A stretch of 64,000 nt of DNA from an uncultured Candidatus Saccharibacteria bacterium. Lineage in GTDB: Bacteria > Patescibacteriota > Minisyncoccia > Phycocordibacterales > UBA12445. The DNA lies in assembly GCA_964531375.1 (NCBI GenBank), contig CAZHDO010000004.1, positions 147-64,146 on the forward strand, read 5' to 3'. A program made the position numbers and the translations under genes. How positions within the stretch are numbered: the first letter of the stretch is position 1; each line of letters opens with the position of its first letter. This document shows positions 1 through 64,000 of the stretch, piece after piece. The notes below the pieces were generated by a model. That model saw nothing but the letters and a program-made list of their open reading frames with translations, did not search any database and was not told the origin of the DNA.

Positions 1-121
1 TCGAAAGCCAGAGCACGGTTTTCCCATTCCTTCCTCTACGGGGAAAAATACTTTTCCCTGACTCCTTTTTGTGCGAATCCCCTCCTAAAAGATAAAAATC
101 GCCGTTGTTGGCGATTTTTGT

Positions 122-169
122 AATTGTTGCGGAGACCGGATTCGCACCGGTGCCCCAAGGTTATGAGCC
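122..169. repeat. 48-bp direct repeat (distal att-like copy) duplicating the 3' portion of tRNA-Met at 25155..25202
   Basis: The string attgttgcggagaccggattcgcaccggtgccccaaggttatgagcc occurs at 122..169 and at 25155..25202. The second copy overlaps the T-arm and acceptor 3' half of a tRNA on the minus strand. Confidence 0.8.
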
Positions 170-376
170 AGCCTTTGTGGTTTCTAAAATATCCTTATAA
201 TTCCAAATTATTGTTGATATATAAGGTTAATTTTAGATATTTGGATTTATCAGAAATTATCAAATTTGTCATATATTCTCACTTTTTGGGCAACGGGAGG
301 GCAACGTTTTTTGCGCTCTCATCTGTATTATTATCCAAAGTAGGCATGGTAAGCGAGAATAAAAAATGGCGAGCTT

Positions 377-404
377 GGAATAAAAAGACCCCTTTTAAAA
401 GAGG
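377..404 (-). terminator. Rho-independent terminator-like hairpin (gacccc-ttttaaaagag-ggggtc, then T-run) downstream of the 460..969 operon; potentially bidirectional
   Basis: 6-bp GC stem followed by ttttt; an A-run precedes it on the plus strand, so it is T-flanked on both strands. Confidence 0.5.
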
Positions 405-459
405 GGGTCTTTTTGTGGGTAAATTCTTATTTTAACCCCCACTTAAAATCACTAGACAG

Positions 460-969
460 CTATTTGTAAATAGCTATTATTTGTCTAATTATTAGTTCTT
501 CTGGTTTAAGAAAATATCCAGTAAAATCAAACCAAACTTTCATAAAATCTTCTTTATCTATTTTTCTTTCGTGTCCAATTTCAGGATCTTGTAAATAAAT
601 ATTTTTATCATCAATTCCAAAGGCAACAGAATAATGACCATCTGCAACTTCTGAATCGTCATAATCACTTCTCCCTCTCGTAAACCAATCAACAATCACA
701 GGCACACCTTTTTTTAACCAGTTCTCAATATCTTTAAAATCACACTCGTTTTTAATTTCAGCTTTTAAACCGAAGAATTCTACCGCTTTTACGATCCCTT
801 TATCGTCAACACCAATCCCCTTAACCAAGCCTGCAATTTTGGCAATTTCTTTTTCTGTCTTGTCTATTCCGTAATAGTTTAAAACTATTTTTAAAGATGC
901 TGGGCCGCACATATCGGCGTGTAGTGTTTCTTGGAATGGTTTTACGTCTAACATTATTTTCTTTTTCAT
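460..969 (-). CDS. papain-fold cysteine peptidase-like protein (peptidase C39-like / BtrH_N-like)
   Basis: Putative catalytic Cys in HADMCGPASLKIVLNYYG and His in GHYSVAFGID, followed by an Asp-rich segment. 4-nt overlap (ATGA) with the upstream ATP-grasp gene. Confidence 0.55.
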   Translation of the reverse strand: MKKKIMLDVKPFQETLHADMCGPASLKIVLNYYGIDKTEKEIAKIAGLVKGIGVDDKGIVKAVEFFGLKAEIKNECDFKDIENWLKKGVPVIVDWFTRGRSDYDDSEVADGHYSVAFGIDDKNIYLQDPEIGHERKIDKEDFMKVWFDFTGYFLKPEELIIRQIIAIYK

Positions 970-2309
970 TTTTTTATATTATCCTGCTTAAAAATATGTG
1001 TCAATTTTTCATGAATATCTAACACTCTTTGTTTCGTTTTACCAAAAATAACACAAGAAAAAATACAATGATATGAATCAACCGCTACCAATACAACCCC
1101 CTCCTTTTTACCATTTATCGGAAAAAGTATTTGTTTAATTTTATTAAAGATATTTTCAGCTGATAGTATTTTTTCACCGTAGCAAAAAGAATCCGAAGAC
1201 AATGCTATTGTTTTACTAAACCAACGATCCCCAAATACGTGTCTAGTTAAATCATAAACATGAGTTCCACCTGTTCTTCTAACATTAGTCTCGATTGGAA
1301 ACGTTATCCCCTTTTTAGACATAATAAAATCTACATCCAAAAAACCTCGATAACCCAATTTAAAATAACGTTGACCAATCGCATTTCCAATTTTTCTTAT
1401 CTGTTTGTCTATGCTTGTTTTTACACAATTTTTGCCAATTACAATACCAAGAAAACATCCAAATTTATCAACAATCTGATTACATACATAAGTAATTTTA
1501 GAACATTTATCATCAATGAAAATCTCTAAAGACGGAGAGCTTTGGTCATTGTTAGATGAAGGAATAAACTCCTCAACAACAAAAGGATAAAAATTCCAAA
1601 TTGAATCGCTGTTTAATATTGACTTGATTTTACTTATCAACTCCTCTTCTGATGAATATTCGTCGCGGTGAACCATATAAACTCCCCAACCGCCCTCTCC
1701 TGAATATACTTTAATTATCGAGGATTTATTTTTTTTATACATCCAGACAACTGTATCTAAAACCTCTTTCTTGCCCCTACAGATAAAAAACTCTGGAACT
1801 GGTATAGATAAATCTTTCGTCTCGACTCTAAAACCCACCTTCGAACCGAGATAATCCACGAGCCACTGTGCGTTATTTAAAGGTTCCTGATCAACCTTAA
1901 ACAAAAGCTTTTGACCCCTTAATATATTAATTAATTTAGAAAAACTTTCAGTAAAACAATATGAAGAAATAATAATCTTTGGATTATCCCTGATAATACT
2001 AACAATCCTATCCATCAAACAACTATCGTTAATAATTGCATCCGATAAATTAATGTCCATATTCTCAGGAAACAAATTTACGATGTTTTCATACCCCAAA
2101 GACTTTGCATATAAAATAATAGATTTATCTACAGGAAAAGGTGTTATAACAATCTTATTGTCCCCTTCCCAAAACAAAAACCTACTAGACAAAAAATGCT
2201 CTTTGCGAATCTTAGATATTCTTTGAGCCTTGTCTTCGATACTGTTTATTATTGAGGAAAATGCTTCAGTATCATTGGCAATTATTATATTTTTAATTCT
2301 ATTTTTCAT
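966..2309 (-). CDS. ATP-grasp superfamily ligase (divergent)
   Basis: Central VVEEFIP motif and C-terminal RGFLDVDFIM...PIETNVRRTGGTH Mg/ATP-binding-like motif. Translationally coupled to the 460..969 gene. Confidence 0.5.
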   Translation of the reverse strand: MKNRIKNIIIANDTEAFSSIINSIEDKAQRISKIRKEHFLSSRFLFWEGDNKIVITPFPVDKSIILYAKSLGYENIVNLFPENMDINLSDAIINDSCLMDRIVSIIRDNPKIIISSYCFTESFSKLINILRGQKLLFKVDQEPLNNAQWLVDYLGSKVGFRVETKDLSIPVPEFFICRGKKEVLDTVVWMYKKNKSSIIKVYSGEGGWGVYMVHRDEYSSEEELISKIKSILNSDSIWNFYPFVVEEFIPSSNNDQSSPSLEIFIDDKCSKITYVCNQIVDKFGCFLGIVIGKNCVKTSIDKQIRKIGNAIGQRYFKLGYRGFLDVDFIMSKKGITFPIETNVRRTGGTHVYDLTRHVFGDRWFSKTIALSSDSFCYGEKILSAENIFNKIKQILFPINGKKEGVVLVAVDSYHCIFSCVIFGKTKQRVLDIHEKLTHIFKQDNIKK

Positions 2310-2389
2310 ACGTATTATAAGTTATAAAAAAGAGGTGGCTAAGCTTTCGATCAGTCCACCTCTCTCTTTTTTATCACAAAAAATAAACA

Positions 2390-3391
2390 CTAAAGACCAT
2401 AACGCTTTTGAGCAATTAACAAAATTTGTTCAACAAGATATTCAAATGAATATCCGAGGAAACTAGCCATCATGGTAAGAGTATTATTCAAACCATGTGA
2501 ATTAGGACCAATGCCTGGGTTACAATTTGTCTCTAAAAGAAATATTTTTCCATCATCCGACAACCTGTAATCCATCCTCGCATAATCACAGCAGTCAGTC
2601 ATTAAAAATGCGATACGAGTATATTCTTGAAAAAGACGTACTAACTCGTCTGACAAAATCGCTTTTTCCATACCCTCTTTACCACCGCCCCACTTATACT
2701 CATACGAACGTATCCTCTGATAAGGCGGAATGTTTTCACCAAAAACAAACTCAAGAGGTGGAAAAATTTTAATATCTGACCGATTACCGATACAACCAAC
2801 AGAAATTTCTCTTCCCTGGATAAATTCTTCAACCAATACAGGTTGACGATACAACTGCGCGACATACTTAACCCTTTTTGAAAGCTCCTCTATACCCGAA
2901 ACAACACTGTCATAGGTTATGCCAATACTTGCATCTTCATACATCGGCTTAACAATAAGAGGAAACCTCAAATCAACAGCAACAACGTCTTGCTCAGGGT
3001 AAAATACCTGTCGCCTTGGAGTTGGAACGCCATATGTACTCAAAATTAAATTCATTTTCCCCTTATCGCGGGTAAAAATGAAGTTACGAAGAGAAGCACC
3101 TGTAAAGGGAATTTCCAGTGTTTCTAGAATCGCGATATTAAACACCTCACTGGAATTTGACCCACCAAAACCCTCTGCAAGATTAAAAACAATATCAACT
3201 TTTCCTTTTATCGCAGACAGCTTATCAAACAAATCAGGGGTTGATTCCATTAATTCAGCAGAATGACCCTTACTCTGCAAAACGTCCCGAACCAAGGGGG
3301 CAATAATGGTTATCTCTTTTTCACAAATCAGATCTTCTTTATTACCCCTCTTTAATGTCGTAGAAAGATTATACAGCACGATAATGTTCAC
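2390..3391 (-). CDS. ATP-grasp ligase, D-Ala-D-Ala ligase-like
   Basis: LIVKPMYEDASIGI (Ddl-like ATP-binding strand), EEFIQGREISVG, LLETNCNPGIG (E-x-N catalytic loop). Confidence 0.6.
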   Translation of the reverse strand: MNIIVLYNLSTTLKRGNKEDLICEKEITIIAPLVRDVLQSKGHSAELMESTPDLFDKLSAIKGKVDIVFNLAEGFGGSNSSEVFNIAILETLEIPFTGASLRNFIFTRDKGKMNLILSTYGVPTPRRQVFYPEQDVVAVDLRFPLIVKPMYEDASIGITYDSVVSGIEELSKRVKYVAQLYRQPVLVEEFIQGREISVGCIGNRSDIKIFPPLEFVFGENIPPYQRIRSYEYKWGGGKEGMEKAILSDELVRLFQEYTRIAFLMTDCCDYARMDYRLSDDGKIFLLETNCNPGIGPNSHGLNNTLTMMASFLGYSFEYLVEQILLIAQKRYGL

Positions 3392-3523
3392 TGGTTGTTT
3401 CTCCTTTAAAATGTTGGCTTAATTAAACAAAATTACGAAATTGCTCAATTTACGAAGAACTTAACCTCCTAAACATCAATCTATTCGAAACAAGTACCTT
3501 AGTCAAATCAAAATTAATTATTT

Positions 3524-5836
3524 TTACTTAGAATATAATCCCCTCTGCAAAGCATAAAAATTAGTCTGAATAGCTTCTACACCACCCAGCATTTGTTCTG
3601 CGTCTGAGATGGCGTGATATTTAAGGTTAAGTAATATTGGTAGTTGTTCCATACCGAGCTCATCAACACCTTTCTCCTCATACTTATCAAGAACGAAGTT
3701 TAGAAACTCCTTTTGTTTGTCGTCCAAGTCATCCAAGATAGCCACCCTGTTTGAAGCAACTCTATCTTTTCTAGAAATTGGCTGTGTAGCGAACTGAACA
3801 TAAGCAAGAACATCAAAGATATCGCTATCTTCGGCGCCTATTAATTTCTGAAGAACTTCTAACTCATCTCTACCATAACCGAGACCTGCTATCTTCTCCA
3901 AAAAGATCTTCCTAGTTTTTGGATCTGACCAGACCTTTCGCAACTCCTCTTCGTTCCTAAAGAAGTCGGGCATAATGCCAAACATATTCTGCATAAATTC
4001 TTCGACAGAAATCGGTCTTCCGTCTGCGCTCCAAAAAGAAGTGGCTATCATGTGCTGGATCTCTCTCTCCTTTCCATCTCGTAATTTTATTTTTAATTTC
4101 TTCACTGGTTCTTCTAATCCTTCCTGCACTTCGGATGATACTGGTGGATATTCGACGGCGGGTTTCTCTGCTTTTGGTTTTAGTGGATCTTCTGTTATAT
4201 CTGCTATAGGCTCCCCATCCCATTCAGGATCAGCAAAGTGATGATATGCGTCCACAAAATCTATAATAGTGAAATACTCTTTTCCTTCAAATAACCTTGT
4301 CCCCCTTCCGATAATCTGTTTGAACTCAATCATAGAATTAACCGGGCGCATTAAAACAATGTTCCTAATATTTCTTGCATCTACTCCGGTAGAAAGTTTC
4401 TGGGAAGTGGTCAGTATTGTTGGTATTGTTTTTTCGCTATCCTGAAACTCCTTCAAAAATTGTTCACCTCTTGTCCCATCATTTGCTGTAACACGGACAC
4501 AATAAAAAGGATCCTTACTCGTCTTATTTTGGTTTACAAGATCCCGGACAGCAGCGGCGTGCTCTTGCGTAGCACAAAAGACGAGAGTCTTCTCCTTTTG
4601 GTTTATCTCTTGAAGCATGAGCTTAACCCTCTTTTCCTCGCGTGCCTTTATTTCAATAATTCTATTAAAGTCTTCTTCTTTGTAAATTTTACCCTCTTCA
4701 ACTTCGCCCTCTATGATCTGGTCATCGGAAGTATAAACATACTCATCAAGTGTGGTCTGTATTCTTTTAACCCTAAACGGAGTTAAAAAACCATCATTAA
4801 TTCCTTCTTTTAGGGAATAAGTGTAAACAGGTTCTCCAAAATATTTATATGTGTCAACATTGTCTTTTCTTTTTGGTGTAGCAGTCATACCAATCTGAAC
4901 AGCCGGAGAAAAGTATTCTAAAATTGCCCTCCAGTTTGATTCATCATTTGCACCACCTCTATGGCACTCATCCACAAAAATTATATCAAAAAAGTCTTTT
5001 GGGTATTCACCATAGTATGGCGTATTATTCGGCCCACTCATAAATGTCTGAAATATAGTAAAGAAAACACTTCCATTTGTAGGAACACTACCCTTTTTTC
5101 TAATGTCCAATGGATTTATACGAACTAGAGCATCTTCTGGAAACACCGAGAAACCATTAAAGGCTTGATTTGCTAAAATATTTCTATCAGCCAAGAAAAG
5201 AATCCTAGGCCTTCTCACACAGTCCCGCTGTAAACTCCACCTTGTCTGAAAAAGTTTCCATGCAATTTGAAAAGTTATATCTGTTTTGCCTGTACCAGTG
5301 GCGAGTGTGAGAAGTATGCGCTGTTTATTTTCTGCGATAGCTTCTAGTGCTTTATTAACAGCAAGCTCTTTGTAATATCTAACACCAGAATCCCCAAACC
5401 TATTCTCAATAGTAATATCATTAAACTTCTCTCTCCATTCGTTTTGATCTGTATGAGTTCTATTCCAAAGTTCTTCGGGTGTGGGAAATTTGTCCACGTA
5501 TTCTTCATCACCCGTTTTCATATTTATCTGGTAAATTTCTTTACCATTAGTTGCGTAAGTATATTCTATTCTTAATTTTTGGGCATAAACTTTGGCTTGT
5601 GTGACTCCTTCTGTTGAGGGGTCATCTAATTTCTTAGCCTCAATTACAGCCAACTTTTCTTTTTTGTAAGACAAAATATAATCAGCTATCTCTGGCTTAC
5701 CACGGCCTCCACCCATTTGGATCTTTCCATCTGTAATACGAAACTCACGGTAGACTTTTGAGTCTTCAACAACACCCCATCCGCTTTCCTTAAGCTTTGG
5801 ATCTACATATTCAGCTCTTGTTTCTGATTCATTCAT
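3524..5836 (-). CDS. hsdR: type I restriction enzyme R subunit (HsdR)
   Basis: N-terminal HSDR_N-like segment, Walker A LATGTGKT, DEAH-box FVDECHR, helicase C-terminal motifs. Same strand as hsdM and hsdS. Confidence 0.85.
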   Translation of the reverse strand: MNESETRAEYVDPKLKESGWGVVEDSKVYREFRITDGKIQMGGGRGKPEIADYILSYKKEKLAVIEAKKLDDPSTEGVTQAKVYAQKLRIEYTYATNGKEIYQINMKTGDEEYVDKFPTPEELWNRTHTDQNEWREKFNDITIENRFGDSGVRYYKELAVNKALEAIAENKQRILLTLATGTGKTDITFQIAWKLFQTRWSLQRDCVRRPRILFLADRNILANQAFNGFSVFPEDALVRINPLDIRKKGSVPTNGSVFFTIFQTFMSGPNNTPYYGEYPKDFFDIIFVDECHRGGANDESNWRAILEYFSPAVQIGMTATPKRKDNVDTYKYFGEPVYTYSLKEGINDGFLTPFRVKRIQTTLDEYVYTSDDQIIEGEVEEGKIYKEEDFNRIIEIKAREEKRVKLMLQEINQKEKTLVFCATQEHAAAVRDLVNQNKTSKDPFYCVRVTANDGTRGEQFLKEFQDSEKTIPTILTTSQKLSTGVDARNIRNIVLMRPVNSMIEFKQIIGRGTRLFEGKEYFTIIDFVDAYHHFADPEWDGEPIADITEDPLKPKAEKPAVEYPPVSSEVQEGLEEPVKKLKIKLRDGKEREIQHMIATSFWSADGRPISVEEFMQNMFGIMPDFFRNEEELRKVWSDPKTRKIFLEKIAGLGYGRDELEVLQKLIGAEDSDIFDVLAYVQFATQPISRKDRVASNRVAILDDLDDKQKEFLNFVLDKYEEKGVDELGMEQLPILLNLKYHAISDAEQMLGGVEAIQTNFYALQRGLYSK

Positions 5837-5872
5837 AGATTTATTTTATTGTATTTGTTTTAAGAAATATTT

Positions 5873-6415
5873 TTATTTCTTTTGTAATGAATTTGGTATC
5901 TGCTCAAGAATATTCAATAATAGACCAACTGCATTTTCTACACGTTTTAAATCACAGCTTTTGTCCCTTGGTTTACTAAAATGGAAAGTATTTCTAACGT
6001 CATTAATCTCTAAAATCTCTTCCGCCAATTTTTCTTGAATAAGTTTCTTATCTCTAAAAAATACTATAAGTTCTTTTAAACCAATTTGATGTTCCTTCTT
6101 TTCAGCTATTTCTTGAACAGCAATCACTACTGGAAAATCCAATTTTTCTTTATGCCTGTATCCTGGCAACAATTGACTTGGATATTTATATTCAAAATAT
6201 TCAATTTTCTCACCGCGTTCTTTAAAAAAATACAAAAGCACAGCTTCTATTATAGAGATAACATATAAAATTATTACCCTATACACCTCCTCTTGGTATA
6301 GCTTATTTTGTTCATTTTCTTTAGCCTGTTTTGTGTAAAGTACAAAAATAAACTCCATAGAGTCTTCTAAGATTTTACGAAGTCCGTCGTCTTTAATAAA
6401 CTCAAGGTCAGACAT
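5873..6415 (-). CDS. hypothetical protein embedded in the type I R-M operon (candidate Abi/HEPN-like accessory)
   Basis: ORF between hsdR and hsdS. Contains NDVRNTFHF (R-x3-H), which is one residue short of the HEPN R-x4-6-H motif. Confidence 0.4.
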   Translation of the reverse strand: MSDLEFIKDDGLRKILEDSMEFIFVLYTKQAKENEQNKLYQEEVYRVIILYVISIIEAVLLYFFKERGEKIEYFEYKYPSQLLPGYRHKEKLDFPVVIAVQEIAEKKEHQIGLKELIVFFRDKKLIQEKLAEEILEINDVRNTFHFSKPRDKSCDLKRVENAVGLLLNILEQIPNSLQKK

Positions 6416-6421
6416 ATTTTT

Positions 6422-6595
6422 TTAATCAGACTTCTTTTGAGTCATCTTCAATAACTTCGAAAGGGACGGCAGACCTTCCTTTTTTAAAACAGTATGAAGC
6501 TGGGTATCTGATCTATAGCCCAAATCAACACCATATTTTTTCTCTATAGTTTTAACTAAAGTATCTCCCCTCTTTTTAGATATTAGCTTACTCAT
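6422..6595 (-). CDS. small hypothetical protein (57 aa), Lys-rich
   Basis: Hand-translated ORF MSKLISKKRGDTLVKTIEKKYGVDLGYRSDTQLHTVLKKEGLPSLSKLLKMTQKKSD in the hsdS-hsdR gap; not in the provided track. Confidence 0.3.
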   Translation of the reverse strand: MSKLISKKRGDTLVKTIEKKYGVDLGYRSDTQLHTVLKKEGLPSLSKLLKMTQKKSD

Positions 6596-6614
6596 AAATC
6601 AAGTTTAACATATT

Positions 6615-7706
6615 TTAAATTTCACCGCCAAAAGCTTTTTTAAGGACAGATTTTTTGAGCTCATCTAGATCAGCAAGTTTTTTGCTGTAAATTTCTTCTA
6701 GTTTTTTGGTTTCAACAGAGAGATCTTCTAATTTTTTAACAATTTCCTTTTGTTCAGAAATAGATTTTGGAAAAATGATTTCAATTGTTTGAAGTTCAGA
6801 TTTCACAAGACTTGGTATAGTTGTTCCTCTATTCATACTTTTGAAATCAATACCTAAGCATAAATAATAGACAAACCTTTTATCGATATCATTTTCATTT
6901 TTTGGGTAAAAACCAAATGCTGTATCTACATTCCAAAAACGTTCATCAATATAAATTGGTTTACTGATATTTCCCTTTCTCCCGATAATTGTTGTCCCTG
7001 CTTCACAAATGAAATCAGTTGCATAACCCATTACATTTCCAGCACTACCCAAAATTTTGTATTCACCCTTTTCAGATAATACTGCTTGTTGATTTTTACC
7101 GTTCCTAATTTCAATCATTTCCCCCAACTCCCTTTCCTCCCAACTATCCCCCGGATTCGCAAAAATACTCTGTAAATAAGATTCAAAAAGTTCGTGGGAG
7201 TTTTTTATATTTTTCTCTGCGTTTTCTTTCGCCTTAGCTGTCTTCTCAAAAACTTCGTCTAGGATTTTCACGATTCGGTTTTGTTCTGGGAGAGGTGGAA
7301 GGGGGATTTCGAAATTCATCATCTCTTTCATGTTCGCTCGTGGCATCCTTGCCCCAGTGCAAGTATCATTTATTTTTTCCACTATCTCGCCAGAGGTTAT
7401 CCAGTAGAATAAGTATTTCTTATCCAAAGCATTATCAGTTTTTATAGGAAATATTTCAGTTGAGCAATGACCGTCAAAATTCGGCAATAAGACCTTGTTA
7501 AGATAAGGTCTAAGTCTTCCATATAGTAGATACTCTTTATTAAATTTAAAAGTCACACTTTTTACCTTACGTGGTTTTATTGAGCCTATAAATTTACCTG
7601 TATTAGACTCAATGTCTTCCATCCCAATATATGGCAAAGACTCACCGTTATTGGGAGATTTATCAAAACTAGAAACATCGCCAAGTTTTTTTATTTGCCA
7701 AATCAT
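6615..7706 (-). CDS. hsdS: type I restriction-modification specificity subunit (HsdS)
   Basis: Conserved central repeat motif LPPLPEQNRIVKILDEVF. Two target-recognition-domain architecture. Confidence 0.85.
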   Translation of the reverse strand: MIWQIKKLGDVSSFDKSPNNGESLPYIGMEDIESNTGKFIGSIKPRKVKSVTFKFNKEYLLYGRLRPYLNKVLLPNFDGHCSTEIFPIKTDNALDKKYLFYWITSGEIVEKINDTCTGARMPRANMKEMMNFEIPLPPLPEQNRIVKILDEVFEKTAKAKENAEKNIKNSHELFESYLQSIFANPGDSWEERELGEMIEIRNGKNQQAVLSEKGEYKILGSAGNVMGYATDFICEAGTTIIGRKGNISKPIYIDERFWNVDTAFGFYPKNENDIDKRFVYYLCLGIDFKSMNRGTTIPSLVKSELQTIEIIFPKSISEQKEIVKKLEDLSVETKKLEEIYSKKLADLDELKKSVLKKAFGGEI

Positions 7707-7710
7707 GATA

Positions 7711-8295
7711 TTAAAAGAATTTTTGAAGTAATGGGGATAAAACCTGCCAAACGGTTAAAGAATTTGCAGCGACCTCTACCATCTTGGAAATACCCTGCAT
7801 TAGATTTTTAACAACATTCTTTTTACGATTCTCTGGTTTTTGGAACAATTCTTTAGTAATAATATCCAGACTTTCAAGGATTTCATCTTGTTGGTCTTTT
7901 ATCAAGCAGGGTTCAGTCAAGATTTTTTCAGAAAAACTTTTTATATTATCTGCCAATTCTTTTTGGGATGAAGAATATAGGGAATCAATAGTCTGGTTTA
8001 AATTTTGAATATTACCAGAATTCAAAATACCAATTTGGCTATTACTTATGGCTATGTGGTTGTTGTTTATTGTTCCGCCAGAGACCAATACTGGTCGCTT
8101 TACTGGATATCTTGGACCCATACTTATCCCGAACATAGAATCAATACTATCCATGGAGTAGTTCATCTCTTCTCTTAACATCTGAATATTTTTTTCATTC
8201 ATCTCTCGTACTGTTGCGTAGCAGTTCAGACATAGTAGCACCTTTTGATCACCTATCTCATACATTGCGTTGTTACTGCATTGGTAACATTTCAT
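7711..8295 (-). CDS. hypothetical zinc-ribbon protein inserted between hsdM and hsdS
   Basis: N-terminal C4 ribbon CYQCSN...CLNCYA then a predicted helical region. 4-nt overlap with the hsdM stop and 5 nt from the hsdS start. Confidence 0.45.
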   Translation of the reverse strand: MKCYQCSNNAMYEIGDQKVLLCLNCYATVREMNEKNIQMLREEMNYSMDSIDSMFGISMGPRYPVKRPVLVSGGTINNNHIAISNSQIGILNSGNIQNLNQTIDSLYSSSQKELADNIKSFSEKILTEPCLIKDQQDEILESLDIITKELFQKPENRKKNVVKNLMQGISKMVEVAANSLTVWQVLSPLLQKFF

Positions 8296-9764
8296 AAATA
8301 TTTCTGAATATCCTTTAAAATTTTTCCACCCTCGAAGTCTAGTTCTTCTATCTCTTTCAAAATATCCTTCGGTTCTCTCAACACAGCTCCCCCTCCTTTC
8401 TTTGGATTCTTCACAGAAAGGTCAAAAGTTTCCTGGTTAATACCTTTCATATCCACACTCCAGGAGTTTTCTGAATCAGCTTTGGTCTTTTGCAGCTCAA
8501 CGAATTCCGCAAGATCCTTTTCATTAAGAGGATTGGTCTTTCCTAGGTTTCTATCAAGATTAAGCTGGTAATACCAGATCTTTTTCGTAGGAGATCCTTT
8601 TTCAAAAAACAAGACGACGGTCTTTACACCAGCGCCTTGAAATGTACCCCCGGGGAGATCAAGTATTGTGTGTAAGTTACAGGATTCAAGGAGAAGTTTC
8701 CTTAAAGAGACTGAGGCATTATCGGTGTTTGAAAGAAAGGTATTCTTAATAACAATACCAGCTCGTCCCCCTGCTTTGAGAATCTTTATAAAATGCTGTA
8801 AAAAGAGGAATGCAGTTTCTCCTGTCTTAATGGGGAAGTTTTGCTGAACTTCCGCTCTCTCCTTACCACCAAAAGGTGGGTTGGCCAGCGCGACAGAATA
8901 GCGGTCTTTCTCTTGAATGTCGGAGAGGTTTTCTGAGAGGGTATTTGTATGAATAATATGGGGAGCCTCTATGCCGTGGAGGATCATATTCATTATTCCA
9001 ATGATGTAGGCCAAGGACTTCTTCTCCTTTCCGTAGAAGGTACTCTTCTGAAGAGTCTCCATGTCTTTGGTAGAGAGGTTCTTATTCTCTTTCAAATAAT
9101 CAAATGCTTCTACCAAGAAGCCGGCAGAGCCCACGGCGCCATCATAGATCTTATCTCCAATCTTAGGGGCTACAACTTTGATTATGGTTTTTATAAGAGG
9201 GCGTGGCGTGTAATACTCCCCACCGTTTCTGCCAGCATTACCCATGTTCTTGATCTTCACCTCATAGAGATGAGAGAGTTCGTGTTTTTCGGCATGAGAG
9301 CGGAAGCGCATACCGTCTATGATATTTATTATCTCTCTTAGGGCGTATCCGCTTTGAATCCTGTTCTTTATCTCACTGAAAATTTCCCCGATCTTATATT
9401 CAATAGTGTCCGGACTCACTGCGTCGGTCTTAAACTTTTTTAGATATTGAAATAGACCGTTGTCTTTTGGGTCTAAGCGATTAACAAATTCCAATAGGTC
9501 GTCTCCTGTTAAGGCCTTGTTGTGGTCTAGTTTACCATCCTTGCCCTTTGGAGAGGCCCAAGTGTCCCAGTGATACTTAGGAGAGATAATATGCGTATAT
9601 TCCTTACCAGAAAGCTTAGCGGCTAAAGCCCTGTCCTTTTCGAGGTCATCCAAATATCTCAAGAATAAAACCCAGGAAGTTTGCTCAACATAATCAAGCT
9701 CACTGGAGGCACCAGCATCCTTATGGAGAATGTCGTCTATATTTTTGAATGATTGTTCGAACAT
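8292..9764 (-). CDS. hsdM: type I R-M N6-adenine DNA methyltransferase (HsdM)
   Basis: NPPFG catalytic motif (LANPPFGGKERAE); AdoMet-binding region DGAVGSAGFL; HsdM N-domain. Confidence 0.9.
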   Translation of the reverse strand: MFEQSFKNIDDILHKDAGASSELDYVEQTSWVLFLRYLDDLEKDRALAAKLSGKEYTHIISPKYHWDTWASPKGKDGKLDHNKALTGDDLLEFVNRLDPKDNGLFQYLKKFKTDAVSPDTIEYKIGEIFSEIKNRIQSGYALREIINIIDGMRFRSHAEKHELSHLYEVKIKNMGNAGRNGGEYYTPRPLIKTIIKVVAPKIGDKIYDGAVGSAGFLVEAFDYLKENKNLSTKDMETLQKSTFYGKEKKSLAYIIGIMNMILHGIEAPHIIHTNTLSENLSDIQEKDRYSVALANPPFGGKERAEVQQNFPIKTGETAFLFLQHFIKILKAGGRAGIVIKNTFLSNTDNASVSLRKLLLESCNLHTILDLPGGTFQGAGVKTVVLFFEKGSPTKKIWYYQLNLDRNLGKTNPLNEKDLAEFVELQKTKADSENSWSVDMKGINQETFDLSVKNPKKGGGAVLREPKDILKEIEELDFEGGKILKDIQKYL

Positions 9765-9824
9765 GTGGATTTGTTAAAAATTAATTGTTTTTCAACATAC
9801 AATAAATGGGTGAAAGATAAAATA

Positions 9825-11924
9825 TTACTCACCTCCCCCTTGATTCTTTTCAAGCGCTTGTCTAACAAGACTTATGACATCTTCTATTTGTTCAGAAGAA
9901 GAAAGTTTAACCTGAACATCACCATTGCCCCATGTTCCAACACCTGTAACATCTCGACAAATACCCTTAGGATCATTAATCTCTGCGAAAGTTATGTTGA
10001 GCGATAAGGCGAGACACTGTCTCTGAGGAACAATATCTACAAAATTTGTCGTGGTCTTATAAGCAATGTAGCGACGCTTCACCTCCTCTCTAACAGAAGA
10101 GTCTAAATTTAAAATTTCTTTACGGATCTCATAAAACAAATCTAAAAGTGGACCTTGCAGATATTCACTATGTACTTCTAAATTATAAACACGTTCTCGC
10201 TTGTTTTCTTTCTTCTCCTTCTTGTATTTTTGTAGAACCTCAGTAGCCACATCAGGGAATGACCAAACATTTATTGCTACCTTTGTAATATTTTGAGCTC
10301 GCTTCTTGATCTCCTGTTCGTCCCAGTGATCCAATTCTGCGAGACTACGATTTAACATTATTGGGCTATTAGCAAAACCCCCCTTCATGTCTCTTTTCTC
10401 TAAGAATTTCTTATCACTCAATTCTGAATTGTATCCGGTAAGTGTGAGATTTCCGATCGTATGCAAATACTGATCCTGAATTAGCTTCCAATTATCACCC
10501 AATTCTTTTTGCCATGCTTCTGACAGATTCTCGTTCTGGGGTAAAATATGTTCTATTGTGTAACTCTCGACTGAAACTATTTCCTTTCTATCGTGATTTT
10601 CTAGTTTTCTTAATAGATAGTTCCTGTTTCGAAGATTGTAAATATCCTTAATAACAAACTCGCGACGGAACTCTTCGTTGTCTGGAAAACGCTGATATGA
10701 ATCCTTATTCAAAAGAGCGACCTTAACACTGTCTACATAATTCTGCTTATCTATTTCTCTCGAGAGTATGGCAAAGGTCTTATTGAGAGAGTTAGTGGGA
10801 ATACCACATATTGATCGGCGGAATACATAACTCTCGACCATCTTCAATATTTCTACAAAACCCTCTCGACTTAGCACATTAGAATAAAAATCATGATAGA
10901 CGGAAAGCAAAAAAGGATAAGAAACATCAACTTTTAGAGAATCGATATCGCCCAAAATATTATTTATTTCTTTATCCTCCTCTTTTAAGAAAGATAGCTT
11001 AATAAAATATTTCGAATACATAAAAATATCGGCAACAACCTCCTGAATTGTTTTCCTTCCGGTGTCTTTCTGTACATAATTCTTGAAGCTACCATAAACT
11101 TCTTTTATATTGGGAATAAGACCAGTCTTTAAAGTAAGATAATCGCGCATGAAATTATCAAACAGATCAGTGTATTCAGTATTCCCAAATCCCTGCTCCA
11201 TTGGATACCAATATTGACGGTAAAGATTATCTTGCTCCTCTTTCGGGAGAGACATCAAAACGAAGTTTCTTATAAGATCGGCTTGAGATAAGTCTAGACC
11301 AGTAGAATTAAGACTCTCAAAGATTAATTGTGGATTATCATGTTGGTGATCGAGCGAAATATCAACGATAAGAAGTTTCTGCAATCCTTGATAAATGGCT
11401 GTGGCAGAGATATTGGCTGTTTTAATCTTGTTCTCAAACCAGTTATAATTCTCGGCAATTCGGATGGAGCTTTTATCAAGTAGCCCTTTTCTTTCAATTA
11501 GACGGGTAAATGATTCTTTGTCTGTCTGAGTCAATAAAAGTTTATACCTATCTTCACCCTCTTCTTGTCCATTAAATAAATAATAATTTTCAATCTTAGT
11601 GGCTATGCTCTGGTGTTCCGGTATTTCCGACTCTCTTAATGTTTTAGAAAGAGCCGTAAGGAGTAATGAAATTGTAGTTAGGCGCTGTTGTCCGTCTATA
11701 ACCAAGAGCTGTGGCACACTCGCTACTTGATATAATCCCTTTTCAATATATACAATAGATCCAACAAAATGACCGCTCACGGTTGGTTCTTGAACTCTTA
11801 AGATATCTTTCCATAACTGTTCACACTGTTTAATGGTCCAGCTATATGGTCGCTGGTATATAGGTATAACGAACTGTGTCGGTTTTTGAAGAAATTTAAG
11901 TAAGTTTGTTTCTACTGCTTTCAT
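9825..11924 (-). CDS. DUF262/DUF1524 (GmrSD-like) nuclease, putative type IV restriction or defence protein
   Basis: N-terminal DUF262 signature IPIYQRPYSW and DGQQRLTT; C-terminal His-Me/HNH-like SYTIEHILPQN. Confidence 0.7.
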   Translation of the reverse strand: MKAVETNLLKFLQKPTQFVIPIYQRPYSWTIKQCEQLWKDILRVQEPTVSGHFVGSIVYIEKGLYQVASVPQLLVIDGQQRLTTISLLLTALSKTLRESEIPEHQSIATKIENYYLFNGQEEGEDRYKLLLTQTDKESFTRLIERKGLLDKSSIRIAENYNWFENKIKTANISATAIYQGLQKLLIVDISLDHQHDNPQLIFESLNSTGLDLSQADLIRNFVLMSLPKEEQDNLYRQYWYPMEQGFGNTEYTDLFDNFMRDYLTLKTGLIPNIKEVYGSFKNYVQKDTGRKTIQEVVADIFMYSKYFIKLSFLKEEDKEINNILGDIDSLKVDVSYPFLLSVYHDFYSNVLSREGFVEILKMVESYVFRRSICGIPTNSLNKTFAILSREIDKQNYVDSVKVALLNKDSYQRFPDNEEFRREFVIKDIYNLRNRNYLLRKLENHDRKEIVSVESYTIEHILPQNENLSEAWQKELGDNWKLIQDQYLHTIGNLTLTGYNSELSDKKFLEKRDMKGGFANSPIMLNRSLAELDHWDEQEIKKRAQNITKVAINVWSFPDVATEVLQKYKKEKKENKRERVYNLEVHSEYLQGPLLDLFYEIRKEILNLDSSVREEVKRRYIAYKTTTNFVDIVPQRQCLALSLNITFAEINDPKGICRDVTGVGTWGNGDVQVKLSSSEQIEDVISLVRQALEKNQGGGE

Positions 11925-12178
11925 AAAATTTTATTAATTAATGAATTTAAGTATACAACAAATACACTAAAAAAGCGCCTTGAGGAAAAGTGGCTTTTGT
12001 TTTAATAACCCCCCGACACACCCTTCTTAATTTACCCCCTGAGGAGGTCGAGAAACAGACACTTTTTGTGTTTTAAGGTCTTTTAAATAGATAAGATGAG
12101 TAACTTATCATGCCGGGTGAAAGTAGTAAGGACAGGCTCAATTATCTCCATTTTTTATATCTTATAAATGAGCAGAGT

Positions 12179-13036
12179 CTAAAATCCATACATACAAGTA
12201 ATAATTTCCTCTTTCTTAAGGCCCAGGGTCTCGGCTAAATACTGCTCGACTTCGTACATTCCACCAATGGCATCTATAAGGCCCAGCCCCAAAGCCTTCT
12301 TGGCAAAAAACGAAGAACCATCAGAAATCTTTGCGACATCTTCATATTTAAGTTTTCTATTATTTGCTATATCACCAACAAGCTCTTTGTGAAGTTCTTT
12401 TAAATTACCAAGAACCATATCCCTTTCCTCTTGCGTCACAAAACGTTCCCCACTAAAAGTATCCTTGTATTTTGCAGAACTAAGTTGATTATAGTTGAGT
12501 CCTTCTCTTATATTCTTTGCCGCATTATCAACAAAAGACTGAGATATTCCTATTCCCCCAACATCTGAATACTTAGAAGCAAAAATTCTTTGTGCTCCTG
12601 TAGCGGCCCAATAAGCGGCAGAAGCCCCCTGTCCTATTATTAGTGCGACAGTAGGCTTACTTATTCTCTTTAAAACACTCGAAATCTCTTCACCGGCGAC
12701 AGTCCTCCCTCCTCCGGAATCCACCTGAAGAACAACAGCTTGGATAGCTGGATCAGCTCCTGCATCTTCGATAGAATAGTAAACATTATCAGCCACTGTT
12801 TCGTCTGTCCATTCTTCGCTTGTCCCATTTTTATAAGTTGACAAATTTCCCTGCAATTTTATTACAGCCACATTGCAATCGGGTACGGATTCTTCAGAAA
12901 CGGCAAATTCTGGAAAACCTTTAATTAATACGAGAATAGAAGCAGAGGAAAATAAGACCAGAAACAAAACAGTAGTGACAACAAAAATGGTGGTCTTTAA
13001 ATTTAATCCCAAGAAAAAGTTCTTTATACGTTGCAT
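12179..13036 (-). CDS. sppA: signal peptide peptidase SppA (S49 family, 36K type)
   Basis: N-terminal TM helix; GQGASAAYWAATGAQRIFA with catalytic Ser; S49 fold motifs. Confidence 0.75.
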   Translation of the reverse strand: MQRIKNFFLGLNLKTTIFVVTTVLFLVLFSSASILVLIKGFPEFAVSEESVPDCNVAVIKLQGNLSTYKNGTSEEWTDETVADNVYYSIEDAGADPAIQAVVLQVDSGGGRTVAGEEISSVLKRISKPTVALIIGQGASAAYWAATGAQRIFASKYSDVGGIGISQSFVDNAAKNIREGLNYNQLSSAKYKDTFSGERFVTQEERDMVLGNLKELHKELVGDIANNRKLKYEDVAKISDGSSFFAKKALGLGLIDAIGGMYEVEQYLAETLGLKKEEIITCMYGF

Positions 13037-13686
13037 TTTTGTTTATTTTTTATTTTATTCTCGATTAAGGCTATTTGTTCTTCTGTGTCTGAAACCAATT
13101 CGGTGTCTCCCCTGGTTCCTGTTAATACTTGGTTATAGCTTTCTAGTGCCTCCTGAAAGCTACCAAGTTCCTCTAGAACTATCCCTCTTTTGTAGTATAT
13201 GGTTTCTTTTGCTCCTATTTTCTGTGTAATCTCTAATGCTGTATTAAAAGATTCCAATGCTTCGTTCCTTCTACCGAGACTGTCTAGAGAACTTCCTTTT
13301 GCATAATAGATTGAATACAATACTTCCTTATCAATATCGTTTTTCAGAGCATCTTTTATTGCTCGATCAAACATGAATACAGCTTCGTTATATTTTCCAA
13401 GTCCATTTAATGCGCAACCGTTACCATAGCACGAAGCCCCTACATATGAAACTTCTGTATCTTTTTGTTTAATTTTCAGTGCTTTGTTAAACACATGAGT
13501 AGCTTCTTTGTATTTATCTATTTTGTTTAAAGTAAAACCTTTGAGACAGAGAACTTCCATACTAGTTGAGTCAACTCTTAAGATGTCATCTAATACACAA
13601 AGAGCCTCTTCACTTTTATCGGAATAGAATAGGTTGTAGGCTTTTTCGAGATACTCTCCTAAGTTTTGACTGTTTATTATATTCAT
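13024..13686 (-). CDS. TPR-repeat protein
   Basis: Repeated A-x-x-x-F/Y-x-x-A-L TPR-like units (e.g. EEALCVLDDILRVD, EALESFNTALEI). Confidence 0.65.
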   Translation of the reverse strand: MNIINSQNLGEYLEKAYNLFYSDKSEEALCVLDDILRVDSTSMEVLCLKGFTLNKIDKYKEATHVFNKALKIKQKDTEVSYVGASCYGNGCALNGLGKYNEAVFMFDRAIKDALKNDIDKEVLYSIYYAKGSSLDSLGRRNEALESFNTALEITQKIGAKETIYYKRGIVLEELGSFQEALESYNQVLTGTRGDTELVSDTEEQIALIENKIKNKQKCNV

Positions 13687-13913
13687 AATTTATATAAATT
13701 TAAACTCCTTCCATCTTAGTCTTTTTGTAATAATTTAAAACGTAGACAAAATCACAAAAAACTGTTTTTCGGTGTGTAAAAACCTACACTCAAATAACCC
13801 TAGCGCAAGTGGCAGGTTTTTATCTAGACATACAAGGAATATATAAATACACCAACAGAAAATAATACTCCTATAATTCCCCCACCAGAGCCTTCCTTGT
13901 TGTTTATTTATAT

Positions 13914-14690
13914 TTATCTTGTAAATAACTTATTAATCTTCTCTAATTTTGCAATCAAATCGCCAAGGGTTGCCTGAATTATTTCTTCTGTGAATATGAC
14001 ATTACCCCTTGGAGTTGCTATTGGTTCTCCATTTGCAATTTTATTCATTAATACTTCATTTGCCCTTATCCTTACATCAGCTTTATCCTCCGGAAGCAAT
14101 CTCAAAATAGTTTTATTTTCACAATCTAATCTTTCTGGACTTTTATACACCTGACCCATACGCAATGAATACAGGGCATCTTGATAAAACAATCTATTAC
14201 ATTCCTGTGTAAATACTCCGACATCTCTGGTCAACACAAGATCTTCTTCGCACAATCTTCCATGTCGATCCATAATAGACCAAAACTCATTATAGACGGC
14301 ATCAGACGTTGGAATACTGGCATCGCCCTGCAGAACAGATACCATTATTTCTTTCATACGAGTTTCTTCTGCAATGGTGAATTTCACCTCGCCTGAATGA
14401 ATACAAGAACCGCCAGAAACAGATGAAACTGAAGATTTGGTAGTCTCTATTTTTGTTTCAACAACAGGGATACTATTAAAATCTTCAACCGCCTGTACAG
14501 GAAGGTCTGAATATCTTAAATCAATATTATTATTGTTTGTCGATGAATCATCTTGGGCCGATGGCTGAACTAAAGTACTCGAATTATTTGAATTAGTATC
14601 TTGATTAAAAATCATAAATACTCCCAACACAGAAAGAATAATTATAAATAAAACAATACCAGACGTATCTTGTGTTTTTTTGTTTTTCAT
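13914..14690 (-). CDS. membrane-anchored hypothetical protein
   Basis: N-terminal TM helix (IVLFIIILSVLGVFMIF) followed by an S/N-rich linker. Confidence 0.4.
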   Translation of the reverse strand: MKNKKTQDTSGIVLFIIILSVLGVFMIFNQDTNSNNSSTLVQPSAQDDSSTNNNNIDLRYSDLPVQAVEDFNSIPVVETKIETTKSSVSSVSGGSCIHSGEVKFTIAEETRMKEIMVSVLQGDASIPTSDAVYNEFWSIMDRHGRLCEEDLVLTRDVGVFTQECNRLFYQDALYSLRMGQVYKSPERLDCENKTILRLLPEDKADVRIRANEVLMNKIANGEPIATPRGNVIFTEEIIQATLGDLIAKLEKINKLFTR

Positions 14691-14710
14691 AATGTTTTAT
14701 CTTAATCAGA

Positions 14711-15865
14711 CTACTTATTAGGAAAACAATTTTTGCAAGCGCCCTGTGCCTGACCCACTGGGACAAAAGAACAACTTGAGACCGATTGAAATTGAGTACA
14801 ATCTATATAAGGAGTTGCCGTAATAGGCGTTTGTTTCATTGCCGCAACTTTAGCGATGAGGTCAGCCAGAATTGCCTGAAGCTTAATCAAAAGTTCCTTC
14901 ATTTGTTGTGCTGTCATGGTGTTAAGATTAGGAATTTCAACTGGTGTAATAATTATTGGGTCCTGAGAAATACACTTTTTAATTATAATAGGGTTATCAT
15001 TGACACAACCAGGTGGCTGAGAAGATATTATTATCCTTGTTTGTTGATTATTTATACACGAACTCCAATTAGAATAGGTCCATGAAGTACACGCTGGGGG
15101 GACATAAGTGCAAGATTGAGTTGTAACAGGATTACCCTCAACACAACCAGATGGCTGTGAAGATATAATTGTTCTTGTCTGAATTCCATTTGCGCATTGG
15201 CCCCAGTTTGAGTATGTCCAAGAGCTACAACAAGAAACCATTTCATCTTTTAAAATTTCACGATAGTGAGCAATTGTTTCTCTGAGATTCTCTATCTCGG
15301 AGTTTAAGGTAGTTCGATTATATTCTTGATATAAATTATTTTTATAATTAGTAACTTCATCTATTTTTTTGATATAAGATTCCAATAAGGCATCATTGCC
15401 AAACTCATTTCTACAATTAAACAAAAAAGATCCACCAACGGTTAAATAACTAGAAAGACCTCCCTCTTTTTTAAAATTAAAATCTCCCCTAATTGATTTT
15501 AGACAATTAATGTATTTAATTAATTTAGATTGAATATCCATATTACTTTCTAAAAGAAACTCATTGTTTTTGGCTTTAATCAAGTTGTCAATTTCTGCTA
15601 CTAAATAACCATATCTCTCAATTAATTTATTATTAAAATTCTTAAAATTTGTTTCGACTAGCGCTATTTTACTTGCTAATTCTGCTTCCTTTTCTTTTAA
15701 TATCGTTGGGTATTTACAGTAGGTGGTTGGAACATAAATACTTACAAAACCCTGAGGACCAAAGAATGCAACTGCCAATGCGGTTTGGTAAAATCCAAAA
15801 TATCCAAGCATTACAAAAAACATACCTGCCAGGAAAAACATATTCTTTTTGATTTTATTTTTCAT
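14711..15865 (-). CDS. secreted/membrane-anchored protein with coiled-coil region and two thrombospondin type-1-like (W-x-x-W-x-x-C) Cys repeats
   Basis: Tandem ~38-aa repeats CSSWTYSNWGQCANGIQTRTIISSQPSGCV and CTSWTYSNWSSCINNQQTRIIISSQPPGCV, also visible as a diverged ~114-bp nucleotide repeat at about 14960..15240. Confidence 0.5.
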   Translation of the reverse strand: MKNKIKKNMFFLAGMFFVMLGYFGFYQTALAVAFFGPQGFVSIYVPTTYCKYPTILKEKEAELASKIALVETNFKNFNNKLIERYGYLVAEIDNLIKAKNNEFLLESNMDIQSKLIKYINCLKSIRGDFNFKKEGGLSSYLTVGGSFLFNCRNEFGNDALLESYIKKIDEVTNYKNNLYQEYNRTTLNSEIENLRETIAHYREILKDEMVSCCSSWTYSNWGQCANGIQTRTIISSQPSGCVEGNPVTTQSCTYVPPACTSWTYSNWSSCINNQQTRIIISSQPPGCVNDNPIIIKKCISQDPIIITPVEIPNLNTMTAQQMKELLIKLQAILADLIAKVAAMKQTPITATPYIDCTQFQSVSSCSFVPVGQAQGACKNCFPNK

Positions 15866-15873
15866 ATTTTAAA

Positions 15874-17148
15874 TTATATTCCAAACCAAGATCTAAGGCG
15901 AAACCACCAGATATTCTTATTTACAACCGACTTTGATGGCCTATTGGTAGACGTGGCAAATTCATCAGTAGAGGTCACCCCTACTGATATTAAAGGGTTG
16001 AGCTTAAGAGTATCTTTAATTATTTCTTTTGGTGATACTTTAAGTTGGGTCTCAATTTTTTGGATTGGCATTTCTGGAGTTTCAGTCTTTTTTTCAACCT
16101 TAGGAGTCTCTGTGGAGGCTTTGTTGTTAATTTCATTTTGTTTATCAATCCTATTCTGTAGGTCTTGAATTTGATTCATAAGAACAGAGATTTGAGCTGC
16201 GACATCATTTTTCTTTTGTGTTGGTTGTATGGGCTGTACTTGTAAAGGTTGTATTTGTGGAGATTCTATCTGCGGGGGTGTTATCTGCATTGAACTTGTC
16301 AGAGGGTTAGTGGTTTTAGTTTTTAGCCCCCCTGATCTTTGCGCAGAAAGACTCTTTAGCTGAGGAATTGGGCTCTTGATTGTCCTTATAAACGAGGACA
16401 TCATTGATGGTGGGTCAAAAGAATTAAACCAATACTCTAGATTTTCTTTCGGGGATACAATTTCTGGGCGACCAAAAGGTTTGCCATAATACACAATATC
16501 ACCTTCGCTTAATTTTAATGATTTAATCTTTTGATTGTAATTAATTTTTTGAATTCTAACAGAATCAGAGTCACTTTGGTTTGTAAGAGGAAATAAAAAA
16601 TCATCGCTATTATAAATTGTCCATGCCCAACTATCTACATATTTTCCAATCAAATTTTCACACCAACCAAAATCCTCATACAGGGTGTTCTTCACAGAAA
16701 CCAAGGAGGTTCTATCTCCGCTTAATACCTGTTTGGTGCCCCACCCTGAAACATTCTTTGCAGAAAAACAAAGGGTTTTTAAATTTTCTACTGTAGGATT
16801 TTGAAGAAAAGCATCAATAATATTCAGCGAGCCAATCTCAATTTTAACCATATCAACAAACTCACTCTGTGGAATGTTTTCGTCAATGATTAAGGTTGCT
16901 GGTTTGAGTAGTGAGGCATTTCGTGAATTAGAGTCAAAAATAATTTCTTTTTCATCAGCTTTAGAGGTAGAAAAAAGGTCATTAACAGTATCTACCGCGT
17001 TAGACCACAACCCTGCGTGTACGGAAGAGGGGCATTGTAAAAATAAAAGGGTCGTAATGATAAGAAATGATAATTTATTTAGTTTGTTTTTCATATTTTT
17101 TATTCTTCCAAACAAAAAGCCCACCACATGAGTTAGTGACAAAGTCAC
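15874..17148 (-). CDS. secreted hypothetical protein with P/Q-rich linker
   Basis: Signal-peptide-like N-terminus; PQIESPQIQPLQVQPIQPTQ low-complexity linker. Confidence 0.4.
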   Translation of the reverse strand: MTLSLTHVVGFLFGRIKNMKNKLNKLSFLIITTLLFLQCPSSVHAGLWSNAVDTVNDLFSTSKADEKEIIFDSNSRNASLLKPATLIIDENIPQSEFVDMVKIEIGSLNIIDAFLQNPTVENLKTLCFSAKNVSGWGTKQVLSGDRTSLVSVKNTLYEDFGWCENLIGKYVDSWAWTIYNSDDFLFPLTNQSDSDSVRIQKINYNQKIKSLKLSEGDIVYYGKPFGRPEIVSPKENLEYWFNSFDPPSMMSSFIRTIKSPIPQLKSLSAQRSGGLKTKTTNPLTSSMQITPPQIESPQIQPLQVQPIQPTQKKNDVAAQISVLMNQIQDLQNRIDKQNEINNKASTETPKVEKKTETPEMPIQKIETQLKVSPKEIIKDTLKLNPLISVGVTSTDEFATSTNRPSKSVVNKNIWWFRLRSWFGI

Positions 17149-17369
17149 TCATACAAGTTTCCCTGTACGGCAGAACATGCAACCCCATATGATGGGTTCT
17201 TTATGCATGTTCTGACTCTTTTCACCATGCCTGACACTGTGCCAAGTTTAGGCTACTTATTATTAAATTGTCTGCCTCTCTAAAATACCACAAAAACAAG
17301 AAAATATCCAAAAAAATAAACAGTAACCCTGATATTGGATTACTGTTTATTTTTTCAATTTATTATATT

Positions 17370-17609
17370 TTATTCCTCAAGAGAGCGAATGTACGCTTCT
17401 GCTTCACTGCGAGTTAGGTCCTCAATATGATTCAAACATTGCTGGGTTGTAGAAATGTCGTCAAAATGCGAAAAAATCAAATCATGCAACCTCCTTCTCT
17501 GGCCTGGTGTAATAGTTTCCTCTTCATCAAATGGACGTTCAGAAAAATCACCGAAGTTAGCAGAATATTCCCTCGGATGATTATAGTCAGTTATAAAATT
17601 GTTTAACAT
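17370..17609 (-). CDS. hypothetical small acidic protein
   Basis: ORF only. Confidence 0.3.
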   Translation of the reverse strand: MLNNFITDYNHPREYSANFGDFSERPFDEEETITPGQRRRLHDLIFSHFDDISTTQQCLNHIEDLTRSEAEAYIRSLEE

Positions 17610-17659
17610 TGTTATAAATTTAAGTTATTAAAAAGACCAGCGAGTTGCTGGCCATGTAT

Positions 17660-18361
17660 CTATCTCAAACCAATAAAACTGGAGATTTGTTCTGAGGCTT
17701 GCTCACGGGTCATCTCTTCTAATTCAGCGAGCCAATTTTTTTTCTCATCATCCCCATGGACTCTTCGTTTTACCAATGATGTTAATAATTCCTTTTGACG
17801 TGCAGTGATCATCTTAGATTCTTTTGAAGGTTTTTCTTCTGTAACAGTGGGGAGAATTGGGAGATCTTCTAAGTCTTGGGTAAAAATTTCAGAAAGATTT
17901 GTGGATCTAATAACCCCATCTATAAATGCTGATTTTAACGACATCTTAATGGTCTTATTTGGATCATTGTCGTTCTTTGCAAGTGTACTAGCTCCTCGTC
18001 CCTGGCCCATGACACTATTACCGCGGTATAGATTGCATACATAGGCAATGAGACCAGGGACACTCTTAAATGCTTCCATTGTCTCATTATCGCGAGAGAA
18101 AGTAGCTGTCAGTGAATAAATACTGGCAAGTTTTTCTGCGCCACCCTTGGCCAGCGACTTTTTGCCTTTGATTACATAATAATCATGGTTCTCTTTGAGT
18201 GTTGGCAAAACTTGGGAAATAAAATAGCTTTTGCGGAGTAGCATGTCGTCTACCCCCTGCCTGAAGCTTTGCATGGCGGTGGTATCTCCCAAGCGGATAG
18301 CACCCTTCTCGATTGTTTGTACGTTGTTCATTGTTTTTAAATTATCTTCTAGTAATAACAA
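17660..18361 (-). CDS. hypothetical protein (island cargo; TTG start in the track, an internal ATG 10 codons in is likelier)
   Basis: ORF only; no motif recognised. Confidence 0.35.
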   Translation of the reverse strand: MLLLEDNLKTMNNVQTIEKGAIRLGDTTAMQSFRQGVDDMLLRKSYFISQVLPTLKENHDYYVIKGKKSLAKGGAEKLASIYSLTATFSRDNETMEAFKSVPGLIAYVCNLYRGNSVMGQGRGASTLAKNDNDPNKTIKMSLKSAFIDGVIRSTNLSEIFTQDLEDLPILPTVTEEKPSKESKMITARQKELLTSLVKRRVHGDDEKKNWLAELEEMTREQASEQISSFIGLR

Positions 18362-18518
18362 CAGAACCCTCTAGGTAATCCACATCGATTTTTTGGCCAA
18401 CACGGAAACCAAATCTATAGAGAATACTATTAGCAATGCGGATCATAGGTTTTAATTCTTTGTTTGAAACAAGACCATATTTACCAGTCGCATAATTAAC
18501 GATCATTTTTCTTTTCAT
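18342..18518 (-). CDS. SymE-like toxin (AbrB/SpoVT-fold, type I TA toxin family) candidate, 58 aa
   Basis: Hand translation MKRKMIVNYATGKYGLVSNKELKPMIRIANSILYRFGFRVGQKIDVDYLEGSVVITRR. It aligns by eye to E. coli SymE at V.YA..Y...P.I.....L...GF..G..VDV...EG..V.T. Confidence 0.45.
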   Translation of the reverse strand: MKRKMIVNYATGKYGLVSNKELKPMIRIANSILYRFGFRVGQKIDVDYLEGSVVITRR

Positions 18519-18524
18519 GTTTGA

Positions 18525-18830
18525 TTAATTAGAAGACAACTTCTCAACCTGAGGGTAATAAAAAAGATGGATAGTCTTCGGATATTTCTTAATGACCACA
18601 CCCTGATCGTTTTTCTTTTCTACAATCGTAATAGACCTCAAAGACTTCTCGCCTTTCTTAACGACGTAACCCAAGCTTCTCCAATCTCGAAAAGTTCTAC
18701 AATTACTATATGGATCGTATTGCTTGGCACTTTCTGCTCCATAGCGTTCGGATATCTGTTGAAAAATTAGCTCCCTAGTTATTTCCGAGCCTCGATAATT
18801 TGTTTTAACCTTATCTTCTGACATAACCAA
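18525..18830 (-). CDS. ArdC N-terminal-domain-like (DUF1738) ssDNA-binding protein, short
   Basis: CRTFRDWRSLGYVVKKGEKSL resembles the ArdC_N core motif TFKQW..LGR.V+KGEK. Confidence 0.45.
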   Translation of the reverse strand: MVMSEDKVKTNYRGSEITRELIFQQISERYGAESAKQYDPYSNCRTFRDWRSLGYVVKKGEKSLRSITIVEKKNDQGVVIKKYPKTIHLFYYPQVEKLSSN

Positions 18831-19222
18831 TAATTAACACTAATAAAAAGCACCAGGACTAGTGGTGCTAAGCATGAGAAAGTTTTTATTTAAACTATCT
18901 CACTTGAAAAGTATTTAAAGGTTGATCTAACTTAAATACCCAAAAGATAGGATTTCGTATGAGCCATAAGAAATAGAAAGCAATAGCAATGTGGAAGCAA
19001 ATAAATAGTATGCAAATAAGGTGTGCAAGCTCCTAGTCCTTAGGACTAGGGCCAAGGGGGGGGTTGTTCGATTTGGGTCCCCTGGTGTAAACAAGATACT
19101 ATCCGTTAGGTACTCACCCGTTCCCATGCCTACTTTCCCAAAACTTTCACCCTTAAAAAATCAACGAGCTCTAAATTTTTTTCTAAAAATTTTCAAAATG
19201 GGCCTTATGTTAAGATTTAGAC

Positions 19223-19786
19223 ATGACAAAAACACTAGTAGAAGGGTGCTTTTCACTGGACACAGCACACATTAAAAAGAACCTGGGACGAGCTAGAATA
19301 CACCAAGAGAACATCTCAGGCCAACTTGTAGGTATTCTTGCTGGAAAGCGTCTTATAATAAATTACTGGTTTGAATATGAAGAAGAAGACTCACTGGCGG
19401 TAAGTATAAATGGAAGGCTGGCTCAAAGGATAGGACTAAGTACCCAGGCAATAACATTTGGGACTCGGACATACCTTGTTTGTGAATGTGGCAAGAAGGT
19501 CAGCAAGCTTTATCTTGCCGACCATGGTGGTGATTTAAGGTGTAGAAAGTGTTTGGGTTTGACCTATGAACTGAACACCATAAACAAGGACACAGTACAT
19601 GGTAGGTTCTTTTATCAGATAAACAGGATGATAAAGTTAGCCAATAAAAGTGAGGCAATGGCTAGGATTTTTTACAAAGGAAGATATACCAAGGCGTTCC
19701 TTAGGAACTTAAGAATGATGGCCAAGGCCGGTTTCCCAGAGAAAGGGCTCGAAGCGAGAGGGCTTATGGAGAATATTTGGGCTTGA
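19223..19786 (+). CDS. hypothetical protein with Cys4 zinc-ribbon
   Basis: CECGKKVSKLYLADHGGDLRCRKC. Confidence 0.35.
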   Translation: MTKTLVEGCFSLDTAHIKKNLGRARIHQENISGQLVGILAGKRLIINYWFEYEEEDSLAVSINGRLAQRIGLSTQAITFGTRTYLVCECGKKVSKLYLADHGGDLRCRKCLGLTYELNTINKDTVHGRFFYQINRMIKLANKSEAMARIFYKGRYTKAFLRNLRMMAKAGFPEKGLEARGLMENIWA

Positions 19787-19961
19787 TCTAATATTTTTAA
19801 TGAGACTAGAATATTTAAATTGGGCCAATAAGCAAAAAGTACGAAGTTATCCGTACTTGGTTAGGAAACTAGGGTCAGTTTTTAAATAAAAAAAACATAA
19901 CAAAACGAGACTTGCTAAATAAACTAGTCTGTCCTAATGTTAGCTTAATAAACAAGCTAAT

Positions 19962-21014
19962 ATGGATTTCCTATCAAACAACTACATAGACGAAGAAGTC
20001 CTGTTGAGTTTACTAAAATACTCAAGACCGAAACTATTCCCCAAAAAAGAGGGTATTTTTAAGGGCATAACACTATTAAAAGAATTTGGCCCTTGGGGTC
20101 CTCAGGTTAAAACTAGAGGAATTGATTATTTAGCAGACCTACTAACACAGCTTGAGATTACAAAAACGAATAAAGTTGGTAAATTAATCAAAGACGAAGA
20201 TGGAAGTCTAAAGCCAGATTTTAATCAAGAAATAACACTCTTTGACCTGATAAAACAACTCAAAAACGAACCATTTAGTGAAAATTGGAATACTTATTTT
20301 ATTATTAACAATGGTTCTTCTAAATCAGCCAAAAGGGTAAGGGAATATTTAGATGGGTATATAGAAAGATTTAGGAAAGACGAACTTGTCGAAAATCAAA
20401 ACATAGCACATCTTCCCTATCAAAAACAAAAAGAGTATCTATTCAAAAGCATCATACAAGAGATATCTAACAAGACACCTGAGGGTGATAATATCATTAT
20501 TAAAATTAATGGGAAAATAACAACAGATGATGTTTCCCCTATCGCGTCATTCCTATCTTATGAACAAGAGCAACTGATAAAAATATTAAAAGGACCACAA
20601 CCAAAAACAGAAAATGGAATCACTAAATATTCAATAACCATAAAAGTCAAAAAAGAAAATCTGGAAAGATTTGAAAATGAGAGAAGAAAATATACTGATG
20701 AAATAATCGGGGTTAGAACTTTCTACGATTTCAAAAATGACATTTTATATGTTCGTGGAGATAAAATAAAAACCAACAGTGACGAACAAAGAAGGGTTTT
20801 GAGAATAATTTTTAAAGACGATAAAAAAATTAAAGAAAAATGGGAGTATAGTAAAGTAACAAAGGATCAAGCTGTAGATGAAATAATAACAAATGAAAAA
20901 TATAAAAACTTTTTTTCTCACCTTAATCACAAAATTAAAGAAAAAACAGGGATTGAATCTTTTTTCGAGGTGCATGAAAATTGGGTAAAAATAAGGGAAA
21001 GATATTTGGCTTAA
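19962..21014 (+). CDS. hypothetical Lys-rich protein
   Basis: ORF, followed by a terminator hairpin at 21062..21089. Confidence 0.35.
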   Translation: MDFLSNNYIDEEVLLSLLKYSRPKLFPKKEGIFKGITLLKEFGPWGPQVKTRGIDYLADLLTQLEITKTNKVGKLIKDEDGSLKPDFNQEITLFDLIKQLKNEPFSENWNTYFIINNGSSKSAKRVREYLDGYIERFRKDELVENQNIAHLPYQKQKEYLFKSIIQEISNKTPEGDNIIIKINGKITTDDVSPIASFLSYEQEQLIKILKGPQPKTENGITKYSITIKVKKENLERFENERRKYTDEIIGVRTFYDFKNDILYVRGDKIKTNSDEQRRVLRIIFKDDKKIKEKWEYSKVTKDQAVDEIITNEKYKNFFSHLNHKIKEKTGIESFFEVHENWVKIRERYLA

Positions 21015-21061
21015 ATAGGCTTATGTTTTTTTAAGCCAATCTAACAATCGCATATGACAAT

Positions 21062-21089
21062 CTAGGGACAATATTCCCTAGATTTTTTT
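21062..21089 (+). terminator. Rho-independent terminator (ctaggga-caatat-tccctag + T8)
   Basis: Perfect 7-bp stem followed by attttttt. Confidence 0.6.
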
Positions 21090-21127
21090 ATTACGGGAGT
21101 GGATTAAAAAATAAACATAAAATAAAG

Positions 21128-21544
21128 ATGAAAAAAGATAGTAAAAATCTACACGAGCTAATTGATGCGGGGCTCTCGCTTATCCCAATTAAGGAAGGCG
21201 AAAAGATTCCTCATCCTTCTTGTCTTGATTCAAACAAGAAACACAATCTCTTATATACGCAATCTACGCGTGAAGAACTCGATCATTGGATAAATTCGGG
21301 GGTCACCTCTTGGGCTATTGCTGGGGGCAAGGTCTCGGGCAATTTAGTGACTTTAGATTTCGACGAAAAAAACTATCCAGGATTATACGAACTCTGGTAC
21401 GCCAAACTATCAGATGACCAAAAAAGGATTGTTGATAGCTGCTATAAAAACAGCACACGAAACAAAGGGACGCATCTGAGATATAGAACAGAGACGCCAC
21501 AGCCGAGCATAAAGTTAGCTAGTAAAATTAATTTAAAAAAATAA
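21128..21544 (+). CDS. bifunctional DNA primase/polymerase N-terminal domain (prim-pol) protein
   Basis: GLSLIPIKEGEKIPH and NLVTLDFDEKN (the D-x-D of the Prim-Pol fold). Followed 3 nt later by the helicase gene. Confidence 0.5.
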   Translation: MKKDSKNLHELIDAGLSLIPIKEGEKIPHPSCLDSNKKHNLLYTQSTREELDHWINSGVTSWAIAGGKVSGNLVTLDFDEKNYPGLYELWYAKLSDDQKRIVDSCYKNSTRNKGTHLRYRTETPQPSIKLASKINLKK

Positions 21545-21546
21545 AT

Positions 21547-23208
21547 ATGAATAATGAAACAACAGCAGAAACTCGCGCAGAAGGTACCTATGCTCTTATT
21601 CCCCCATCTTCAGGCTACACGACACTACAGGGCGACTTATTAAACCTACCAATTATTTCAAATGAAATTCACGAAGAGTTAATAGACATACTACGCACTT
21701 TTAACGAAGTCAAAGAAGAGCCAGCCACCGAATATGAATGGAAATCGACAGACGCTTCGACCGAAGATAGACCCGGAGACGTACTAAATAGACAAGCTAC
21801 TTGGAAAGAAGTTCTCGAACCTCATGGTTGGGTTGAAGAAACTGAGAATCACTGGAGACGACCTGGCAAAAGAGATGGCGAAGGTATTTCTGCCACGACA
21901 GACCATGACGGCAAATCTATGCTTTATGTATTTTCAACATCTGCTGATCCATTCAAAGCAAACACCGGATATTCTAAATTCCATGTATACACGCTACTTA
22001 ATCACAATGGGAATTTTAAAGAAGCAGCTCGAGTCTTAGGAGAGAAATACGGTCTATCGCCAATAACAAAAGTAAATGACACAAATAACACGGTCTCAAA
22101 AATAGCGACAGCAATCCCCGTCCCTGTTCTCTGGGATGAGTTCAACAAAACGAGCTTCCCTACAAAAAATTGGCGCATAAAAGGACTTGTTCCAATAGAG
22201 GGATTTGTAATCCTAGCAGCAATATCTGGTGAGGGTAAAACATGGATTGCGTTGGAAATGGCAAACACAATAGCACAAGGCAGAAACTTTCTAAACAACC
22301 CAGAATTCGAAACCAAAAAAGGAACTGTCTTGTATTTAGATATCGAAATGGCTAAAAGCGAGTTCCAAAGACGTGGAAGATTGTTGAATATCGACGGCTC
22401 TATTCATGTTTTAAGTGGCTGCGAACTAAATCTAAACAATGACATCGGGGCCAATTGGCTACTTAAGTACATAGACGACAACAAGATTGATGTTGTTATT
22501 GTGGATACATTTAGAGCTGTTGCAGGAGGTATGAAGGAGGACAGAGCTGAGGAGGTTAGAAGTTTTTTCAACAAATTCAGACCCCTTAAAAGCAAGGAAG
22601 TAGTTGTTATCTTTCTAGACCACTTCAGAAAACCACAAAGGTTTGAGGGTAGGATTCCACAAAAGGAGCACCTCTTTGCCAGCCAAGATAAAGCTGCCTC
22701 GGTTGAAAGCTTAATAATGATGAGAAGAGACGAAAATACGGAAAATATAAACATTTATCAAAGAAAAAATCGCATAGGCAAAGAAGTACTCCCCTTCTAC
22801 GTAACAATGAAAGATGGAGTGTCTGGCAAAGATCCTAAAGTAGAAAGGTTAAATTTAACCTATGGAGGAATTATTTCTGAAAAAGAAAAAGTTATTGAAA
22901 AAATAATGCCGTTAATAATGGAGGCTCTAAAAGACGGTGGCAAAGACACAAACGAAATAATAGCTATTTGCAAAAGTGGCCTGAGTGCGGGTGACACAAA
23001 CATAAAGGAGGCTCTAAAGATTCTTTTGGCAGAAAAAACAATCACAATGAATAAAAAAGGGAGAAGGAATTTTTATACTTCAAATGTGCCTGTTGACACT
23101 GAGAATACTGACGACAACACCACTTCAACAGAAACTGGTGAAAATACCAGGGACGAGGACACTTTGAGTGAAGTTGAGAAGACAAACGCCCAATTTGATA
23201 ATTTTTAA
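21547..23208 (+). CDS. replicative RecA-like (AAA_25/RepA/DnaB-family) helicase with C-terminal wHTH, primase-associated
   Basis: Walker A ILAAISGEGKTW, Walker B IDVVIVDTFR, arginine finger region FLDHFRKPQR. Confidence 0.6.
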   Translation: MNNETTAETRAEGTYALIPPSSGYTTLQGDLLNLPIISNEIHEELIDILRTFNEVKEEPATEYEWKSTDASTEDRPGDVLNRQATWKEVLEPHGWVEETENHWRRPGKRDGEGISATTDHDGKSMLYVFSTSADPFKANTGYSKFHVYTLLNHNGNFKEAARVLGEKYGLSPITKVNDTNNTVSKIATAIPVPVLWDEFNKTSFPTKNWRIKGLVPIEGFVILAAISGEGKTWIALEMANTIAQGRNFLNNPEFETKKGTVLYLDIEMAKSEFQRRGRLLNIDGSIHVLSGCELNLNNDIGANWLLKYIDDNKIDVVIVDTFRAVAGGMKEDRAEEVRSFFNKFRPLKSKEVVVIFLDHFRKPQRFEGRIPQKEHLFASQDKAASVESLIMMRRDENTENINIYQRKNRIGKEVLPFYVTMKDGVSGKDPKVERLNLTYGGIISEKEKVIEKIMPLIMEALKDGGKDTNEIIAICKSGLSAGDTNIKEALKILLAEKTITMNKKGRRNFYTSNVPVDTENTDDNTTSTETGENTRDEDTLSEVEKTNAQFDNF

Positions 23209-23221
23209 TCTTTCTGTTTAT

Positions 23222-23280
23222 ACATGTTAATAAGTTAACAAGCTATTCACTCCCTCTAACCTGTTAACTTCTTAACATGT
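23222..23280. repeat. long inverted repeat (19-bp arms, 21-nt spacer): candidate origin of replication or terminator of the replication module
   Basis: acatgttaataagttaaca ... tgttaacttcttaacatgt (18/19 complementary), immediately 3' of the helicase gene. Confidence 0.45.
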
Positions 23281-23349
23281 ATTTACTACAAGAAGGAATT
23301 AAGAAGATGTGGTTAGACAACAAAATTACAATTCTAATTTAAAAACAAA

Positions 23350-23634
23350 ATGAGAAGTATTGAAAGACGTTTTAAGGAAATAGAGAACAAAGACCAAGGA
23401 CCGGGAACTGTCATTAACTTTGGCAAAGCAGTAGTGGGACAAAATTTCTCTCATAAAATTATTACTATGTGGTTCAATAAATTAGTTGATCCTGACGATT
23501 ACCTGAAAAGCGAGAAGAAAGGGATATTGGCACACCTCGACCAGCTTACCAAAATGCCTGAGGAGGTCGTTAAATTGAATAAATTTGAGATTAAAGGCAC
23601 TCCGTTTATTAAAGTGGCACAAAACCACAACTAA
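23350..23634 (+). CDS. hypothetical protein
   Basis: ORF only. Confidence 0.3.
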   Translation: MRSIERRFKEIENKDQGPGTVINFGKAVVGQNFSHKIITMWFNKLVDPDDYLKSEKKGILAHLDQLTKMPEEVVKLNKFEIKGTPFIKVAQNHN

Positions 23635-23775
23635 TCCCAAAAATAATGACAACCGTACAAAAAGTGCACCATTGCAACTTGACTGAAATATTGATGGGTC
23701 TATTCTTTAATAGGAACCCAATGACTTTTAAAATGATTGAAAGTCACACCATGCTTACTTTGAAAATTAAATAAA

Positions 23776-23994
23776 ATGGATGTATCGAGGGACAATACAG
23801 AAAGACTGCTGAATAGAAATGAGGTAATGAAAATGCTCAACATATCAAAAGCTGGATTTTATAGACTAGTCTATAAAAGAGAGATCCCCTTCTATAAAGT
23901 TGGCGGTGGCTTGAGATTTTCTGTGGAGGATATTCTTTCTTATCTGAAAAACAATAGAGTTCCCTCGATACATGAATATAAAAAACAAATATGA
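23776..23994 (+). CDS. excisionase/HTH_17-family DNA-binding protein
   Basis: LNISKAGFYRLVYKREIPFYKVGGGLRFSVEDILSYL is a typical helix-turn-helix excisionase domain. 4-nt overlap with the integrase start. Confidence 0.55.
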   Translation: MDVSRDNTERLLNRNEVMKMLNISKAGFYRLVYKREIPFYKVGGGLRFSVEDILSYLKNNRVPSIHEYKKQI

Positions 23995-25133
23995 GCGTTA
24001 GAAAAATAAGAAATAAGTACTGGGTGGACTTTACCCACGACCGTACCAGGTACAGAAGAATGAGTCCTGAAAATTCCAGAGCCGGAGCTTCCGCTTTTGA
24101 AGTGGCGCTTAGGCACAAGCTTGCGATAGGAGAAAGCATAGATAAAGTATCCTGCAAAAATGAAAAGGAAAAGACTTTCAAAGATTTCTCTCTTGAATGG
24201 TTTAATACTTATGTCAAAAACAATAATAAAGCGGCTGAGATAAAAAGAAAAGAGAGTGCTTTGAATAGACACCTTATCCCCTTTTTTGGAAAAAAAGAGA
24301 TAAACAAAATAACTGGAAGAGATGTGGAAAATTTCAAGGCTCTGAAAAGGAACGAAGGGCTATCTAATAAATCGACAAATAATTACCTTGATGTATTCAG
24401 TAAATGTTTAGCAAGTGCAAACGAGTGGTTTGGCCTGGACAATTTGCCAAAAATGAAGAAATTGAAACTCCCTCCACTGAAAAACCTTTTTCTTTCAACA
24501 GAAGAATGCAAGAAACTCCTGGAAAACACTGAAGGAATTTGGCGTGAAATTATACTTACGGCTATGACGACAGGAATGAGGCAGGGAGAATTAAAGGCGC
24601 TCGACTGGCCAGATGTCGATCTTGAAAACAAAGAGATAACGGTCAGGTACTCTTGGTGCGAGTATTCACAAGACAAAGTAGCCCCCAAAAGCAACAAGGA
24701 GAGAAAGATACCGATAACTAATGAGCTTTGTTGGGAATTAATAAAAAGAAGACAGAAGACAGGAATAGTATTCCCCGACATACTTGGCAAAAGGTTTGAT
24801 AAACAAAAATTAAATACGAAGATAGCTAGAGGATGTAAAAAGGCCGGCTTGGAAGTAATAACCTGCCACATACTGCGACACACCTATGCTTCACACTTAG
24901 CACTGGCGGGAGTTTCTATACAGAAAATTCAAGCACTGCTGGGCCACGCAAACATACAGATAACAATGCGTTACGCTCATTTGACCCCCTCCAGTTTAAG
25001 AGAAGCAGTAAATATGTTAGAGCCGCTAGTCACTCCTTCTTTAATTTTAAGGCAACCGGCAGGCAACGCGGTAAAAAAAAGCGCCGTTGCATTTTGGGGC
25101 GAAACGGCACCTTTTCCAAATAAGCTTATCTGA
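23991..25133 (+). CDS. int: tyrosine-type site-specific integrase (phage integrase family)
   Basis: Catalytic residues TGMRQGE (Arg), HILRHTYASHLA (His-x-x-Arg), GHANIQITMRYAHL (Tyr). The gene ends 27 nt from the tRNA 3' end. Confidence 0.85.
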   Translation: MSVRKIRNKYWVDFTHDRTRYRRMSPENSRAGASAFEVALRHKLAIGESIDKVSCKNEKEKTFKDFSLEWFNTYVKNNNKAAEIKRKESALNRHLIPFFGKKEINKITGRDVENFKALKRNEGLSNKSTNNYLDVFSKCLASANEWFGLDNLPKMKKLKLPPLKNLFLSTEECKKLLENTEGIWREIILTAMTTGMRQGELKALDWPDVDLENKEITVRYSWCEYSQDKVAPKSNKERKIPITNELCWELIKRRQKTGIVFPDILGKRFDKQKLNTKIARGCKKAGLEVITCHILRHTYASHLALAGVSIQKIQALLGHANIQITMRYAHLTPSSLREAVNMLEPLVTPSLILRQPAGNAVKKSAVAFWGETAPFPNKLI

Positions 25134-25154
25134 AGAGCTTATTTCGAGAAACAA

Positions 25155-25202
25155 AATTGTTGCGGAGACCGGATTCGCACCGGTGCCCCAAGGTTATGAG
25201 CC
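25155..25202. repeat. 48-bp direct repeat (att core within tRNA-Met), partner of 122..169
   Basis: Identical to 122..169. Confidence 0.8.
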
Positions 25203-25230
25203 TTGTGAGGTACTACTCCTCCACTCCGCT
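25160..25230 (-). tRNA. tRNA-Met(CAU)-type (initiator, elongator Met or Ile2 not resolved); no encoded CCA
   Basis: Hand fold of the minus strand: acceptor AGCGGAG/CTCCGCA with a 1-72 A.A mismatch; D-stem GAGG/CCTC; anticodon stem CAAGG/CCTTG; loop CTCATAA (anticodon CAT); T-stem ACCGG/CCGGT; T-loop TGCGAAT. Confidence 0.7.
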
Positions 25231-25464
25231 ATAAGTCCTGATATAGTACACCCGAATAGAACATTCTGTCAAATATACTACAAAGACAAGCTACTGCTGT
25301 TGTACTAAATTGGCCTCAGTTCCCCCACTTCCCGTAATATAACCACTAATTATTCCAATAGAAATCAAGGTTACGAGAATTACCAAAAAAAACTGAGCGG
25401 TGTATTTCCAAAAATCTTTATCAAAATATTCCATTTCAAAATTATATCACAAACTACCTAAGAT

Positions 25465-26076
25465 TTACTCATCTAATTTATCAAAAATTTTATTATGAGG
25501 AAAATCAATCACATCTCTCACAAACTTATCATAAACAGTCAATCGATATTTGAAATCTTCAGTCTCAAAAACCCCATAATTTAACTCCCTTCCAATCTCA
25601 GATTCGATTGCCTTTATAACATTACTGACAGATTTCTTATTTATATTATCTCCGACAACAAGCAGGTCTGCTCGACTTTTTTCATCATTCATAAAAACGC
25701 CCGCAGTAATAATTAGCCTTATTTTACCAGCACCCTTAAATTTCTTGATCAAATACTCACTATCTAAAACCTCGCCCCCCATAAGAAAAACCTTTAGCTC
25801 GCTTAAATATTTAAAGCCTGGATTTAATTCCCAACCGACCAAAATAGCTTTTTTCTTTTTACCAAGCTTTTTTGTCTCTTTTTCTCCCTTAAATTTCTTC
25901 TTTTTTAGAAATTTTGCCTTTGTAAGTAAAGTTAATTCTTTTAAAACATTATCTTCACTAATTTTAGATTTTGAGGAAATTTGCTCTCTCGTAAAAAGGC
26001 CATTTGGGTTCGCAAAAAACAACCTGAACAATTTTACTCTATTAATACTTCCAAATATTTTTCCAAGTATATCCAT
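25465..26076 (-). CDS. hypothetical Lys-rich protein
   Basis: ORF only. Confidence 0.35.
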   Translation of the reverse strand: MDILGKIFGSINRVKLFRLFFANPNGLFTREQISSKSKISEDNVLKELTLLTKAKFLKKKKFKGEKETKKLGKKKKAILVGWELNPGFKYLSELKVFLMGGEVLDSEYLIKKFKGAGKIRLIITAGVFMNDEKSRADLLVVGDNINKKSVSNVIKAIESEIGRELNYGVFETEDFKYRLTVYDKFVRDVIDFPHNKIFDKLDE

Positions 26077-26098
26077 CCTGTAGTAGAATTTTATTTTA

Positions 26099-26374
26099 TT
26101 AAATCTTTTTCCGACGCTCGTAAAGATACTCTTTTAATCTTAACTTTAACAATCTATTGCCTTGTGTGGTTTTCAAATACCTCTCCCGCCTCCTTGCGTC
26201 CTTTTCGCTAATGCAAGCTTCATAATATATTATTTTCCAGGGACGATATCTTTTTGTAGAAAGATTTAATCCTTGATTATGTTCTATTAATCGCCTTTTT
26301 AGGTTCTCAGTATATCCTATATACAAATTTTCACCTTCCTCGCTTTCTAAAACATAATTATAGAACATAATCAA
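26099..26374 (-). CDS. GIY-YIG nuclease family protein (small)
   Basis: YVLESEEGENLYIGYTENLKRRLIEHNQG (GIY...YIG...R...E). Confidence 0.7.
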   Translation of the reverse strand: MIMFYNYVLESEEGENLYIGYTENLKRRLIEHNQGLNLSTKRYRPWKIIYYEACISEKDARRRERYLKTTQGNRLLKLRLKEYLYERRKKI

Positions 26375-26535
26375 AATAAAATTTCACTACAGGATCCATG
26401 ACGCCACTCATTCTACTAGAACGAATCACTAATTCAAAATGTAAAAACTAAAATGCAAGATTATTCCGATTCCGTCGAGAAGCATCGATAAAATCGTGGT
26501 AATTAAAAAGTCAAAATTTGTAAAATAAAGACACA

Positions 26536-26576
26536 AACAAAAAACTCGCCTTTATTATAAAAGCGAGTTTTTTGTT
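26536..26576 (-). terminator. Rho-independent terminator downstream of rplL
   Basis: aaaactcgc/gcgagtttt 9-bp stem with a T-run on the minus strand. Confidence 0.6.
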
Positions 26577-26612
26577 TTATATACTAAATACCAGATACTT
26601 GATACCTAATAC

Positions 26613-26993
26613 TTATTTCAATGTAACCTTTCCACCTGCGTCCTCAACTTGCTTCTTGAGAGCATCAGCAGCTGTCTTGTCCATTCCCTCCTTAATCATT
26701 GTAGGAGCTTTGTCTACTAAGTCCTTAGCTTCTTTTAAGCCAAGACCAAGAACTTCCTTAACAACCTTGATAACTGCAATCTTATTGTCTCCTGCTGCTG
26801 TTAATTCAGCATTAAAAGAAGACTTCTCAGCTGCAGCCTCACCAGCTGCTACTGGAGCAGCCATCATCATACCTCCGGCCTGTGCCTTTACTCCAAACTT
26901 CTCTTCTAATAAGTGAACTAATTCGGAAAGATCAAGAACAGACATTGTTTCGATCTTCTCTACGATATCTTTAAATTTTGCTGGAATTTCCAT
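26613..26993 (-). CDS. rplL: 50S ribosomal protein L7/L12
   Basis: N-terminal dimerisation helix, Ala/Gly-rich hinge AAPVAAGEAAAEK, C-terminal KIAVIKVVKEVLGLGLKEAKDLVD. Confidence 0.9.
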   Translation of the reverse strand: MEIPAKFKDIVEKIETMSVLDLSELVHLLEEKFGVKAQAGGMMMAAPVAAGEAAAEKSSFNAELTAAGDNKIAVIKVVKEVLGLGLKEAKDLVDKAPTMIKEGMDKTAADALKKQVEDAGGKVTLK

Positions 26994-27016
26994 TTTGTTA
27001 AAATTTAATTTAATAA

Positions 27017-27538
27017 TTATTGCTTTTTCTTAGCAACCTGATCCAACACCATTACAAAGTCTCTAACAACACCGTTTACAGTGCCAACGAATCCTTGAAT
27101 TGGTGCATTCATTACATTCAAAAGTTGTGACAACAAAACTTCTCTACTTGGAACCTTTGAAAGTGCGACCATCTCGCTTTTTGAGAGGAACTTACCTTCC
27201 AAGATACCACCAATGATTGAAACCATTCCCTTGAGCTTTTTCTCAGATTCAGCAATTAGCTTAGCTGAAGTAACCTCATCTGAACCAAAAGCCAAAGCAA
27301 CTTGTCCATCCATTTGTGGTAATGTGCCAGTAATGCCAGCTTCGTTGAAAGCTCTCTTCATAAGAGTTTTCTTTGAAACTACCATCTTTACACCCTGCTC
27401 TCTTAAAGTTTTTCTAAGAGGTGTTACGTCTGAGATCTTTAGTTTATTGAAACCAACAAGCACAGTTGAAGTGGCATTCTTTACACTATCGGTCAAAGAA
27501 ACAACTAATTCCTTCTTTTTATCTTTTGTTATTGCCAT
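27017..27538 (-). CDS. rplJ: 50S ribosomal protein L10
   Basis: Size, position immediately upstream of rplL, and L10 family sequence (VVLVGFNKLKISD...). Confidence 0.85.
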   Translation of the reverse strand: MAITKDKKKELVVSLTDSVKNATSTVLVGFNKLKISDVTPLRKTLREQGVKMVVSKKTLMKRAFNEAGITGTLPQMDGQVALAFGSDEVTSAKLIAESEKKLKGMVSIIGGILEGKFLSKSEMVALSKVPSREVLLSQLLNVMNAPIQGFVGTVNGVVRDFVMVLDQVAKKKQ

Positions 27539-27656
27539 GAGTTTTTTAAAAATAAAAAACGGCCAAAAACCGCTTTCGACCCTCGACAGGACTTATGGAT
27601 GCCTGTTTTCTACGGTTACATTGATAAATATAGATTAAATATCAAGATTAGTCAAC

Positions 27657-27692
27657 CAAAAAGCCTGATCTATGAAGACCAGGCTTTTTATC
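27657..27692. terminator. bidirectional terminator hairpin (aaaagcctg...caggctttt)
   Basis: 8-9 bp stem flanked by an A-run and a T-run. Confidence 0.55.
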
Positions 27693-27712
27693 AAACTTTT
27701 AAATACTCTATA

Positions 27713-28555
27713 TTATTCTATCTCGTATCGAAGTGTTACGTTTACAGAAACATCCTGAGAACCAGCTTCAATCTGTGGCGCTGGTGCTGATCCGGCGGAT
27801 TCGGCCATCATATCCATCTTTGAATACATCACCCTTGGAGCATATGAATAATTATTCCCCTCCTCAATCGCTATAAGCCTTCCAATTTCGAATCCTCCAG
27901 CCTTCGCAACCATTTTGGCCTTAACTTTCGCCTTAGCAATAGCATCAGCCCTTGCACCTGCCTCAACCATTGTCTGATCATCTATACCAAAGCTGAGCTG
28001 AGAAACATCGTTTACTCCATAAGTAACAATTCCAGAAACAATATCGCCAATAGTTGAGAAATCTCGAATCTTCACTGAAACCGTCTGATTAATCGTATAT
28101 CCAACAATCTCTGGAGGAGGACATACCTTGGCAGTACCAACAACCCTAGTACAATCAAAATATTGATATCTTGGGCTTAAATTATAATTACTTGTTTTTA
28201 TATCTTTTGGAAGAACACCTTTTGATTTAACAAAGTCTATAGCCTTATTCATCTTTTCTGTATTTTCTTTCTGAATCTTACCCATATCCTTTGCGCCTTC
28301 TGTTATGACACTAAAACTAAACTGAGCAATGTCTGGAATTGCAGTCACCTTACCCTCTGACGAAACACTGAAACTTCTATATGTAGTTGGCTCGCTTGAC
28401 CTTGAGTATGAGCTCGCAACAATAAAAGCAGAATACGCAAAAGTAAGCATCATAACCGCCAAAGATATTGCAATAAGTCTTTTGGCGCAAAGTGGCATCA
28501 TTCCCATTGGCATGTTACCCATTTCCTCCCCGCAGCATTCTTTGTTTTTTTCCAT
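27713..28555 (-). CDS. SIMPL/DUF541-domain periplasmic protein
   Basis: N-terminal TM/signal; GYTINQTVSVKIRDFSTIGDIVSG matches the DUF541 core. Confidence 0.55.
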   Translation of the reverse strand: MEKNKECCGEEMGNMPMGMMPLCAKRLIAISLAVMMLTFAYSAFIVASSYSRSSEPTTYRSFSVSSEGKVTAIPDIAQFSFSVITEGAKDMGKIQKENTEKMNKAIDFVKSKGVLPKDIKTSNYNLSPRYQYFDCTRVVGTAKVCPPPEIVGYTINQTVSVKIRDFSTIGDIVSGIVTYGVNDVSQLSFGIDDQTMVEAGARADAIAKAKVKAKMVAKAGGFEIGRLIAIEEGNNYSYAPRVMYSKMDMMAESAGSAPAPQIEAGSQDVSVNVTLRYEIE

Positions 28556-28584
28556 AATATTATTTCTATTATTTATAATAATTT

Positions 28585-29190
28585 TTAATTAAGATATCCC
28601 GACTCCTTAAAAACCTCCTCATAATTACTAATGGCGACTCTGGCCTCCCTCCTCTCAAGGACATAGCCAGCTTCGTGAGCAATTTTGTTTCTTATCTTAT
28701 GAGCCTCCCATGCACTTTGTAATGTTTTTAATTTGCCTTCTGGGATCGCTTTTAGTCTTTCTCCTATATTAGTACCATCATACCCTTTTTCTATCAAAAG
28801 TCTATCTAATATTTTATCTGCCTCAATAATTGCCAGCACCCAGCCAGAACTGTTTTCAGAATCCATATGAGCCGTAATTTCCTTCCATTCTTTATTAACC
28901 TTCTTATCTTCTTTTTTCTGTTCAGGTTGATTAAAAAGAGCTAGGTATTTTTCATTCTCTTTTTGTTTTAATTCAACAATTTTATAAATAGAATAAAAAA
29001 GTATATAGCTAATCAAAACAGTCAAAGTCCATAGAACGACCTGTAATTTAAAACCGCCAAATCCGCCAATCATATCATTCCAAAAATAAAAAACATAAGT
29101 AATATAATCAGGCAAATTAAAAACAGCCTTATAAACAAGATTGAAAATATATTCGATATTGAAAAAATTTATATTGTCGAAATAAGTCAT
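28585..29190 (-). CDS. membrane-anchored protein with C-terminal HEPN-like (DUF4145-like) domain
   Basis: Two N-terminal TM helices; C-terminal HKIRNKIAHEAG (R-x4-H HEPN signature). Confidence 0.4.
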   Translation of the reverse strand: MTYFDNINFFNIEYIFNLVYKAVFNLPDYITYVFYFWNDMIGGFGGFKLQVVLWTLTVLISYILFYSIYKIVELKQKENEKYLALFNQPEQKKEDKKVNKEWKEITAHMDSENSSGWVLAIIEADKILDRLLIEKGYDGTNIGERLKAIPEGKLKTLQSAWEAHKIRNKIAHEAGYVLERREARVAISNYEEVFKESGYLN

Positions 29191-29281
29191 AAGTTAGAAG
29201 TAAATATATTTTAACATAAAAAAACAAAAAATAAATTACTAATTTATGAGCGAGTTTCGCAGTATTAGAATATGCAAAATA

Positions 29282-30712
29282 CTACTTAAAAATCTTTTCC
29301 ACCTCCCTGCCCAATTCAAACAAAACATCTTCTCTAAAATGTGGCGCCTGAATCTGAAAACCAACCGGAAGTTTAACTCCATCTTTTTCAGTAAAACCAC
29401 ATGGCACAGATATCGCAGGTATACCAGCAATGTTTGCAGGTACGGTAAAAATATCTTCCAAGTACATCGTAAGAGGATCGCTCGTTTTCTCCCCTATCTT
29501 AAAAGCAACAGAAGGGGTTGTTGGAGTGACAAAAGCACAAACAGCTTCGGGCCCGCCAAAAATTTTATTTAAATCAGAACGAATAAGATTCCTAACTTCC
29601 TCGGCTTTTTTATAATAAGCATCGTAATAACCAGAAGAAAGAACATAATTACCAAGCATTATTCTCCTCCTAACTTCCTTTCCAAAACCAGCAGTTCTAG
29701 ATTTTACATAATCCCCCAAAAGCCCTACCCCATCAAGATGAAGTCCATAACGTACTCCATCAAACCTCGCAAGATTAGTAGAAACTTCCGCAGGCATTAC
29801 TACATAATAAGCAGGAAGCGAATAACCAATATTTTTAAGTTCAATATCTACAATTTCGTAACCAGCTTTTTTCAAACCCTCCAGGGTTTTCTCAAAATTC
29901 TCTTTCACTTCTGGTGCGACACCTTTGTCCAAAAACCCCCTCGGAACCCCAATTCTTTTGTTTAAATTTTGATTTTTCTGAACAGGATATTCCTGACTTG
30001 TAGAATCTTTTGAATCTTTACCCTTCATCACATTAAACAAAATCTCAACATCTTCGACATTTTTTGCAAAAGGGCTTATCTGGTCAAGCGAGCTTCCCAT
30101 CGCGATAGCGCCATATCGAGAAACTGCTCCATAAGTAGGCTTTAGTCCAATTATCCCGCAAAAGCTGGCTGGCTGCCTTACAGAGCCTCCAGTGTCGGTT
30201 CCAAGTGCCCCGAGCGCGAAATCTGCAACAACAGAGGCCGCAGAACCTCCAGAAGAGCCCCCAGGAACTCTTGAATGATCAAGTGGGTTTTTTGTAATTT
30301 TATATGCAGAATTCTCAGTAGAGCTACCCATGGCAAATTCGTCCATGTTCGTTCTTCCTAAGATTACAGCACCCTCTTTTTTTAGATTTGAAATAACAGT
30401 TGCATCATAAACTGCGCGGTGATTTTCTAAAATCTTTGAACCAGCAGAGGCAATCTTTCCTTCAATAAGAATATTGTCCTTAAAAACCATCGGTATGCCT
30501 AACAGCGCGCCAGTTTTATCTCCCGCCTTAATTCTTTCATCTATTTTCTTGGCAGTTTCTATTGCGTCATCAAAAACCTCAAGCAGGGCACCAATCTCGC
30601 CATCTTTTTCTTTAATATTCTGAATACAAGCCTCAGTAAGTTCCGTCGCAGTAATCTCTCCATTCTTAATAGACCCAACCGCTTTTTTAATTGTAAGATT
30701 TTTTATATCCAT
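29282..30712 (-). CDS. gatA: Glu-tRNA(Gln)/Asp-tRNA(Asn) amidotransferase subunit A
   Basis: Amidase signature GGSSGGSAASVVADFALGALGTDTGGSVRQPASFCG. Confidence 0.9.
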   Translation of the reverse strand: MDIKNLTIKKAVGSIKNGEITATELTEACIQNIKEKDGEIGALLEVFDDAIETAKKIDERIKAGDKTGALLGIPMVFKDNILIEGKIASAGSKILENHRAVYDATVISNLKKEGAVILGRTNMDEFAMGSSTENSAYKITKNPLDHSRVPGGSSGGSAASVVADFALGALGTDTGGSVRQPASFCGIIGLKPTYGAVSRYGAIAMGSSLDQISPFAKNVEDVEILFNVMKGKDSKDSTSQEYPVQKNQNLNKRIGVPRGFLDKGVAPEVKENFEKTLEGLKKAGYEIVDIELKNIGYSLPAYYVVMPAEVSTNLARFDGVRYGLHLDGVGLLGDYVKSRTAGFGKEVRRRIMLGNYVLSSGYYDAYYKKAEEVRNLIRSDLNKIFGGPEAVCAFVTPTTPSVAFKIGEKTSDPLTMYLEDIFTVPANIAGIPAISVPCGFTEKDGVKLPVGFQIQAPHFREDVLFELGREVEKIFK

Positions 30713-30728
30713 TCGTAATTATTAATTC

Positions 30729-31025
30729 CTAACTATTCCTCTTCTCCCCCATGACCTGTTTAACCACAACATACCCGTCTTTTATTTTTGGGGCATTTTT
30801 TAATATAGCATCAGTATATTCTCCAGAATCGTGAGCCTCTATATCTTCTCTAAAAACATTAATGTGTTTTTTATCACCTGCATATTCAACCACAGGAGCA
30901 TCTTTTAACTGCGACACATAGTCAAGAATCGAACCCAAATCCGTTTGCATTTTGGTTTTCTCCTCTTCTGTGAGCTCTATCCTCCCCAACTCCGCAAGCT
31001 TTTCTATTTCTTTTATTGTAATCAT
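30729..31025 (-). CDS. gatC: Glu-tRNA(Gln) amidotransferase subunit C
   Basis: Size, position immediately upstream of gatA, and LAELGRIELTEEE. Confidence 0.65.
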   Translation of the reverse strand: MITIKEIEKLAELGRIELTEEEKTKMQTDLGSILDYVSQLKDAPVVEYAGDKKHINVFREDIEAHDSGEYTDAILKNAPKIKDGYVVVKQVMGEKRNS

Positions 31026-31065
31026 TTATAAATAAATCCTAGCACTTTTAAAGAATTTTTTAAAA

Positions 31066-33186
<2,121 letters not shown>

Positions 33187-33207
33187 TTAAGCGAAAAATT
33201 ATTTTAA

Positions 33208-35034
33208 TTATTGTTCGATTATATCGCCACCAGTGGTTCCAACAAACAGATCTCTTGAGGAATAGACAGGATTTTCTACAGGAGCACACCCTGGAGCAGG
33301 ATCAATACTTACCTCAAAATTAACCCTATAGTTATGAGCTGGGGTAAACACCCAAGAAGATTTTGTTTTTAGTTTAAGATCCATAATAAGTGGATCGCTA
33401 GAATTAGCAAAAGTACTCATTTTTTGTGTCCCATCAACTGCCTTATTAAAAGACACCTCCATAGTACCTAATGTCATAGGACTACCATTCGTAATATCTG
33501 TAATGTTTAAAAGCTTGAATGTCAATTTTGAATCATTACAGTGATTATTTATATCGCCAATAATAAAAGCAACAGGTGTTCCGTCTGCTTTTGTTACAGG
33601 TGCTATGTTAGAAGTACCAAACTTAGCATTAAGTCGACCTTCACTACCCTGCACAACTATAATACCCTTTGACGAAAAACTACTAGCATCATTAAACGCA
33701 AAACTTGTTCCACGATTACTACACTGTTCTATTAAAGCACCCGCCCCTGTACCCACCTTAACAGACATAGTTACCTTGTCAGTATTGCTATAGTTTCTCT
33801 GGCAAGCTACACCAGAACATGCTGGATTAATAGTTTGATCAACCCCATTCACCTTCTCATTCCAAACAACAGTTGGATTAATAGTCGTGCCATCATATTT
33901 ATACAATCTCCATATGTAGGACCCATTTGGCTGCGCTGTACCGTCTACAGGAGTAGAAGCGAGCAAACTACCTCTTTCCAGCTGACAAGCTGTTATACAA
34001 AGAGGGCCTGATGTAATTGTTTTCTGTACGACTCCATTACTATTTCCCACAGTTACGCAAGAATTTCCTCCAGCCCCCCCGGTACAAGCTGGACATTGGC
34101 CGCCACAATCTAGACCCGTTTCAAGAGTTGGCTCAAAAACACCATCTGTGCAGTGATTACTACCACCAACACCACCACCAATAGGACAAGCAGAGCAGGA
34201 AGGACCACCACAATCCACTCCAGTTTCGGAACCATTCATAACTCCATCAGAACAAGTGGGTGTCGCTGGAACTATGTGATAATTAAAAGCAATCCAACCA
34301 GGAAACTGTGGGGACCTGTTATCTTTCTCCGGATCAGGACCCTCTTCTCCTCCACCCCAAGCACAACCGTAAAAAGAATTGCCTCCTACAGAAAATTTAT
34401 CGCGAATATCACATCCATACCCATCTGGTTTTGGGTTGTTAGAGGGGTTGTACATAACCTGATAACCAGGACCAGACATTCTTATCCAACCATCCCAACC
34501 ACCTCGTGCCGTACTAGACTTCAAAGCACCACTGCAGTTATTAGCATAAACAGTACATGCCCTAGCCCAACCTTTAATCTTGGTAGAACTATTATTATCA
34601 AACTCAGCCCAAACCGGAGCGGGGTCATCTGGTGGATTATCAGAACCTAGATTAATAGCTCTTTCGCTCCCTGAATCAGGACCAAAACTTATGTACCCCC
34701 CAGACCTACCATTATCACCCCCTCCGATATTTGAACTCCAAGCATAACCCGTCAACTGAGTTCCATTAATATTAACCCCATAAGGATATGCTGGCTCTAC
34801 ACCAGTACCCTCACATCTTCCGATGTCTATCTTTCCATCTCCAACACCATTATTCTCCGAGTCACAATTCGAACTACTAAAACTTATCCATCCAAGACTG
34901 TGACTCCAAGCCCAGCCAGTAACAGGGATAGTTGCCGCCGATGTTTGTAGCGCTCCATTTCCTGAGAAAAATAAAACTGGACCAAATACAACAAGAAGAA
35001 GCGTTAATAATAAAAGATGGTGACGATGGAACAT
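33208..35034 (-). CDS. large secreted Cys/Gly-rich protein (possible pilus-associated adhesin)
   Basis: Signal peptide; many Cys in G-rich repeats (CGGQCPACTGGAGG, CGGPSCSACPIGGG); lies at the distal end of the pilin gene block. Confidence 0.4.
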   Translation of the reverse strand: MFHRHHLLLLTLLLVVFGPVLFFSGNGALQTSAATIPVTGWAWSHSLGWISFSSSNCDSENNGVGDGKIDIGRCEGTGVEPAYPYGVNINGTQLTGYAWSSNIGGGDNGRSGGYISFGPDSGSERAINLGSDNPPDDPAPVWAEFDNNSSTKIKGWARACTVYANNCSGALKSSTARGGWDGWIRMSGPGYQVMYNPSNNPKPDGYGCDIRDKFSVGGNSFYGCAWGGGEEGPDPEKDNRSPQFPGWIAFNYHIVPATPTCSDGVMNGSETGVDCGGPSCSACPIGGGVGGSNHCTDGVFEPTLETGLDCGGQCPACTGGAGGNSCVTVGNSNGVVQKTITSGPLCITACQLERGSLLASTPVDGTAQPNGSYIWRLYKYDGTTINPTVVWNEKVNGVDQTINPACSGVACQRNYSNTDKVTMSVKVGTGAGALIEQCSNRGTSFAFNDASSFSSKGIIVVQGSEGRLNAKFGTSNIAPVTKADGTPVAFIIGDINNHCNDSKLTFKLLNITDITNGSPMTLGTMEVSFNKAVDGTQKMSTFANSSDPLIMDLKLKTKSSWVFTPAHNYRVNFEVSIDPAPGCAPVENPVYSSRDLFVGTTGGDIIEQ

Positions 35035-35100
35035 AAAAATTTTAATAAAATTTATTAATAATGGTTTATATAGATATTATAACATAAAAAATATATTTTT

Positions 35101-35763
35101 TTACAATTTTCTATAAACTAATTTTCTCTCTACCACCCTACCTTGTTCCGGATTTCCGTCTGGGCCACAAGCAACATTATAACCACGTGCAACTATTTTA
35201 CCTTTCTTGGCTAATGGATCATTACAATCATCAGTACCGCTACCATCGTTACAAAAAGTTATTTTAACGCAAGTTCTTGGAATTTCTGGATCTACGACGT
35301 ACCCAGAAAGACTAATGTTCCCGCCCCCTGCGTTGAAAGAAACAGTTGTTCCATTTTGTATTTTATTTACTTCGTCTAAAAATTCTGGTGAGCCCGCTCC
35401 AATCTTTTTAAGTCTTTCAAGATTACAATATGCACCAGCAGGAGGTGTAGGTCCGCCTGGGATAGGAGTGCTATACCAATATCTTCCACATTCAAGTCCA
35501 GAATCAGCGGCATAGAGTGCCATTTGAGAATCTCTTTGGACAGAGGCAAGGTATATTTGTTTAACCATAATCCTAGTCACTGCAAGTCCGGCTGTCAGAA
35601 TAACGCTAGAAATAAGTAGAGAAAAAAGAAGTATAAAACCTTTTTTTGCAAAAAAGTCTTTTTTGTTTTTAACAACAGTAATTGTGTCTGCTTGTTTATT
35701 TTTTTTAAACACAGAATCCTTTTTATTAATCAATCTTATTTTTGCACCTAAAAAATTATTCAT
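35101..35763 (-). CDS. pilin-like/pseudopilin protein (degenerate prepilin N-terminus)
   Basis: KKGFILLFSLLISSVILTAGLAV hydrophobic N-terminal helix. Confidence 0.4.
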   Translation of the reverse strand: MNNFLGAKIRLINKKDSVFKKNKQADTITVVKNKKDFFAKKGFILLFSLLISSVILTAGLAVTRIMVKQIYLASVQRDSQMALYAADSGLECGRYWYSTPIPGGPTPPAGAYCNLERLKKIGAGSPEFLDEVNKIQNGTTVSFNAGGGNISLSGYVVDPEIPRTCVKITFCNDGSGTDDCNDPLAKKGKIVARGYNVACGPDGNPEQGRVVERKLVYRKL

Positions 35764-35771
35764 TGAAATAA

Positions 35772-36389
35772 TTATAGCTTAAACATATTTTCACTAACGA
35801 TTACACTTCTAGGAATACCGTTTTTTGCGGTCCAAGAAACAGCTGAAGTAACCAAAATTTCAGTACAACTCGAATCAGTACAACCCGAAGGATTAACTCC
35901 ATTTACGACAATTTTTCTAGAGAAAATAGTATCTGGGTTTACACCACTCTGACAACTACTCTTTGAGCCAAAAGTGTCTCCATAAATAACAATACCACCA
36001 TCATTACAATTTTTTAACGGAGCTGCGGTACTAGAAAAAGAACTTTCAAGATGAGTCGGGGTTTGCCATACATCAAAAGTACAACCACTAGAACATGTAC
36101 TTATAAGACTCGCGGGACTACTACCAGTGATGTCCGGTAATTTTAACCACTCGCTCCCTCCTGACTTTAAATTCGTATCTCTAATGTTTCTTATTGCATC
36201 CAATGTCTCGTTTGCAAGATAAAAAGCAGTAATTTCATCTTTAGCATACTGAGAATAAGAAAGACCTTTCGAGGCCAACGAGAGTGGACCAGTAACCGCA
36301 ATTACAAGAATAGAAACAGCAACAAGGGTTTCAATAATAGTAAAACCCGCATTTTTTATGTTATTTCTAATTCTAATTTTATAATTCAT
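35772..36389 (-). CDS. type IV pilin-like protein (prepilin-type N-terminal cleavage/methylation domain)
   Basis: GFTIIETLVAVSILVIAV (the G|FTxxE signature). Confidence 0.7.
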   Translation of the reverse strand: MNYKIRIRNNIKNAGFTIIETLVAVSILVIAVTGPLSLASKGLSYSQYAKDEITAFYLANETLDAIRNIRDTNLKSGGSEWLKLPDITGSSPASLISTCSSGCTFDVWQTPTHLESSFSSTAAPLKNCNDGGIVIYGDTFGSKSSCQSGVNPDTIFSRKIVVNGVNPSGCTDSSCTEILVTSAVSWTAKNGIPRSVIVSENMFKL

Positions 36390-36398
36390 AATTCACAA

Positions 36399-37112
36399 TT
36401 AATTTATACCGCTTCTCTGTGATACTGTTGTTTGAATATTAAATGGGGTTTTTAATTTTTCTCCTCCAGCGTTTGCCCCCGCAACGAATTCTCCATTTAA
36501 ATCAATGATAGTTATGGGTTGTTGTTTATTGGCACTTACGTCCGGGTTTACTACATAAAACTGTCCATCATTAACAAGAACCTCAGGAGAAATAAGATTA
36601 GAAAAATCAGAGATATTCCATGGAAGTGTATTACAGGAATTTTCGCCTTCTTGATCGGTTGTTTTCTCCGCATACTTTAAAGTGCCGTTTCGGGTTATTG
36701 TTCCTGTTACCGAATCTTTAACTGTAGATTCAACAATATACGCATAGCATTTATAAGAGATACATTTCAGATCTGTCCAATCATACTCATCACAAGCCCC
36801 CTTGAATACGACGCCCTTAGTTGCCTGGCCGTTTGTACAAGTGGCAGGAGTACCAATGCTCCCATCTAGATTCAAGACCACACAACTATAGTCCTTACCC
36901 GTTCTTAAGTTCCTGGTTATATCTTCAATAGCGAAATTAAGATTATCTACAACAGCGCGAACTGCCTGTGCCTTTTTGTTCGCATCACTCAAAAGAAGTA
37001 ACGCACCAATAACAACCACCATAACAATACTAAAAATAGAAATAGAGACCATCATTTCGATAAGAGTGAAGCCGGTATTTATTTTTTTATTTTTATTAAA
37101 AGAAGCTACCAT
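36399..37112 (-). CDS. type IV minor pilin-like protein
   Basis: GFTLIEMMVSISIFSIVMVV. Confidence 0.7.
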   Translation of the reverse strand: MVASFNKNKKINTGFTLIEMMVSISIFSIVMVVVIGALLLLSDANKKAQAVRAVVDNLNFAIEDITRNLRTGKDYSCVVLNLDGSIGTPATCTNGQATKGVVFKGACDEYDWTDLKCISYKCYAYIVESTVKDSVTGTITRNGTLKYAEKTTDQEGENSCNTLPWNISDFSNLISPEVLVNDGQFYVVNPDVSANKQQPITIIDLNGEFVAGANAGGEKLKTPFNIQTTVSQRSGIN

Positions 37113-37113
37113 T

Positions 37114-38004
37114 TTATTTGTCTATTGAAATTTGACCATTTGCCCAAGCTACGACCACTCTCGTTTCTCCGTTATCATCTGAGGTAACAACTATTCCAAA
37201 ATTATTTATATAACGATTCAAGGGATCGGCGGACATGTTCCCGTTTTCACTACCCCAAAGGTCTCCGCTAGACATCTTGGTTGTTATAATAGCTTTTAAT
37301 TTTGGCCTTCTATATACAATATCAATGGAGGCACCAGGAATCAATTTAGGTATCAAGGCCTCTTTTCGACACTCATCCACCCTTGCGTTTTTATCCCATT
37401 CTTTACCAGTAATTCTATTGTAACCCATTGTCGAACTATTCATATAGTTCAAACAGATATCCGTAATTTTATCTTTGCCTGTCACAACATAAGGCTGAAG
37501 ACACTCATTTTCAATACCAGCTGCAAAACTTGGAGAACCACAAGAAACTGGGGGGTTTTTTACACATTTAGATTCGTCGTTCATGCAAATATCAGATGCT
37601 TCATTATAGACATTATAATTTGGATTATCAGACAGATACCCCAGAGAATTCGTTAACTTACTGGACAAGTCGGCAAAAACTACGAAACGGTAGTCCTTTG
37701 AAGTTCCGTTTATGATTCGAGCACTCTCATCATCTGGATTTGGGAAACTTACACCATATGCGTCGGCAATTTCGCTATTTGCACCAACACCCATAACCGT
37801 CGTACCAAATACTTGAGCCTGGCGGAGAGAAAGGGCGATGTCTTGGGCGAGAAGGTCGAGGGAAAGCTTGCTATTCATCTTCGGAAAACCAGCGAAAGAT
37901 ATGGTGGCGATTACAGCGGAAATACTAATAACAATCAGGAGTTCGAATAGAGAAAAACCTTTATTTTGGCGTTTGTTGTTATTTTTACTTCGGTTATAAA
38001 TCAT
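37114..38004 (-). CDS. type IV minor pilin-like protein
   Basis: KGFSLFELLIVISISAVIATI. Confidence 0.65.
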   Translation of the reverse strand: MIYNRSKNNNKRQNKGFSLFELLIVISISAVIATISFAGFPKMNSKLSLDLLAQDIALSLRQAQVFGTTVMGVGANSEIADAYGVSFPNPDDESARIINGTSKDYRFVVFADLSSKLTNSLGYLSDNPNYNVYNEASDICMNDESKCVKNPPVSCGSPSFAAGIENECLQPYVVTGKDKITDICLNYMNSSTMGYNRITGKEWDKNARVDECRKEALIPKLIPGASIDIVYRRPKLKAIITTKMSSGDLWGSENGNMSADPLNRYINNFGIVVTSDDNGETRVVVAWANGQISIDK

Positions 38005-38071
38005 TTTTATATTTTGCCACTTACCACCTTATTATACAAAATATTTTCAACATAATACAGTTACTTTTCCC

Positions 38072-38875
38072 CTACCCTAAACATACGGCAATACCGCTCA
38101 CCAAAAGGCCAATTACGTCAAAATTAAAAACAAAGGCGACAAATGTTGAAAAAATTAAAAATGGGGCGAAGGGAATTTCTTTATCAAAGTCGAATTTCTT
38201 ACCTTTTCTTAAACTTGATATTTTGGCGACGAACATAATAAGTAATCCAACGATAGAACCGACAAAAAAAGATAACATTACGGCGCTTATATTCTGGCAA
38301 AAAGGAAGAAGCCACCCTATGCCAAGAACAAGTTTGGCATCACCAAACCCCATCCACGAACCATCAGATATCCACCAAAGCGTCGCAAAAAATGCTGAGA
38401 TAGCGAGGCCAGAAAAGAAGTCGTGGAAGAAATCTCCCTTTCCTAAATTAAAATCGAGAATCATTCTTAAAAAAGACAGTGCTATAAAGGCAAAAACAAG
38501 ACCATCAGGAATTATTTTGTGTCGATAGTCATAAACAGCAATAACGAGAAGAATAGAGAAAACTGTTAAATAAAGAGCGAGAATTGGAACAAATGAAACC
38601 TTGTATGCGACAAGAAGAAAAGCGAGACCAGTCAACACCTCGACGATCGGATACTGGATAGAAATCTTTGTTTTACAATAAGCGCACTTCCCCATTAGGA
38701 AAATATAGCTAAGAACAGGAACAAGATGAATCCAGCTTAAAGTCTTACTGCAAGAAAAACACATCGATCGCCCACCAAAAGTTTTGCCAGTGTTATAACG
38801 AAGAATTACAACATTCAAAAAACTACCGATAATTGTTCCGAGAATAAAAGTGGCTATAAAAAGTATTGTATCCAT
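38072..38875 (-). CDS. pilD: prepilin peptidase (A24 family); track ORF over-extended, start likely at MDTILF (38875)
   Basis: Zn-binding CFSCSKTLSW...CAYCKTKI; multiple TM helices; aspartyl-peptidase motifs. Confidence 0.8.
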   Translation of the reverse strand: MDTILFIATFILGTIIGSFLNVVILRYNTGKTFGGRSMCFSCSKTLSWIHLVPVLSYIFLMGKCAYCKTKISIQYPIVEVLTGLAFLLVAYKVSFVPILALYLTVFSILLVIAVYDYRHKIIPDGLVFAFIALSFLRMILDFNLGKGDFFHDFFSGLAISAFFATLWWISDGSWMGFGDAKLVLGIGWLLPFCQNISAVMLSFFVGSIVGLLIMFVAKISSLRKGKKFDFDKEIPFAPFLIFSTFVAFVFNFDVIGLLVSGIAVCLG

Positions 38876-39222
38876 TGGGTAAATTATATCATAAACAAAA
38901 ATCAAAAAGTAACTGTGGATATCTATGCTTTGGAAACGACGTTTCCAAAAAAGAAAGTAAACAAAATAGACAGCGGGAAACATTGCTTTTAAAAAATAAA
39001 CTACGCTTGGGGTTCGGAACTCTTCGGGAGAGGAGGAGGGAGTTCTGAACCCTGCTGGCTGCGGGAAACGTGGCTTCCAGGGGAAGACACGTTTCGTAAG
39101 TGGGAATGTGCTTCGCAAGTGGGAATGTGTTTGTGGGTTGGAGTGCGTTAAAAGACCAATAGCAAAACATCGTTTCACTTTGGAAACGATGTTTTGGAAT
39201 GCGTAAAATTTTCGACTTAAAC

Positions 39223-39681
39223 TTAAGGTGTTACATCGTACACGTTAGCGGCTGTGCCGTCGAATCCACCTGTTGTGGCGGCTGCTGCGAAACAAGCACC
39301 TGTGCCTGTAATAAGCGAATTACAGTCTCTGTCATTAGCTAGTACGCCCGTTCCTGCGGCAACTTGTTCCAACGTGGCTCCTAGGTGATAACTTGTTCCA
39401 TCTGGAGAAGCAGCGTAACTATAAGCAACTCCTGGTGTTGGAGCAACAGGTGCAGCTGCTAAAAACTCAGAACCAATAGCTGCGATTGTAGCTGGATAAG
39501 ACTGATTTGTATCATAATACAAACCCAAAGCTGTCTTAATTTCTCCAATATCTGCTACCCTCTTCGCATCTCTGGCCTTTGTCCTAGCGCTTTGTAATGA
39601 TACAACTACGACTGATGATAGAATGCCGATGATTGCAATAACAACGAGCAATTCAATCAATGTAAAACCTTTCTTTTTCAT
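39223..39681 (-). CDS. type IV major pilin (PilA-like)
   Basis: KKGFTLIELLVVIAIIGILSSVVVVSLQSARTKARDAKR is a canonical class III signal with mature F1/E5. Confidence 0.85.
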   Translation of the reverse strand: MKKKGFTLIELLVVIAIIGILSSVVVVSLQSARTKARDAKRVADIGEIKTALGLYYDTNQSYPATIAAIGSEFLAAAPVAPTPGVAYSYAASPDGTSYHLGATLEQVAAGTGVLANDRDCNSLITGTGACFAAAATTGGFDGTAANVYDVTP

Positions 39682-39711
39682 TTATTTTTAATGATTACTA
39701 ATAATTTATAA

Positions 39712-40239
39712 TTAATTTATTAACGTATAACAAGCTATCCCAGTATCACCAGTCAAACATTTTGCTGGATTCGCATCTGTACCAGTAGGTAAACCTAACC
39801 ACGAAGCATGCTCAGCACTCCCAGCGCACACAACCCAACCAGTACCTGGTGTCCAACTTTCAAGAGAGGATGATTGCAGTGCAGGACTCCCATTTTCTAA
39901 AGTAACGCTCATTTTAAATCTTGTACACTTGGTATTGTTTGTGTTACTGGCATAAGCTGTGTAAGTATAAGTATTATTAGCGGGATCGCTTGGTAAAACA
40001 CTCATATACTTTGACCCATTTAGAGTGGCCAGAGTTGGAGGAACTTGACCGAGATTATCATCGGCATACATTGTTAACGCTAATTGTATATTTTGAAGAT
40101 CTGAGATCCTCTTTGCATCCCTCCCCTTTGACCTTGCGGCACCCAACGATGTCAAAACTGTTGCAGCAAGCATACCAATTATGGCGATAACCACAAGAAG
40201 TTCTATAAGCGTAAAACCTTTATTTTTATTCTTATGCAT
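39712..40239 (-). CDS. type IV pilin (second major-pilin paralog); start at MHKNKNKGFTLIEL
   Basis: KGFTLIELLVVIAIIGMLAATVLTSLGAARSKGRDAKR. Confidence 0.8.
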   Translation of the reverse strand: MHKNKNKGFTLIELLVVIAIIGMLAATVLTSLGAARSKGRDAKRISDLQNIQLALTMYADDNLGQVPPTLATLNGSKYMSVLPSDPANNTYTYTAYASNTNNTKCTRFKMSVTLENGSPALQSSSLESWTPGTGWVVCAGSAEHASWLGLPTGTDANPAKCLTGDTGIACYTLIN

Positions 40240-40321
40240 TTTGTTTTTAATAATATTAATATTTATAAATTTTAAATTAAATCTGGATTGCTTCGCCCAA
40301 AGCTCGCAATGATGGGACGGA

Positions 40322-40657
40322 CTACGAAGTGGCAAGTTCTAAATTTTTAATTCTTTTGCCGTGGTCGATAATCGCAATTTCCTCAAATTCTTCCATTCTA
40401 TTATTTATCGTAAATACCTCTTTATGTAAGCCGTCGAGACTAACTTTCATAGAAGAAATATCAGTTTTAATTGAAGAAACATCTGATTCTAAAGAATTAA
40501 GTCTACTATCTACAATATCAAATCTTTTATCAATAGACTCAAACCTCTTATCAACAGATTCGAAACCATTTAACACGGCCTTTGCAAGCTGGTCTATGTT
40601 TTTATTAACCTCCCTGATTTCCCCAACCAAATCATCAATTGTAGTTTCTTTTTTCAT
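40322..40657 (-). CDS. coiled-coil hypothetical protein
   Basis: Heptad-like repeats (FESIDKRFDIVDSRLNSLESDVSSI). Confidence 0.35.
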   Translation of the reverse strand: MKKETTIDDLVGEIREVNKNIDQLAKAVLNGFESVDKRFESIDKRFDIVDSRLNSLESDVSSIKTDISSMKVSLDGLHKEVFTINNRMEEFEEIAIIDHGKRIKNLELATS

Positions 40658-41081
40658 AAATTAAATCTGGATTGCTTCGCCCACAGCTCGCAATGACGAG
40701 TGAGTGAAGATGAAAGTATCACTTGCCATCGACCTGTTAAAGTAAAAGCAAGGGATAATTTCCTATGCTGACAATTTTACTACTATCGCAAGTTAAATGC
40801 AAAAGTGGTGGTGGGGATAAATTAGAGGATAAATCGAAAAAGACAAGATTAAGGACCGTATTGGGAATCAGAAACGTTGTTTCCAAAAAGGAAGCTACGT
40901 TTCGGTTGGTGATAGATGGTGGTAATTAAAAATTGAGATTAATAGTGGCAAGATTAAATGGCCGTATTGGGAAATCAGAAACGTGGCTTCCACAGGAAGA
41001 CACGTTTCGCAGGTGGTAATACACCAATAGCGAAACGTCGTTTCCTTTTTGGAAACGACGTTTCTGAGACACCACGCTAGA

Positions 41082-42287
41082 TTAAATTCCGGTTGTGATG
41101 TTGTAGATTGGGCCGAGGACAGATGTGAGAAGAATACCAACAGCGAGACCAAGGACGACAATCATTAATGGTTCGATAAGACCGACTAAAGATTCGACGG
41201 CATTGTCTACTTCCCTCTTGTAAAATCTAGACATTGTCTTTAAGACGAAACCAAGGTTACCCGTCTCTTCGCCAATCTTTATCATTTGAATAAGAATTGC
41301 TGGCATTTGTGGGTATTGGCCGAGCGACTTCGAGAGAGAATTACCGGCCTTAACTTGCGTAACTGTTTCAAGGAGAATACCTCGATATAGGTCCGAGCCG
41401 ACAACGTCCGCTGTAATCTCAACTGAGCGCACCATTGCAACACCGCTTGAAATAAGCGTATCCATATTTTCTGAAAAACGAGACAAATAGAACATTTTAT
41501 AAAGATTTCCAACATAAGGTGTTCTCATTTTTATATCGGCAAGTATTGCCTGACCTTCTTTTGATTTTGAATATTTATAGAAAAAATATCCAGCAAAAAC
41601 AAGAGCGACAATTATTAATATACCGTTGTTCAACAAGAACTGGCTCAACGCAATAATAATTTTTGTGTAAATCGGGATATCACCGCCTGTTTCGGTAAGA
41701 ATATCTGTAAGTTTCGGAATAACAAAAACCAACATTAAAATCATAACAATGATAAATGAAGCAATGACAAATGCGGGATAAATAAGAGCGTTCTTTGCCT
41801 TTGAAACTAATTCGTATTCCCTCTCAAGATGGTCTGCTAAGTAATTAAAAGATTGATTTAACTTACCGGACTCCTCTCCAGACCTAACCATACTTACGAA
41901 AAATGGGGTAAATGCATTCTCATGCTTAGCCATAGCCGAAGAAATAGAAATACCGCTCTGAAGGTCATCTGCGATAGAAAGCATAACCTTTGTAAGTTGA
42001 GGATTATCTACCCCACTAGCAAGCAATTTAAAAGAATCGAGTGCAGAAACCTTGGCTTCAAATAACGTCGCAATCTGGCGAGACATAATAACCAGGTCCC
42101 TCTGACTAATACTTTGGAATTGCTCGAAAAATCTAGCGACGCCAACACTTTCACCGACAGGGTTTATTGAAACAACAATAAGTCCTTTTCTCTGTAGGGC
42201 GGTTATCGCTATGTCCATAGAAACAGCGTCAAAAACGCCTTCTTTTGGTTCATTCGCCTCGGTTATTGCTTTATAATTAAATAACAT
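41082..42287 (-). CDS. pilC: type IV pilus inner-membrane platform protein PilC (GspF family)
   Basis: Two GspF repeats; three TM segments; PilC-like GEESG motif region. Confidence 0.8.
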   Translation of the reverse strand: MLFNYKAITEANEPKEGVFDAVSMDIAITALQRKGLIVVSINPVGESVGVARFFEQFQSISQRDLVIMSRQIATLFEAKVSALDSFKLLASGVDNPQLTKVMLSIADDLQSGISISSAMAKHENAFTPFFVSMVRSGEESGKLNQSFNYLADHLEREYELVSKAKNALIYPAFVIASFIIVMILMLVFVIPKLTDILTETGGDIPIYTKIIIALSQFLLNNGILIIVALVFAGYFFYKYSKSKEGQAILADIKMRTPYVGNLYKMFYLSRFSENMDTLISSGVAMVRSVEITADVVGSDLYRGILLETVTQVKAGNSLSKSLGQYPQMPAILIQMIKIGEETGNLGFVLKTMSRFYKREVDNAVESLVGLIEPLMIVVLGLAVGILLTSVLGPIYNITTGI

Positions 42288-42376
42288 AAGATGATTAAAT
42301 TAATGATTACGAGTTATGAAATAAATTATAACATATTTGAGCCCGTAAAGTCGAAACTAGCTGTGAATAATTTAAA

Positions 42377-43441
42377 TTAAAGCAATCTTTCTAAACTTCT
42401 TGGACTTAATGAATGCTTTATTGCACTTTCAACGGTTATTTCTCCCCTTCGAACAAGATCCGCAAGAGAATGATTTAAATCAACCATTCCCGCCTCTGTA
42501 CCGGTTTCAATAACAACATTTATCTCAGCAGTCCTCCCCTCTCTTATTAAATTTGATACTGCGTTATTATTTATCAAAAGTTCGTAAGCTGGAATTAATC
42601 CACCTGAAATTCTTGGGATAAGTCTTTGAGAAAATACACCAAGCAAAGTAACAGATAGCTGAATTTTTATTTGAGACTGCTGATCTCCGGGAAAAGAATC
42701 GATAATTCTATCGATGGTCTGTGCTGCGTTGTTTGTATGTAATGTCGAAAGAATTAAATGACCTGTCTCAGCGGCAGTGACAGCCGTGCTTATTGTTTCT
42801 GGTGCTCTCATTTCACCAATCATCGCAACGTTTATGTCTTGTCGGAACATAGACTTTAGGGCTGATGGGAAACTTTCAGTATCAAATCGCACTTCGCGCT
42901 GGTCTATTATTGATCTATCACTTTCAAACAAATATTCAATAGGATCTTCAATTGTAAGAATGTGCTCTGCTCTTTCTCTATTTATATGATCAACCATTGC
43001 TGCGAGGGTTGTAGATTTACCTTGTCCGACAGGACCAACAACCAAAAAGAAACCTTGTTCTTTAAAAGCAAACTCCTCAAGAACAGGTGGCAAGCTAAGC
43101 TCTTTCATGCTTCTAATCTTCTTTGGAATTACCCTAAGAGCGCACCCAATCTGACCCTTTTGAAAAAAACCATTACCCCTAAACCTAACACCATGGGAAG
43201 AATCGTAGGCAAAATCAATATCTTTGTTTTGTAAAAACTTCTGTTTATTCTCTTCATTCAAAAGCTCAAAAATCAAACCCCTTGTATCTTCTGCTGTCAA
43301 AATTGGCTTAGAAACAAGCGGAATCAATTCACCAGACACTCTTATGCTTGGCTTTCTTCCGGCCGTGATGTGCAAATCAGAAGCGCCTTCTTTAAGAGTT
43401 ATACTAACTAATTCCTCTATTTGATTCTTGTAGTCGGTCAT
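42377..43441 (-). CDS. pilT: twitching-motility/retraction ATPase PilT
   Basis: Walker A GPVGQGKSTT; Asp box and His box of the PilT/GspE family; no N-terminal extension. Confidence 0.8.
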   Translation of the reverse strand: MTDYKNQIEELVSITLKEGASDLHITAGRKPSIRVSGELIPLVSKPILTAEDTRGLIFELLNEENKQKFLQNKDIDFAYDSSHGVRFRGNGFFQKGQIGCALRVIPKKIRSMKELSLPPVLEEFAFKEQGFFLVVGPVGQGKSTTLAAMVDHINRERAEHILTIEDPIEYLFESDRSIIDQREVRFDTESFPSALKSMFRQDINVAMIGEMRAPETISTAVTAAETGHLILSTLHTNNAAQTIDRIIDSFPGDQQSQIKIQLSVTLLGVFSQRLIPRISGGLIPAYELLINNNAVSNLIREGRTAEINVVIETGTEAGMVDLNHSLADLVRRGEITVESAIKHSLSPRSLERLL

Positions 43442-43478
43442 ATTAAATAAATTATATTAAAATTTTAAATCGTAAAAA

Positions 43479-45056
43479 TTACAACTTACCTACCTCCTCA
43501 AAACCAATCTCGCCCTTAAAAGCCTTAAGGATAGCGTCTTCTCTCATTGTCTTCATACCCTTACTTCGCGCCAACTTTCTAACGTCGTCTTCGGATGGGT
43601 TTGTAAAAATGAGATTTTGCATATCTCGGTCAACTGTAAGTGCCTCAAGAACAGGCGTTCTTCCTCTATTTCCCGTAGAGCAAGTCGCAGATGGTTTTGC
43701 GTTATACACAACATCTGGAATTTTAATGTCTTTTCTTATCTCTTCAGGTAAATCTGCAAACTGAGCTTCAATGGTCGCTCTCATTTCTGGAGTTACGGGA
43801 ATTTCGCTCTTTGATTCTGAACACAATGTACCAACAAGTCTTTGTCCAATAACCAGGGTTAAGGTAGGAGCAATTAAATAAGGCTCGATTCCCATATCTA
43901 TTAGTCTAGGAATAGCAGCGATCGCATTATTTGTGTGAAGTGTTGAGAATACAATATGACCAGTCAAAGCAGCTTGAATAGCAAGTCTTGCTGTAATGGC
44001 ATCTCGAATTTCTCCCACCATTATAATATCAGGGTCCTGTCTTAAGATAGAACGCAAGCCACTAGCAAAAGTGTATTTAATTTCCGGACGAACTTGCGAC
44101 TGACTAACACCCTTAATATTGTATTCAATTGGATCTTCCAAACTGACGACGTTGTTCTCTTCTCTGTCGACTTCATTCATCATCGAATAAAGAGTTGTCG
44201 TTTTACCGGAACCTGTCGGTCCTGTAACAAGAATAAGGCCGTATGGCTTATCCATCGCCTCTTTAATAGCTTTCATGTGCGTCTCACTAAAACCAAGATC
44301 GTTAATTTTTTTAACACCTTTTTCAAAATCAAGGATTCTTAGCACAACTTTTTCGCCAAAATAAGTTGGGAAAGTAGAAACACGAAAATCTATTTGTCTT
44401 CCTTCTATTCTAGTAGAAAATCTTCCGTCTTGCGGAACCCTCTTTTCGTCCAGTTTCATATTTGTAAGAATTTTAATTCTCGCAACAATAGCATCTGCAA
44501 TATTTAAAGGAAGTGTGATACTTGTGTTTAAAACGCCGTCCATTCTAAACCTAACTTGTACCTTATCTAAGGTCGGCTCAATGTGAATATCGGAAGCGTT
44601 ACCGGTAACTGCATTTTGAATGATAACAGAAACTATCTTCGCCATTGGGGCGTCTTCTTTGTTTACTTCAAGAGTCTTAGAGGAAATATCTTTCATCAAT
44701 TCGTTCGTCACAGAATCTGCCGTCATTGGCATACCTTGTGTTGTGGCAAATTGCTGAAGAGCTTGATGTACTTCCCCCGACATTTCCTTATAACCGCCCA
44801 AGACAAGCTTCAGGTCGTCTTCTGAAATTACAAAGATTTTAAAAGGCAAATTGTGTTTATTTGCAGTAAAAGAAATAGCGTCTCTTGTCTCGATACTTTC
44901 TGGATCAATAACTCCAAATTCCAAAACCCCATCTTTAAAATCGATAGGCACAAATTTATAATAAGAGGCTGATTCCTCTGGAACATACTTCAAAACCTCC
45001 AGATTCGCAATTTTTCCTCCTAGGTCTCTCTTAGGGACTTCTTTTTTTGTATCCAT
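43479..45056 (-). CDS. pilB: type IV pilus assembly ATPase PilB (GspE family)
   Basis: Walker A VTGPTGSGKTTTL; N-terminal GspE_N domain; tetracysteine motif. Confidence 0.85.
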   Translation of the reverse strand: MDTKKEVPKRDLGGKIANLEVLKYVPEESASYYKFVPIDFKDGVLEFGVIDPESIETRDAISFTANKHNLPFKIFVISEDDLKLVLGGYKEMSGEVHQALQQFATTQGMPMTADSVTNELMKDISSKTLEVNKEDAPMAKIVSVIIQNAVTGNASDIHIEPTLDKVQVRFRMDGVLNTSITLPLNIADAIVARIKILTNMKLDEKRVPQDGRFSTRIEGRQIDFRVSTFPTYFGEKVVLRILDFEKGVKKINDLGFSETHMKAIKEAMDKPYGLILVTGPTGSGKTTTLYSMMNEVDREENNVVSLEDPIEYNIKGVSQSQVRPEIKYTFASGLRSILRQDPDIIMVGEIRDAITARLAIQAALTGHIVFSTLHTNNAIAAIPRLIDMGIEPYLIAPTLTLVIGQRLVGTLCSESKSEIPVTPEMRATIEAQFADLPEEIRKDIKIPDVVYNAKPSATCSTGNRGRTPVLEALTVDRDMQNLIFTNPSEDDVRKLARSKGMKTMREDAILKAFKGEIGFEEVGKL

Positions 45057-45170
45057 TTTTTAATATCGTAATTTCTCGACAACTCTTGTCATTGCAAGAA
45101 AATAGTATTAATTCAAATCTGGATAATTTCACTCACATCCCGCAATGACGAGGGCATGAGCACAAGAAAA

Positions 45171-45587
45171 CTAATCGCTAAGAACCTTCTTAACAGGGGC
45201 TGTTGTTGTAGCTGACTTTGCAACTACGACAGGGGTCGCAGTTTTTTGAACTTCGGTAACTTGTGTCGTCTTTGTGTTTAAAGCCTGTGCACCGAAAGGA
45301 GCAAAAGGGTTAATTCGTCCTTTTTCTTCAGGAGTTAACTCCCTGCCTTGATCCTGTAAACCATTCTTTAAAACTTTATTTTCAAAAACAGCCTTGTCTA
45401 ATGAGATATTTTTAATGGAGGATATTTTCTTTAAGAATATGGATATATTATTCTCTTCTGTGTTCTTTGTAGTTATAAGCCCGCTTGATACAGCACCTGC
45501 GCCACTTGTGCCTGTATATAAATAAACAGACAAAAGAACAATGAAAGCAAGTACTCCAATCAAAATATTTGTTTTTTTTGAGTCCAT
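45171..45587 (-). CDS. pilus assembly protein (PilP-like?), N-terminal TM helix
   Basis: Position within the pilMNO(P) block. Confidence 0.35.
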   Translation of the reverse strand: MDSKKTNILIGVLAFIVLLSVYLYTGTSGAGAVSSGLITTKNTEENNISIFLKKISSIKNISLDKAVFENKVLKNGLQDQGRELTPEEKGRINPFAPFGAQALNTKTTQVTEVQKTATPVVVAKSATTTAPVKKVLSD

Positions 45588-45591
45588 ATTT

Positions 45592-46131
45592 TTATATTGT
45601 TTCCTTTAGCCAATAAGTTTTTAATTCTACGTTATATTCATTAATATCCTTATCCCCCGCCGTGAAGCTCACAGAAGAAGCATCAACAATTCTCAAGCTA
45701 TTCTCAAGATCGGTCAAGAAAGATCTAAATTTGTCATACGGAGCTGATACAGAAAATCTTAGGGTAGCTGTGCCGTAATCTTTTGAAGCTTCTTGAGGAT
45801 TCTGAGTGTCATTGTTTGTCTTAAGATCAATATTCCTAATCTTCATCTGATACCTAGAAGCCACATCATCAATATCAATAACAAGCTTAATATTGTCAAT
45901 ACTATCTGGTAGGAGTTTATTTATCTTTGTCCTTTCCTCGTCAGTGAAATTATTATATAAACCTTCTTTTTGAGCCAAAATGGTTCTTAAATTTTTACTT
46001 TCAGATAAGGAATTATTCAAAGAATCTCTTGTCGACGAAAGTGCAGATATATTGGTCATTAATGGATTTATAGAGCCAAAATAGACCAAGACTGAAACGG
46101 CCAATAAAATTGTTGTTACTAAGTAATTCAT
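45592..46131 (-). CDS. PilO-like pilus assembly protein
   Basis: TM helix plus coiled coil; gene order. Confidence 0.45.
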   Translation of the reverse strand: MNYLVTTILLAVSVLVYFGSINPLMTNISALSSTRDSLNNSLSESKNLRTILAQKEGLYNNFTDEERTKINKLLPDSIDNIKLVIDIDDVASRYQMKIRNIDLKTNNDTQNPQEASKDYGTATLRFSVSAPYDKFRSFLTDLENSLRIVDASSVSFTAGDKDINEYNVELKTYWLKETI

Positions 46132-46134
46132 ATT

Positions 46135-46773
46135 TTAAATGCTATTTTTTATACCATCAAGGTTCTTATAAAAGACCAAATCAGGTTTAACACTTGCAGA
46201 TGCCTTGAATACAACATTGCCTGTGAGCGAAGGATTTAAGTCAGAAAAAATTACATTTGTGAAATCCTTGTCCCCTGTTTTCTTTGAAGCATTAAACTCT
46301 TTGACCTGAAGAGCGATGCTTGAGTAATTCAACGACTCCCCGCTTAATTTTAAATCAACAGACTGATTGTCTTTGTTTGTGTATTTAAAATCATTATATC
46401 GAACATCCTTTATGGTTGACTCTTCGAGGAAACCAAAAAGATTTCTTAAAGTGATGTGGCCATCCAAAAGACTTCCTATTGTCTTAAGTTTCGAATCGAA
46501 CCTAATCATTTCTGTCATTAAGGTGTTTTTGTTCTCAAGTTCGGACTGTACTTTCGCCAAATCTGATTTTATTCCAGCAATTGAACTATCCAGAGTGGCT
46601 TTATAAACATAAGCGCCACCATAAACAGACAACGTTGTAATAAAAATTATTATTGAAATAAAATTTAAAACACCAGAGAAACCGGCTTTCTCTTTTATTA
46701 CCCCTGAAGAAGTGAGTGGCTTCTTTGGGATAAAAGAAGTCTGCACGCTATTTTTTTGAAAATCTCCTATCAT
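46135..46773 (-). CDS. PilN-like pilus assembly protein
   Basis: TM helix plus coiled coil; gene order after pilM. Confidence 0.45.
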   Translation of the reverse strand: MIGDFQKNSVQTSFIPKKPLTSSGVIKEKAGFSGVLNFISIIIFITTLSVYGGAYVYKATLDSSIAGIKSDLAKVQSELENKNTLMTEMIRFDSKLKTIGSLLDGHITLRNLFGFLEESTIKDVRYNDFKYTNKDNQSVDLKLSGESLNYSSIALQVKEFNASKKTGDKDFTNVIFSDLNPSLTGNVVFKASASVKPDLVFYKNLDGIKNSI

Positions 46774-46808
46774 ATTTTAATAATTAATTTATACATTCAT
46801 TATAAAAC

Positions 46809-47930
46809 TTATTGCAGCGCACGTAAAGCAAGGCCTGTGGCTATTGAAAAACCTGAGCCGTTTTCTGCCAAAACCTTTTCCATTATAGCTGGCACTTTAA
46901 CCTTCTTAAAGGAATCGCCCAACTCAACATCTATCTCCAACTCCCTCTTTGCTAATTCCACGATACCTTTTAGCTGTGCGCCACCGCCTGTTAATATTAC
47001 TTTTGCAATTTCTCTTGAATATTTTTTCTGATAAGCCAAAAGTATTTTTTGCGCTTCATAAAATATGTAATCGAGCGTTGGGCTTACGACGGTAGATAGA
47101 TCTCCACCTTCGGAACTATTTAAAACACCCAACCTTCTCTTAGCCTCTTCTGCCTCAGCAAATCCAAAACCTAAAGATTTTTGCAAAGAAATGGTTATAT
47201 CTTGTGAGCCCTTGTCTATAACGTGCGAACTTCGAACAGCTCCGTAGTCAATTATAAAAAGCCTTGACGAAGTCGCGCCGACATCAATAACACCTATCGC
47301 ATTTAAATCGTTATTCAAAACAGCCCTTGCTGCACTGAAAGTCTCTATTTCAAGAGGCGACGTTGTAAGACCAGCTTTTTTTACAATCTCTTCATATGAA
47401 GAAATCATACTTTTGTGAATTGCTACCACTAAAACTTCTATTTTTTCCACCTTTTTAACCTCAGTACCTGGTGCTTCAGCACTAGACTTATTGTCTCCAT
47501 CAAAATCTCTTGAGGGGATTATAAGCCAATCAAGCATAACTTCATTTATTGGAACAGGAATATACTTTCTAGCTTCCATTTGAACAACTTGGTCAATATT
47601 TTTCTCATCAACTTTTGGAATTTCAATAAGCCTCAATAAGCTCGAGCGAAGTGGGACAGAAAAGGTGGCCTCTGTAGCAGTTATGTTTACTTCTTTAAAA
47701 AGGTCTTTCATCGCCTCAACAAGCTTGTCTGGAGGCAAAACAACAGCCTGGCCAACAGCATTTCCCGCATAAGGGCCTAGTGCCATTTCCCCGTAAGTTT
47801 CAAGAATTGCAACACCCTTTTCTTTTCTTAATTGAACAACTTTTATAGAAGATCCGCCAATATCAACACCAACAACACTTCCCTGTTGTTTAAATAAGCC
47901 TAAATTTTTGAATATATCAGTAAATGCCAT
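46809..47930 (-). CDS. pilM: type IV pilus assembly protein PilM (actin-like ATPase fold)
   Basis: VGVDIGGSSIKVVQL phosphate-1 motif; DVGATSSRLFII; ILTGGGAQLKG. Confidence 0.8.
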   Translation of the reverse strand: MAFTDIFKNLGLFKQQGSVVGVDIGGSSIKVVQLRKEKGVAILETYGEMALGPYAGNAVGQAVVLPPDKLVEAMKDLFKEVNITATEATFSVPLRSSLLRLIEIPKVDEKNIDQVVQMEARKYIPVPINEVMLDWLIIPSRDFDGDNKSSAEAPGTEVKKVEKIEVLVVAIHKSMISSYEEIVKKAGLTTSPLEIETFSAARAVLNNDLNAIGVIDVGATSSRLFIIDYGAVRSSHVIDKGSQDITISLQKSLGFGFAEAEEAKRRLGVLNSSEGGDLSTVVSPTLDYIFYEAQKILLAYQKKYSREIAKVILTGGGAQLKGIVELAKRELEIDVELGDSFKKVKVPAIMEKVLAENGSGFSIATGLALRALQ

Positions 47931-48035
47931 AGTTTTTTATACTTATAAAACATTATATCACACTTAAACAAAGACCGTATGTCGTAAATGCGCTAGTTAT
48001 CCCCAACCACAACCAAAACATGGTAAAATAAAAAA

Positions 48036-48710
48036 GTGAATAATTTACTAAAAGATACTTTTAATAAAATATTAGACCTTCTTTTGCCCCAAAAGTGTAT
48101 CGGTTGCGGTATTTCGGGTGAACTTTTTTGCGAAGAATGCCTGTATGGTGCGAAAAAATGTGAAAAATATCTTGGGGATGATACTTTTGCAGTATTCTCT
48201 TATAAAGATAAAAACATTAAAAAAGCAATTTCCCTTATAAAGTACAAAGGGGTTAAATATATGACTCCCCCGCTAGCCAAATATATTTACGACCTTGCGC
48301 TAGAAGAAATATCACAAATAAAGATGATGTCGGGAAATAATATTGATGAAAAAATAATTGTTATTCCTGTGCCACTTCACAAAAGCCGTTTAAAAACGAG
48401 GGGTTTTAATCAATCAGAACTTATTGCAAGACAATTTCTAAAACTCGATACAGGAAATTCTTTCTTTCTCGATACAGAATCCCTGGAGCGCGTAAAAGAA
48501 ACGGAAAGTCAGGTTAAAACAGATGGGCGCGAAAAGAGATTAGTAAACCTCAAAGACGCCTTTTGTGTTCCATATCCAGAAAATGTAAAAAATAAGATAA
48601 TACTTCTTGTTGATGATGTTATTACAACAGGCGCGACAATTGATGAATGTCGAAAAACACTTAAAAATGCTGGCGCTAGAAAGGTTTTTGCGGTCGCAAT
48701 TGCACATTAA
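48036..48710 (+). CDS. comFC: ComF family protein (ComFC-like phosphoribosyltransferase)
   Basis: N-terminal Zn finger CIGCG...CEEC; C-terminal PRTase motif LLVDDVITTGATIDEC. Confidence 0.7.
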   Translation: MNNLLKDTFNKILDLLLPQKCIGCGISGELFCEECLYGAKKCEKYLGDDTFAVFSYKDKNIKKAISLIKYKGVKYMTPPLAKYIYDLALEEISQIKMMSGNNIDEKIIVIPVPLHKSRLKTRGFNQSELIARQFLKLDTGNSFFLDTESLERVKETESQVKTDGREKRLVNLKDAFCVPYPENVKNKIILLVDDVITTGATIDECRKTLKNAGARKVFAVAIAH

Positions 48711-48760
48711 AATGAAAAACAGGCCGATATGGCCTGTTTGATTTAAGCCTGGTTTGTAAA

Positions 48761-49102
48761 TCAATGCAAACCGGGGTTCACAATAACACTCCCTACTCGA
48801 ATCTCGGGGTTAAGAAAGCTTCTCCGAACCTCAGCTCGAGTAAAACTGACGAGCAGCTCTCCTTCCACGTCAACATAACCTTTTAACAGGTTACGGATTG
48901 CAAGCCCAGAACCCATACTGAATTTTATATTCTCCGCAACTTCATCGAAGGTTTTTTCAATCTCCTCAATAAGACTCTCGCTGTCCATATTTGCCCCATG
49001 AACAACAAGCTCTGTTGGAGGGATCAAAACACCATTAACTGAAAAGCGAATCCCAAGCACCACTCTCGGTTCTCTTTCTTCAGCATTATTTAAATCACCC
49101 AT
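48761..49102 (-). CDS. hypothetical protein (possibly PilZ-like)
   Basis: Weak R-x-x-x-R and D-x-S-x-x-G-like segments only. Confidence 0.25.
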   Translation of the reverse strand: MGDLNNAEEREPRVVLGIRFSVNGVLIPPTELVVHGANMDSESLIEEIEKTFDEVAENIKFSMGSGLAIRNLLKGYVDVEGELLVSFTRAEVRRSFLNPEIRVGSVIVNPGLH

Positions 49103-49180
49103 GACCGATACTCCTTTGTGAATTTACTATCTCTGGGCGAGTTTATAACACATCACAGTCAAAAAGTAAATAGATAAAAA

Positions 49181-50857
49181 TTACAAAAGATCTTGTGGTT
49201 TGTAAACTGGACATTCAGAAGAATTATTAATCTGAGCAGGAATCGATACACCCAGGAATCTTAACGCCTGCTCTGACTTCTCAAAAACTAAACCTTTTGC
49301 TTTTAATTTTTTATACCCACTCGATAATTGTTCCAATAAAACCAAAACATTTTGGTCTACACCTGTCAAAACAACCCTCTGTCCTCTTGATTCAATAATA
49401 TTTATTATCTCATCAAGCGCCTCTACCCCATCAGTATCTAAAAAATAAACCTCGCGTAATCTCAAAACAATTGTTTTATATTTTCTGAGATTCGCCTCAA
49501 AACGCTGAATATGCGAACGGCTATTTATATAACATAGCTTACCCTTGAAAAAATATACAAGAACATCAGCATTCTCTTCAATTTCTTTTGGCATTACATC
49601 GCAAACTGACCCAATCATACCATCGTTAAATCTATTAAGCTTCAATTCAAAATGACCCTGAGAAATTCTATCAATAAAAATAAGAAGAGAAACCGAAACA
49701 CCAAGAAGTATTCCGATTATTGGGTCAATTACAATTGTGGCCAAAGCAACAAAGAGAGAAATATAGAAACCAGATCTATCATATAACCATAATTTCTTAT
49801 AATTCTCTTCTTCAACCATTTGAACAGCTACGTACACCAGAATAGCTGCTATTACAGCCAGTGGGATATATTTAAAATAACCAAGAAAGACAAGAGAGAT
49901 AATTGAAATACTTATGACACTTATTACAGAAGAAGTGCTGTGAGTTGCGCCTGTCTTAATATTTAATGAAGTTCTAGCAAGCGCAGCCGTTGCAGGCATA
50001 CCACCAACAAGACCAGAAACAATGTTCGCCAAACCAAGACCAAGCATTTCTTTTCTTTCGTCGTATTTTGTGCCGGTCATACAATCAGCGATTTTTGCAG
50101 AAAGCATTGTCTCTAATATTGCAATAAGCGCCACGACCGCGGCCGTCTGAAGCATGTACATTGAAAAAACGAGATTGGGAACCTCAAAAAAATGAAAGGA
50201 AATGTCACCAAATTTACCACCAAGTGTAAGTAAATTAATAGGGATTATCTGAGATTCACTTAAAAAACCCAAAACAATTCCAACAGGCGCAAGAATTATG
50301 GCACCTGGTAATTTTGGTACATATTTTTTAAACAAAAGAAGCCCGATGAAAAATATTATAAAAACAAAAAACGCAATAAACGAAGTATTGCCCACGTTTT
50401 TAAAAGACTCAATCATATTTTCGAAGAAACTTTCGTGAACAGGAAGACCTCGCAATCCAAAAGCAAAATTAAACTGACCAAGTCCAATTATAAAAGCAAC
50501 ACCTAGTGTAAAGCCGTGAATAACGCTTGACGGAATAAGGATTAGATATTTTTCGAGTTTAAGAACATAGGCGATGATAATTAAAATACCAGAAATTAAG
50601 GTCAACATCGGTAAACCACCTATACCATGCAAGACTACATATGTAGCAACAATTCCAGAGAGAGCCCCAGTTGGTCCAACAATATTATAATTACTTCCGC
50701 CAAAAACAGCAGCCATAAAACCGGCCCAGATCGCAGTAATTATACCAATAACCGGAGTGGCGCCAGAAGAAACAGCTAGAGACACAGAAAGAGGAATGGA
50801 AATAAGAGAAACGGTCAACCCTGACTTTAAATTCTTCTTAATATTTTCAAGATCCAT
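49181..50857 (-). CDS. SulP family inorganic anion transporter with C-terminal STAS domain
   Basis: About 11 TM helices with the SulP signature region; C-terminal STAS. Confidence 0.85.
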   Translation of the reverse strand: MDLENIKKNLKSGLTVSLISIPLSVSLAVSSGATPVIGIITAIWAGFMAAVFGGSNYNIVGPTGALSGIVATYVVLHGIGGLPMLTLISGILIIIAYVLKLEKYLILIPSSVIHGFTLGVAFIIGLGQFNFAFGLRGLPVHESFFENMIESFKNVGNTSFIAFFVFIIFFIGLLLFKKYVPKLPGAIILAPVGIVLGFLSESQIIPINLLTLGGKFGDISFHFFEVPNLVFSMYMLQTAAVVALIAILETMLSAKIADCMTGTKYDERKEMLGLGLANIVSGLVGGMPATAALARTSLNIKTGATHSTSSVISVISISIISLVFLGYFKYIPLAVIAAILVYVAVQMVEEENYKKLWLYDRSGFYISLFVALATIVIDPIIGILLGVSVSLLIFIDRISQGHFELKLNRFNDGMIGSVCDVMPKEIEENADVLVYFFKGKLCYINSRSHIQRFEANLRKYKTIVLRLREVYFLDTDGVEALDEIINIIESRGQRVVLTGVDQNVLVLLEQLSSGYKKLKAKGLVFEKSEQALRFLGVSIPAQINNSSECPVYKPQDLL

Positions 50858-51080
50858 AGTATTTTAAAATTCTATTTTATTAAATTAACAACATAGAAAG
50901 CTAAACTGCGCTAGTTTTTTACTAACGATATGATATAAACCGGGCTTCATTATTACACCTGAAATAATTTTCGTACAGTGGATATCTTCCAAAACACCTC
51001 GAAATGCAACACAAAAACACACATAAAAATAAAAACAAATTTATTTTATTAAAGACAACAAGAAACAATGGACTATTAAA

Positions 51081-54000
51081 CTACACTAAATAAGTATCAT
51101 CGGTGACATTATATCCATTAAAATCCGAACCACCGCCTGGCGTGTCCCAATTACCAACTAAAGAAATTTTTTTTAAATTCTTACTTTTTTCATCGAGGTA
51201 ATTATAAAGATTAGGCCTATTTGTAGAGGCACCCCCAGAATGGTCGTCTATTACAATCGCAAGTTTTCTATCTAGACCATCAGCTATTTTTCTAAAATAA
51301 GAAATCGTTTTGTCAAAAAAGTCACTGACAGATAGGGAATTTATAACATTTTCTAGTGGATTTAATCCTCTAATCACAAGAAGAGGTGTACCATCTCTTC
51401 CCTTAGTTTCAATAAGAATACATGCACCCGCCAACCTCTCATATTTTGTTCCCCTATGTTGCACCATAATCACAGCAGAAAAATTTGGGAATTGTGCAGA
51501 AATAGAGTCGTATTTTTCATTCCAACACGCATCGGCAATGTGCCCAGAAAACTCCATCAGCAAACCACGCGTCGGTATAAAATCAAAAGAGGTTGTTCCT
51601 ATATTTTCTTGATTTTGTGCCCTGAAGTACTCTTCCTTCAAAGCGCTTATGTTTATCAAACTATCAAGGGCCTTTTTTGAATTTTTGTCTTTAAAATATT
51701 TTTTCCATGTTTCTTCATTAACTATATGCTCAACAAAATTTACCACAACACCAACGTCTTCAAAACTTGGCTTATCTTTTTGTAATATATCGCTAATTTT
51801 ATCTCTATGATTTCTATGTTTATGAAGCGCCATAAAAAACAATATTTGTCTTAATGACTCCAAAAATTCTTTAATTTCTGCCATTTTGACGAAATTTTTT
51901 TCGAACTGCCTAATGTCTCGTAGGTTTAATGAATTTAAAAAATCTAGCTTAATTCTCAAATTTTCCAATGCTTTCGGATTTACTGTACTATTTATTTTTA
52001 TTTGCAAATCAGATATTACCTCAGAACGCTTTTCTTCTAACCCCTCAACTAAAAAAGAAAGCGGTGCCTTTTCTTGCAAAAGATAACCCGATTCTAATAT
52101 AGAATTTTTAATAGTTTCGTAACGTAATAAAAACTGTTCTGAATATTTAAATTTCTGTTGCGCATCCTTGTTAACCTTATTAATCTTCACCTCACCAGAA
52201 CTAACATACTTATCTCCAACTGGAACATATTCACCATGCTCCTTAAGCCAGGTAAATTCTCTTACTACTTCTTCAAAACTATTAACTTTATTCGGATAAC
52301 CATCATCATCCATGTAATTACCGAACTCGCTAGAATCAAATCGAACATAAGATTTAAGGTATTGAGCAAAAAACTCATTTTTTTCCAAAATTTTTTCATC
52401 AAAGTCTTGAGTAAGAACCTCCGCTTTAAACTTTAAAATTCGCTCGCGCAATTGCGACATCCCAGCCTCCCCCATTTTTGTAAGTCCAAAAGTTAAAAGT
52501 TCTTGCTCTGAAAGCTCGCCATCTTTAAGCCTTCTTACAAATTTATATAAATCAACCGTAAGGTAAGTATCAAAAAGCTCGTTACAGAATAATATTTCTT
52601 TGTCGAGTGGAGGGTTAAAATATTCCGACATTTCTACAAGCCTATCTAAGTTCTGTGTGGTGTTAATATTTTCAACACCCTTCTTGTAAACTTCCTCGCA
52701 AACACTACGATCAAAATTTATTTTACCACTCAGAGATTTAAAGTTATCAATAATAGCACGCCACTCACCCGCCCTCGAAGATTGCGCAATAATATCTTCA
52801 TAATTTACTCCCTTAAGATTATTCAAATGACTTATTAAATCCTTAAATTTACCATCTCTTATGGCTATGCCTACTATCTTTCTATGGTCTAAATTTGGAA
52901 ATTTATCTAAACTATACAATATATCAGCTACACCACCGCTATTAATTACCTCCTCTCCTACTTCATTAATATTAACATCCAAAAAATAATTAATGTTACT
53001 ACACAAAGACCTAAAAAATGATTTTTTAATTAACATTTCCACAAGCTTTCTGTCTAGGGCGAATTTCTTTTCTTTCCAACTTGAAATAAAATCATATTCA
53101 TTTTCACGTTCCAAATACCCCAAAGCTTTTTCAAAATCATTAATTGTGAGATCTTTGAAAATACTCAACTTACAAGCAGCTTTCTTCGGATTAGCTTCTA
53201 GCAAATATTTAAATATTTTAGGAAATTTTCTAAATTGCCAACCCTTTTCGAGCACGTAATCGACACCAGCATACTGTACTATCTTTTTTGATAATTCTTC
53301 ATCAACTTTATAATATTTCGCAAAAAAATCTATATCCTCCTCCTTAACTCTTTTTATAGTTAAATGCAAAATAACATCTTTATCAATTTTATTTATTAAG
53401 TATTTTGTTAATTTTTTTGGATATTTTTCGGCCATTTTTCCTAAAATGTCCTCAGGAATTTTTTCGCACCATAATTTTGGCAAATATTCCAAACCCTCAA
53501 CCATTATCTGTAATTCATTATGTTCAAATATTTTTTTATATGATTCTGCAACATTAATATCTTTAAAATTATTCAATAATTCAAAATCTTTTGCCTCAGC
53601 AAAAACAGCGTTATCTAATATTTTTTTCCAATATTTTTTATTAATATTATTAATATGCCCAAAGAGAGAAGGCGTATGCTTGTATAAAATACACAAATCA
53701 ATTAATTTTGATTCACTAATTTGACTAAAACTAGCCGTGTTTTGAAAAATTACTTCTGGGTGATATCTAGCAAACCAATCAACCACAAAATCGTCAGAAA
53801 TAGCACCAAAAGCCTTAACCAGATTATCCAAAGAACTTTTATAACTTACTCCGTACCTTAAACTATTAATAATTTCTCTATGCGATTCACTGGGTATTTT
53901 ACCCATCTTATCTATATGCTTTAAAAAATATTGAACATCTTTTTTAAGTAAAGCGCTTATTATTTTCATCTTAAGCGGTTTTGGAATTATTTCATCTATT

Positions 54001-54251
54001 TTAAGACGACTATCATCATCAACCTTTTCACCAAGAAAAAAAGAAACCAAAGGGCCTATTAAACTACGCAGATCATATTTTTCCGCATTTGAAATTTTCA
54101 ATGATTTTATTTTTGATTCAGACAATATTTGAGATATTTTTTGAAAAATTTCTTTATTAATCGATTCTTCTGATTCAGGTAACACAACGACTTGTTTCTT
54201 CTTAAAAGTATTATTATTTTTTATATTTTCCATTTTATTTAAAATTATCAC
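51081..54251 (-). CDS. large (1056 aa) hypothetical cytoplasmic protein
   Basis: Long ORF with no recognisable motif; K/E-rich helical repeats and a distinct C-terminal ~200-aa domain. Confidence 0.4.
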   Translation of the reverse strand: MIILNKMENIKNNNTFKKKQVVVLPESEESINKEIFQKISQILSESKIKSLKISNAEKYDLRSLIGPLVSFFLGEKVDDDSRLKIDEIIPKPLKMKIISALLKKDVQYFLKHIDKMGKIPSESHREIINSLRYGVSYKSSLDNLVKAFGAISDDFVVDWFARYHPEVIFQNTASFSQISESKLIDLCILYKHTPSLFGHINNINKKYWKKILDNAVFAEAKDFELLNNFKDINVAESYKKIFEHNELQIMVEGLEYLPKLWCEKIPEDILGKMAEKYPKKLTKYLINKIDKDVILHLTIKRVKEEDIDFFAKYYKVDEELSKKIVQYAGVDYVLEKGWQFRKFPKIFKYLLEANPKKAACKLSIFKDLTINDFEKALGYLERENEYDFISSWKEKKFALDRKLVEMLIKKSFFRSLCSNINYFLDVNINEVGEEVINSGGVADILYSLDKFPNLDHRKIVGIAIRDGKFKDLISHLNNLKGVNYEDIIAQSSRAGEWRAIIDNFKSLSGKINFDRSVCEEVYKKGVENINTTQNLDRLVEMSEYFNPPLDKEILFCNELFDTYLTVDLYKFVRRLKDGELSEQELLTFGLTKMGEAGMSQLRERILKFKAEVLTQDFDEKILEKNEFFAQYLKSYVRFDSSEFGNYMDDDGYPNKVNSFEEVVREFTWLKEHGEYVPVGDKYVSSGEVKINKVNKDAQQKFKYSEQFLLRYETIKNSILESGYLLQEKAPLSFLVEGLEEKRSEVISDLQIKINSTVNPKALENLRIKLDFLNSLNLRDIRQFEKNFVKMAEIKEFLESLRQILFFMALHKHRNHRDKISDILQKDKPSFEDVGVVVNFVEHIVNEETWKKYFKDKNSKKALDSLINISALKEEYFRAQNQENIGTTSFDFIPTRGLLMEFSGHIADACWNEKYDSISAQFPNFSAVIMVQHRGTKYERLAGACILIETKGRDGTPLLVIRGLNPLENVINSLSVSDFFDKTISYFRKIADGLDRKLAIVIDDHSGGASTNRPNLYNYLDEKSKNLKKISLVGNWDTPGGGSDFNGYNVTDDTYLV

Positions 54252-54357
54252 TTAATTATACACAAAATATAATCAAAAAAACAATACAAAAAACACATAT
54301 AAAAATAAAAAACCACCTAAATTAATAGATGGTTTTTTGGTTTTTCTCAGTTAAATT

Positions 54358-54975
54358 TTATTTAAGCAATTCTTTCTTGTGTTCCTCGAATTCTTCCTTA
54401 CTCAACTCCCCTTTTGCGTAGCGTTCTTTTAAAATGTCGACGGGAGACTTATTGTTTTGTGAATCATCACAAATTTCTTTTTTACCTCGAGTAAGCCTCA
54501 GAACAACTCTCACAATGATATACAAAACAATTAAACCAAAAACAAAAGAAATAAGAGACATAAACCAACCAATTATACCCATCATTCCGAGATAGCCACT
54601 ATAGACCCCACTGTAATCTGGAATATTAACCTTCCCCGCAGTCATACCCTGACCCACCTCTACGCCAGGAATCTGACACGCGGTGAAATACTTACCCATT
54701 AATGTCGTAAAATCAGCATCGCTCATTGTGCCCTTATACTGTTTAACATAAACATCCATAGCACCTCTTTGAGCCTCTGGCATCTGAGTTAAAACGTAAT
54801 CACCAACCGCATTAAAATCAGTATCTTTTAAATCAGCACACTTAGTCTGGCCCATTATAAACTTCTGGTAAATCTCCAATCCTGGCCCACCGGTACCTAC
54901 CGCATAACTAAAAGAAGGCAAGATAAGTGATATAATAAGCACTAAATAAACAATTACTCCAGAAAACTTATTCAT
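54358..54975 (-). CDS. secreted/membrane protein with C-terminal SHOCT domain
   Basis: Signal peptide and an internal TM helix; C-terminal ILKERYAKGELSKEEFEEHKKELL (SHOCT). Confidence 0.5.
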   Translation of the reverse strand: MNKFSGVIVYLVLIISLILPSFSYAVGTGGPGLEIYQKFIMGQTKCADLKDTDFNAVGDYVLTQMPEAQRGAMDVYVKQYKGTMSDADFTTLMGKYFTACQIPGVEVGQGMTAGKVNIPDYSGVYSGYLGMMGIIGWFMSLISFVFGLIVLYIIVRVVLRLTRGKKEICDDSQNNKSPVDILKERYAKGELSKEEFEEHKKELLK

Positions 54976-55106
54976 TTTATAAAAATTATTTATAATAGCT
55001 TAATTTTATAGAGTATTAAGCGGAAAGTAAAATTATTTATCTAAAAAACTAGTTTCACTTGTTTTTAAATAATAAAAAAATTTAATATTAGATCACACAA
55101 TGGCAG

Positions 55107-55832
55107 CTATGTAACCATAGCTATAAGTTTTTCTTTCCAACCGTTTAAGAATTTATTTCCAGGGCAAGTTGTTTTGAGATTAACTTCTCTGTGTCCCTTA
55201 ATATTTTCTGGACTAATTCGTGGATAATGTTCTTTAATAAGTTTTACAATCGCCGAAAGAACAAGATCGGACGGTGATGAGTTCTCAAAGTCATTATCCA
55301 AACATATTGCGACACTCCGGCAATTCACGTCCCAATTTCCAGCTTGCCAGCCGATTTCACCATCACCCAGCAATCTTTCAACAGAACCATCCATTCTTAC
55401 TAGCCAGTGGTAGGCATAAAAAACTTGTTCACTATCCTTAAAATGATTTGAATAGATTGCTTGTCCTTTTATATGTCTTTCTTTTTCATACAAGGTTGAA
55501 GCGTAATATGTCGCATAAAGGCGAATCAATTGCATTGCACTTAATCTTTGCCAAGTAATACCTGGTGAATTTTTAGTGTGGTGAATTACTATGATATCAA
55601 CGGATTTTCTTTCCTCATCCCAATTTGGACCATCTTTTCCTAATGCGATGCTTTTATTTTTAATATGGCGCTCAAAAAACTGGTAGAGTTCCTCCTTTAT
55701 TTCTTTTGACATCTCCAAACTACTTTCCTCAGCCTTCTTTATTAAATTTTTGTAATCGTCGGAAATTTGCAAATACCAATCGTTGTATTTTATAGCTTTT
55801 ATCCATTTGTTTTCATCAAAATATTTCGCCAT
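55107..55832 (-). CDS. N-acetylmuramoyl-L-alanine amidase (Amidase_2/PGRP fold)
   Basis: VDIIVIHHTKNSPG and C-terminal GHREV...TTCPG Zn-ligand pattern. Confidence 0.55.
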   Translation of the reverse strand: MAKYFDENKWIKAIKYNDWYLQISDDYKNLIKKAEESSLEMSKEIKEELYQFFERHIKNKSIALGKDGPNWDEERKSVDIIVIHHTKNSPGITWQRLSAMQLIRLYATYYASTLYEKERHIKGQAIYSNHFKDSEQVFYAYHWLVRMDGSVERLLGDGEIGWQAGNWDVNCRSVAICLDNDFENSSPSDLVLSAIVKLIKEHYPRISPENIKGHREVNLKTTCPGNKFLNGWKEKLIAMVT

Positions 55833-56089
55833 AATTAAAATTATATTACATTCAATCGATTCTTAAAACCGTTTGATTACTTAATAAAATTAGGAACAAA
55901 GAGTGGGATTCGGTCACGGATATTTTTTTGCAGAAAAATTCCTCGAAGTCCGTCAGTTGCGACGGACACCTGTAGACGGCCCACACAGCTCCTTTTCTTG
56001 CAGAAAGGGACCCGCTTCCGTCTTTCGAAGCCCACCTTCTCGCGCAAAATACAGTCATAAAACGCTTTCTCATTTTATTCATTATTTTA

Positions 56090-56176
56090 CGGAGAGAGTG
56101 GGATTCGAACCCACGGTTCCGATAAAGGAACGACAGTTTAGTAAACTGTTGATATAAACCACTCATCCATCTCTCC
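56090..56176 (-). tRNA. type II (long variable arm) tRNA, Ser-like; anticodon reads ACU in my fold (unusual)
   Basis: Minus strand: acceptor GGAGAGA/TCTCTCC; D-stem GATG/TATC; anticodon stem ACAGT/ACTGT; loop TTACTAA; long variable arm CGTTCCTTTATCGGAACCG; T-arm GTGGG-TTCGAAT-CCCAC. Confidence 0.7.
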
Positions 56177-56249
56177 AGATGATTTAGACAATATACAATA
56201 TATTAAAAAATAATTCTAGAAAAAACGAGGGTAAATAATTTAGTAAAAT

Positions 56250-56525
56250 TTATTCAACAATATCCATATTAACAATCATCCCTTTAGGAATAAAATAAAA
56301 AGTTGGGTCTTTTTGAGGGTGTTTTTTGTTTGTTTCAATATTAATAGTTTTAGGGTCTTTGATAATTATCCCCTCTTCGGAATCTTGAACCAAAACACCA
56401 TTAGTTTCCATTTTAGTAAGCTTGGCATTATTTGTGTTTTTCGATTTAGAAAAAGACCTATCAGCTGGATATATAACAACAGCGTCGTTCCATAATATTT
56501 TTACTTTCTTTCCTATATTACTCAT
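56250..56525 (-). CDS. hypothetical protein (tandem paralog 2)
   Basis: Shares the ILW(N/R)DA motif with the adjacent ORF. Confidence 0.3.
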   Translation of the reverse strand: MSNIGKKVKILWNDAVVIYPADRSFSKSKNTNNAKLTKMETNGVLVQDSEEGIIIKDPKTINIETNKKHPQKDPTFYFIPKGMIVNMDIVE

Positions 56526-56832
56526 TATAATTACCTATTTTTCTAAATTCTAAAATCGTTTTTCCTGGCACGATAAAACCATCTACCATAGACATAGCGC
56601 CAGTCTTATCATCATAAGAAACATTGGTCGCAATCACAGTATAATCATCATTTGTTTCCATAATAAAGCCTGTGGTTAATTGCGGTAATGGTAAAATTTC
56701 CGGCATTTTTTGCATAAAGGTATAAGAAGCATCTCTCCATAAAATAGTACAAATTGGATCATTTTTCTTTTTCATATGCGTAAATATAACACAAAAAATC
56801 AAAAACGCCTTTAGCCGGATGGATTCGGTCAC
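56518..56832 (-). CDS. hypothetical protein (tandem paralog 1)
   Basis: TILWRDASYTF...; overlaps the next ORF by 8 nt. Confidence 0.3.
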   Translation of the reverse strand: MTESIRLKAFLIFCVIFTHMKKKNDPICTILWRDASYTFMQKMPEILPLPQLTTGFIMETNDDYTVIATNVSYDDKTGAMSMVDGFIVPGKTILEFRKIGNYNE

Positions 56833-57040
56833 GAGTTACTAAGTCTGCTCACACTGCTTTGCAATATTGTGCGGACTAAGTACTCTCGATCCTTACAGGA
56901 TCAGTACACCTTTTGGACTTTTTCATTCGCTTTGCTCTAAAAAATTCTCAAGAAGGTTCTTCGCTATTCGCTTTCGCGGCTCAGCCCGCCTCGCCCCCCC
57001 CCTTTTTCTTGCAGAAAGGGGCCCGGCTGTGGCTTTCGAA

Positions 57041-57090
57041 TCCATCCAGCACTCGAAATTAACCACTAAAATATTTCATATTTTAGTGGT
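57041..57090. repeat. perfect long hairpin (19-bp stem aaattaaccactaaaatat / atattttagtggttaattt, loop ttca)
   Basis: Exact inverted repeat read directly from the sequence. Confidence 0.8.
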
Positions 57091-57365
57091 TAATTTCGGA
57101 GCCGGATGGAATTTCTCTCCTTACAGGAGCAGTATCACAGATATTTTTCTGCAGAAAAATTCTTCGACCCCAACTCACTCGTCTTCACTCGCTCCGTCTT
57201 TGAAATGCTACCTGTCGTCGCATTTCAACCCCGATGGATTTTCTCTACGTCCTACGGACTATAAAAAATGCTCATCGGGGCTTCGAATCCATCTCGCAAG
57301 ACATTTAGTATGTCTTGCTCGGCTCCATATTTAAAAAAACCGCAATATCGCAGTTTTTTTAAATA

Positions 57366-57452
57366 CGGAGCCGGATGGATTCGAACCATCGAGGGCTTTT
57401 ACACCCTGCCTCTTTAGCAAAGAGGTACGTTAGACCACTCTGACACGGCTCC
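57366..57452 (-). tRNA. tRNA-Ser(GCU), type II
   Basis: Minus strand: acceptor GGAGCCG/CGGCTCC; anticodon stem CCTCT/AGAGG; loop TTGCTAA (anticodon GCT); long variable arm; T-arm GATGG-TTCGAAT-CCATC. Confidence 0.8.
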
Positions 57453-57779
57453 ACTTTATTTGATTATTAACTTAAAACAGCATTCTGGCAAAGAGGTACG
57501 TTAGGTCACGGATATTTTTCTGCAGAAAAATTCCGCTATCCTTACAGGATCAGTACACCTTTTGGACTTTTTCATTCGCCTTGCTCTGAAAAATTCTCAA
57601 GAAGGTTCTTCGCCTTTCGCTTTCGCGGCTCAGCCCGACTCGTTCACCATTACTCTCGCCCTTAATTTGCTTCAAGTATTCGCAAATTAACACTCTGACA
57701 CGGCTCCACTTTATTTGGTTATTTTCCTCAAAAACCTTGACTAGTATAGACTAAAACGTCCTTATCTACAAGCTTATGG

Positions 57780-60032
57780 GTGTTGTTTAACAAACCTAAA
57801 AAATTCTATTTAGTAGATATTTTTTGTACTAAATGTAGAATATATAGAATGGAACTTGATAAACCTATTGAAAAAGAATTCAGACTAAACCCTTACCAAA
57901 AGGAGGGGTTGTTAAAATTGGGGCTTGAAACCTTGTTGGACCTTTTATTCTACCTACCTTCCAGATATGGCGACAAAGGAGAATTAATGCACGTTACAGA
58001 TACAAAAAATGGCGAACTTGCGGTTGTTTGCGGAAAGGTGCTCAGCACAAAAATGTCGAAATCATATATCTCAAAAGTTCCAATGGCAGAAATGATGATT
58101 GAAGACGAAACGGGGAAAATAAAAGCAATTTGGTTCCATCAGCCGTATATGGCAAAAAAAGTTGCCGTGGGTAATTTTGCAAAGCTATCTGGGCAAATTT
58201 CAGAAAAAAATGGACAAAGAACAATGATTAATCCAGACATTGAAGAGGCTGAAAGTTTAGAAATAACCCACCACGGAAGCTTATTTTCAAAAGAGGAAAT
58301 TAGCTCGACTCCTGTTTATTCGGAAACAAAAGGAATTACATCGCTTTGGTTTCGTCACGTAATCGGCAAGCTTTTAAAGAACAAGCTTCATGAAAAAATT
58401 ATTGATCCTATTCCCGAAAATATTTTAAACAAATACCATCTCCCATCCATCCAAACAGCACTCGTCTGGATCCATGCGCCAAAGAAAGACGACGACGCAA
58501 AATCTGCAAGAAAAAGATTTTCTTTTGAAGAAGTTTTTTACATTCAACTTGCAAGGCAAAAAGAGAGAAGAGAATACGAAAGCAATCCATCTTTTAAAAT
58601 TTCGGCCAAAAGTGATATTGAAAATTTCAAAGGACGATTCGGTTTCAAAATGACAGAGGCGCAAGAAAACGCGATTAACCAAATAATCAATGACCTAAAG
58701 GGAGATAAACCAATGACAAGGCTTCTCGAGGGCGATGTCGGTTCTGGAAAAACAGCAGTCGCAGCCACAGCCGCCTTTGGGGTAATAAGCACAAGTCCAT
58801 ACAAAAAATCAACATTCGGTGAATTCGGAAATCTTCAAGTCGCCTATATGGCTCCGACCGAAATTCTTGCGAATCAACATTTTGAATCGTTCATAAAATA
58901 TTTTAAACACACAGGCATCAATGTCGGTCTTATTACAGGAAGCGGATGCAAAAAATTCCCTTCAAAAATAAACCCTGAAGGCTGGACGACGATTTCTAGA
59001 GCTCAAATACTAAAATGGGTTGCAAACGGAGAAATACCGATACTAATCGGCACACATTCTCTTATTCAAAAAACAGTTAAATTCAAACATCTGGGACTTG
59101 TAATAATAGACGAACAACATAGATTTGGAATAGAACAGAGACTAAAACTCGCCAAAAAAAGCTCTGATTTTATAGAGGGAAAAGCCTCGCCAGTTCCCCA
59201 CTTTCTTTCTATGACCGCGACGCCCATACCAAGAACACTTGCACTTACAATATATGGAGACTTAGACTTAACGCTTCTTGACCAAATGCCAGCAGGAAGA
59301 AAGCCGATAATCACAGACATAGTTCTCCCCGCCCAAAGAAATGGTGTTTATGAAAAAATAAGGAGCGAACTTGAAGCAGGAAGACAGGCTTACATTATAT
59401 GTCCAAGAATAGACGAGCCAGATCCAGACAAAGAATTAGCACTAAATGCAAAATCAGTAACAGCTGAAGCCAAGAGACTCAAAAAGGACGTTTTTCAAAA
59501 ATACGAAATCGGAATTTTACATAGCAAAATGACTCCAAAAGAAAAAGAGTCAGTAATGGACGAATTTTCAAAAGGGAAAATTAATATATTAGCAGCCACG
59601 TCTGTGGTGGAGGTTGGTGTAAACGTCCCAAACGCAACCTCAATAATCATCGAAGGCGGAGAAAGATTTGGACTATCACAACTCCATCAACTTAGAGGTA
59701 GAGTTTTAAGAAGCAACCACCAAGCTTATTGCTATATTTTTAGTGAATCAAAAACAGAAAAGACAAGAGAAAGATTAAAAGCAATCAAAACAGCCAAAAA
59801 CGGATTCGAATTGGCAGAAATGGACCTGCAGTTACGTGGTTTTGGCGAGCTATCTGGTGGCAAACAATGGGGTATTTCTGATATCGGAATGGAAGCAATA
59901 AAAAATTTAAAAATGGTAGAAGCGGCCAGAAATGAAGCAAAAGAAATTCTCGACACTGACCCCAAAATAGACAGACACCCACTATTAAAAGAAAAAATAA
60001 AAAGAATAAACACAGAAACCCATTTTGAATAA
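57780..60032 (+). CDS. recG: ATP-dependent DNA helicase RecG (start possibly at MELDKP about 57850)
   Basis: Wedge/OB N-terminal domain; Walker A GDVGSGKT; DEAH-like IIDEQHRFG; motif MTATPIPRTL; helicase C-domain QLHQLRGRV. Confidence 0.9.
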   Translation: MLFNKPKKFYLVDIFCTKCRIYRMELDKPIEKEFRLNPYQKEGLLKLGLETLLDLLFYLPSRYGDKGELMHVTDTKNGELAVVCGKVLSTKMSKSYISKVPMAEMMIEDETGKIKAIWFHQPYMAKKVAVGNFAKLSGQISEKNGQRTMINPDIEEAESLEITHHGSLFSKEEISSTPVYSETKGITSLWFRHVIGKLLKNKLHEKIIDPIPENILNKYHLPSIQTALVWIHAPKKDDDAKSARKRFSFEEVFYIQLARQKERREYESNPSFKISAKSDIENFKGRFGFKMTEAQENAINQIINDLKGDKPMTRLLEGDVGSGKTAVAATAAFGVISTSPYKKSTFGEFGNLQVAYMAPTEILANQHFESFIKYFKHTGINVGLITGSGCKKFPSKINPEGWTTISRAQILKWVANGEIPILIGTHSLIQKTVKFKHLGLVIIDEQHRFGIEQRLKLAKKSSDFIEGKASPVPHFLSMTATPIPRTLALTIYGDLDLTLLDQMPAGRKPIITDIVLPAQRNGVYEKIRSELEAGRQAYIICPRIDEPDPDKELALNAKSVTAEAKRLKKDVFQKYEIGILHSKMTPKEKESVMDEFSKGKINILAATSVVEVGVNVPNATSIIIEGGERFGLSQLHQLRGRVLRSNHQAYCYIFSESKTEKTRERLKAIKTAKNGFELAEMDLQLRGFGELSGGKQWGISDIGMEAIKNLKMVEAARNEAKEILDTDPKIDRHPLLKEKIKRINTETHFE

Positions 60033-60060
60033 AACCACCTCTGATTAAGGTGGTTTTTTA
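60032..60060. terminator. bidirectional terminator hairpin between recG and gpmA
   Basis: aaaccacct-ctgattaa-ggtggttt followed by tttt; an A-run lies upstream. Confidence 0.6.
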
Positions 60061-60072
60061 TAAATTTAATTT

Positions 60073-60819
60073 TTATTTCTTAATACTGGTCTGATTTTTT
60101 ACTTTCTCTATTTTACTGGCAATTTCAGCTTGGTTGCCAAGGTAATAATGTTTAATGGGTTTGTAATTTTCGTCAAACTCGTAAACCAAAGGTACGGCTG
60201 TTGGAATATTTAAATCCATGACCTCTTCTTCAGACAAGCCATCAAGATGTTTAACCAAAGCCCTAACACCCGAACCGTGCCCGGCGATTAAAACATTTTT
60301 TCCTTTTTTAATTTCGGGAAAAATAACCTCCTCCCAATAAGGCATTAATCTTTTTGTTGTATCATCCAAAGACTCTGCAAGCGGAACTTCTTCTCTTTTT
60401 AGTCCACTGTACTTGGGGTCATTAAACGCGTCTTTAGAATCGCCCTCTTTTAATGTAGGTGGGCGAACATTATAACTTCTTCTCCATATCTTCACCTGTT
60501 CTTCTCCGTATTTTTCAGTCGTTTCTGACTTATTTAAACCCTGAAGAGCACCATAATGTCTTTCATTTAATCTCCATGAATTAAAAATTGGAATATTTTG
60601 ACCCAATTCCCCTAAAACGATATCAAGTGTTTTTACAGCACGCTTAAGAACAGAAACAAAAGCCATATCAGGCTTCATTCCTGCCTCTTTTAAAGATTTA
60701 CCCGCCTTATGCGCCTCATCTTCGCCCTGAGGTGACAAATCCACATCAACCCACCCAGTAAAAATGTTCTCCTTATTCCAAACACTCTCTCCGTGCCTAA
60801 TTATTATTAGTTTGTTCAT
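60073..60819 (-). CDS. gpmA: 2,3-bisphosphoglycerate-dependent phosphoglycerate mutase
   Basis: LIIIRHGESVWNKENIFTGWVDVDLS (the RHGE catalytic His motif), ERHYGALQG, and AGHGSGVRAL (second His). Confidence 0.9.
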   Translation of the reverse strand: MNKLIIIRHGESVWNKENIFTGWVDVDLSPQGEDEAHKAGKSLKEAGMKPDMAFVSVLKRAVKTLDIVLGELGQNIPIFNSWRLNERHYGALQGLNKSETTEKYGEEQVKIWRRSYNVRPPTLKEGDSKDAFNDPKYSGLKREEVPLAESLDDTTKRLMPYWEEVIFPEIKKGKNVLIAGHGSGVRALVKHLDGLSEEEVMDLNIPTAVPLVYEFDENYKPIKHYYLGNQAEIASKIEKVKNQTSIKK

Positions 60820-61303
60820 TTGTTGTTGTGCTTATTTTTCTTTTAGCTGACCACCCCCCAATATCAAGTCCCCTTTTGATTATATTCCCATAAACCTGAT
60901 CTCCAACAATCTCCCCGCCAAAGTCTCTACCACCAAACGATGGTGTCCATTTTAAATATGATGTCGACACAGTATATTCTCCCTTTTTATTTGTACTACT
61001 TGTAAATGTTCCACCGCTCTTATTACCACTGAAAACAACTTCATAATTAATTTCGTCCTCTCCTGCAATCTTCTCTTTTACATCCCATGCCCCCCTTACA
61101 TCAATAGTCGTACTAGCCTCCCTTCTAGCCAAAATCATTGGATCTTCTATCGCGGGCCCTTTTTCTTCAACCTTAATACTTTCCTTTTTCTTATCAATTA
61201 CTGGTTTTTTTGTATGAGCGTCCAAATAAAACATATAACACACAATACCAATAATCAGTGCGTATATTGTTAAATCAAAATATGAAAACTTTTTTTTCTC
61301 CAT
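60797..61303 (-). CDS. membrane-anchored hypothetical protein
   Basis: N-terminal TM helix. Confidence 0.35.
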   Translation of the reverse strand: MEKKKFSYFDLTIYALIIGIVCYMFYLDAHTKKPVIDKKKESIKVEEKGPAIEDPMILARREASTTIDVRGAWDVKEKIAGEDEINYEVVFSGNKSGGTFTSSTNKKGEYTVSTSYLKWTPSFGGRDFGGEIVGDQVYGNIIKRGLDIGGWSAKRKISTTTNEQTNNN

Positions 61304-61352
61304 GACAAAAAATAATTAAATTAATAGTAACGTTATTATATAATAAAAATTA

Positions 61353-62342
61353 TTATAAGCCAGCAATGATTAAAGCCACCTTTTCATTGTGACGAACAAT
61401 ACCCCCAACCTCATCAACCAAATTTTCTGACTTAATTAATTTTGTATACTTACCCAATCTTTCTTTGTCTATTTTTACCGGAAAAGAACCTTGTTCCTCA
61501 TATGATCTTGAGGCTGTCTTGCTTATATTAGCATTATTACAAACGATAACATCAAATTTTTCCCTACCAATATGTTTCAACATCGTTTCGGCAAATTTCG
61601 AAGCCTTAAAATGGTTGGTTTCAGACTTCTTATTCATTATATTAACAACATATATAAGCTTCGCCCGACTTTCTTTTATTGCTTCTCTAAAACCATTAAC
61701 TAAAGTATTGGGTATAACAGATGTATATAAATCACCAGGACAAAAAACGATTTTATCAGCGGAAACAATCGCTTCGTGGGAATTACAATGTATAAACGCC
61801 TCGGGTTCTAGAAAAGCAGAGATAATTGTTCGATTATCAGATATTACCCTTGTGTCAATAAGTCCCTCCCCCCTCAAAACAGAACCATCAGATAATTTCA
61901 CACACAACTCAGCGTCATTTAAACTAACAGGAAGAACTTTGCCCCTTACCTTAAACCAACGACAAAGAATGTTAATAGCATTCAACATATTTCCTGTAAT
62001 TTCAGTCAGAGCCGTCAAAAGGATATTACCAACGGTGGCCGAATCCAAAGAAGAACCATTTTTTGGAGCAAAACGATATGAAAGTAATGCTCGGAGATCG
62101 GATTCTATCTCATCATCCGATAAAGCAAGTATCGCCTGTCTAATATCGCCCGGTGGTAAGACACCTCTTTCATCACGCAAAATTCCAGAATGACCACCAT
62201 GATCAAAAGTAGATTGAATCGTCGTTATATTAGGACGAATATGTTTCAAAAATCTAGCAATTCTATAAACCCCACCCCCACCACCGACAAGGACAATTGA
62301 TTCATTAATGTTTACTGGCGCAATTTTCCTTTTTTCAATCAT
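61353..62342 (-). CDS. UPF0052/CofD-like (YvcK-family gluconeogenesis factor-like) protein
   Basis: N-terminal ESIVLVGGGGGVYRIARFL nucleotide-binding loop and overall family-like length. Confidence 0.55.
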   Translation of the reverse strand: MIEKRKIAPVNINESIVLVGGGGGVYRIARFLKHIRPNITTIQSTFDHGGHSGILRDERGVLPPGDIRQAILALSDDEIESDLRALLSYRFAPKNGSSLDSATVGNILLTALTEITGNMLNAINILCRWFKVRGKVLPVSLNDAELCVKLSDGSVLRGEGLIDTRVISDNRTIISAFLEPEAFIHCNSHEAIVSADKIVFCPGDLYTSVIPNTLVNGFREAIKESRAKLIYVVNIMNKKSETNHFKASKFAETMLKHIGREKFDVIVCNNANISKTASRSYEEQGSFPVKIDKERLGKYTKLIKSENLVDEVGGIVRHNEKVALIIAGL

Positions 62343-62433
62343 TATTTTTAAAAAATCATTATTAACCCATCCATACTATCAAAACAACAGAACTGAACAA
62401 ATAGTGACACTATAGAATTAAGTGTCTTAAATA

Positions 62434-63171
62434 TTGTTTTTAGGGGCAACAAAACCTTTAAAAAAACTTGACACTATTTTACCCAAGAGGTACCGTAAGT
62501 ATATGAATCCACAAAAAACACTTGTTCTGTTCTCCGGTGGGCGCGACTCTTCGTGCGCGGTTATTGAAATGTTACGTGCAGGGTATTTTGTTAGACTATT
62601 CACCTGCCAAGCCGTATCATCAGAAACAACTGGTCCTAAAGGTGATTCAGCCCCCGACATAAGACAAAAGGAGCTCATAACTAATTTTCCAAACAAAATT
62701 GACGCCGAAAGAGTTATTCGTAAAGATGCGTACTTAATTAGAAAATTAGCAATAAGCAGAACCAATAAAACACACGTTGTTTATCCAATAGCCATTGCCC
62801 TCGCAATCCATTCTGAAGCGATTTTATACTGCCTCAAAAATAATATTAAAAACATAGCTTGTGGGTACTCAGGTTATCAATCAAAAGAAGATAGGTATAT
62901 TGAGCAAAGTACAGACTTTTTCGAATTAATGAAATCATTTTTAAAAGAATACGGCATTGAATACCACGCCCCTGTTATAAATAAAACAAAAAAGGAAATA
63001 AATGATATTCTAGAACAATGCAATATTGAATCCAGTTCCCTCGAGAATAAATCCATTTTTGGAGATATCGAATTTGACACTAACAAGGCGCTAGAATTTT
63101 GGAATGAATCCATTCCTGTGTGTCGAGATTATATATCAAAGATGCAATCTTTTGATATAATAAAAGAATAA
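62434..63171 (+). CDS. PP-loop (adenine nucleotide alpha-hydrolase) family ATPase, possibly QueC-like
   Basis: SGGxDS PP-loop motif in TLVLFSGGRDSSCAV. Confidence 0.45.
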   Translation: MFLGATKPLKKLDTILPKRYRKYMNPQKTLVLFSGGRDSSCAVIEMLRAGYFVRLFTCQAVSSETTGPKGDSAPDIRQKELITNFPNKIDAERVIRKDAYLIRKLAISRTNKTHVVYPIAIALAIHSEAILYCLKNNIKNIACGYSGYQSKEDRYIEQSTDFFELMKSFLKEYGIEYHAPVINKTKKEINDILEQCNIESSSLENKSIFGDIEFDTNKALEFWNESIPVCRDYISKMQSFDIIKE

Positions 63172-63746
63172 TGCACTTATCTAAATTATTTAAAAAAGCT
63201 CTTTATTTTGCAGCAGAAAAACACGACGGACAATATCGCAAAGGTGGAAAAACCCCATACATAGTACATCCAATACAAGTAGCATTTGGTGTAAGAAAAT
63301 ACACAAAAGATGAAAAAATAATAATTGCAGCCCTGTTGCACGATACACATGAGGACTGCAAAAATGTCTCTCTTTCTGATCTAAAAAAGGAATTCGGAGA
63401 AAGCATAGCCGGGCTTGTAAAGGAAATAAGTTTTGTTGATAATAAAAAATACTCAACTTGGAAAAAGAAAAAGGAGGTCTATTTAGAAAAAGTAAAATTA
63501 GTTTCCAAAGAAGCTTTGCTAATTATAGCCGTAGATAAATTATGTAATATGCAGGCCTATTTTGGAGCATTAGAAGACAAAAAAGAAATAAAAAACCTTT
63601 TTGGCGGAACCCCACGAGATTATATTTGGTACTACAAATCTGTGGGAGATATTTTGGAATTGTCTACACTTAAAAATCATAGAATTACAAAAGACTATTT
63701 TAGAAAAATAAAAGCGATATCGAAGATAGAGTCAATAAATAAATAA
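63171..63746 (+). CDS. HD-domain phosphohydrolase
   Basis: H...HD motif: YIVHPIQVAFGV ... AALLHDTHEDC. Confidence 0.65.
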   Translation: MHLSKLFKKALYFAAEKHDGQYRKGGKTPYIVHPIQVAFGVRKYTKDEKIIIAALLHDTHEDCKNVSLSDLKKEFGESIAGLVKEISFVDNKKYSTWKKKKEVYLEKVKLVSKEALLIIAVDKLCNMQAYFGALEDKKEIKNLFGGTPRDYIWYYKSVGDILELSTLKNHRITKDYFRKIKAISKIESINK

Positions 63747-63780
63747 AACCCATGACATTTTTTCTGTCATGGGTTTTTTA
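63746..63780. terminator. bidirectional terminator hairpin (aaacccatgaca/tgtcatgggttt + T-run)
   Basis: 12-bp stem followed by ttttt. Confidence 0.6.
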
Positions 63781-63999
63781 CTAACCGTCGTATTTTTTAC
63801 GATGATAATTGTCGTGGAGAGCTTCATTAACAAGGTGAAACTCGTGAGTAGTAATCTGTACCTCAAAAGGTACGTCGTTCTTATGAGCCACAAATTGCAA
63901 AAGACGTAGCACTTTACCCTGAACACTTGGACATGGTTTTGATTCTTTAATATAATCGTGATCCAAAAAACCAGGAAAGGATTTTTCAATGATTCCCAA
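63781..63999 (-). CDS. 6-pyruvoyl-tetrahydropterin synthase/QueD-like protein, C-terminal part (gene truncated by the window edge)
   Basis: C-terminal FLDHDYIKE ... TTHEFHLVNEALHDNY resembles the QueD/PTPS C-terminus; the ORF runs off the window. Confidence 0.35.
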   Translation of the reverse strand: MGIIEKSFPGFLDHDYIKESKPCPSVQGKVLRLLQFVAHKNDVPFEVQITTHEFHLVNEALHDNYHRKKYDG

Positions 64000-64000
64000 G

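Follow-up and report, generated by a model that had tools for sequence, protein, structure and literature searches.

The hairpins that occupy the two spacers around the major pilin genes are best explained as REP/REPIN-like non-autonomous elements of a RAYT-like Y1 transposase system that may have been reused as the 3' ends of pilin transcripts, a reading to which we assign a probability of about 0.7. Among the options that an earlier note on this DNA had raised for these repeats, MITE-like elements fit best, as the hairpin core is common to the palindromes that flank the Y1 genes of relatives at the same syntenic site, and the family appears to be dispersed in this genome, a third cluster lying away from the pilin genes. 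The result points to a RAYT-like system in Patescibacteria, and no description of a REP/RAYT-type system in this group was found in the searchable literature. We infer that the hairpins are mobile, with a plausible secondary role as transcript ends, and the repeat array is accounted for without pilin switching.

The hairpin family in the pilin spacers

All of the elements previously listed for the two loci were recovered in the window (the whole 64-kb stretch of DNA that was analysed), although several had been placed 1 base too low. Locus 1 (38877-39222) is the pilin-pilD spacer and locus 2 (40658-41081) the spacer between pilC and the pilin promoter. They contain the following features:

38929-38949, unstranded: perfect 21-bp palindrome TTTGGAAACGACGTTTCCAAA, with a 19-mer core at 38930-38948
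39010-39021 / 39041-39052, minus strand: inverted repeat GGTTCGGAACTC / GAGTTCTGAACC, G+C-rich, 12-nt arms with 1 mismatch, 19-nt loop
39065-39095, unstranded: hairpin A1, GAAACGTGGCTTCC-AGG-GGAAGACACGTTTC, 31 nt, 14-nt arms with 1 internal mismatch
39093-39129, unstranded: 19-bp tandem repeat TTCGCAAGTGGGAATGTGC (TRF: 1.9 copies, 94% matches)
39163-39196, minus strand: hairpin B', CAAAACATCGTTTC-ACTTTG-GAAACGATGTTTTG, homologous to hairpin B
40838-41049, unstranded: diverged tandem duplication, unit CAAGATTAA..CCGTATTGGGAA-TCA plus a hairpin (C or A2)
40871-40903, unstranded: hairpin C, GAAACGTTGTTTCC-AAAAA-GGAAGCTACGTTTC, inverted copy of hairpin B
40978-41008, unstranded: hairpin A2, near-identical second copy of A1 (1 mismatch over 32 nt)
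41032-41064, unstranded: hairpin B, GAAACGTCGTTTCC-TTTTT-GGAAACGACGTTTC, a REPIN-like doublet

Within the 64 kb the family is found only in these two spacers, as five hairpins of the type GAAACG-N4-TTCC / GGAA-N4-CGTTTC, a single diverged copy and the perfect 21-bp palindrome. The pattern GAAACG....TTCC occurs at the five hairpins only, GAAACGNCGTTTC at up to 1 mismatch gives 4 matches (0.12 expected), and no copy lies within any gene of the window, all being intergenic. The hairpins have 14-nt arms and 3-6-nt loops, and their stems stay paired via compensated changes between paralogous copies (position 1 G:C to A:T, 6 G:C to A:T, 8 C:G to G:C and 10 T:A to C:G); between hairpins B and B' there are two G:C to A:T changes, both fully compensated. 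Relative to shuffles the sense-strand RNA folds with z = -7.5 for locus 2 and z = -5.6 for locus 1. Hairpin flanks in the window read YRC-GAAACG...CGTTTC-TGA, and full TTGG...CCAA ends are present on one element only, most hairpin arms retaining just the GAAACG...CGTTTC core. The 21-bp palindrome, which precedes the pilD ATG by 53 bp, is the sole TTGGA-N9-TCCAA palindrome in the window (TTGGAAACGACGTTTCCAA) and matches TTGGAAACNNNGTTTCCAA with 0 mismatches, where shuffles expect 0. The inverted repeat at 39010-39052 is unlike the GAAACG family in sequence; its loop on the minus (sense) strand reads CCUCCUCCUCUCCC, and a U-rich run starts ~10 nt downstream.

In hairpin B two GAAACGNCGTTTC palindromes stand 20 bp from each other, and their central triplets are complementary. 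Hairpin C and its flanks are 92% complementary to hairpin B (40868-40904 versus 41031-41067, 37-nt arms, 126 nt apart). Both spacers carry, colinear and equally oriented, a module composed of hairpin A, a spacer, CCAATAGC and hairpin B, in which the hairpin A part matches at 88% (39065-39107 versus 40978-41020) and the hairpin B part at 79% (39149-39186 versus 41017-41054). Since locus 2 has one copy of the 19-bp repeat, its tandem arrangement in locus 1 is a local duplication inside the module. The ~110-bp tandem duplication claimed earlier for locus 2 is real, its alignment score being attained by 0 of 500 shuffles, but weak, with a period of 105-106 bp and an overall identity of ~55%, and TRF did not report the array at 40838-41049. 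The earlier suspicion that the reading frames across both loci are artefacts is supported. The two frames with LP(L/V)EATF are hairpin A in translation. The public PilD gene call (368 aa, GTG start at 39178) likewise reads through locus 1, and for annotation it is an artefact together with the frames spanning the spacers.

A search for hairpins in the wider genome, as the earlier note had proposed, yielded one further cluster within the 74 kb available. Its three hairpins (GAAACGTCTCTTCC..., GAAACGTCGTTTCC-CTCTT-GGAAACGATGTTTC and GAAACGTCGT...ACGACGTTTC) lie ~0.4 kb past the window's right end (4091-4306 of L132, window-equivalent 64397-64612) and adjoin a RelA_SpoT gene, not pilins. Two independent assemblies stop at the same base, 94 bp after this cluster, as expected because of the repeat there. 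The known copies are few, amounting to 9 hairpins and 1 palindrome in three clusters, all intergenic, in ~65 kb of genome.

Three further candidate identities were rejected. A DNA uptake sequence is not indicated, GGAAACG occurring just 7 times in 64 kb with 6 of the 7 within the two loci; the ends read GAAACG/CGTTTC and not the RYYYAAC/GTTRRRY of an integron attC; and for a phage origin the hairpin pattern was unmatched in IMG/VR.

Y1 transposase genes and palindromes in relatives

Five Nomurabacteria-like genomes (L042/43, L044/45, L047, L133 and L135), with PilC proteins 64-76% identical to that of the window, contain a PF01797 (Y1/HUH) gene of 217-234 aa between pilin-1 and pilD. In three of the five the gene is flanked by TTGGA-N9-TCCAA palindromes. 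The flanking palindromes read TTGGAAACC(C/G)GGTTTCCAA in L044, TTGGAGGTT-N-AACCTCCAA in L042 and TTGGACTCC-N-GGAGTCCAA in L047, and each of these genes holds an additional internal copy in frame. By position, the window site at 38929-38949 is the counterpart of the palindrome on the 5' side of the Y1 gene in L044, L047 and L135. A hairpin doublet made of two palindromes is present in L047, and the pilin-pilD spacer of L134 has a solo palindrome without the Y1 gene. In L133 the Y1 gene lies in reversed orientation and the palindrome differs, being the sole one that contains GTAG; the patchy presence of the gene, together with this reversal, could reflect repeated insertion rather than loss. Palindrome flanks in the relatives are of the type (CAC)TTGG...CCAA(GTG), and neither there nor in the window do the palindrome ends of the family carry a GTAG or CGTC tag.

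The association of gene and palindrome extends to metagenomic loci, of which 65 of 80 have at least two cognate palindromes at the Y1 gene, located upstream, within and downstream of it (median positions -37, +439 and, counted from where the matched coding region stops, +40), with inner palindrome bases that are locus-specific. Cognate palindromes are also dispersed, with 18 in 493 kb versus 8 in 1662 kb for a foreign-motif control (~7.6x), and those of L065 include an adjacent doublet. The resulting density of ~1 dispersed copy per 27 kb in relatives suggests tens, not hundreds, of copies per ~1-Mb genome. In Saccharibacteria, related doublets lie in frame inside GDH, MurG, MnmA, transketolase and UvrB. 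The traits that set this variant apart are perfect, locus-specific palindromes that co-vary with the transposase gene, and the in-frame copies within that gene. The idea that the Y1 family is linked to pili in general was rejected, type IV pilus genes being near in just 3 of the 44 loci that span 6 kb or more, and a prepilin-like ORF lies near 0 of 40 pattern matches in GTDB genomes. The pilin association is restricted to one clade, in whose pilin-pilD spacer the system recurs.

The Y1 proteins of the relatives have invariant HUH (NPNHFHF) and Y (SAYVNLN) motifs and score 34-38 bits against Pfam Y1_Tnp (gathering score 23), while the best NCBIfam match, REP_Tyr_transpos, reaches only 25-28 bits versus a cut-off of 80. 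A PDB profile search with the family found nothing. For an AF2 model (pLDDT 88) the closest Foldseek match is 4ER8_A (E 1.6e-6, TM 0.68), the E. coli RAYT bound to a REP hairpin, which ranks above the IS608 and ISDra2 TnpA structures. No Y1 gene was found in the window by tblastn, nor was one found in the 9.5 kb past its left end, the ~0.7 kb past the right end is without a called PF01797 gene, and loci 1 and 2 contain no Y1 pseudogene remnant at tblastn E <= 10. Short-word blastn of both loci against all fetched loci matched only the third cluster of the same genome, and the peptide FGN(D/V)VSK, expected of the cognate enzyme, is encoded by 0 of the 120 homologues listed. The flanks expected for this genome's cognate Y1 gene are TTGGAAACG(A/T)CGTTTCCAA.

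Proposed origin and comparison with known systems

The hairpins would derive from a 19-25-bp palindrome, (CAC)TTGG-NNNN-NNN-NNNN-CCAA(GTG), which in this genome reads TTGGAAAC-G(A/T)C-GTTTCCAA and would serve as cognate DNA for a family of RAYT-like Y1 (HUH) tyrosine transposases widespread in Paceibacteria (Patescibacteria). Sister lineages have the transposase gene within the pilin-pilD spacer, bracketed by its own palindromes, and the spacer of this genome, without the gene, retains one intact palindrome. Doublets would have built up in the pilin-pilD spacer, in the one from pilC to the pilin promoter and in at least one other place. If E. coli TnpA-REP and IS200/IS605 TnpA are a guide, the hairpins may fold on single-stranded DNA, where a putative Y1 transposase, whose gene lies or once lay elsewhere in the genome, would bind, cut and rejoin them; the remaining copies would arise by local duplication. 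The hairpins are most likely selfish, because the same palindrome surrounds a RAYT-like gene at this spot in relatives. Their present role may be that of 3'-end or stabiliser hairpins, separating the pilin mRNA from the pilB-pilT-pilC and pilD transcripts, a role made plausible by their occupying the sites of ordinary terminators in eight relatives. Established REPs function in mRNA stabilisation or termination (PMC3337134, PMC3333891, PMC6006769, PMC3479197). For pilus biology this suggests that, in this lineage, the ordinary terminators setting off a highly expressed pilin transcript gave way to selfish hairpins.

The window's extragenic hairpin-forming palindromes, clustered and in alternating orientation, resemble those of the REP/BIME/REPIN-RAYT systems of E. 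coli, Pseudomonas and Stenotrophomonas. As in REPINs, doublets make longer hairpins (hairpin B; the B/C inverted pair), and as in a REPtron, the Y1/HUH gene of relatives is flanked by cognate palindromes and is syntenic between genomes; their Y1 protein is also predicted to be RAYT-like, judging by the best structural match of its model, 4ER8. Unlike a REP, the repeat has no GTAG/CGTC tag and is a perfect palindrome whose TTGG/CCAA ends are conserved and whose 3-nt centre flips freely. REP copy number is typically >100 per genome, in contrast to the low density seen in relatives here. Unlike a RAYT, the protein of relatives is ~220 aa long, bears a conserved extension at its C-terminus and falls below the NCBIfam RAYT cut-off. 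Palindrome copies in frame inside the transposase gene differ from REP/RAYT organization, and unlike the case of a REPtron, the 74 kb available for this genome yielded no transposase gene.

Other families share single traits. Rickettsia palindromic elements (RPEs; 100-150 bp, no known transposase) are short palindromic repeats that reportedly also lie in frame within protein-coding genes (Ogata et al. 2000), as do the Saccharibacteria doublets and the internal copies of the Y1 genes, whereas the window copies are all intergenic. In IS200/IS605 a Y1 HUH transposase recognises subterminal hairpins on single-stranded DNA, and hairpin-only non-autonomous derivatives exist. Those elements are multicopy and have two different imperfect palindrome ends; here the same perfect palindrome is on both sides, the Y1 gene is at the same site in several genomes, and the modelled fold of the Y1 protein appears nearer to RAYT than to IS608/ISDra2 TnpA. 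Neisseria has Correia elements and a Sma/Cla repeat downstream of pilE/pilS, which can affect transcripts or recombination. These, too, are short inverted-repeat structures beside pilin genes, but they have no sequence relation to the present family, which is not tied to pilins, and neither silent pilin loci nor signs of pilin recombination were found here.

Alternative explanations

In their positions after stop codons the stable hairpins resemble Rho-independent terminators, and the earlier note had listed terminators or attenuators among its options. A canonical terminator follows pilin-1 in 8 of 8 relatives and pilC in several (L042, L044, L046 and L133). In the window no canonical terminator is found after either gene, and hairpins B' and B stand there instead, B' beginning 26 nt past the pilin-1 stop codon, at the pilin terminator position of relatives, and B beginning 17 nt past that of pilC. 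The folds are strong, and the compensated changes in B' yield an A-tract and a U-rich 3' arm. The hairpins may have a secondary, co-opted role as terminators or attenuators, filling the slots of canonical terminators in eight relatives; a proper U-tract, however, follows none of them. A terminator consensus scan gave only a weak 5-bp partial site within A2, with a site count below shuffle expectation. That these are ordinary, locally evolved pilus-operon terminators or attenuators with no relation to mobile elements is therefore unlikely, as they stand in arrays of 3-4 hairpins per spacer with one conserved stem sequence, the same family is present at a non-pilin locus, the core palindrome flanks the Y1 transposase genes of relatives, and canonical terminators are used elsewhere in this genome.

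Regulator binding is disfavoured as well. The GAAACGNCGTTTC palindromes might be operators of a dimeric transcription factor for pilin and pilD, with the hairpins as operator pairs two helical turns apart, consistent with the 20 bp between centres, with the self-palindromic nature of each arm of B and C and of the solo site at 38930, and with the location of the sites upstream of the pilin and pilD promoters. We consider this improbable: the arms of hairpin A are mutually complementary in both copies yet not self-palindromic, the pilin -10 box is 70-260 bp downstream of the hairpins, which stand right behind the stop codon before them, the corresponding spacers in relatives lack the sites despite a conserved promoter and leader, and related doublets lie in frame inside Saccharibacteria housekeeping genes and the Y1 gene.

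Pilin cassette exchange or phase variation, for which the repeats had been offered as substrates, finds no support. In its most specific form, the Y1 enzyme of a RAYT-like Patescibacteria system would excise and re-insert the 1.9-kb major-pilin cassette as single-stranded DNA, with the hairpin modules as its left and right ends, which is very improbable; if true, it would be a cassette-exchange route for pilins in bacteria dependent on type IV pili, in a system whose palindrome doublets colonise spacers and housekeeping coding sequence and whose transposase gene holds its own recognition palindrome in frame. Less probable still is that the direct repeats of the A-B module act as recombination substrates for deletion, excision, exchange or Y1 mobilisation of the cassette. 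The two modules that bracket the cassette do share one orientation, the cassettes of relatives vary (2 or 3 pilins, with the coiled-coil gene only here), and for IS200/IS605 it is established that Y1 transposases cut out the DNA bounded by two hairpin ends. However, with 43 nt (88%) and 38 nt (79%) the repeats are short, and they are not confined to the pilin flanks, given the third cluster away from pilins, and the window has no silent pilin copies. A second assembly is identical to the window over both loci, with 1 mismatch in 20 kb, in pilC, and the other contigs on record share the same called gene neighbourhood.

Least probable of all is that the modules are structured non-coding RNA genes, parts of such genes or cis-regulatory RNA acting on the pilin mRNA, since the very low fold z-scores and compensated stems that would favour it are set against the lack of any Rfam match at gathering thresholds or even at E <= 1, the lack of conservation in any relative (60-76% PilC identity), and perfect palindromes that fold equally on both strands and as DNA.

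The pilus operon and its two hairpin-bearing spacers

The window, which corresponds to JBAXTJ010000003.1 (GCA_037130235.1) 707-64706 in reverse, derives from a Patescibacteria MAG of 36% GC, and its PilC is 71-76% identical to PilC of Nomurabacteria-like genomes. The minus strand carries a type IV pilus operon interrupted by two long spacers, locus 1 and locus 2.

Type IV pilus operon, in operon order
43479-45056, minus: pilB
42377-43441, minus: pilT
41082-42287, minus: pilC
40658-41081: spacer, locus 2
40322-40657, minus: coiled-coil gene
39712-40243, minus: pilin-2
39223-39681, minus: pilin-1
38877-39222: spacer, locus 1
about 38072-38876, minus: pilD
after pilD, minus: minor pilins

The public PilD call (368 aa, GTG start 39178, minus strand) crosses locus 1 over 38877-39178. 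PilD of relatives is 261-296 aa long and starts at the equivalent of ATG 38876 (MDTI...), and the N-terminal extension of the public call is a repeat artefact.

All repeat elements named for these spacers in the earlier note were found, some of its coordinates being one base low. The palindrome core GAAACGNCGTTTC has four matches with at most one mismatch (0.12 expected), the 32-nt hairpin has two copies (0 expected), the 19-bp tandem repeat was borne out by TRF, and the duplication of about 106 bp is real but diverged (about 55% identity; score matched by 0/500 shuffles). In a scan of the window GAAACG....TTCC is limited to five hairpins in loci 1 and 2, with sense-strand folds at z = -7.5 and -5.6. 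Read in the sense direction (minus strand), both spacers open with a colinear module in which hairpin B (locus 2) or B' (locus 1) is followed by GCTATTGG and then hairpin A, starting 17 nt past the pilC stop codon in locus 2 and 26 nt past the pilin-1 stop in locus 1. Locus 2 holds an extra hairpin C, an inverted 92% copy of hairpin B, while locus 1 holds a perfect palindrome (TTTGGAAACGACGTTTCCAAA) 53 bp upstream of the pilD ATG. Hairpin arms are self-palindromic, hairpin B being two GAAACGNCGTTTC copies at a spacing of 20 bp whose central triplets are complementary; the arms of hairpin A pair with each other yet are not self-palindromic. Because changes among the hairpin copies are fully compensated at stem positions 1, 6, 8 and 10, stem pairing or two-fold symmetry has been maintained.

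In this genome the hairpins occupy several loci, all of them intergenic. Three further members, 90-92% identical to B and A2 (the locus 2 copy of hairpin A) over 37-41 nt, form a third cluster next to a RelA_SpoT gene just beyond the right end of the window (L132 4091-4306, window-equivalent 64397-64612), and the ENA and NCBI contigs both stop at the same base 94 bp past it.

Locus 1 also contains a G+C-rich hairpin (39010-39052, minus) unrelated to the GAAACG family, with CCUCCUCCUCUCCC (anti-Shine-Dalgarno-like) in its 19-nt loop, a U-rich run about 10 nt past it and no counterpart in relatives.

A Y1 transposase gene between pilin-1 and pilD in relatives

In sister lineages the locus 1 position is occupied by a predicted RAYT-like gene (RAYT, REP-associated tyrosine transposase). 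This PF01797 (Y1_Tnp) gene of 217-234 aa lies between pilin-1 and pilD in the pilus loci L042/43, L044/45, L047, L133 and L135; it is absent from that site in L046, L134, L136 and the window, and no Y1 gene was found elsewhere in the window or in the 9.5 kb past its left end. In L044 the gene is flanked on both sides by TTGGAAACC(C/G)GGTTTCCAA, the window palindrome with another centre, and a third copy in frame within the gene codes for FGNPVSK. The three-site layout is repeated with other inner bases in L042 (TTGGAGGT), L047 (TTGGACTC), which additionally has a hairpin doublet of two palindromes, and L135 (TTGGAGA(C/T)). The L133 gene is in opposite orientation and has a different, GTAG-containing palindrome, TTACTACGAATCGTAGTAA (8560-8620, 9319-9349), to which the solo palindrome in the pilin-pilD spacer of L134 (4030-4066), standing without a Y1 gene as in the window, is related. 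Y1 genes of differing specificity thus recur in the pilin-pilD spacer.

The protein family, named RayT by some sources, is found throughout Paceibacteria and counts at least 734 members. At least two cognate 19-nt palindromes occur at the gene in 65/80 metagenomic loci, at median offsets of -37, +439 and +40 past the end of the matched coding region, with a further in-frame copy near +170 in some. The outer ends, TTGG/CCAA, are conserved, the four bases inside them vary from locus to locus and agree within a locus, and the central triplet flips orientation freely. Away from the gene, cognate palindromes number 18 in 493 kb and foreign motifs 8 in 1662 kb, which makes the cognate ones 7.6 times as frequent. 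Of the 44 loci that span 6 kb or more, only 3 have pilus genes nearby, and the pilin link is therefore specific to this clade.

Y1 genes contain, once or twice and in frame, the palindrome that flanks them; these internal copies co-vary with the flanking ones and encode a variable G-x-x-x-S-K loop. We know of no described RAYT with copies of its own palindrome inside the gene.

Palindrome copies inside Y1 genes
L044 12988-13006
L042 13107
L047 13961
metagenomic loci L048-L127, about +439 nt, sometimes about +170 nt

The relatives' Y1 proteins have invariant HUH (NPNHFHF) and tyrosine (SAYVNLN) motifs and score above the Pfam Y1_Tnp gathering threshold; the sole NCBIfam match, REP_Tyr_transpos, is below its cut-off, and a PDB sequence-profile search with the family gave no match. 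The best structural match of the AF2 model (pLDDT 88, pTM 0.87) is 4ER8_A (E 1.6e-6, TM 0.68), the REP-associated tyrosine transposase of E. coli in complex with a REP hairpin, with IS608 and ISDra2 TnpA ranking after it (E about 3e-4). As modelled, the Y1 protein of the relatives is RAYT-like.

Nature of the hairpins

At the sequence level the window hairpins have their core and architecture in common with palindromes that co-vary with the RAYT-like gene, and we infer that they are REP/REPIN-like non-autonomous elements. A Y1 enzyme would move or copy them on single-stranded DNA, and the 19-bp and 106-bp repeats, like the presence of the A-B module on either side, would stem from additional local duplication. 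Proteobacterial REP-RAYT systems are well characterised (PMC3337134, PMC3333891, PMC6006769); our literature searches found no description for Patescibacteria. Compared with described systems, this variant has perfect palindromes ending TTGG...CCAA, no GTAG tag, a low copy number, a longer protein and in-frame palindromes within the transposase gene.

More tentatively, the hairpins may now serve as transcript 3' ends. A canonical terminator directly follows pilin-1 in 8/8 relatives and pilC in several; the window has none at either place, and two compensated changes in B' make its outer stem an A-tract/U-rich pair. As a pilin-regulation story this is ordinary.

Cassette recombination between the spacers finds no support: over 20 kb a single mismatch separates the window from the one further assembly compared at the DNA level, and the called gene neighbourhood is unchanged in the other contigs on record. 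The simplest account of why the hairpins flank the pilin cassette is that loci 1 and 2 are among the roughly 14 spacers that reach 200 bp or more, and that one of the two is the family's habitual home. A structured RNA in the spacers would sit poorly with the lack of an Rfam match and of conservation among relatives. That the hairpins are plain terminators fails on the missing U-tracts, the one stem sequence common to them and the copy at a non-pilin locus. Against the operator reading stand hairpin A, with arms that pair with one another without being self-palindromic, and the in-frame coding copies in Saccharibacteria; it fails on both.

A scan of GTDB genomes with the hairpin pattern gave 40 matches, none near pilin genes. 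Thirteen are in Patescibacteria, ten of them doublets of two self-palindromic arms; eight of these doublets, in Saccharibacteria, read TTGGAAAC-NNN-GTTTCCAA in both arms. In Saccharibacteria, the genes for glutamate dehydrogenase (GDH), MurG, MnmA, transketolase and UvrB contain in-frame doublets, CTTGGAAACNNNGTTTCCAA(N)TTGGAAACNNNGTTTCCAAG, that encode ETGFPSGNPVSK or GNGVSKLETPFP, a placement within coding genes like that of Rickettsia palindromic elements.

In-frame doublets in Saccharibacteria
L004 1413-1445
L021 7216-7248
L026 5290-5321
L032 528-559
L033 784-816
L040 7351-7382

Other elements in the window

A conserved pilin promoter (-35 TTTTGC/T, -10 AGTAnAAT) is followed by a conserved leader, in which a stem encloses a region with near-invariant GGUCGAU(G/A). 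RNAalifold of eight sequences gives 13 pairs, 9 with compensatory changes, and nothing in Rfam matches; the structure is a candidate cis-regulatory leader for major pilin genes in this clade.

Pilin promoter and leader
window 40708-40803, minus
L042 11640-11745
L044 11355-11460
L046 11365-11461
L047 11620-11735
L133 7300-7385
L134 2480-2572
L135 6800-6880

A second, unrelated repeat family reads TCATTGCGAGC-loop-GCGAAGCAATCC(AGATTTAATTT), and the coiled-coil gene lies between two of its 40-bp copies (98% identical, 384 bp apart). Several copies occupy the pilC-pilin spacer of relatives. The absence of the coiled-coil gene from the pilin cassettes of 8/8 relatives suggests that it arrived through insertion or duplication.

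Second repeat family
window 40273-40312, minus
window 40657-40696, minus
window 32752-32781, plus
L042 11270-11560
L047 11340-11410
L134 2140-2370

At 56089-56177 (minus) ARAGORN predicts a tRNA-Ser whose anticodon is ACU, neighbouring tRNA-Ser(GCU) at 57365-57453; an A34 serine tRNA would be unusual, and the prediction may be a miscall. A LOOT RNA (RF03000) match at 17135-17254 (minus) scores 70.6 bits, above the gathering score.

Follow-up and report, generated by a model that had tools for sequence, protein, structure and literature searches.

The stretch around two tRNA-Ser genes in the window (the whole 64,000-nucleotide stretch of DNA that was analysed) holds, clustered together, four copies or variants (units A-D, Table 1) of a small, protein-less, folded element, and the four very probably belong to a family found in tRNA trailers across the Patescibacteria. 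To our knowledge almost nothing has been learnt of the mobile DNA or non-coding RNA of this group, which holds a large share of bacterial diversity; the element newly defined here is a covariation-supported structure at tRNA genes in many Patescibacteria lineages and is missing from Rfam. It accounts for a clutter of tRNA fragments and palindromes that is otherwise annotated as junk or pseudo-tRNAs, and for local assembly breaks, with same-strain short-read contigs ending within the repeat.

Both type II tRNA genes named in the preliminary description were recovered on the minus strand by ARAGORN and Rfam and are intact. The tRNA-Ser(GCU) gene acts as both target and donor for the Ser-type fragments; the unit A fragment comes from the tRNA(ACU) gene, which has a homologue with compensatory changes in genome L053. 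If a tRNA is recognised by an ARAGORN call or by more than 29 bits against the cloverleaf covariance model RF00005, units A-D are not tRNA genes, as they gave no tRNA match in the Rfam scan even at E <= 10. The stretch had been taken as wholly non-coding, which it is not: two minus-strand open-reading frames of 91 and 85 aa lie inside it, both outside the repeat-bounded units and with no Pfam or PHROG identity. The GC content of the units is 0.44-0.48 against 0.26-0.33 in the flanks.

The repeat features described earlier are real, although their coordinates were off by 1-20 nt. The tRNA 3'-end fragments agagtgggattcg, agccggatggattcg and ggagccggatgga lie at 55900-55912, 56813-56827 and 57098-57110 (previously placed from 55899, 56805 and 57090), and the internal tRNA-Ser fragment gcaaagaggtacgttag at 57488-57504 (previously from 57478). 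The shared unit GTCACGGATATTTTTCTGCAGAAAAATTC occurs in three copies (55913, 57134 and 57505; <=2 mismatches) where 100 shuffles led us to expect none, yet it stands behind three of the four fragments and not behind each, only GGTCACG being common after 56813-56827. The 18-bp palindrome is found at 57143-57160 and 57514-57531 instead of 57133 and 57494, with its imperfect copy at 55922-55939, and the direct repeat of ~104 bp measures 105 nt at 95% identity (56889-56993 and 57538-57642). The tRNA 5' end plus its upstream sequence is repeated at 57436-57477 and 57691-57732 (88%), and the TTTCTTGCAGAAAGGGRCCCG unit, of which none is expected by chance, sits at 55994 and 57005, not at about 55993 and 56994. 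One conserved element accounts for the 105-nt repeat, the 18-bp palindrome and the GTCACGG unit, which are its helices; each 3'-end fragment of units A-C has an inverted partner ~110-220 nt away (I13, I7, I10), and these pairs form the closing helix.

Table 1. Features of the tRNA-Ser element cluster, in window coordinates
Feature	Position	Strand	Evidence or remark
Type II tRNA, anticodon ACU (Ser), intact	56090-56176	-	ARAGORN; Rfam tRNA 56.7 bits
tRNA-Ser(GCU), type II, intact	57366-57452	-	ARAGORN; Rfam tRNA 45.1 bits
ORF, 91 aa	56250-56525	-	Called gene on source contig
ORF, 85 aa	56518-56775	-	Called gene on source contig
Unit A, reduced variant behind tRNA(ACU)	55900-56041	-	MFE fold; shared modules
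Unit A 5' arm GAGAAGGTGGGCTTCGAA	56024-56041	-	
Unit A hp1 module	around 55994-56014	-	
Unit A 3' hairpin + GTGAC	55913-55941	-	
Unit A repeat CGAATCCCACTCT	55900-55912	-	
Unit B, canonical long-form element	56813-57050	-	I13 arms; MFE
Unit B 5' arm GCTGGATGGATTCGAA	57035-57050	-	
Unit B body	56828-57035	-	Homologous to L043 body
Unit B three-way-junction core	56888-56960	-	Model R1, 71.3 bits, E = 6e-14
Unit B direct copy of tRNA-Ser 3' end, CGAATCCATCCGGCT	56813-56827	-	
Perfect 21-bp hairpin, P0 position of unit B	57054-57098	-	Inverted repeat I2
Unit C, anticodon-less tRNA-like variant	57097-57326	-	MFE fold
Unit C acceptor 5' strand GGAGCCG	57320-57326	-	
Unit C P0 hairpin	57296-57318	-	
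Unit C 5' arm GATGGATTCGAA	57282-57293	-	
Unit C body, 171 nt, multi-hairpin	57111-57281	-	Degenerate core at 57116-57164
Unit C tail TCCATCCGGCTCCG	57097-57110	-	
A-tract/hairpin/T-tract, between tRNA-Ser(GCU) and unit C	57327-57364	-	Inverted repeat I1
Unit D, tRNA-Ser 5'-partial copy interrupted in D-loop, long-form body inside (D6 and D11 repeats)	57488-57707	-	
Unit D, tRNA-Ser positions 1-17	57691-57707	-	D6 repeat
Unit D long-form element body	57505-57690	-	
Unit D three-way-junction core (P2, P2a, P3)	57537-57609	-	Model R1, 66.4 bits, E = 7e-13
Unit D 3' hairpin module, GCGG-AATTTTTC-TGCA-GAAAAAT-A-TCCG-TGAC	57505-57536	-	
Unit D, tRNA-Ser positions about 20-36	57488-57504	-	D11 repeat
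Duplicated upstream (promoter-proximal) region of tRNA-Ser, joined to unit D	57708-57732	-	D6 repeat, 88%

The element folds into a three-way junction of P2/P2a and P3 that is shut by helix P1, and the family is defined by that closing helix and by its P2/P2a/P3 core with a GUAC junction and GUA triloop (model R1). P2 holds the inner hairpin P2a with tandem G.A pairs, the junction (U/G)GUACUG is conserved, and P3 carries the GUA triloop; a T-loop pentaloop in P3 was rejected, as the loop-closing positions covary in Watson-Crick fashion (U-A, C-G, G-C). Long forms have three extra hairpins, among them the 18-bp palindrome, and P0 hairpins come before the 5' arm across the family. The element has no sharply defined 5' boundary. 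The 5' arm of P1 comprises the T-stem 5' strand and the complement of the seven T-loop bases, whilst the 3' side of the helix lies downstream and duplicates the T-loop of the tRNA together with the 3' strands of its T-stem and acceptor; in units A, B and C the arm pairs with this copy of the T-loop and T-stem (I13, I7 and the folds). In an alignment of 98 cores 93.3% of cells were paired, and the covariation score of 0.417 compares with 0.109 in shuffles (0 of 500 reached 0.417) and 0.05-0.11 with slid partners. Double changes occurred in all nine P2a pairs and in three P3 pairs of these cores, P1 exhibited 58 at pair 10-101 and 31 at pair 12-99, and P2 covaries in divergent copies (CCCGAUUG/CAAUCGGG, CUCGUUG/CAACGAG, GGUUGUC/GACAACC). 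An arm is fitted better by its own flank than by foreign flanks. The 3' hairpin follows one 32-nt design with differing, covarying stems at seven loci (unit D; L030, L044, L049, L075, L088, L122); the palindrome stem differs in sequence from lineage to lineage, with conservation confined to the hairpin design. Wobble pairs in the helices are biased (G.T 37 vs A.C 14), which favours the tRNA-sense strand.

Model R1 recovers the core in units B and D (71.3 and 66.4 bits), gives a weak match to unit C (14 bits, E = 0.29) and none to unit A, whose body lacks the P2 core and which shares only the hp1 and 3' hairpin modules. In unit B the I13 arms span 14 nt at 93% and the arm:repeat helix closes the MFE fold (z = -7.1), as it does in unit A (z = -3.25), whilst the MFE fold of unit C (z = -6.7) includes P0, P1 and an acceptor-like stem of 7 bp; a homologue of unit C in L006 has a P0 with two compensatory pairs. 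Unit D sits upstream of the intact tRNA-Ser gene and has no closing helix (whole-unit fold z = -1.0), and L075 shows the same layout, also with no closing helix. The core of unit D is part of the 105-nt direct repeat and the perfect 18-bp palindrome is the apex of its 3' hairpin module. Units B and D appear to be intact long forms, and A and C decayed or rearranged copies.

The 23-nt core motif CAAAAGGTGTACTGANNNTGTAA matched at least 119 stretches; among the matches listed, 117 were in MAGs labelled Patescibacteria or Parcubacteria or left unlabelled, and there was no match in 2.9 million viral contigs. No viral or genome contig matched the palindrome unit, scanned as GAATTTTTCTGCARAAAAATATCYGTGA and in a more relaxed version. 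Elements measure about 100-250 nt and lie in tRNA trailers, occasionally leaders: 78 of 128 copies are <=300 nt downstream of a same-strand tRNA, with 31 anticodons represented, and none of the 128 has an opposite-strand tRNA within 200 nt. The 3' flank is exactly repeated upstream (>=14 nt) in 40 of 101 copies against 1 of 98 in the control. Exact repeats of the neighbouring tRNA 3' end are mostly 20-26 nt long and most begin at or next to T54, with duplications overall spanning 14-45 nt; the downstream copy is often an exact duplicate of the 3' end of an intact tRNA whose gene lies 50-90 nt upstream. The same layout is found behind a protein gene in L034 (repeat of 15 nt) and L041, and partial duplicates involve the 5S rRNA beside the element in L088 and a tRNA anticodon stem in L075.

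Copies within one MAG are mostly 71-85% identical over 80-110 nt. On one Taylorbacteria contig (L036) an element follows each of four consecutive tRNAs, and the order tRNA-Ser(GCU), element, tRNA-Ser(ACU) is found again in a distant genome (L053), whilst the tRNA-Met of the window has no element behind it (ARAGORN and model R1 scan). By eye, a terminator-like hairpin stands between tRNA and element in many of 40 spacers inspected, and this usual position means that co-transcription is not assured; the hairpin between tRNA-Ser(GCU) and unit C is of this kind, yet received no call from a terminator scan. The nearest relatives (74-78% RecG identity) have wholly different, non-syntenic upstream regions and offer no empty-site comparison, and close strains yielded neither an empty site nor a presence/absence polymorphism, which counts against mobility.

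One outcome named at the outset as refuting the preliminary description, that the fragments and palindromes prove to be parts of annotated non-coding RNAs such as an Rfam family spanning the region, does not apply, no such family covering it. Rfam 15 contains no family for the element (the units were scanned both with the gathering cut-off and at E <= 10, and 15 loci with the gathering cut-off), and the matches obtained were to tRNA, rRNA and LOOT, plus chance miRNA-like matches on the 21-bp hairpin. One copy of the LOOT motif (RF03000) is present in the window, at 17135-17254. ARAGORN called no tmRNA and Rfam gave only a chance-level permuted-tmRNA match (13.7 bits, E = 5.4), and full-text literature searches found no description of the element. 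The window ORFs include no recombinase. When 884 ORFs within 2.5 kb of the 119 loci were clustered, no transposase, integrase or reverse transcriptase was enriched, and no Y1 transposase/RAYT was found within that distance; the recurrent neighbours were the housekeeping TypA (15 loci), L19, YraN-like, PilM and RbfA, plus a few GIY-YIG proteins. Several known motifs were compared by eye: the hammerhead was rejected because its CUGA is present and the required following NGA is absent, whilst the SRP Alu UGUAAU turn, the dif/Xer site, IS200/IS605 ends, retron a1/a2 stems and retroviral primer-binding sites each fail to fit all features.

On balance we lean towards reading the units as non-autonomous, structured insertion elements aimed at tRNA T-loops, and a mobile insertion element seems a somewhat better frame than a host-functional RNA. 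An arm that base-pairs with the near-universal T-loop would provide target recognition for a non-autonomous element, which may move via an intermediate that is single-stranded (RNA or ssDNA) and corresponds to the tRNA-sense strand. Stacked on each other there, P3 and P1 would mimic the double-stranded T-arm, where crossover by T-loop-targeting recombinases classically takes place, and integration catalysed in trans by a putative enzyme would yield the T54-to-3'-end repeat and keep one intact tRNA. Such a folded att site is, as a specific mechanism, doubtful.

The main rival, in our view rather unlikely, is that the element is a domesticated, host-functional tRNA-mimic RNA, either a small RNA gene or a cis-element of the tRNA transcription unit. 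Its design would combine a neighbour-copied acceptor-like stem, P0 and a T-arm whose loop is swapped for a three-way junction, with no anticodon, and it would help to process tRNAs or control their quality, or would serve as decoy or substrate to an enzyme recognising the acceptor/T-arm. The full architecture can be traced by eye among the 40 spacers (GUG, acceptor 5' strand, AAG, P0, CG, arm, core, T-loop/T-stem/acceptor 3' strand, N73 and CA(C/A)), and the strand before P0 pairs better with its own tail than with others (-11.9 vs -9.5 kcal/mol, p = 1.6e-4). The acceptor stem of unit C points the same way, as does the L006 counterpart of this unit, in which the acceptor is that of the tRNA-Ser in L006 and P0 shows compensatory changes. 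However, a perfect 7-bp acceptor stem is confined to about 14% of short forms (5.7% in the control). Acceptor-stem pairing is weakly enriched by the simple test and significant by duplex energy, in a minority of copies. Copies within genomes are diverged, old but structurally intact, which does not look like a recent burst of MITEs and would fit functional copies of long standing, each maintained on its own, and the L036 array (four of four tRNAs) and the recurring Ser(GCU)-element-Ser(ACU) order hint at a host role. Against this, 60% of copies have no intact repeat, as would be expected of decaying scars, the element is also found behind protein genes and within incomplete 5S and tRNA copies, and mosaic or truncated forms exist (units A and D). 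There is also no evident promoter, the terminator-like hairpin lies just upstream, and many tRNAs of the same genomes, the window tRNA-Met included, have no element. A related idea, which we consider improbable, is that the element represents a new class of catalytic or guide RNA, a tRNA mimic that lacks an anticodon, has an acceptor stem copying the neighbouring tRNA and carries the three-way junction in place of the T-loop. With its T-loop-complementary arm, and with no element-encoded protein, it would steer its own T-loop insertion or else have tRNA 3' halves processed or exchanged.

Direct repeats of tRNA 3' ends that begin in the T-loop are the classical attL/attR signature, and islands with such tRNA-fragment repeats reportedly carry T-loop-targeting tyrosine integrases. 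The preliminary description accordingly suggested a hotspot hit repeatedly and then eroded; on that reading the fragments would be att scars of repeated integrations of ordinary integrase-carrying islands or prophages at the two tRNA genes, and the palindromes leftover protein-binding sites. The fragments do resemble attL/attR, tRNA gene fragments having been described as attR sites (PMC9897764), the region upstream of RecG differs among relatives, and an island beside tRNA-Met was put forward elsewhere in the window. The fragments are indeed genuine duplications, as from insertion at tRNA genes, but an eroded graveyard of integrase-borne islands is not supported: the insert between repeats is only ~100-250 nt, neither the units nor their surroundings contain an integrase gene or pseudogene, and viral contigs are devoid of the core motif. 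Nor are the inserts decayed island DNA, since a specific fold kept with compensatory changes in >100 genomes cannot be produced by independent erosion. The alternative offered with it, of small RNAs or binding sites, holds in so far as a structured element includes the palindromes and repeats, whereas a duplex binding site is disfavoured, the palindrome stems covarying and the loop being kept, which indicates a hairpin. The scar reading is already largely refuted and we give it very little weight.

Marginally less credible still are tRNA-gene introns or intervening sequences (group I-like or bulge-helix-bulge) spliced from tRNAs interrupted in the T-loop or D-loop. Unit D and L075 are placed precisely within tRNA sequence, the long forms (145-210 nt) approach the smallest group I introns in size, and the 5' arm looks like an internal guide sequence. 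However, interrupted copies are only partial tRNAs (positions 1-17 and 20-36 in unit D), always with an intact gene alongside, and the left flank of T-loop copies is the loop complement, not the tRNA 5' part. Neither group I nor group II models of Rfam matched 55700-57900, with E <= 10 allowed, or the 15 loci, scanned at the gathering threshold, and P1 is fully paired, which leaves no bulge-helix-bulge. If the element is mobile, as we favour, it would be a protein-less element that base-pairs to the most conserved loop in biology and a new model for the targeting of tRNA genes; a host function would make it a tRNA mimic of a new kind.

Among known systems, LOOT (RF03000), one of the orphan RNA motifs of Patescibacteria, is likewise a lineage-restricted structured motif from comparative analysis with function unassigned, but the element has another fold and sequence, has no entry in Rfam 15 and goes with duplicated tRNA 3' ends. 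With tRNA-like RNAs (the tmRNA domain, YrlA (PMC4201824) and plant mitochondrial t-elements) it shares an acceptor-like stem and T-arm-like helix and lacks an anticodon arm, as in unit C, L101, L035 and others; it differs in having no ARAGORN or Rfam match, in having its T-loop bases paired and a three-way junction in their place, and in an acceptor that copies whichever tRNA is upstream. MITE, REP-BIME and RPE sequences are similarly small, non-coding, hairpin-rich, mostly intergenic multi-copy mosaics that break short-read assemblies. Unlike them, the element has target-derived terminal inverted arms that are unlike between copies, duplications of 14-45 nt rather than 2-10 nt, diverged copies within genomes (71-85%), strict polarity to tRNA genes and a core junction conserved across families of a phylum, and it shows none of the common terminal inverted repeats, short fixed duplication or near-identical copies by which MITEs are recognised. 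The stacking of P3 on P1 suggests a likeness to integron attC and CTX-phage attP(+), in which a strand-specific hairpin has a stem mimicking a duplex recombination site and structure is conserved more than stem sequence, and the strand bias (G.T 37 vs A.C 14) would be compatible with a folded single-strand att site; the element departs from both in its strongly conserved junction and loop sequences and tRNA T-loop target. The attL/attR repeats of islands share with it an intact tRNA and a displaced same-orientation 3'-end copy running from the T-loop to a few bases past the discriminator, but the element has an insert of about 100-250 nt with no integrase or kilobase-scale cargo, takes 31 tRNA species, protein-gene ends and 5S rRNA as targets, and carries a T-loop-complementary 5' arm and a conserved, covarying fold.

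Read on the minus strand, which is that of the tRNAs, the cluster resolves into four units (A to D) around two type II tRNA genes (Table), and we firmly identify it as a group of members of a widespread, structured tRNA-trailer element family. The preliminary description had called it a graveyard of tRNA fragments, direct repeats and palindromes, and all of the repeats it named exist above chance; it is the label that gives way. With ≤2 mismatches allowed, three copies of the 29-nt unit GTCACGGATATTTTTCTGCAGAAAAATTC are present (0 expected from shuffles), TTTCTTGCAGAAAGGGRCCCG is there twice (0 expected), the long direct repeat spans 105 nt at 95% identity, and a tRNA 5′ end is duplicated together with its upstream segment. 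The coordinates originally assigned are off by 1–20 nt, those of the palindromes among them, the unit supposed to follow every tRNA 3′-end fragment follows three of the four, and the supposedly non-coding stretch holds two small ORFs called as genes on the source contig.

Units A, B and C share one layout: a tRNA 3′ end copied in inverted orientation (e.g. GCTGGATGGATTCGAA), a body of 110–210 nt and a direct copy of the same 3′ end (e.g. CGAATCCATCCGGCT), the two copies pairing (inverted repeats I13, I7 and I10) as a helix that shuts a predicted multi-helix junction. In unit C a 7-bp acceptor-like stem (GGAGCCG/CGGCTCC) is present as well, together with a 9-bp hairpin, and the predicted fold resembles a tRNA without an anticodon. 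Unit D is accompanied by a copy of the tRNA upstream region and lies directly upstream of the intact tRNA-Ser gene, and the closing helix is absent from its whole-unit fold. The bodies are mosaics of common modules, with the 105-nt repeat in B and D, the palindrome unit in A, C and D and a TGTAA-loop hairpin in B, C and D, and the GC content of the units is 0.44–0.48 vs. 0.26–0.33 in their surroundings. With R1, a covariance model of the family core (a three-way junction of helices P2, P2a and P3), B scores 71.3 bits and D 66.4 bits, and these two are firmly the canonical long forms; the core of C is degenerate (E = 0.29), the palindrome hairpin standing where P2 would be, and A retains outer modules only. 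Same-strain short-read (Logan) contigs L002 and L003 stop within the 105-nt repeat at 57579-57585; the elements break assemblies.

Table. Features of the tRNA cluster and its neighbourhood in the window
Feature	Position	Strand	Details
tRNA, type II, anticodon ACU (Ser, A34)	56090-56176	-	ARAGORN; Rfam 56.7 bits
tRNA-Ser(GCU), type II	57366-57452	-	ARAGORN; Rfam 45.1 bits
Unit A	56041-55900	-	inverted tRNA 3′-end copy + body + direct copy; fold z = -3.25
Unit B	57050-56813	-	inverted tRNA 3′-end copy + body + direct copy; fold z = -7.1
Unit C	57326-57097	-	inverted tRNA 3′-end copy + body + direct copy; fold z = -6.7
Unit D	57707-57488	-	tRNA-Ser positions 1-17 + 186-nt body + positions ~20-36; fold z = -1.0
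Long direct repeat	56889-56993; 57538-57642		105 nt
Palindromes	57143-57160; 57514-57531		18 bp
tRNA 5′ end + upstream segment	57436-57477; 57691-57732		duplication
Small ORFs	56250-56525; 56518-56775	-	91 and 85 aa
Large ORF	51081-54251	-	1056 aa
LOOT RNA (RF03000)	17135-17254	-	70.6 bits

In a relative (locus L006), a unit built like unit C lies ~1 kb downstream from that genome's tRNA-Ser; two pairs of its hairpin are compensatory, and its tail is identical to the 3′ end of that tRNA. A search for CAAAAGGTGTACTGANNNTGTAA, the motif common to the window and this locus, in one genome per species matched at least 119 stretches, where by our estimate ~1 match is expected by chance for 20 specified bases in the genome collection. 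Among the matches listed, almost every one carries the label Patescibacteria, Parcubacteria, Paceibacterota, Kaiser-, Taylor-, Nomura-, Vogel-, Lloyd- or Zambryskibacteria or comes from a MAG with no label; 2.9 million viral contigs gave no match. L106 and L124 carry the motif under the labels Patiriisocius (Bacteroidota) and Acidimicrobiales; they are probably mis-binned Patescibacteria contigs, or may reflect lateral spread of the element. Conservation of the 23-nt stretch is partly by construction, since the first copies were collected by an exact 23-mer, which is offset in part by ~38 additional, more divergent copies that the covariance model found within the same loci.

In the alignment of 98 distinct cores, 93.3% of the cells are paired, and the covariation score is 0.417 vs. 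0.109 in column shuffles, which ignore kinship and reach the observed value in 0 of 500 cases, and 0.05–0.11 with partners slid. Double changes occur in nine of nine P2a pairs and three P3 pairs. As the motif search had fixed P2, copies found without the motif were examined, and in these divergent copies P2 covaries too (CCUUUUG/CAAAAGG, CCCGAUUG/CAAUCGGG, CUCGUUG/CAACGAG, GGUUGUC/GACAACC). Conserved features are a single-stranded AA(A/G)A before P2, a single-stranded GAG...C internal loop, tandem G.A pairs in P2a (UGAG-n-loop-n-CGAA), a (U/G)GUACUG junction and a GUA triloop on P3 whose closing pair covaries (U-A, C-G, G-C). The closing helix P1 pairs a 5′ arm with the T-loop/T-stem copy in the 3′ flank and covaries with whichever T-loop variant is present locally (TTCGAAT, TTCAAGT, TTCGATT, TTCGAGT and others), with 58 double changes at pair 10-101 and 31 at pair 12-99. 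Long forms (units B and D; L030, L044, L049, L075, L088, L122) have two further hairpins on the 5′ side and, on the 3′ side, one of 32 nt with UGAC after it; the 18-bp palindrome is the apex of this 3′ hairpin, whose design is found at seven loci where the stems differ completely and the loop reads AGCA, UGCA or ACCA. G.T pairs outnumber A.C pairs 37 to 14, which assigns the fold to the tRNA-sense strand. Searches of Rfam 15, both with the gathering threshold and at E ≤ 10, gave no family match to the element.

Copies lie ≤300 nt downstream of a same-strand tRNA in 78 of 128 cases (61 within 150 nt), next to tRNAs of 31 anticodons, and none has an opposite-strand tRNA within 200 nt. An exact repeat (≥14 nt) of the 3′ flank occurs within 400 nt upstream of 40/101 copies vs. 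1/98 controls; these repeats are mostly 20–26 nt, and most begin at T54 or its neighbour and end 1–4 nt beyond the intact tRNA's discriminator. By eye, in 40 spacers, the typical order is tRNA, A-tract/hairpin/T-tract hairpin, GUG with an acceptor-5′-like strand, a hairpin (P0) whose loop is often YGGGR, CG, arm, core, T-loop, T-stem, acceptor 3′ strand and CA(C/A). The strand before P0 pairs better with its own tail than with other tails (-11.9 vs. -9.5 kcal/mol, p = 1.6e-4), and closing stems reach 8–12 bp in ~30%. The element is also found behind protein genes whose 3′ end is repeated after it (L034, 15 nt; L041), beside a partial 5S rRNA duplicate (L088 640-1120) and in the 16S-tRNA spacer of an rRNA operon (L043 3690-5785), and in L075 it lies inside a 5′-partial tRNA copy upstream of the intact gene, as in unit D. 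Beyond housekeeping neighbours, no recurrent protein family was found near the 119 loci. A 14-nt copy of the 5′ end of its own tRNA-Ser(GCU), AGCCGTGTCAGAGT, lies 17 nt upstream of the gene in a relative (L007 5680-5720) and ends at the same D-loop position as the unit D fragment, so that breaks may recur at a second place, the D-loop.

The target-end duplications, the varied targets, the truncated and mosaic copies and the 60% with decayed repeats suggest that a non-autonomous element has inserted at these places. The principal alternative, a host-functional tRNA mimic, is favoured by within-genome copies that have diverged (71–85%) yet keep their structure intact, by acceptor-like stems, by the recurring order tRNA-Ser(GCU) - element - tRNA-Ser(ACU), and by elements behind each of four consecutive tRNA genes in a Taylorbacteria contig (L036 4040-6680), one of them divergent, with P2 CCGAUUG/CAAUUGG and loop GGUAC. 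For insertion, the strand bias and an arm complementary to the T-loop suggest that this loop is recognised by base pairing in a single-stranded intermediate, in which stacked P3 and P1 would let the folded strand reproduce the duplex T-arm of the target gene. That duplex is reportedly the strand-exchange site of T-loop-specific tyrosine integrases, and by this analogy we tentatively favour a mechanism resembling folded att sites, which would be catalysed in trans by a putative enzyme. We think it unlikely that the element is something categorically new, a self-targeting catalytic or guide RNA.

A serine tRNA with anticodon ACU (A34) is highly unusual among bacteria as far as is known. The window copy looks like a real, conserved gene, since a Lake Mendota Paceibacteria MAG (L053 4916-5003) has a homologue whose stems carry compensatory changes; the arginine tRNA in the same loci has anticodon GCG, ACG being present in none. 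RecG, adjoining the cluster, assigns the source to the Parcubacteria/Paceibacterota group (nearest relative at 78% identity), and LOOT RNA, another orphan Patescibacteria RNA motif, agrees with this placement. The two small ORFs overlap, are apparently paralogous by eye, have no Pfam or PHROG match and sit outside the units bounded by repeats, in the gap from unit B to tRNA(ACU). The 1056-aa ORF has no Pfam domain; downstream of it are genes for a membrane protein with a SHOCT domain and, adjoining unit A, for an endolysin-like Amidase_2 protein.

No description of the element was found in the literature searched, and we class it as an apparently undescribed member of the small structured elements that accompany insertion scars at tRNA genes. 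It fails the tests for a group I intron, tmRNA and YrlA, and it departs from MITEs, which are recognised by inverted repeats common to all copies, by a duplication of short and fixed length and by copies that are nearly identical. Its repeat signature is the same as that of tRNA-integrating islands (PMC9897764), but those are defined by kilobase-scale cargo and an integrase, whereas the element carries neither.
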